Positions 1-38,239 are shown, counted from the first letter of the stretch. The stretch: 38,239 bases of DNA from Octopus sinensis (GCF_006345805.1 NW_021835760.1:1-38239), one strand, 5' to 3'. The notes: generated from the sequence alone by a model not told the origin. Numbers and translations are program-made.

Positions 1-12351: not shown

Positions 12352-13599
12352 TGTGTGTGTGGACTGTATTTCGTCATAACATATAGAGAAATGGATGTCT
12401 TTTAAGATACACACTCATATAGAGAATGTAACGTCGACGTCGTTGTCGTGGTATAAAATGTTTCCGATAGTTGACTTATAGAAAAGATTATTGTAAAATT
12501 TTTGTAATGCAAATATCTAAATGAAAATAAGTTTGCTTTGTAGTCATAAGATTGCTGAATCTTTTGGTACCCCATACACCAAAATCGGCAACTCAGTTTT
12601 CGAATGCATAAGGAAGATGCACACACACATACATAAATTCTCTTTTATATATATGGAAGTGTCCATGTCTGTCGTTCTGTCTGTCTGTCTCTCATTCCCA
12701 AAGTGCCTATCTCTTTCTGTCTCCTCTCCTTCCCTGATATCACCCACCACCATTTTTCACATTTCCTTGAACTTAACAATTTTGCACCCCTCTCATTTTA
12801 TCATGTAGTAGCCCAACCCCCGTAGTTGGTCCATTATCGATTTTTATTAAAATTCAATTATCCCATTATTGAACTGGATCTTAGTTCAACATGTATACAC
12901 AGTTTGGATGGAGGTAGTGAGAGTCAGTGTGTCACACTTTAACCCCCTCTCTCACTATTCCTCTTGATTGGGTGTAAGTAATAGTAGGTATACAGACGGT
13001 CAGGGTGGTAGTAGATTGACAGTTGAGATGGTAATGGGGTGATAGTAATAGTATGAGCTGTAGTTGTGATAGAGGCAGAGACGACGGTGATGGTGGTGGT
13101 GGTGGTGATGGTGGTGGTAGCCGAGGCAGTCAAGGACGAAAGTGATAGTAAGCGATGTGAAAGACAGTGGTAATGGTGGTGGAGAGAAAGGCGGCGAAGT
13201 TAAAGGTATTGATGGTTGTGGCATCAGACGTCTGAATGGTGTGTGTATAGCAGTTGTGTTTGTATTGGTGATGGTGATGGTTGAAAACAATTAACAAAGA
13301 GAGAGAGAGAGATTGAGAAAGAAAGAAAGAAAGAGGTTAGACAGGAAAACGATTGTACTGACTCCCGAATGGGAAGACAAAAAAGGTTGCTTATCATTCA
13401 GCTTTGCAATAAGTTCCAAGTCGACAAATTATATCATTGCTTTGATGAAAATTGTTTATTGCTTGAAAAATATTGGTCAAGTTTAATAAAATTTATTAGG
13501 TACCCAATGCATGAAGTGTCATTATTGGGCCCAAGACCTAGCGAAGAGCCCTCCACAGGAGCCGGCTTAAAAGCCGTTCGATTGGGTGGCTTTTAAGCT

Positions 13600-13665
<66 letters not shown>

Positions 13666-13980
13666 ATATGTGTGTGGTGTGTGTGTGTGTGTGTGTGTGT
13701 GTGTGCATGTGTGTGTGTGTGTGTGTGTCTCTGTGTGTGTCAGTGTTTGTCCACACCACCATCGCTTTACAGCCGTTGTTTGTGCGTTTACGTCCCCGTA
13801 ATTTAATAGTTCGGCAAAAGAGACCGATAGAATAAGTACTAGGCTTACAAAGAATAATTCCTGGTGTCGATTTCTTGTATTAAAAACTCCCTTAAGTCGG
13901 CGCTCCAGCATGGCAGCTGTCAAATGACTGAAACAAGAACAGGCGCAGGCGTGGTTGTGTGGTAAGTAGCTTGCTTACCA
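13600..13980 (+). mobile_element. SINE family A 3' half followed directly by a truncated new head
   Basis: Tail motifs up to gactgaaacaag at ~13935, then aggcgcaggcgtggttgtgtggtaagtagc at 13941-13980. Confidence 0.8.
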
Positions 13981-14654
13981 ATGAGTCTCTGTTGTCAGTG
14001 TGCGCATGTGTCATTGTGTTGTCCACTGAAGAAGATAACCGGCAGTGTTTAGCCTACCAAAGGAAGCTGCTGCAAGGTAAGACCTTTGTCTCTTGGGCCC
14101 AGTGGGGGTCGTTGTCTGTACTTATATTTTTTTACAAATAAGGAGTCCTCACTGGATTCGGGATGTTGGACTGCTTGCGGTTTAGCAATATGGTTCACAT
14201 TAAATAAACATTTTTTCTCATAGTGAGCAGTACAGTTTGGTGGGCGTATCCTTCAACCAACTGGTACTTAAATGTATCAACCTCGAAAGGATGAAATGCA
14301 AAGTCGACCTCAGCAGAATGCTATTTTCAGAATATTGAGAAAACTGTATTTATAAAACCTTCAAGCAATTGTCGTACTTTCATATTCGTCCAAAACATTA
14401 TCTTTGATTGCTACAGTAATTCAAATCTACCGCTAACAAGCGGTATAAAGAATAGGTGCTATGGTTAAGTTCAGGAAAGATTGTGTTTGCAACATCGATC
14501 ATGTAGAACTCTAGAAATTTGTGGTTGCCGGTTGTTGTCTGGTCAGGTCGAATTTTGACCAAAATACTTTCTAGTCATGATTATCTCCGTTTTTGTTGTC
14601 TTTCATATAATATTTAGAATAACATTGATGAATGGATCATTTTAAAAACTAATA

Positions 14655-14795
14655 GGCGCAGGAGTGGCTGTGTGGTAAGTAGCTTCCGGGTTCAGTCCCA
14701 CTGCGTGGCATCTTGGGCAAGTGTCTTCTGCTATAGCCCCGGGCCGACCAATGCTTTGTGAGTGGATTTGGTAGACGGAAACTGAAAGAAGCCCA
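14655..14795 (+). mobile_element. SINE family A head fragment
   Basis: ggcgcaggagtggctgtgtgg...gaaagaagccc with a small internal deletion. Confidence 0.85.
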
Positions 14796-14944
14796 AAGAA
14801 GACTAAAGGCGGGTCTTACGAATAGCAAAGGACCACATTTCGGACTTCTACCACTACAAGGACGAAGACCGCTTCGCTCAACACACAAACAAACAAGCAA
14901 CATCAACAAAATGTAAGTTCACATTGGATAATATATTCCTAGAT

Positions 14945-15345
14945 ATATTATACTCTTTACTCTTTACTCTTTTACTCGTTTCAGTCATTTGACTGCGGCC
15001 ATGCTGGAGCACCGCCTTTAGTCGAGCAAATCGACCCCGGGACTTATTCTTTGTAATCCCAGTACTTATTCTATCGGTCTCTTTTTGCCGAACCGCTAAG
15101 TGACGGGGACGTAAACACACCAGCATTGGTTGTCAAGCACACACGCACACATACATATATATATATATATATACATATATACGACAGGCTTCTTTCAGTT
15201 TCCGTCTACCAAATCCACTCACAAGGCTTTGGTCGGCCCGAGGCTATAGTAGATGACACTTGCCCAAGTTGCCATGCAGTGGGACTGAACCCGGAACCAT
15301 GTGGTTGGTAAACAAGCTACTTACCACACAGCCACTCCTGCGCCT
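14945..15345 (-). mobile_element. SINE family A full copy
   Basis: Reverse complement of the family A head and tail. Confidence 0.9.
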
Positions 15346-15917
15346 AAAAGAAGCGTTGATACTGGCATATTCGGGTCTTTTATTGGCCACAAGTAACTGT
15401 CCCTTATGAGGGTTTTCCTTTCATTTCCGTTTTGTTTTCTGCCATTTTCTTTCTTTTTTTCTGTTAAATTCTTCGCCAGGATTTCGGATGAGAAAGACAG
15501 ACATCTGGGGGAAAATGCTTAGCAGCATTTCGTCCGTCTTCATGCTTTGAGTTCAAATGCCGCCGAGGTCGACCTTGTCTTTCGGGTTCGATAAAATAAG
15601 TACCAGTTGAACAATGGTGCCGATGTAATCGACTTAACTCCTCCTAGCAACTCATGAGCACATGTCACAGTTTCTAATCGAATTTCTGATGAGAGTTACT
15701 TCCCTGGAATTAAAACACGAGTAGTCTCCCTTGTAATAACTGTTTTGTACTTTAAACTCTCTTACAAATTGTGTGCGCGTGGCTTAGGCTGTCAGCATCA
15801 TGATCGTAAGATTGTGGTTTCGATTCCTGGACCGGGCGACGCGTTGTGTTCTTGAGCAAAACACTTCATTTCACGTTGCTCCAGTCCACTCAGCTGGCAA
15901 AAATGTGTAACATTTAT

Positions 15918-16140
15918 AAGGCGGCGAGCTGGCAGAAACGTTAGCACGCCGGGCGAAATGCTTAGCGGTATTTCGTCTGCGTTACGTTGTGAGTTCAAAT
16001 TCCGCCGAGGTCGACTTCGCCTTTCATCCTTTCGGGGTCGATTAAATAAGTACCATTTATGCATTGGGGTCGATGTAATCGACTTAATGCCATTCTTTGT
16101 CCCCTCTGTGTTTAGCCCCTTGTGGGTAATAAAGAAATAG
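15918..16140 (+). mobile_element. SINE family B monomer
   Basis: aaggcggcgagctggcagaaacg ... gtgggtaataaagaaatag. Further fragments at ~14245-14330, 15500-15635, 16200-16295, 35818-36005 and 36905-36990. Confidence 0.9.
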
Positions 16141-16295
16141 CTATTATTACGGTTGTTAAAGTTCATGGATTTAACTATCTTCATAATTTTTTTTTCTTTT
16201 TTCTACTCTAGGCCACAAGTTCCGAAATTTTTAGGGAGTGGGGTCTATCGATTAGATCGACCCCAGTACGCAAAGTCAACCTCGGCAGAATTGAC

Positions 16296-16735
16296 AATCT
16301 TACTCTTGACTCTTTTACTCTTTTACTTGTTTCAGTCAGTTGACTGCGGCCATGCTGGAGCACCGCCTTTTTTTTTAATCGAGCAACTCGACCCCCGGGA
16401 CTTATTCTTTGTAAGCCCAGTACTTATTATATCGGTCTCTTTTTGCCGAACCGCTAAGTGACGGGGACATAAACACACCAGCATCGGTTGTCAAGCAATG
16501 CTAGGGGGGAAAACACACACACACAAACACACACGCACACACACACATATATATATATATATACATATATACGACGGGCTTCTTTCAGTTTCCGCCTACC
16601 AAATCCACTCACAAGGCTTTGGTCGGCCCGAGGCTATAGCAGAAGACACTTTCCCAAGGTGCCACGCAGTGGGACTGAACCCGGAACCATGTGGTTGGTA
16701 AACAAGCTACTTACCACACAGCCACTCCTGCACCT
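16296..16735 (-). mobile_element. SINE family A full copy
   Basis: Reverse complement of the family A head and tail. Confidence 0.9.
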
Positions 16736-16879
16736 ATAATCTTCATGATGTTCTCTTCGAATCTTCCCATATCTGTAAGATTCGGAGGATTTCTGGTGCT
16801 TGTCAGTCTATTTGTATGGGGTCTGTTAGACAGAGCATCATTGAAGGGGAAAAAAAACCCTCCATCCTCTTCATTTTTT

Positions 16880-17575
16880 ATCTTTTATTTGTTTCAGGCA
16901 TTTGACTACGGCCATGCTGGGGCACCGCCTTGACGGTGTTTTGCTAAAGATTGATACTTATTCTATAGACCTCCTTGGCCGATCCGCTAAGTCACGGGCA
17001 CGTTAACGCACCAGCACCGGTTATGAGGGAGAATTGCGTCCCCAAAGTCCATCCCCTCCTCACCGTGGTGGGGACGCTGGCAACGGGTAGTGTCAGAGCT
17101 ATGCCGTCGGGAACTTCGGTTCCTGGTAGGGCAACCCAAAGGCGGATTGGTCTGACACCGAGTGGTATTAGGGCCACAACCCGGCAGACGGGGCTCTGGT
17201 GAAAATCCTCGGAGTGTCTGTTTCGGCAACCGGCGGCCCCTCGGTCGTTCTGTCCCTGCATCTGCGGACAATCTGCAGCAAACAGGATGTCTCCACATGC
17301 GGGATTGTTGGGGACCGCTTGTGAAATCCACATATTCCCACGAAACTTCTTCCACTGCCCTGGTTCGAGATGCCTCGAGGGTGGTGGAAGAAGCCGACTC
17401 AACCCGCCCAGAGTGAATGTCGCCACAACTAAAAGTAGTAAGTGAGGGAGAAGTACGCCCCACTACATATACGACGGGTTTCTTTCAGTTTCCGTCTACC
17501 AAATCCACTTACAAGGAATGAAACCGGAACAACGTGATTGGGAAGCAAGCTTCTTACCACACAGCCACACTCGCC
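16880..17575 (-). mobile_element. Older SINE family A copy split by the RTE-derived insertion
   Basis: Tail at 16880-17025 and head at 17465-17575 flank the 409-bp insert. Confidence 0.75.
17034..17442 (+). mobile_element. 409-bp GC-rich non-autonomous RTE derivative inserted into a SINE, with a 10-bp TSD
   Basis: TGAGGGAGAA is repeated at 17024-17033 and 17443-17452. The 3' end encodes LVRDASRVVEEADSTRPE*, followed by an agtagtaag tail. The 5' part has the RTE 5'-UTR-like motif cctggtagggcaaccca. Confidence 0.7.
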
Positions 17576-17987
17576 CAATTTGAGTGCTCGTTAGACGACG
17601 CTTGGGTAGAGCAGCGCTTCTCGAACTGTTTTCAATACTACCTTTTTTTCCTTTTACTAACACTTATACAACTCCCCATTGCTGCAACTCAATGTGTCCC
17701 CAACTCACCTTAACCCCTCACCCAACAATTATTTTGAAAATAAATGTATTTTTTCAGACATATTGGGAAGCAAGCTTCTTACCACGCAGCCACACTCGCC
17801 CAATTTGAGTGCTCGTTAGACGACGCTTGGTGTAGAGCAGCACTTCTCAAACTGTTTTCAATACTACCTTTTTTTCCTTTTACTAACACTTATACAACTC
17901 CCCATTGCTGCAACTCAATGTGTCCCCAACTCACCTTAACCCCTTACCCAACAATTATTTTGAAAATAAATGTATTTTTTCAGACAT
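17537..17987. repeat. Recent 225/226-bp tandem duplication
   Basis: Units 17537-17761 and 17762-17987 differ by 4 substitutions and 1 indel, with ATT microhomology at the junction. Confidence 0.95.
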
Positions 17988-18247
17988 ATTTTTTAATTGT
18001 TTTATTTTACTATGTTTTGAATGGTGATTTCGAGGTATATTTCAAACCTTATTTATTATGAATTTTAATTCAATAATATTGATTTTAAATTACCGCTTTG
18101 GGCAGAAACGAGTTAACCCGTTTTTAGACGAAGGAACTCGTTTGCTGTCGATTTTGGCGAGCCTATCTTTTGACGAGTTAACTCGCCAGAGATGGAAAAA
18201 AACGATTTCGGTCAAAACGCATATATTCGTTTCTGCCGGGTAAGGGG
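17940..18247. mobile_element. piggyBac-type MITE
   Basis: TTAA|CCCCTTACCC ... GGGTAAGGGG|TTAA: a perfect 10-bp TIR with TTAA target duplication. Confidence 0.85.
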
Positions 18248-18644
18248 TTAATGTATATACACATAATATCAGATCAGAATAACTTAGATCCGTGTACTAG
18301 TTTAACGCATACGACTACTTACCACAGCACCACCCGCCTATAATCGAATACTGTACGAATAGCTGGTATTTATTTAGTTGTCATTTATTTCCTCATTCAT
18401 TTTACGAAGTTTGTTGTTATTGTTGATGTTGTTACTGTTGCTGTGATTGCTTTTAAAAAGCAGTTTATTACATTTTATTTTATTTTTTAAGGAAATATTT
18501 AAATAGACAAAGATGAAATGAAACTGTCCAAATACATTTATCGCCCTTTGTACACAGTACTTGTAACAAAATTTCCCCGCCTTCTAGGGGGCGACACCAT
18601 ATTTGAGAAGCTCTGGTGTGGAGCTTTCTGTCTGTGATGTGAGG

Positions 18645-19062
18645 AAGGCACGAGCTGGCAGAAACGATAGCGCGCCGGGCGAAATGCTTAGCGGTATTTC
18701 GTCTGCCGTTACGTTCCGAGTTCAAATTCCGCCGAGGTCGACTTTGCTTTTCATCCATTCTGGGTCGATAAATTAAGTACCAGTTACGCACTGGGGTCGA
18801 TGTAATCGACTTAATACCTATGTCTGTCCTTGTTTGTCCCCTCTATGTTTATCCCCTTGTGGGTAATAAAGAAATAGGTATTTCGTCTGCCGTTACGTTC
18901 CGAGTTCAAATTCCGCCGAGGTCAACTTTGCCTTTCATCTTTTCGGGGTCGATAAATTAAGTACCAGTTACGCACTGGGGTCGATGTAATCGACTTAATA
19001 CCTATGTCTGTCCTTGTTTGTCCCCTCTATGTTTAGCCCCTTGTGGATAATAAAGAAATAGG
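18645..19062 (+). mobile_element. tRNA-derived SINE family B, dimeric copy
   Basis: Head gagcTGGCAGAAACG...GAGTTCAAATTCC. A second unit restarts at tatttcgtctgccg at 18879. Confidence 0.9.
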
Positions 19063-19427
19063 CAATACAGAAGAATGGCAAATGACCACAAATGGGGAGA
19101 AGAAAAAGGCGAAAGATAAGACACGCAATCAATCAAAGCAAATGGCCCCACAATGTTGACAACAATAAACACAAACGCTTCAGACCTAATGCAATACATT
19201 AGGTCAAAGAGCAACATAAGAGAAGACAATGTCAAAACAATCACCCACGCACAATACCATCACAACACATAAAAACTATACGCGTGACACAAATCACACA
19301 CAACACACTGAAATCTCTCTACCCGGATGCAGTAGGGAGATTTCAAAAGTACTTACCAAAAACAATTCTACAAAAACCTTCTGAGAGAAGATTGTGAGGT
19401 GAAGAATAACCAACTTTCGAGCAGTGA

Positions 19428-19489
<62 letters not shown>

Positions 19490-19535
19490 CATTTCCTTTT
19501 CTTTTCGTGTGTAAAGCGCAACTTTCGATAAGAAC

Positions 19536-20045
19536 ATGCTTAGAACAGGTTGTATAAATATGCATGGCTTAGGGTCGCCTAGGAAACATAGCTACCTGTT
19601 AAATGACATCAAGTCACAGAATATGCATATCATAGCCATCAGTGAGACCAGACTCCACAACACGCGGTGCCTCCAGCACATATTCGGCGGACAATTCGAC
19701 ATTTATTTTTCTCCATCTCTGCCAAAAATGGGCGGGGGTGGTACCGAGGTGCTTTTTCGGAAGAGTTTGGACCTCGAATGAAGAGCAATATTCCTAGACC
19801 CAGAGGGTAGGCTGGTCGTCTTGCCGTCTTGGATGTCGATGGCAGTAATGGGTGTGTTTTTCGATTGATAACAGTTTATCCTTAGCAGATCGGTCGGATA
19901 TCTTTCGACGTCTAGAAGTTTTCCTGGGATCTTCTTGACATTTACCTTTAGTGGGGGACTTGAACGCTACCTTGGAAACGCGCCCGGACTACGTGGCTAG
20001 AAGTAGGAATAGGAGGGGATGTAAATGTGTCAAAGACCTGCTCAT
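19536..20045 (+). mobile_element. L1/Tx1-type LINE apurinic endonuclease relic (start of ORF2)
   Basis: GCINMHGL...IIAISETR...GGGGTEVLFRK...DPEGRLVVL (8-bp duplication frameshift) DV...FRLITVY...FRRLEVFLG...LVGDLNATL. Preceded by a (TC)n spacer. Confidence 0.8.
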
Positions 20046-20074
20046 TTACATATATATATATATTTACACATACA

Positions 20075-20109
<35 letters not shown>

Positions 20110-20127
<18 letters not shown>

Positions 20128-20430
20128 TCAAGAGAAATTTTTAAAAGGATGTTGCAACAGAGAAGGTGAGTCTCGTTGACTTTTTTTCTGTACACAGTTT
20201 GTTACAGATCATGCCTTTTTCGCTAGGCTCATATTCCATTCGTGGACCCATGAGAAACGATCCTGCACTAACTACTCTGTCTATATGTCTGTGTATACCT
20301 TTCACTGCCATGTATACCATAAAGTCTGCAAATCTAACGGAGGGCTCGAAAGACATTTTAAGATACACAAAGATCAGAATTTAACTGCAGGCCTTGGTGA
20401 TCCAAATCAGATATGCAATCTATGTGGGTG
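20110..20430 (+). mobile_element. Decayed C2H2 zinc-finger segment, probably the 3' end of an RTE-type LINE
   Basis: C-HV-Y(C)-HKVCKSNGGLER-H-FKI-H has C-x2-C-x12-H-x3-H spacing with one C to Y change, followed by ICNLCG. No splice sites were evident. Confidence 0.45.
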
Positions 20431-20554
20431 CGAAGGAATTGTGTTTTTGAGAATGTGGATCTCGAATCACATAGAGCTATGAATATTTAAATATTGGATT
20501 GTAAACTTTCTACGAGATCCACTGTTCCAGAAAAGGATTATTTCATATACATAT

Positions 20555-20935
20555 TCTTTTATTCTTTTCATTGTTTCAGTCAATTGATTGCGACCATGCT
20601 GGAGCACCGCCTTTAGACGAACAGGATTTATTCTTTGTAAGCCCAGTACTTATTTTATCAGTCACTTTCGTAAACACACCTCATCGGTTGACATGCGATA
20701 GTGGGGGAAGAAACACAGACACACAAACATACACACACACATTCGCGCGCATACACACATAGACACACACGAACATATTTAAAATATGTATATACGACGA
20801 GCCTCTTTCAGTTTCCATCTACCAAATCCACACTCAAGGCTTTAGTCGTCCCGAGGCCATTGTAGAAGACACTTGCCGAAGTTGTCACGCAGTGGGACTG
20901 AACTCGGGACCGTGTGGTTAGGAAGCAAGCTATAC
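20555..20935 (-). mobile_element. SINE family A copy (diverged)
   Basis: Tail ccatgctggagcaccgccttt and head gtgggactgaactcgg. Confidence 0.8.
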
Positions 20936-22477
20936 CTGTGTCACATTAACCCGTTGAATACCTCAGCTAGACTGTGGCTTGCATTACCGTTATGCTCATT
21001 CACCAGAAAAGGATATTGAGGTCAGGAAAATTATCAAATAATAATGACGTTAGTAGAAAGACAAAGAAAGAAATAAAAGTGAAATTGTGTTATCGACTGC
21101 ATCAGGTATTAAAACTTTTATAGAGCATGTAAAGAAAGATTTTATTTGATGCTCAAATCTAAATATCTAAATATCCATATTAATGGATTTATGTTCACGA
21201 ACACACACACACACACACACACACACGAACACTTCCACCAAATCACACCACACCAAATCAATTAATAAATAAAATAAAACATATGCATATATACATACAC
21301 ATATGTACGTACCTACTTCAACATGTATATATATGGAAATAAATTCGACCGTATATAAATTTACTTTCAGAGCAATGTTCTAGTAAATCTCAAACCTCTT
21401 TCTATTGTAAATATAAATTATTTTGCATCTGTCTGACCTCATTTAAGGCTGCATGTTGTGACTCTGACGGGTCTTCTGCTGCGAGATCAGTAGATTGGTT
21501 GAATTGATATGCAGTGGTCTTATGTTTACCGAAGAATTTCTTTTAGAATTTTTTCGCTCTCATTATTTTAAATCGTCAACAAATAACTTAAAGGACTATG
21601 GTAACTGTATGAAGGGGAGTTGGCATTATTAATCAAAGTTTGTCATCAAAATATGACAGCAGAGAAAGAGTAATATCTTGACCCCAAAACCATTCTACGT
21701 CTTTAGAAATGTTCTTCTGTTTTAGCTGAGTCTCTCAGATTTCTTCTTGCTGACATAATAAATTGCATCTATGAATGCAAGTATAAAGTTACAAAACATT
21801 TTCAAAAAATATCAAGGAATGACTTGGGATAAAAGAACAGTTGAAATGGGTACTGCTGAAAATTATTTGCATCTGCACTTTGTGGAGGGTGAACATTGGG
21901 ACGAAATTCTAATGTATAAGTAGATGATATCCCCACTTTTTAAAAAAACTGTTACTACTGAAACGATACTTGGCATTGTATAATAAATTGATCCCCATAA
22001 TTGAAAAAGAAATCTACATCAAATTTCTGATTCCACATAAATTCAGAAGGGACGGTCATAGGCTTCGAGTTTGGACCTAGGAAACTGAAGATATAAAGTT
22101 ATTTCGGAAAAGGATTTCAGTTGGACAGCTGGGTTGAGATTGTATTTCTATCTTCGGAACTGCTGACCGGTCAGCATTGCTTAAGGATCTCCATAGCACC
22201 ACTTTTGTGAAGTTCATTGAACTGAATTTTATATGCTTTATTTCCCAATATATTAATATTTAATAATAAATAAAAACAAACTGAATAATTTTTTTGGAAA
22301 ATGCTTTTATTCTTATATTTCATTATCAAGTTGAAAAATATGAGAAATTATTGAATTATGTAATATATTATTCAAATTGTTTTGGTGATGATATCACTGA
22401 CTGAAAGAAAAGAAAATATAATTTCTGAAATTCAAAGATAAAAGAAAAAAAGCAAGAATAATTTGCTAAATATATAG

Positions 22478-22870
22478 GTACAGGTGTGTTTGCGTGGTAA
22501 GAAGCTTGCTACCCAAAATCTTGGTTCTGGGTTCAGTCCTGCTCTGTGGCAACTTTGACAAGTGTCTTTTAGTATAGCCTTGGGCTGACCAAAGCCTTGT
22601 GAGTGGATTTGGTAGACAGACACTGAAAGAAGCCCATTGTGTGTGTTTATATATATGTGTGTGTGCACGTGTGTGTTTGTGTCTATCTGTCTGTGTTTGT
22701 TCCACACCAGTTTTAATTTGGTTACGTCTCTACAACTTAGCATTTAAGCAGAATAGAATAATGGAATATATATTACGACTAAGAAAAAAGTTCGGGGGAC
22801 ACTTTCTTCACATGCAATCCTTCACAGTAGTGCACCAGCCTGGCCGCAGTCTAACGACTGAAACAAGCAG
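22478..22870 (+). mobile_element. SINE family A copy (diverged)
   Basis: Head gtggtaagaagcttgc...gggttcagtcc and tail ccagcctggccgcagtc...gactgaaacaag. Confidence 0.8.
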
Positions 22871-22944
22871 AAGAGAAAAGATTGACATTTTATATGCGTT
22901 TATATTTGATAGATTGTGCGTAAGGTTGTTCAATATCAGGTTCA

Positions 22945-23209
22945 TCAAGAGGCTGAGGAGGTGTCTTTTTCCATCCATTGCATGACATAAGAAACACTAC
23001 TATCTTCTCCAGATGCTGTGATTAATGGTTTTGAATCTATGTGTTCATAACAATCTTCGTAGTTTTGCTTTTGGAAGCAGAATTCTTGTCCAGGTTTGTG
23101 GATATAACTTGAATTGGTGTCTTGCATGGAGCAACACTTATTATCTTCAGCAGGGACATTGCATACTGATATAGAACTTTTACTTGCGTTTCGACTGAGG
23201 ATCAGGTAT
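22945..23209 (-). other. Candidate exon-like segment, unassigned (possible terminal exon or decayed coding sequence)
   Basis: Good acceptor tattatcttttgtag| at 23209. The phase-2 frame is open for ~87 codons (YLILSRNASK...NYEDCYEHIDSKP...EKDTSSAS*). In phase 1, which matches exon 6, it reads D-T-stop. No family recognised. Confidence 0.3.
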
Positions 23210-23264
23210 CTACAAAAGATAATACATGAGTCTGTATGCATGTAGGATTCGATATCATTTGAAT

Positions 23265-23745
23265 ACAAACCCTCGAAACCTTACACAACTTAACCCGCAA
23301 GCTAAAGAAATTTGGAAAAATGAAAAATATAATTTAGAAGATTAAACTGAACATTACAAACCTAAAATGCCTAGAATTAATCTTAAGATCCATTAACTCG
23401 ACTTTTACACTAACCCTTCTCTTAAACTCATTTGCCCCTCTAAATCGGACCTTTGTAGGATAAGTGAGCGTATCACAGATAAGTACATACCCACACTTAG
23501 GAAGGTCATTCAGCTTAAATTATGGTCTAGTTCATATGAGGTAATCGACTGGTTCACTAAACTATCAGATAAAAAGAAAGTAAGGTTCAAGCAAATAGAC
23601 ATAACTCACTATTATATCTCAATAAACCCTACCCTTTTAAATAAGGCACTTATGTTTACTAAGAAAACCCCAGGACTAACAAGAGCAGAGGTAGACATTA
23701 TTCTAGTGGTGAGGAAATCAGTTATCAAATTCAAGGGGAAGTACT
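23265..23745 (+). mobile_element. Penelope-like element RT N-terminal relic
   Basis: In-frame translation NLED*TEHYKPKMPRINLKIH*LDFYTNPSLKLICPSKSDLCRISERITDKYIPTLRK...LWSSSYEVIDWF...FKQIDITHYYISINPTLLNKAL...IILVVRKSVIKFKGKYW matches the PLE RT pattern (RLINPxKS...W...VIxWF...FDIxxFYPSI). Contains stops. Confidence 0.8.
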
Positions 23746-24484
23746 GGGCACCTTCACTCTCCCTACTGCATGAAGATAGAATTCACTCTCATGAAGTTGT
23801 TACTGTTCTTTTTTATATGGATTATCATTGATACAAATGATTTCTCTTTCCATCGTGATTGTAAATTGAACTCTTTACTTCCTGTGCTATAACACAGTGC
23901 AATAAGGAAATGCATGAACCTTGTTTATATTCATTTTCAGGGAAATGAAGAAGTCTTTAATGTAAACTAACTCTAATCCCGTCTTCAATCATTCATTTCT
24001 GTTCAGTCACAGATTCACAACAGCACTGGCCCCTCCCCCCTATTATAAAACCATGTTTGAGAGGCATCAGCTGGTTTCCATAACTAACAAACCGTCACAG
24101 AATGGGATTCAGATTTTCAATTCTTGAAATTAAGTGGGTACCCTTCCAATCACACCCAGAGAATAATTACAAAGTTTCTATCAAATTAACTCCCAGGGCA
24201 CTGGTTGGCCCAGGGCTAAATTATGAGACATGCCAAAGGTATCATGAAGTGGGACTGAACTCAAAATATTGTGGTTGTAAAAGGTTTAGAAAAAAAAACT
24301 ATGTGATAAGATATGAAGAAAAATTGTAATTACCTATTTTCAGGACGAGAATTGTTTCATTAGAATTAATTATCTATATAAAATAAAGGAAAGGTTTCAT
24401 TAAAAGTCAATAAAGATCTCCTTAATACGCACGAACATAATTATTGATTTGAGTACGCTATATATACATACATACATATGTATG

Positions 24485-24544
<60 letters not shown>

Positions 24545-24578
24545 TATATATATGTATGTATATATATATATATATGTG

Positions 24579-24654
<76 letters not shown>

Positions 24655-24655
24655 G

Positions 24656-24703
<48 letters not shown>

Positions 24704-24780
24704 ATATTATATATATATATATAATTATATATATATATATTAAAAATAGGAAAGAATGGAGCTGAACGACGAATTAACAA

Positions 24781-24884
24781 AATTCCTTTATTTTCGACAT
24801 ATATTTCGAAGGCTGCATATTCCTAATTGTGAAAGAATAAGGAGTACATTATGTTGCTTTCTCATCAGGAAAAGCAAGGAACTT
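24781..24884 (-). ncRNA. Type I hammerhead ribozyme motif (Penelope pLTR-type) with canonical CUGAUGA core
   Basis: Minus strand reads aagttccttgcttttc-CTGATGA-gaaagc-(42-nt loop)-gccttc-GAAA-tatat-GTC-gaaaataaaggaatt. Stem I has 5 bp, a 2x2 internal loop, then ~8 bp. Stem II has 5 of 6 pairs. Helix III is minimal with a palindromic AUAU loop. Confidence 0.7.
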
Positions 24885-24903
24885 ATGTCCTTATATATAC
24901 ATA

Positions 24904-24966
<63 letters not shown>

Positions 24967-25070
24967 AATTAAAAAAAACAGAGAAAAGGAAAAAGAAAAA
25001 ACAAACAAGCGTGACAACGTTGTACAAGCAATGTATTAATAAGATGTGCAGAGAAAGAAAAGAGTAGTAG

Positions 25071-25103
25071 TTTTACATTTCGAGCGTAGCTCTTCTTCAG
25101 AAC
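25071..25103 (-). ncRNA. Degenerate minimal hammerhead-like motif (CUGAAGA-A core)
   Basis: Minus strand reads CTGAAGA-A-GAGC-tac-GCTC-GAAA-t-GTA. Stem I is poorly paired. Confidence 0.4.
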
Positions 25104-25357
25104 CAGGAAAAACAAGGAAACTTCCAGAAGAAAGAGGAAATAATGCCAACAATCACTTTCTGTTACATATCCAAATACAAGTGTGAGTGCGCGTACATAC
25201 ACACACTCACACACACGTATATACCCAGACACAGACATACGCGCACACGCACATATAGGTATATATAAAGGGAAAGTTTATGAAAATAAACAAAAGACGA
25301 AGGCAGGTGGTTTACAAACAAACAAATGTATTAGTATAGCGCTCAGGAATAGAAAAA

Positions 25358-25395
25358 GTATTTTACGTTTCGAGCCTATGCTCTTCTACAAAAAG
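25358..25395 (-). ncRNA. Second copy of the variant-core hammerhead-like motif (same family as 5897-5932)
   Basis: Minus strand reads tttt-TTGTAGA-A-GAGC-atag-GCTC-GAAAC-GTA-aaa. The downstream flank (ctgagcgctatactaatacatttgtttg...cacctgccttcgtctttt) aligns by eye with 5945-6000. Confidence 0.45.
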
Positions 25396-26523
25396 ATACA
25401 CAGAAAAAAAACAAGGAGAGAAACCAGGAGAGAAAAAATGTATGTAGTATATATATATATCTTCATACACACGGCAAGCTGCTTTCAGTTTCCGTCTACC
25501 AAATCCACTCACAAAGGTTTGGTCAGCTCGAGGTTATTATTGAACACTTGACCATTTGGTTGGGAAGTAAACTTCTTACCGCATAGCCGTGTGTGCTAAG
25601 AAGTTTAATGATGATGAGGATGATGATGAGACCCACACATGTCTATGTGTGGCCCTCATCATCATGTAGTGTCAGATTTGCAAGCTGACACGGGTTTCAT
25701 GTTTTGAGAATATATATGAACATATGTGTGTCTGTGTGTGTTAAATATTATCAACGACGTAACATTTGATTATTTTATTAAAAACTTCTCCTTGGCTTCC
25801 AACGAAATTTCCACTAAATGATAGCAACATACACACATGTCCGCGATGTGTAAAAGTGTGAGATTTTGCACAAGTATAAACAAACTGTGGTCATTTGCAA
25901 GTTTGTTGTGGCCTCTCCCCTCTCAATAATTACAATCCCATTTCCCCACTTTGAGTTTCAAATATTCTAAACCTTCAAACCATTATATTTAACTTTGCAC
26001 ATTGTTCTGTAATGGAAAGTTCAGACGATTTCATTGTTGATTCCTGGACATTGAAAAAATCACTTCTTGATTAGATTTCCGCTGGAAAATATCCTTCAGT
26101 TGACTGTTCATTACGTTATCTACTCAACCAGTTTATGTCTGCGTATATGCGATGAATATATGTGTGTATATACGTGTATGTATATATGTGTATGTCTTTA
26201 TGTGTTTGTGTTGTCTGTTTGTACGGATGTTGATGTCTGACATTTCAAAAAAATAAAAATACATTTAGCTCTTTTCATAGCTAACCTTCTCAACACTGCC
26301 TTTCGTTCTATGATACAAATTCCCTGTTTAAAGTGAGCTAAATTAAAACCTTCCATCAAAATTCCATGTAAAGTTTTGTCCCAAACGCCCATCTTAATAA
26401 TGGCAAAGCTATTTTACGAAATTCTTCCTAACTTTCGAAACTAATTGAAACAAAGACAAAGTATTTCAACAGAAATATGGTAAGAAACGGGTTGAACGAG
26501 ACAAGTTCAGATACACCAAATAC

Positions 26524-26623
26524 CTTTTGTTATTCGAGAGAATCCTGCCACCGAGGAATTGTGAGTGCTGCTGTCTTCGTTTCTATTGAATTTATACTCT
26601 GTGTAATTGCTGATCATACTTAT
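26524..26623 (-). CDS. Exon 6; starts in phase 0; completes repeat 3 (3' boundary uncertain)
   Basis: Acceptor ctatcatttcag|. Open only in phase 0: ISMISNYTEYKFNRNEDSSTHNSSVAGFSRITK. The donor AAG|gtattt is weak; read-through gives GIWCI and a stop at 26507-26509. Confidence 0.75.
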
Positions 26624-26696
26624 CTGAAATGATAGATTTGAAATATCGTTAAGATAACTCAGCTGTTTGTGATCTGATTATGAGTCGCCTCAGTTC

Positions 26697-26970
26697 CTTG
26701 TCAAGGGGTTGGTGTCGTTTGTCCGAGCATTTTTTATTTGTGTCAGTGTCATTTGGTGGAAATAGGGTGGGTAGGAGAAACACTAAATCCCTTCTTAGCT
26801 CAAACCTCATTTCAAGTCAATCAATCGATCTTGTCAAGGGGTTGGTGTCGTTTGTCCGAGCACTTTTTGGTGGGGTGAGGGGATTTAAGGAAAGAAACAT
26901 TAAACTCTTACTTCCCTCAAACCTCATCCAAAGTCAGTCAATCCATCAATCAATAGATCAATCAATCAAT
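26697..26970 (+). repeat. Two tandem ~133-bp units ending in (TCAA)n, probably LINE 3' ends
   Basis: An identical 33-mer (cttgtcaaggggttggtgtcgtttgtccgagca) occurs at 26697 and 26830. Both units end ctcaaacctcat..aagtca(a/g)tcaatc. Confidence 0.75.
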
Positions 26971-28094
26971 AATATTCATATCTAACAAGAGATTCTACTG
27001 CTTCTCCAAACCAGATATATCCCTCAACAGGTTATTAGCATTTTTGGTTTTAAGGAATAGAGCGACTTAACAATCTCTAATGACGATATGGATATGGATT
27101 TAGTACCGCAGATGAATAGAATGGTCAGCAATTATACACTGCGCCCATTGCTTGTAGATGTAAGGTATACCATTGCCATGAGTACCATCATCATCTTCAC
27201 CAAGATCAACAGTATCACTACCACCACCACCACCACCACCACCACCACCACTACTTCCACTACCGTTACCATAGTCCTACTTAACATCCAATTTCCATAG
27301 TGGAATAGGATGGACATTTGACAGGGCCTGACAAGATGGTAGGGTGGTCTATCATACACCAATGTCTACTTTGGTATGGTTTCTGTGGTTGGATGTCCTT
27401 CCTAATGCCAACCACTTTACAGAGTATACTGGGTGACCTTTTCGTTCATGGCACCAGCACTAGCAAGGATCACTTCATAACTCCAAGATTAAGGTCCTAA
27501 AGTAACCTTATAAGTGAGGGAGAATAGAAAAGGGAGTGAGTGGTGATTTCAAGTAGAAGGATGAGGGATGGCATATTGGAGAGTAAAGAAGCAAAATAAG
27601 CGAGGGATTTGCTTCAGGGTGAAGAAAAAGAGGAGAAGGATTTGAAAGGTGATAGGGTGGGTTGTGTTCTGGGGGTGGTGAAGGGAGGGTAAAGTCGAGG
27701 GCTATCCCTCATTATAAGTATGTTCCAGAAGAGAACATGGAGTAAAGTTGGCCCCACTGAAAGTGTGAACCCAGTCATTTTGAAGTATGAAATTCTCTTC
27801 CATGAAACATGCAGCCTGACTCCCTATCATCTCTACATGTTTTCACTTTAACATTCAGGTTTCTCGGTCAAATGTAATGCTTATTGATTCACATTGTTTT
27901 GAAATAAACGTAGATTATGTCATAGCTTCAAGATTTCGATGGCGTGATGGTTAATTGCTAGAATGAGATTGTAGGGTATGTGTGAGAGGTCAGATATGGA
28001 TGATTTGAGCATAAAACGGAGAATATTGGGGTTGGGTATGATATGGCCGTTTTAAATGCTAAAGGGCAAAAGTAGGTTAAGAAAATATATTTAC

Positions 28095-28321
28095 TTCATT
28101 GATTTTCAGAGATTCATTCTTAAAATGGAGATTTATGCTTGTGATTTCTTTGTCTTCATAGGTCTTCAGGTTAAAATATTTGATGAACTCATCTCCATAC
28201 ATACCGAAATTCTTCCATGTCAAATGATTAGTGAAAGATGATAACGTGTCTTGGATTAATTCTACGGAGAACGTTCGTTCATGTACCTCAGGAGAAATAA
28301 CTTTCAACAGCCATTTCTTGC
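28095..28321 (-). CDS. Exon 5; phase 1 to 0; first part of repeat 3
   Basis: Acceptor ttcatatttcag| and donor GAA|gtaaat. 227 nt: (G)KKWLLKVISPEVHERTFSVELIQDTLSSFTNHLTWKNFGMYGDEFIKYFNLKTYEDKEITSINLHFKNESLKINE. Confidence 0.87.
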
Positions 28322-28659
28322 CTGAAATATGAATTTAGAAAATATGACTTTTAAGTGTGTGATACATACATACATACATACATACATACATACATAAATA
28401 CATACATACATACATACATACATATGTACAAGCAATCTGTGAGCAGAACAGCAATAATATGCAAGATTTTTTCTCAAGTTTCAAATGTGAATTTGTCTGT
28501 GTTAACTACATCCCAAATATGAAACCTTGTGGAAGAGACATACATATATTCATATATATAGACATACACACATATAAAGATACACACACACACACACACA
28601 CACATAAATATATATATATATATATATATATGATAGATAAGTAGATAGATATAGATATA

Positions 28660-29840
28660 GTTAAATTGATTTGCCCATCTAAATCAGATATTTGTAAGAT
28701 TATTAAATTTATTATTAATAAATATATTTCTAGGCTTAAACAACGTACTAGTTCATGTTTGTGGTCAAATTCTTTGGACGTTATTGATTGGTTCTCTAAC
28801 ATTAATAGTAAACAACATACTAAGTTTATTCAGTTGGATATTTCTAATTATTAGTCAGCTATCAACCCTATCCTATCGAATAAAACTTTGCTTCTCGCTA
28901 TGAAAATTTCGGATCTATCTAGAAGTGATGTTGATATAATTCTAGTGGCTAGAAAAGCCTTTATTGAATTTGATGGTAAATATTGGACTAGAACTGGTAG
29001 ACCCAATGTTTTCAATATTAAAATGGGGTCAAGTGATTCGGTGCAAGTTACCGATTGAGCTGTTTTTATATTTTTTATTGCATACATAATGAATTTCCTT
29101 ATTTAGGAAGTGGATTATATAGAGATGATGCTCTTTTCACTGTATATAAATCTAGTATGGTTTATTTAGAAAAATATAGAAACATTCGTAATATATTCTT
29201 TCAGCATCTGTTCTTTCTATTAGTTTAGAAAATGAAGATACTAGGGTTAATTTTCTGGATATTACCATTGATCTACATAATGAATTATACCAACCTATTC
29301 ATAAGCCAAATGAATGCTTACGATAGATAAATAAAATCTCTAATAATATTAGTAGCATAATAAATTCAATAGTTAAGAATATATCAACTTGTATTTCGAG
29401 GCTTTCGGCTAATGGAGATATATATAAGCTAAATCAACCGTATCATACTATTGGGTTTTCTATATCATTAATTGTAGGATTGTTAAGATTTTTATTTATT
29501 TGAGTTCGTGCGAGTTATCCTCGATATCGTTATGATTTATTGATATATCTAATTTGGAAGAGGTATTTACCATGTGTATTAATAATTTTAATCTTTGTTG
29601 GAGTGTTTAGTAAAATAATGTTTTATTTATAAATCCAAAAAATAGTTTAATTAAAATAATAACATTGGAAGTTATAGATTAAAATGCATTATTGGAAGCT
29701 GGATATAAAGATGAGGCTTACTATATCTTGAATCATCTTAGTAATAATAAAGATCTAGAAAATTTTAGAATTAGAGAGATGTTGAAACTTCATGAAAGGA
29801 ATAAGAAAATTATAAATTTATATGGAAATAATAAAAGTAG
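28660..29840 (+). mobile_element. Penelope-like element RT relic (motifs through thumb), interrupted by a ~237-bp insert
   Basis: LICPSKSDICKI...LWSNSLDVIDWF...FIQLDISNY*SAI...KMGSSDSVQV...GLYRDDAL...VNFLDITIDL...YQPIHKPN...NQPYH, resuming at 29683 as NALLEAGYKDE. Contains stops and frameshifts. Confidence 0.85.
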
Positions 29841-29842
29841 AT

Positions 29843-30015
29843 AAAGACACCATACTATGGGATATGCCAATATACACAGATAAAGAAATTAAAGCCAATA
29901 GGCCAGATATAGTTGTCAGAGGTTATCAAGAAAAAGATACTTTCTAATTGGTGTATCAATACCAACAGATGGCAACGTTTGTCTAAAAGAAATAGAGAAA
30001 TTTTCAAAATACAAT
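29843..30015 (+). mobile_element. Restriction-like endonuclease fragment of an R4/Dong-type non-LTR retrotransposon
   Basis: KDTILWDMPIYTDKEIKANRPDIVV, a -1 frameshift, then RYFLIGVSIPTDGNVCLKEIEKFSKY. This matches the RLE pattern LWD...RPDIV...D/G-V-x-IP...KExEKxxKY. Confidence 0.75.
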
Positions 30016-30304
30016 ACAATTTATATTCTATGTAAATATATGGTGGTTCCCCAGTATGACTGCTGTTATTCAACTAATACTGGCTAAAGAGTTAACACAA
30101 TGACTTAAAAATTTCAAATGCGTTAAACACAAAATTTATTAAATATGCGACTCGTACGTATCTCTTTCTTTAAATTTCCTTAATTTCAATTTAAAATATT
30201 ATTAATCCTGCTTTGAATTCTCACAGAATGATTATTTCCCTTTTAATAGCCGTGACCACAAGAGGGACCACATGGTTTGATTTAGTTGTTCAATGAAATC
30301 TTAC

Positions 30305-30398
30305 CTTTTTTAACTTTACAAGAACATTTCATTGAATTTGTCCAATGTATGTCAACACAACCATATTCTTCTCCCGTAAGCATCTTTGTCATGACAAC
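30305..30398 (-). CDS. Exon 4; phase 0 to 1; completes repeat 2
   Basis: Acceptor tcatttttcag| and donor AAG|gtaaga. 94 nt: VVMTKMLTGEEYGCVDIHWTNSMKCSCKVKK plus 1 nt. It parallels exon 2 (V-x-[V/M]...Y-x-C...C). Confidence 0.87.
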
Positions 30399-30784
30399 CT
30401 GAAAAATGATTTTTTAAATTGTTTTAAAGTTGATTAGTTATATGACATGTTTAAATTAATACAACCATCTACGTTGATTGAAAGGGGTGGCCAGGTGGCT
30501 TTGTGCCAAGGCTAAAGTATGATAGAGGGACAAGTATAGTTGTCTTGCTACAGAAGAGATACATGACTACCACACATTATATAAGGGTAGTTGGGAGGGC
30601 CTAAATGTGATAGTGATACAATACCAGGTAAGATTCTTAGGAGATAGGAAGGGGAGAATACAGACGGGATACAGACTGTTGGTTAATGAAGGGACGGAGT
30701 GAGCTGGGTCTTTTGTAAAAGGGGAGTGTAACTCAGATGGTTAGAGATGGGTTACTCTCTCTCTCTATCTCTCTTTCTCCGTAT

Positions 30785-30831
<47 letters not shown>

Positions 30832-30833
30832 AT

Positions 30834-30895
<62 letters not shown>

Positions 30896-30957
30896 TATTA
30901 CGGAGATGCACTCGCATAGCAAGTGATTTGATCTGAGATCGTGTGCTGAAACGAAAA

Positions 30958-31250
30958 CAATTACAGCGTGGAATGTGTTTGCAAGCCATTTAAGAAACAC
31001 ACAAAAGCCGTTCGATTCACTTCAACATTTAAGTTTAATTTGACAAAATATTTTCGTCGCTAAAATCTGTGACCTGTTCACTGACAAAAATCCGTGCTGC
31101 ATCTGAGCAGCACGGATTTTCATCAGTGAACAGGTCACGGTCTTAAAGCGACGAAAATATTTTGACAAATTAAACTTAAATGTTGAAGTGAATCGAACGG
31201 CTTTTGTGTGTTTCTTAAATGGCTTACAAACACCTTCCACGCTGCAATTG
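30958..31250. repeat. 293-bp imperfect palindrome (inverted Penelope-type terminal repeat), each arm carrying a hammerhead-like motif
   Basis: Arms 30958-31100 and 31107-31250 with a 6-nt spacer (atctga) and about 10 differences. Motifs are at 31039-31088 (-) and 31119-31169 (+). Confidence 0.9.
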
Positions 31251-31290
31251 TATATATACATATATATATATATATGTCTCAAAGACAGAC

Positions 31291-31329
<39 letters not shown>

Positions 31330-31399
31330 AAAAAGAAAGAAAGAAAGAAAGAAAGAACGAAAAAGCAAACACAGAATTCAAGAGGGTGAAGCTACTTAC

Positions 31400-31632
31400 T
31401 TTGGTCATGTCAAAAGGTTTTTTAGTGCCATTGAATTCTATTTCAATCTCATTGATGTTCTCGTTTGGAATATCGAAAAAATTAGTGAAAGCGGAGACGT
31501 AAGCCGACTCTTCGAGTGATACAATTACTGAAGAGTTCCTTTCACCGCCAGTCACTCTAAGAGTAAAAATTATTGTTTCGTAATCGTTTACATATTTGGA
31601 TTGATAGGTCATTTCTATATTCCATGTGGAAT
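31400..31632 (-). CDS. Exon 3; phase 1 to 0; first part of repeat 2
   Basis: Acceptor ttttcttctttcttctctag| and donor AAA|gtaagt. 233 nt: (D)STWNIEMTYQSKYVNDYETIIFTLRVTGGERNSSVIVSLEESAYVSAFTNFFDIPNENINEIEIEFNGTKKPFDMTK. Confidence 0.9.
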
Positions 31633-31698
31633 CTAGAGAAGAAAGAAGAAAATAATTAAAGGAAAAAAGAACAATAACAAACGTGGTGTAGTGTCTGT

Positions 31699-32105
31699 TG
31701 GCAGAAACGTTAGCGCGCTGGGCGAAATGCTTAGCGGTATTTCGTCTGCCGTTACGTTCTGAGTTCAAATTCCGCCGAGGTCGACTTTGCCTTTCATCCT
31801 TTCGGGGTCGATAAATTAAGTAGCAGTTACGCACTGGGGTCGATGTAATCGACTTAATCAATTTGTCTTTCCTTGTTTGTCTCCTCTATGTTTAGCCCCT
31901 TGTGGGTTGTAAAGAAATAGGTATTTCGTCTGCCGTTACGTTCTGAGTTCAAATTCCGCCGAGGTCGACTTTGCCTTTCATCCTTTCGGGGTCGATAAAT
32001 GAAGTACCAGTTACGCACTGGGGTCGATGCAATCGACTTAAAAACCCTTTGTCTGTCCTTGTTTGTCTCCTCTATGTTTAGTCCCTTGTGGGTAGTAAAG
32101 AAATA
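31699..32105 (+). mobile_element. SINE family B, dimeric copy, intronic
   Basis: Same structure as 18645-19062, with the junction at 31914-31927. Confidence 0.9.
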
Positions 32106-32234
32106 TGTAATTCATTAACAAAAATGTGTCCAGCAATAAAAGAGAAAAAAATGGTGAATTACTTGACATTTTGAGATTTGAATTATTCTTCAACAGTAAG
32201 TGACTGATTTTGTGAACATTGACCTTTGATCTTT

Positions 32235-32600
32235 TATCCTGTTTCAATCATTAGTCTGCGGCCATGCTGGGGCACCACCGTAAAGAAATTTTAGTCGAAT
32301 GAATTAAGCCCAGGACTGATTTTATCTTTCAAAGTGTCTTTTGCTGAGCTGCTAAGTTACAGGGTTGTAAACACACAAACACCACATTGCAAGCAGTGGT
32401 GGAGTAAAACACAGACACAAAGACACACACACACACACACATGACAGTATTCTTTTAGTTTCCGTATCCAAATCCACTCAAGAATCTTTGGTCATCCCAA
32501 GGCTACAGTAGAAGACACTGGCCTAAAGTGACCCACACTGGGTCTGAAATCGGAACCATGTGATTAGGAGGAAAGTTTCTTATCATACAGCCACACCTAG
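32235..32600 (-). mobile_element. SINE family A copy (diverged), intronic
   Basis: Tail gcggccatgctggggcacc and head ggtctgaaatcggaaccatg. Confidence 0.78.
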
Positions 32601-32847
32601 CCATGCCTTTCATTACCATATTTTTGCTGAAATCTGCTTTGTTTCAATTAATTTTGAGAATAATGAAGAATATATTAAATAATTTAGCTGTTATTAATCT
32701 GGTGTCAGATTAATTAAGATGCAATTTCAATGAAAGGTTTTCACTAAGGTAACTTCAACCCTTTTCATACCAACTCACCTGAGACCATGCCTGGATCTAC
32801 AAACTTACAGTTTTCATCTCCATAACCTGGTAAGATTGCTTGGATAC

Positions 32848-33515
32848 TTTTAAGCTGTATATGCCATCCCCCTCAGTCCTGCATTAGTTGAGGGAAGTCT
32901 TCGAGGAGGCATCCAGTGTCTCTGATGAGTTGATCTACATATATTGTGTTTGGATGACCAGCTTGAGTACAGCATTGCTGTCATGTCCATAGCAGTAGGT
33001 CACTTGCTACCTCTTCTATAGCTCGCCAACTTTTAAGCTGTATATGCCATCCCCCGCAGTCCTGCATTAGTTGAGGGAGGTCTTCGAGGCGGCATCCAGT
33101 GTCTCTGATGAGTTGATCTACATATATTGTGTTTTGATGACCAGCTTGAGTACAGCCATGCTTTCATGTCCATAGCAGTATGTCATTTGCTACCTCTTCT
33201 ATAGCTCGACAACAATGTCCTTCAAAGTGCAAGCATCTTTCCCTTATAATGTTGGAAGCAGGCAGCAGATCTCCGTACAGCTGTTTCTTGGTCGGATAAG
33301 TCCTCCAAGATATGTTTAAGACTGCTCTTAATATTTGGGTGAAAGTTCCATCTTGCTTGGATTCCAGTGTTTTGGTAAGTGTCCAGGCTGTTGTTCCATA
33401 TAAAAGGACTGAGTCTACCACAGTATAGGAAAATCTTCTCTGACAGGCTTGATTTCCAGGCAAAACCCAGTTTGTTTAGGGCCGACCATGCTTTGGCTAC
33501 CCAAGTTTTTACATC
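32848..33515 (-). mobile_element. RTE-clade LINE ORF2 C-terminal fragment with an internal 183-bp tandem duplication
   Basis: AKAWSALNKL, then TVVDSVLLYGTTAWTLTKTLESKQDGTFTQILRAVLNISW...LYGDL...IRERCLHFEGHC...ILLW...YVDQLIRDTGC. This is typical post-RT sequence of RTE elements. Confidence 0.85.
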
Positions 33516-33561
33516 CTTGTCAGTTGACTTGCATTAATTTACTGTTTTAAAGTGATCTAAA

Positions 33562-33727
33562 CAGCGCAGGAGTGGCTGTGTGGTAAGTAGCTTGCTTACC
33601 AACCACATGGTTCCGGGTTCAGTCCCACTGAGTGGCACCTTGTGCAAGTGTCCTCTGCTATAGCCTCGGGCTGACCAAAGCCTTGTGATTGGATTTGGTT
33701 GACGGAAACTGAAAGAAGCCCGTCGTA

Positions 33728-33822
<95 letters not shown>

Positions 33823-34045
33823 TGTGTGTGTTTGTGTGTCTGTGTTTGTTCCCCTAGCATTGCTTGACAACCGATGCTGGTATGTTTACGTCGCCGTCAC
33901 TTAGCGGTTCGGAAAAAGAGAGCAATAGAATAAGTACTGGGCTTACAAAGAATAAGTGTCGGGGTCGATTTGCTCGACTAAAGGCGGTGCTCCAGCAGAG
34001 CGGCATTCAAATGACTGAAACAAGTAAACGAGTAAAAGAGTAAAC
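33562..34045 (+). mobile_element. SINE family A full copy, intronic
   Basis: gcgcaggagtggctgtgtgg ... gagtaaaagagtaaa. Confidence 0.9.
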
Positions 34046-34799
34046 TATAATCTTGATCAAAGTTTTATATTAATTTGTTTCAGACACCAGCTTTAGAATG
34101 AGAAAATCTTTTTACTAAATTTTTCATTATTTTTAAAATTAATTAAACGGCAATATATTTGTAACACTAAGTCAGAAATATCTTTATCGATAATAAGATC
34201 ATTTTCTTGAAGAGTCTAAAGAAACAGGTCTCTGTAGAGAGCTGAACCCCAGGGATTTTATGAACCCATCAAAACATTCTGGAATGTTTCATGATGCCTT
34301 TAAAGGAGCAAATCTTCAGCATTCCTTTCGATCTGTCACTGCCTCTAACAAACCAATGTCAAAGATGACTTGCTGAAAAATATCGGAAGACATCATAACA
34401 TAGTTTAGGAATCAAGCCAAAATACTTCTCGTCAGTATTACCATATATAATATTATTCTGCAGTGTCTGCGAGTTTTGAATTTAAACATTCCAAATTCAA
34501 ATTTGAGGAAGCTTACCTGTATGACACTGTGGGTAAGAGACTTTTACTATAGCACCTGGCTGAGCCAAGCTTTGTGAATGGATTTGATAGACTGCAATTG
34601 GAAGAAGTCTGTCATAGGTATACACATATATATATTTGTATATGTATATATGATTGTGTGTATGTGTGTGTCTGTGTGTGTGTGTGTGAGAGAGAGAGAG
34701 GAAGTAAATACATTCAGTCATAGAAAACCCTTCTTCAATGAATTTCTAGTGATTCATAATATAGAGAAACAATATAAGCAGTATCTTTTATAAACTTAC

Positions 34800-34899
34800 C
34801 ATTTCTCCAGACACAAATATGGCCAGGACCTGGAGGCTCTATTCCAATTCTATACATACAGGAATATATTTTGTTATTTGCCATATTCTGCACTGTTAC
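34800..34899 (-). CDS. Exon 2; phase 0 to 1; completes repeat 1
   Basis: Acceptor ttttctctttttcttttactattag| and donor G|gtaagt. 100 nt: VTVQNMANNKIYSCMYRIGIEPPGPGHICVWRN plus 1 nt. Confidence 0.88.
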
Positions 34900-35159
34900 C
34901 TAATAGTAAAAGAAAAAGAGAAAATTATGTCACCAAGAATTACATGGCTTTAGACAGGGGTCACTTTGTTCTGGATCCAGTAATTATGCAGATGTGAATC
35001 ACCTAAGTTATCCATCAATTCAGCAATTTTATCGCTACTTCAACTGAAATGTTCTTTCAGATATTGATAGTCATACAACACGAAGTTTACAGAAACTCAG
35101 CAATTCAAATACAAGGTGCATTGCAGTGGTTTTCAGACTTTTTCAGGAGAGACTTCTTC

Positions 35160-35532
35160 TTTTTACTTCTTTTACTTGTTTCAGTCATTTGACTACGGCC
35201 ATGCTGGAGCACCGCCTTTAGTCGAGCAAATCGAGCCCGGGACTTATTCTTTGTAAGCCCAGTACTTATTCTATCGGTCACCTTTGCCGAACCGCTAAGT
35301 GACGGGGACGTAAACACACCAGCATCGGTTGTCAAGCAATGCTAGGGGGACAAACACAGACACACAAACACACACGCATACATATATATATATACGTATA
35401 TACGACAGGCTTCTTTCAGTTCTGTCTACCAAATCCACTCGCAAGGCATTGGTCGGCCCGGGGCTATAGCAGGGCCGACCAATGCCTTGTGAGTGGATTG
35501 GTAGACGAAAACTGAAAGAAGCATGTTGTATA
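35160..35532 (-). mobile_element. SINE family A copy with its head replaced by a fold-back inversion
   Basis: Minus-strand tail and body from 35160 to 35470. The segment 35472-35532 is the inverted copy of 35399-35459. Confidence 0.85.
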
Positions 35533-35743
35533 TATGTATTGGACATTTATTAGTGTTAAAGAAGTATTTTAAATTTGGATTCACAAGATCCGATATAGAT
35601 TTTGGTAGGTGTCTCTGTGTTGATATTGTTGTTAGTGATATTTGTGCTGCTTCAATTTGAGACTACCTTTGCTCGGTATAATGTAGCCTCGGTGTTACAT
35701 CGGCTGTCCAGTGGGCATTCATTTCTAATCCTGCATGAAGATA

Positions 35744-35790
<47 letters not shown>

Positions 35791-36368
35791 ATATGTGTGT
35801 GTATATATGTAATTATTAGCGGTATTTTGTCTGCCGTTACTTTCTGAGTTCAAATTCCGCCGAGGTCGACTTTGCCTTTCATCCTTTCGGGGTCGATAAA
35901 TAAAGTACCAGTTTCGCACTGGAGTCGGTGCAAACGACTTAATCCGTGTGTCTATCCTTGTTTGTCCACTCAATGTCTAGCCCCTTGTGGGCAGTAATGA
36001 AATATATACGTATTGTATATAAGCGTGTGTGTGTGTTTGTATGTGTGTGTTTGTATCTGTGATTGTCGCTCGCCTCACCAGCACTTGACAACCTGTGTAG
36101 ATGTTTTTACTTCCCCGGAACTTAGTGGTTCACCAAAAGAGATTGATAGAATAAGTACCAGGATTTAAAACAAATATTACTTGTTAAATTTGTTCAACTA
36201 ACCTCCTTCAAGGTGGTGCCCCACCATGGTCGCTGTGTAATGACAGAAAAACATGTAGAAGAGAAAAGATGACAATAGAAGCCGTTGAAACATTTAAAAT
36301 GTAAACTTTGAATGAAGCAGGTAAACTTCTTTCAAAATGGAAACAAGAGAAATAAACGTTTCGCTCAC

Positions 36369-36574
36369 CTTTTTCTCCAACCCAAATTCCCCTTCAGTGA
36401 AAAAAGCTATCCAATTGAGTTCATTCCAATGCAATGAAAGAAAGAACGATGCATTTGAAGTTCTAGAATATTTGCTAAACGTAAAATTGGCGTAATAATG
36501 AGGTGCAGCACGATAAGAACTTTTAAAATCGTCATTTATGTCGCTACGTGTAACTTCAAAAGTCCAGCGATCCA
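36369..36574 (-). CDS. Exon 1 (within window) of a tandem PLAT/LH2-like repeat protein; phase 1 to 0
   Basis: Acceptor ttttctcttttttatttctag| and donor AAG|gtgagc. 206 nt, stop-free: xDRWTFEVTRSDINDDFKSSYRAAPHYYANFTFSKYSRTSNASFFLSLHWNELNWIAFFTEGEFGLEKK. Phase-compatible with the next exon. Confidence 0.88.
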
Positions 36575-36992
36575 CTAGAAATAAAAAAGAGAAAATTGGA
36601 CATTAGTGACAGCAAAATTTCAAAATCAATAAACTTAAAAAGATAATTACTTTTATAAAGAGGAGGATTAAAACGGAAATTATAAGAACATGGTGGGAAA
36701 ATATTTGTTTTCCCTGCTCTTCCACCTTAGTTTATGACAGTTTTTACATTTAGATGAGACTGCCCCATGGTTTTAGGCAAGTGTCTTGTACAACAGCCTT
36801 GGGCTAACCAGAGCCTTGTGAGGGCATGTAGTAGATGGAAACTTAAAGAGCCCCATGGTATATATCTTTATCTATAGCTATATATATAATTATAAAAGTA
36901 TGCAAAGCAAGCCGACCTCGGCGGAATTTGAACTCAGAATGTAACGGCAGACGAAACACGCGCGGAGTGGTAACGTTTCTGCAAGTCACCTC

Positions 36993-37095
<103 letters not shown>

Positions 37096-38239
37096 CTTTA
37101 TTAAAGCAGCAGAAAATTCAACATGAGTTTCTCGTTGCCGGTCACCAGACAGTTTTTGCTAGAATATATATATATATATAATGTGTTTTTTTTTAATGGG
37201 CTAAGGGTTTGAGTGGAGCTGATGAACTTGAGGGCTGCACTAGGTTCTCCTCTGACTTGGCAGGGTTTCTTCAGCTGGATAACGCCAATCACCCCAGGTG
37301 CATAATGAGTGCTTTTACGCACCTTTGTCATGGGTGCCATTGATATGACACCAGGAATGACCACAACTACGATTCATGGGTCGGTGCCATTCACATGGCA
37401 CCAACAACAACCCTGACTACGATTCATGAGTGCCATTTGCATTTAATCTTTTGAAATTTCCTCCCATTCTTAAAAAATGCTGTTCACAATTTTGTACAGA
37501 ATTTTGTTTAAATTTCTCTCGTTAATTGAGAAAATTTCACTTGATTAAGACTTTTTACATATGGCATTAGTACACCACTTCTTAATTTATTTCATAGAAC
37601 TTCGTGTCATTGGTATCTTTGAGTTATCTCCCTTAGCTCATTAAAAAAAAAACATTAATTAAACAGAATATACTGAGTCAAAATTATTATAACTCTTTGA
37701 CTATATGTAAAAATCTTTGTCACTCGGAGTAACTAAATAACCTTAACGAGGTCTAACAAACTGAAGCATATCCATTGTTGTCCTCTTGCCTGCAAATTAA
37801 GACCAGGCTTTACTTTTAATAATTATTTAATTAATTATTTCGAGGAATTAATCCCAATGTCTTAAAATTATTTCTCCTTTTCCTTCAGACGCCAACAATT
37901 GCCACTAGCTTTTTCTTTTCTTCATCTAAACATTCCAGTAAATTTTTTGCATACACGAATCCTTATATTATTTATGCAAAACCTTAGACTCAGGGTAACA
38001 CTACCGATTTAGCCATTTTAGAAAATATTTACTTTTATATACATTTTCATATATCAAGATTAGTTGGAAAATTTATTGAATATTTCAAATAATGATTTGT
38101 GATTGACGCCAGCTTGTCTTTCTCGTTACTGACTACACAACTGTGAATTGAACCTGTAAGCATAAGATAATGTGTCTTTTCTGAGGATTGAATGGCAGCA
38201 ATAAGATTTGAACTCCTAATATTGATCTTTGTAGTTGAG

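What the first reader, a model, noticed from the sequence alone, without database searches (positions are those of the whole stretch)
26524..36574. Hidden spliced gene encoding three tandem, highly diverged, apparently extracellular PLAT/LH2-like domains built from a repeating two-exon module
Seen: six minus-strand exons with canonical splice sites alternate phase 1-0 (206, 233, 227 nt) and 0-1 (100, 94, 100 nt). They splice into 960 nt with no stop. Each ~105-aa repeat starts with W-x-hydrophobic-x-hydrophobic, has a 'ExxxIxhxF' strand, and ends '(K/E)-V/I-x-V/M...Y-x-C/F'. Eight N-x-S/T sequons occur in ~320 aa, and repeats 1 and 2 end in Cys pairs. Established: PLAT domains have this strand order (..lGel..I.l.hd...W.l..V.v.....Y.F.C). 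The secreted pancreatic-lipase PLAT starts RWRYKV and ends in a disulfide, whereas the multi-PLAT protein LOXHD1 is intracellular. Inference: this is a secreted or surface protein, possibly lipase-related, whose PLAT-like unit was multiplied by phase-1 exon-pair duplication and diverged until the GTD and WFL motifs were lost. A glycosylated multi-PLAT protein is an unusual architecture. The ORF track shows only fragments of it.
Basis: partly seen in the sequence, partly recalled or inferred. Interest (0 to 1): 0.8.

Follow-up and report, generated by a model that had tools for sequence, protein, structure and literature searches.

The report
Octopus gene with tandem PLAT-like domains
The six exons are a real octopus gene, already listed in public databases as "uncharacterized", that encodes a probably secreted protein built from repeated lipase/lipoxygenase-type (PLAT-like) beta-sandwich domains, a fold that sequence searches miss; the gene family was found only in octopods.

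Summary
Six minus-strand exons with AG/GT boundaries (206/100, 233/94, 227/100 nt; phases 1-0/0-1) splice into 960 stop-free nt, or 319 aa.

The gene is not hidden. It is the orthologue (99% aa; locus about 98% nt) of RefSeq "uncharacterized protein LOC115224696" of Octopus sinensis. It belongs to a family of about 27 sequence clusters found only in Octopus and Argonauta.

The full protein has a signal peptide and four two-exon modules, not three. The first module lies just beyond the window. Most paralogues add stalk mini-exons, a transmembrane helix and a tyrosine-bearing tail.

No sequence method links any module to PLAT, or the modules to one another. AlphaFold2 nevertheless predicts four 8-stranded beta-sandwiches. 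Module 2 modelled alone (pLDDT 84.5) hits only PLAT-bearing proteins in its top 50 PDB matches (probability 1.00, TM 0.55-0.71).

The fold call, the extracellular location and the exon-pair duplication are therefore supported. A lipase relationship is not: there is no catalytic domain. In this copy the stalk acceptor is mutated, no TM exon is found, and the tail exon is a relic, so the product is probably soluble.

Verdict: a new variant of a known kind, of moderate interest.

The parts
36369..36574 (-). Module 1, exon A (206 nt, phase 1 to 0). Encodes DRWTFEV...GLEKK, predicted strands beta1-beta5.
   Evidence: Identical, flanks included, to O. sinensis L001 19130-19335. Strand positions.
34800..34899 (-). 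Module 1, exon B (100 nt, phase 0 to 1). Encodes VTVQNMANNKIYSC...HICVWRN, predicted strands beta6-beta8, with the family-invariant Cys pair around a variable loop.
   Evidence: Five nt / four aa differences from O. sinensis are concentrated here.
31400..31632 (-). Module 2, exon A (233 nt, phase 1 to 0). Encodes DSTWNIEM...PFDMTK.
   Evidence: Identical to L001. Part of the module modelled alone.
30305..30398 (-). Module 2, exon B (94 nt, phase 0 to 1). Encodes VVMTKMLTGEEYGC...CSCKVKK, with an invariant Cys pair.
   Evidence: PLAT-only fold matches for module 2.
28095..28321 (-). Module 3, exon A (227 nt, phase 1 to 0). Encodes GKKWLLKVISPE...SLKINE. This is the most conserved module in the family.
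   Evidence: Same 227-nt exon in the O. bimaculoides paralogue.
26524..26623 (-). Module 3, exon B (100 nt, phase 0 to 1). Encodes ISMISNYTEYKF...GFSRITK. Reading through its donor gives GIWCI-stop (26523-26510), the same ending as paralogue models P0002 and P0004.
24335..24374 (-). The single remaining stalk mini-exon (IINSNETILVLKI). Its ancestral 42-nt phase 1-1 unit has an acceptor AG that now reads AT. The canonical AG lies 2 nt downstream and shifts the frame to an immediate stop (...SRITKDN*).
   Evidence: The paralogue has three such 42-nt mini-exons.
22948..23226 (-). Relic cytoplasmic-tail exon (RYLILSRNASKSS...). It is still open and is 79% identical to the tail of the O. bimaculoides orthologue.
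   Evidence: E=5e-40. No TM exon between 24335 and 23226.

Best explanation
The region holds exons 5-10 of a real protein-coding gene. It is the orthologue of Octopus sinensis LOC115224696 and belongs to an octopod-restricted, clustered gene family.

The encoded protein is a signal peptide followed by four beta-sandwich modules of about 100-110 aa. Each module is encoded by one exon pair (phase 1-0, then 0-1). The internal intron always falls just before predicted strand beta6. This indicates that the array grew by duplication of a symmetric phase-1 cassette.

The modules adopt the 8-stranded PLAT/LH2 sandwich known from the C-terminal domain of pancreatic and lipoprotein lipases and the N-terminal domain of lipoxygenases. 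They have lost every sequence hallmark of that family.

In most paralogues the array is displayed on the cell surface by a glycosylated stalk and a single TM helix, with a short tail carrying conserved tyrosine motifs. In this copy the stalk and TM part has decayed, so the product is most likely a secreted, N-glycosylated, disulfide-stabilised soluble form.

By analogy with PLAT domains, which dock proteins onto lipid surfaces or protein partners, I infer that the array is an extracellular binding module. On that reading the membrane-bound paralogues would act as receptors or adhesion molecules, and this copy as a soluble binder.

What is shown: the exons, orthology, architecture, family range and fold prediction. 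What is inferred: secretion, glycosylation, disulfides, ligand binding and any receptor role.
For: Exons and reading frame.

Orthologue at 99% aa identity and 100% coverage. The locus is 96-98% identical in DNA to O. sinensis CM016884.1.

The family is found only in Octopus and Argonauta: 27 representatives among 1.84 billion proteins.

Gene structure of the paralogue: 55 | 194/91 | 206/100 | 248/94 | 227/100 nt, with phases 0-1 | (1-0/0-1) x4. The fourth module and the signal-peptide exon were mapped in L001.

Of the 33 family models of at least 300 aa, 25 have a hydrophobic N-terminus and 23 a strong TM helix followed by R/K. The weak Pfam hits are all TM-segment families.

AF2 whole protein: pLDDT 70.8, pTM 0.65, with 8 strands per module. 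Its probability-1.00 PDB hits are LPL, 12-LOX, 8R-LOX and Rab6IP1.

AF2 module 2 alone: pLDDT 84.5, pTM 0.75. All top 50 PDB hits are PLAT-bearing proteins, at prob 1.00, TMq 0.55-0.71 and full-length alignment. LPL identities differ between the two searches (14-16% versus 8-9%), which implies that a second domain also matches PLAT.

Cys pairs are invariant in modules 1 and 2. Four sequons are conserved.

Stalk and TM decay.
Against: No sequence method supports PLAT membership. Pfam gives nothing at E<=10 for 26 family members. PDB profile searches give only chance hits. hhalign against a small profile of real PLAT domains gives P=0.25-0.5.

The modules are not significantly similar to one another.

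The structures are predictions from shallow alignments of 15-18 closely related sequences. Foldseek E-values are modest (7e-4 to 1e-2). Modules 1 and 3 and the N-terminal module were not searched individually.

No transcript or junction evidence could be obtained. The one Logan contig examined is genomic.

The RefSeq C-terminus needs a non-canonical acceptor. The tail exon is better conserved than the ectodomain (79% versus about 61%), which would fit a still-used membrane isoform that I failed to find.
Confidence: 0.75

Rival explanations
1. The modules are generic 8-stranded beta-sandwiches that are not homologous to PLAT. They could be convergent, or derived from another superfamily such as C2 or Ig-like. 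On this reading the PLAT resemblance is only geometric.
For: All sequence-based tests fail. The whole-model search also lists C2-rich ferlins and E-Syt2 and Ig-type receptors, at low probability (0.2-0.33). The coral 8R-LOX PLAT entry title itself calls its domain 'C2-like' (2fnq).
Against: For the isolated module all 50 best PDB matches are PLAT proteins at probability 1.00, with TMq up to 0.71 across the whole module. No Ig, C2 or CUB entry appears among them. The best local hhalign matches, though non-significant, fall at the equivalent strands: h-x-V-x-...-T-G-x-x-Y in beta6-beta7.
Confidence: 0.15
2. This copy is a decaying, non-functional gene. It would be a recent pseudogene of a membrane receptor, whose ectodomain exons are still open only because the loss is recent.
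For: Stalk acceptor AG is mutated, two of three stalk mini-exons and the TM exon are missing, and the tail exon is unreachable in frame. The conserved tail motif DIEQLYTQPIKY is present only out of frame. The tail exon carries indels between the window and O. sinensis. Exon 2 carries 5 differences, 4 of them amino-acid changes.
Against: All six module exons and their splice sites are intact. Five of the six module exons are identical or differ by one synonymous base from O. sinensis, while introns differ by about 1.3%. TM-less models also exist for other family genes, one of them as an alternative isoform of a TM-bearing gene (P0005 versus P0044). A soluble form is therefore a normal family product.
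Confidence: 0.12
3. The gene is lipase-related: a lipase whose catalytic exons lie upstream, or a derivative of a lipase gene's PLAT exons.
For: Lipoprotein lipase is the single best fold match for module 2 (6u7m, E=7e-4). From memory, lipase PLAT domains are likewise extracellular and carry a disulfide near their C-terminal end, as modules 1 and 2 do.
Against: The full-length orthologue has only a signal peptide and a fourth PLAT-like module upstream of these exons. No alpha/beta-hydrolase or any other Pfam domain occurs in any family member. Lipoxygenase and Rab6IP1 PLAT domains match equally well.
Confidence: 0.03

Closest known systems
PLAT/LH2 domain (Pfam PF01477) of pancreatic lipase, lipoprotein lipase and PLRP2
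   Same: Predicted 8-stranded beta-sandwich of about 110 aa. It is extracellular, and a Cys pair lies near the C-terminal strands. LPL is the best fold match (6u7m, prob 1.00, TMq 0.63).
   Different: No detectable sequence similarity and no attached alpha/beta-hydrolase domain. There are four tandem copies instead of one, and the family members carry a TM anchor and a cytoplasmic tail.
N-terminal PLAT domain of animal lipoxygenases (5-, 12-, 15-LOX; coral 8R-LOX)
   Same: Highest TM-scores for module 2 (8ghc 0.70-0.71, 4qwt 0.70, rmsd 3.4-4.1 A).
   Different: Lipoxygenases are cytosolic with a single PLAT domain that docks onto membranes using Ca2+. Here the domains are behind a signal peptide, tandem, glycosylation-ready and without a catalytic partner.
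LOXHD1 (tandem PLAT-repeat protein of hair cells)
   Same: An array of tandem PLAT-type domains with no enzymatic domain.
   Different: From general knowledge, LOXHD1 is intracellular, has 15 repeats recognisable by Pfam, and is conserved across animals. This family is extracellular, has four cryptic repeats and is restricted to octopods. No direct comparison was run.
Lineage-specific type I immune-type or adhesion receptors with tandem beta-sandwich ectodomains (for example LILR/PirB-like Ig receptors)
   Same: Signal peptide, several tandem beta-sandwich domains each bounded by phase-1 introns, a single TM helix, and a short tail with tyrosine motifs. Also clustered, fast-diverging paralogues and soluble variants.
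   Different: The ectodomain fold is PLAT-like, not Ig. PirB matches the whole model only at probability 0.1-0.23. No signalling function has been tested.

Membership tests
PLAT/LH2 domain family (Pfam PF01477) | Significant match to the PF01477 profile | tested here: not met
   No PLAT hit at E<=10 for the window protein, 18 aligned relatives or 8 further relatives, including Argonauta.
PLAT/LH2 domain family (Pfam PF01477) | 8-stranded beta-sandwich of about 110-120 aa that superposes on solved PLAT domains | tested here: met
   Module 2 model (pLDDT 84.5): all top 50 PDB hits are PLAT proteins, prob 1.00, TMq 0.55-0.71. The whole protein gives the same classes. Modules 1 and 3 and the N-terminal module each show 8 strands but were not searched alone.
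PLAT/LH2 domain family (Pfam PF01477) | Conserved sequence motifs (G-T-D after beta1, h-D-n-x-G, W-F/Y-L before beta6, Y-x-F-x-C) | tested here: not met
   hhalign of each module profile against polycystin-1, 11R-LOX and Rab6IP1 PLAT sequences gives P=0.25-0.5. Only the V-x-V...T-G-x-x-Y stretch aligns in register.
PLAT/LH2 domain family (Pfam PF01477) | Lipid, membrane or partner-protein binding through loops at one end of the sandwich | not testable with these tools
   Needs liposome or ligand binding assays.
Pancreatic lipase / LPL family | N-terminal alpha/beta-hydrolase catalytic domain preceding the PLAT domain | tested here: not met
   The full-length orthologue has only a signal peptide plus a fourth PLAT-like module upstream. 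No lipase Pfam hit in any member.
LOXHD1-like tandem PLAT proteins | Cytosolic protein made of many Pfam-recognisable PLAT repeats | tested here: not met
   A signal peptide and TM topology place the repeats outside the cell. The repeats are not Pfam-recognisable. The tandem arrangement itself is shared.
Immunoglobulin-superfamily receptors | Ig-fold ectodomains with a B-F strand disulfide and a core Trp | tested here: not met
   No Ig entry among the top 50 for module 2. PirB matches the whole model at prob 0.1-0.23. The Cys pairs lie in the last two strands, both in exon B.
C2 domain | 8-stranded C2 sandwich topology with Ca2+-binding loops | tested here: inconclusive
   Ferlin and E-Syt2 C2 proteins appear only for the whole model, at prob 0.2-0.33, and none appears in the top 50 for module 2.

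The most novel reading that the evidence does not exclude
Octopods evolved their own family of cell-surface receptors, with soluble forms. The ectodomain is an array of cryptic PLAT-like domains rather than Ig, LRR or lectin domains. It is coupled to phosphotyrosine-type tail motifs, and the disulfide-bracketed loops diversify rapidly. This would be a lineage-specific recognition system (immune, chemotactile or cell-cell) built on a fold otherwise used to dock enzymes onto lipids.
Probability: 0.2. Interest if true: 0.75.

Novelty: new variant of a known kind. Interest (0 to 1): 0.5.

Why it matters
The gene itself is already in RefSeq, but it and all its relatives are labelled 'uncharacterized' and carry no domain annotation.

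Recognising four PLAT-like sandwiches gives a structural handle on an octopod-only, clustered family of surface and secreted glycoproteins. Such lineage-restricted families are candidates for cephalopod-specific biology.

It also shows the PLAT fold in an unusual setting: extracellular, tandem, with no enzyme attached, and anchored by a TM helix with tyrosine motifs.

It is a clean example of domain-array growth by duplication of a phase-1 two-exon cassette, after which sequence similarity was erased while the fold and the intron position were kept.

The function remains untested, so the practical value is a concrete, testable hypothesis rather than a discovery of mechanism.

Tried and rejected
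- Pfam on the spliced protein and on 26 relatives gave no domain, only weak TM-segment families.
- phmmer and hmmsearch of the protein and of each module profile against PDB sequences gave only chance hits: haemagglutinin-esterase 0.17, Der p 3 1.1, NLRP4 0.11, L27 0.41.
- tblastn of each module against the window found no cross-hits and no further module elsewhere in the window.
- hhalign between modules gave probability <1%. Five of the six best alignments are nonetheless roughly in register.
- hhalign of the modules against a mini-profile of real PLAT sequences harvested from PDB alignments was not significant. Two bacterial alpha-toxin entries appeared unasked in the table and were not used.
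- For transcript evidence, the Logan contig carrying relative P0031 turned out to be genomic, a single exon with intron flanks, so it gives no junction support.
- The literature holds no paper containing the LOC, XP or UniProt identifiers, and nothing relevant on PLAT domains in octopus.
- The identity of the top whole-model hit, 9nw3 chain 3A, could not be established from the paper.
- I first thought the TM had been lost by a 1-nt frameshift inside a long TM exon. I rejected this once the paralogue showed that the stalk mini-exon and the TM exon are separate.
- Sequon enrichment as evidence for secretion was rejected: 8 observed against 4.9 expected, p about 0.1.
- Exon-versus-intron divergence against O. 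sinensis is too small a sample to prove selection: 6/960 against about 116/9100.
- The reverse-transcriptase-like intronic ORF has no Pfam hit.


Full report
**1. The observation.**
- 36574-36369 (206 nt)
- 34899-34800 (100 nt)
- 31632-31400 (233 nt)
- 30398-30305 (94 nt)
- 28321-28095 (227 nt)
- 26623-26524 (100 nt)

Each is preceded by a pyrimidine-rich tract and AG and is followed by GTAAG/GTGAG/GTAAA/GTATT. Joined, they give 960 nt with no stop, 319 aa and eight N-x-S/T sequons. Phases alternate 1-0 and 0-1. Each module begins W-x-h-x-h, and modules 1 and 2 end with two cysteines.

Two qualifications apply:
- Eight sequons is not significantly above the 4.9 +/- 1.9 expected from this Asn/Ser/Thr-rich composition.
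- The modules do not detect one another by tblastn or by profile-profile comparison (hhalign probability <1%).

**2. It is a real gene and already annotated.** The spliced protein matches RefSeq XP_029651412.2, 'uncharacterized protein LOC115224696 [Octopus sinensis]' (489 aa), at 99% identity over 100% of its length (E=3.5e-211). The window aligns with that locus (CM016884.1) at 96-98% nucleotide identity. It therefore comes from the same or a sister species. The window's own product is not in the protein collection.

Five of the six exons are identical to O. sinensis or differ by one synonymous base. Introns differ by about 1.3%.

A profile search adds paralogues in O. sinensis, O. bimaculoides and O. 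vulgaris. An exhaustive HMMER scan of 1.84 billion representative proteins finds only 27 clusters. Every named cluster is from Octopus or Argonauta hians, and three short clusters from sequencing-run assemblies carry no name. None carries a precomputed Pfam domain. No paper in the library mentions the identifiers.

**3. Full architecture.** Mapping the O. sinensis protein on its locus gives this order:
- a signal-peptide exon
- an N-terminal module
- in this gene model only, a 38-residue insert that AlphaFold2 predicts as disordered
- the three modules seen in the window

The second exon of the N-terminal module lies about 150-240 nt beyond window position 38239.

Reconstructing the exons of the O. 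bimaculoides paralogue LOC106880589, so that they translate exactly to the protein, gives 55 | 194/91 | 206/100 | 248/94 | 227/100 nt. The phases are 0-1 | (1-0/0-1) four times. The two-exon cassette is therefore real and conserved between paralogues and species. It occurs four times, not three.

In the AlphaFold2 model the internal phase-0 intron of every module falls immediately before the sixth strand.

After the modules, the paralogue has three 42-nt phase 1-1 stalk mini-exons (D-E-I-x-F-N-E-T...), a 57-nt TM exon and a tail exon.

Among the 33 family models of at least 300 aa:
- 25 start with a hydrophobic signal-like segment ending ...Q/H-A-T.
- 23 have one strong TM segment (Kyte-Doolittle 2.8-3.9 over 19 residues). 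It is followed by R/K and a 40-196-aa tail with conserved tyrosine motifs.

The weak Pfam hits in the family are all TM-segment families. The modules are therefore extracellular.

**4. The fold.** Sequence methods are silent:
- Pfam gives nothing at E<=10.
- PDB sequence and profile searches give only chance hits.

AlphaFold2 on the 18-sequence family alignment gives an all-beta model (pLDDT 70.8, pTM 0.65) in which each of the four modules has eight strands. In the Foldseek search of the PDB, the matches with probability 1.00 are lipoprotein lipase, 12-lipoxygenase, coral 8R-lipoxygenase and Rab6IP1. These are all PLAT-bearing proteins.

Module 2 modelled alone (window residues 102-210, 15 sequences) gives pLDDT 84.5 and pTM 0.75, again with eight strands. 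Its 50 best PDB matches are LPL, pancreatic lipase and PLRP2, 5-, 12-, 15- and 8R-lipoxygenases, and Rab6IP1. All are at probability 1.00, with TM-scores of 0.55-0.71 normalised to the module and alignments spanning the whole module. Sequence identity is 7-14% and E-values run from 7e-4 to 1e-2.

LPL aligns at 14-16% identity in the whole-protein search but at 8-9% with module 2. At least one other domain therefore also matches PLAT.

As a last sequence test I harvested real PLAT sequences (polycystin-1, 11R-LOX, Rab6IP1) from PDB alignments and compared them with each module profile. Nothing is significant (P=0.25-0.5).

The fold call is thus supported directly for module 2. For modules 1 and 3 it is supported by architecture only. 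Homology to PF01477 is not demonstrated.

**5. This copy has lost its anchor.** Downstream of exon 6 the window keeps only one stalk mini-exon (24374-24335).
- Its ancestral acceptor AG reads AT, and a new AG 2 nt downstream shifts the frame into an immediate stop.
- The RefSeq model keeps the frame only by using the non-canonical site. It then reads the next exon out of frame, ending ...KIDT-stop.
- No TM exon is detectable between 24335 and 23226.
- The tail exon (23226-22948) is still open and is 79% identical to the tail of the O. bimaculoides orthologue LOC106880587, which retains stalk, TM and tail.
- The family's distal motif DIEQLYTQPIKY survives only out of frame.

The product therefore ends shortly after module 3 and should be soluble. 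TM-less models exist for other family genes too, one as an alternative isoform of a TM-bearing gene. A soluble form is thus not in itself a sign of death. Even so, a decaying copy cannot be excluded.

**6. Mechanism.** Shown:
- a signal-peptide-led array of four PLAT-like sandwiches with no enzymatic domain
- conserved Cys pairs in the last two strands of modules 1 and 2
- four conserved sequons
- membrane-anchored paralogues with tyrosine-motif tails
- clustering of paralogues on a few chromosomes

Inferred: the array is an extracellular binding device. PLAT domains in lipases, lipoxygenases and polycystin dock onto lipid surfaces or partner proteins. The TM paralogues would then be receptors or adhesion molecules, and this copy a secreted binder. 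The ligand and tissue are unknown.

The lipase idea fails because there is no catalytic domain anywhere in the family.

**7. Comparison and novelty.** The closest known units are the PLAT domains of extracellular lipases and of lipoxygenases. The closest architecture is LOXHD1's tandem PLAT array, but that protein is cytosolic and its repeats are recognisable by Pfam.

This family differs in three ways. It is extracellular and TM-anchored, it is cryptic at sequence level, and it is restricted to octopods. I rate it a new variant of a known kind. It is interesting for cephalopod biology and for domain evolution, but the gene is already annotated and the function is untested. Interest 0.5.

Noticed in passing
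window 22948-24374 (minus strand): The C-terminal part of the gene is degenerate. One stalk mini-exon remains and its ancestral acceptor is mutated (AG to AT). No TM exon is present. The cytoplasmic-tail exon is still open and 79% identical to the O. bimaculoides orthologue's tail. The conserved distal motif DIEQLYTQPIKY is present near 22.9 kb only in another frame. The RefSeq model's C-terminus (…EKFNSNETILVLKIDT) needs a non-canonical acceptor.
   Followed up: yes
window 34800-34899 (module 1 exon B): Five of the six exonic differences from O. sinensis fall in this 100-nt exon, and they change four amino acids (T/K, R/T, I/Y, G/A). Three of the four lie in the loop between the two invariant cysteines, which is also the most length- and sequence-variable stretch in the family alignment. 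This may be a diversifying loop.
   Followed up: partly
L003 and family proteins P0003, P0007, P0008, P0011, P0014, P0016, P0023, P0028: The cytoplasmic tails of TM-bearing paralogues carry conserved acidic-x-Y-x-N/E-x motifs (EIYANMNP, DIYENLD, DCYEHID). They also carry a DIEQLYTQPIK unit, which is repeated many times in Argonauta P0023. This suggests phosphotyrosine-type signalling or sorting.
   Followed up: no
window 26510-26523; proteins P0002, P0004: Reading through the donor of exon 6 gives GIWCI-stop. Two paralogue models in O. sinensis and O. vulgaris end with the same read-through peptide (GIWCF, GIWCI). This could be a conserved intron-retention or early-polyadenylation route to soluble isoforms, or a shared annotation artefact.
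   Followed up: no
L001 10290-10406 and 11654-11740 (P0001 residues about 83-120): The O. sinensis model has a 38-residue insert between the two exons of the N-terminal module. It is made of an extended exon plus an extra exon and is absent from all paralogues. AlphaFold2 predicts it as disordered (pLDDT 30-39). It may be a gene-model artefact.
   Followed up: partly
window 32850-33182 (intron 2): There is a tandem duplication of about 183 bp (two near-identical ORF fragments, MDM[TK]A[MW]LYSSWSSKHNICRST...). It is present once in O. sinensis, since L001 22472-22656 aligns to both copies. Next to it, at 33164-33475, is an ORF that from memory resembles the region C-terminal to LINE reverse transcriptases. 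That ORF has no Pfam hit.
   Followed up: partly
window 15798-16184, 18480-18791, 31780-32111, 35725-35976 (minus strand): There are repeated copies of a short interspersed element whose translation reads ...RNWY[FL]IYRPRKDERQSRPRRNLNSERNGRRNT.... The same element is abundant in L001. Introns and the rest of the window are otherwise dominated by TA/CA-type microsatellites. No other gene-like ORF was seen in positions 1-22000.
   Followed up: no
protein P0005 (O. bimaculoides LOC106873066 isoform X2): UniRef names this family member 'Vitellogenin domain-containing protein'. Pfam finds no such domain in it or in any relative, so the name looks like an automatic mis-annotation.
   Followed up: partly
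whole window: The window's own protein is not in the 15-billion-protein collection. The best hit is 99% identical and comes from O. sinensis, although O. vulgaris paralogues are present. If the window is from O. vulgaris or another unannotated assembly, this gene may indeed lack a model there.
   Followed up: no
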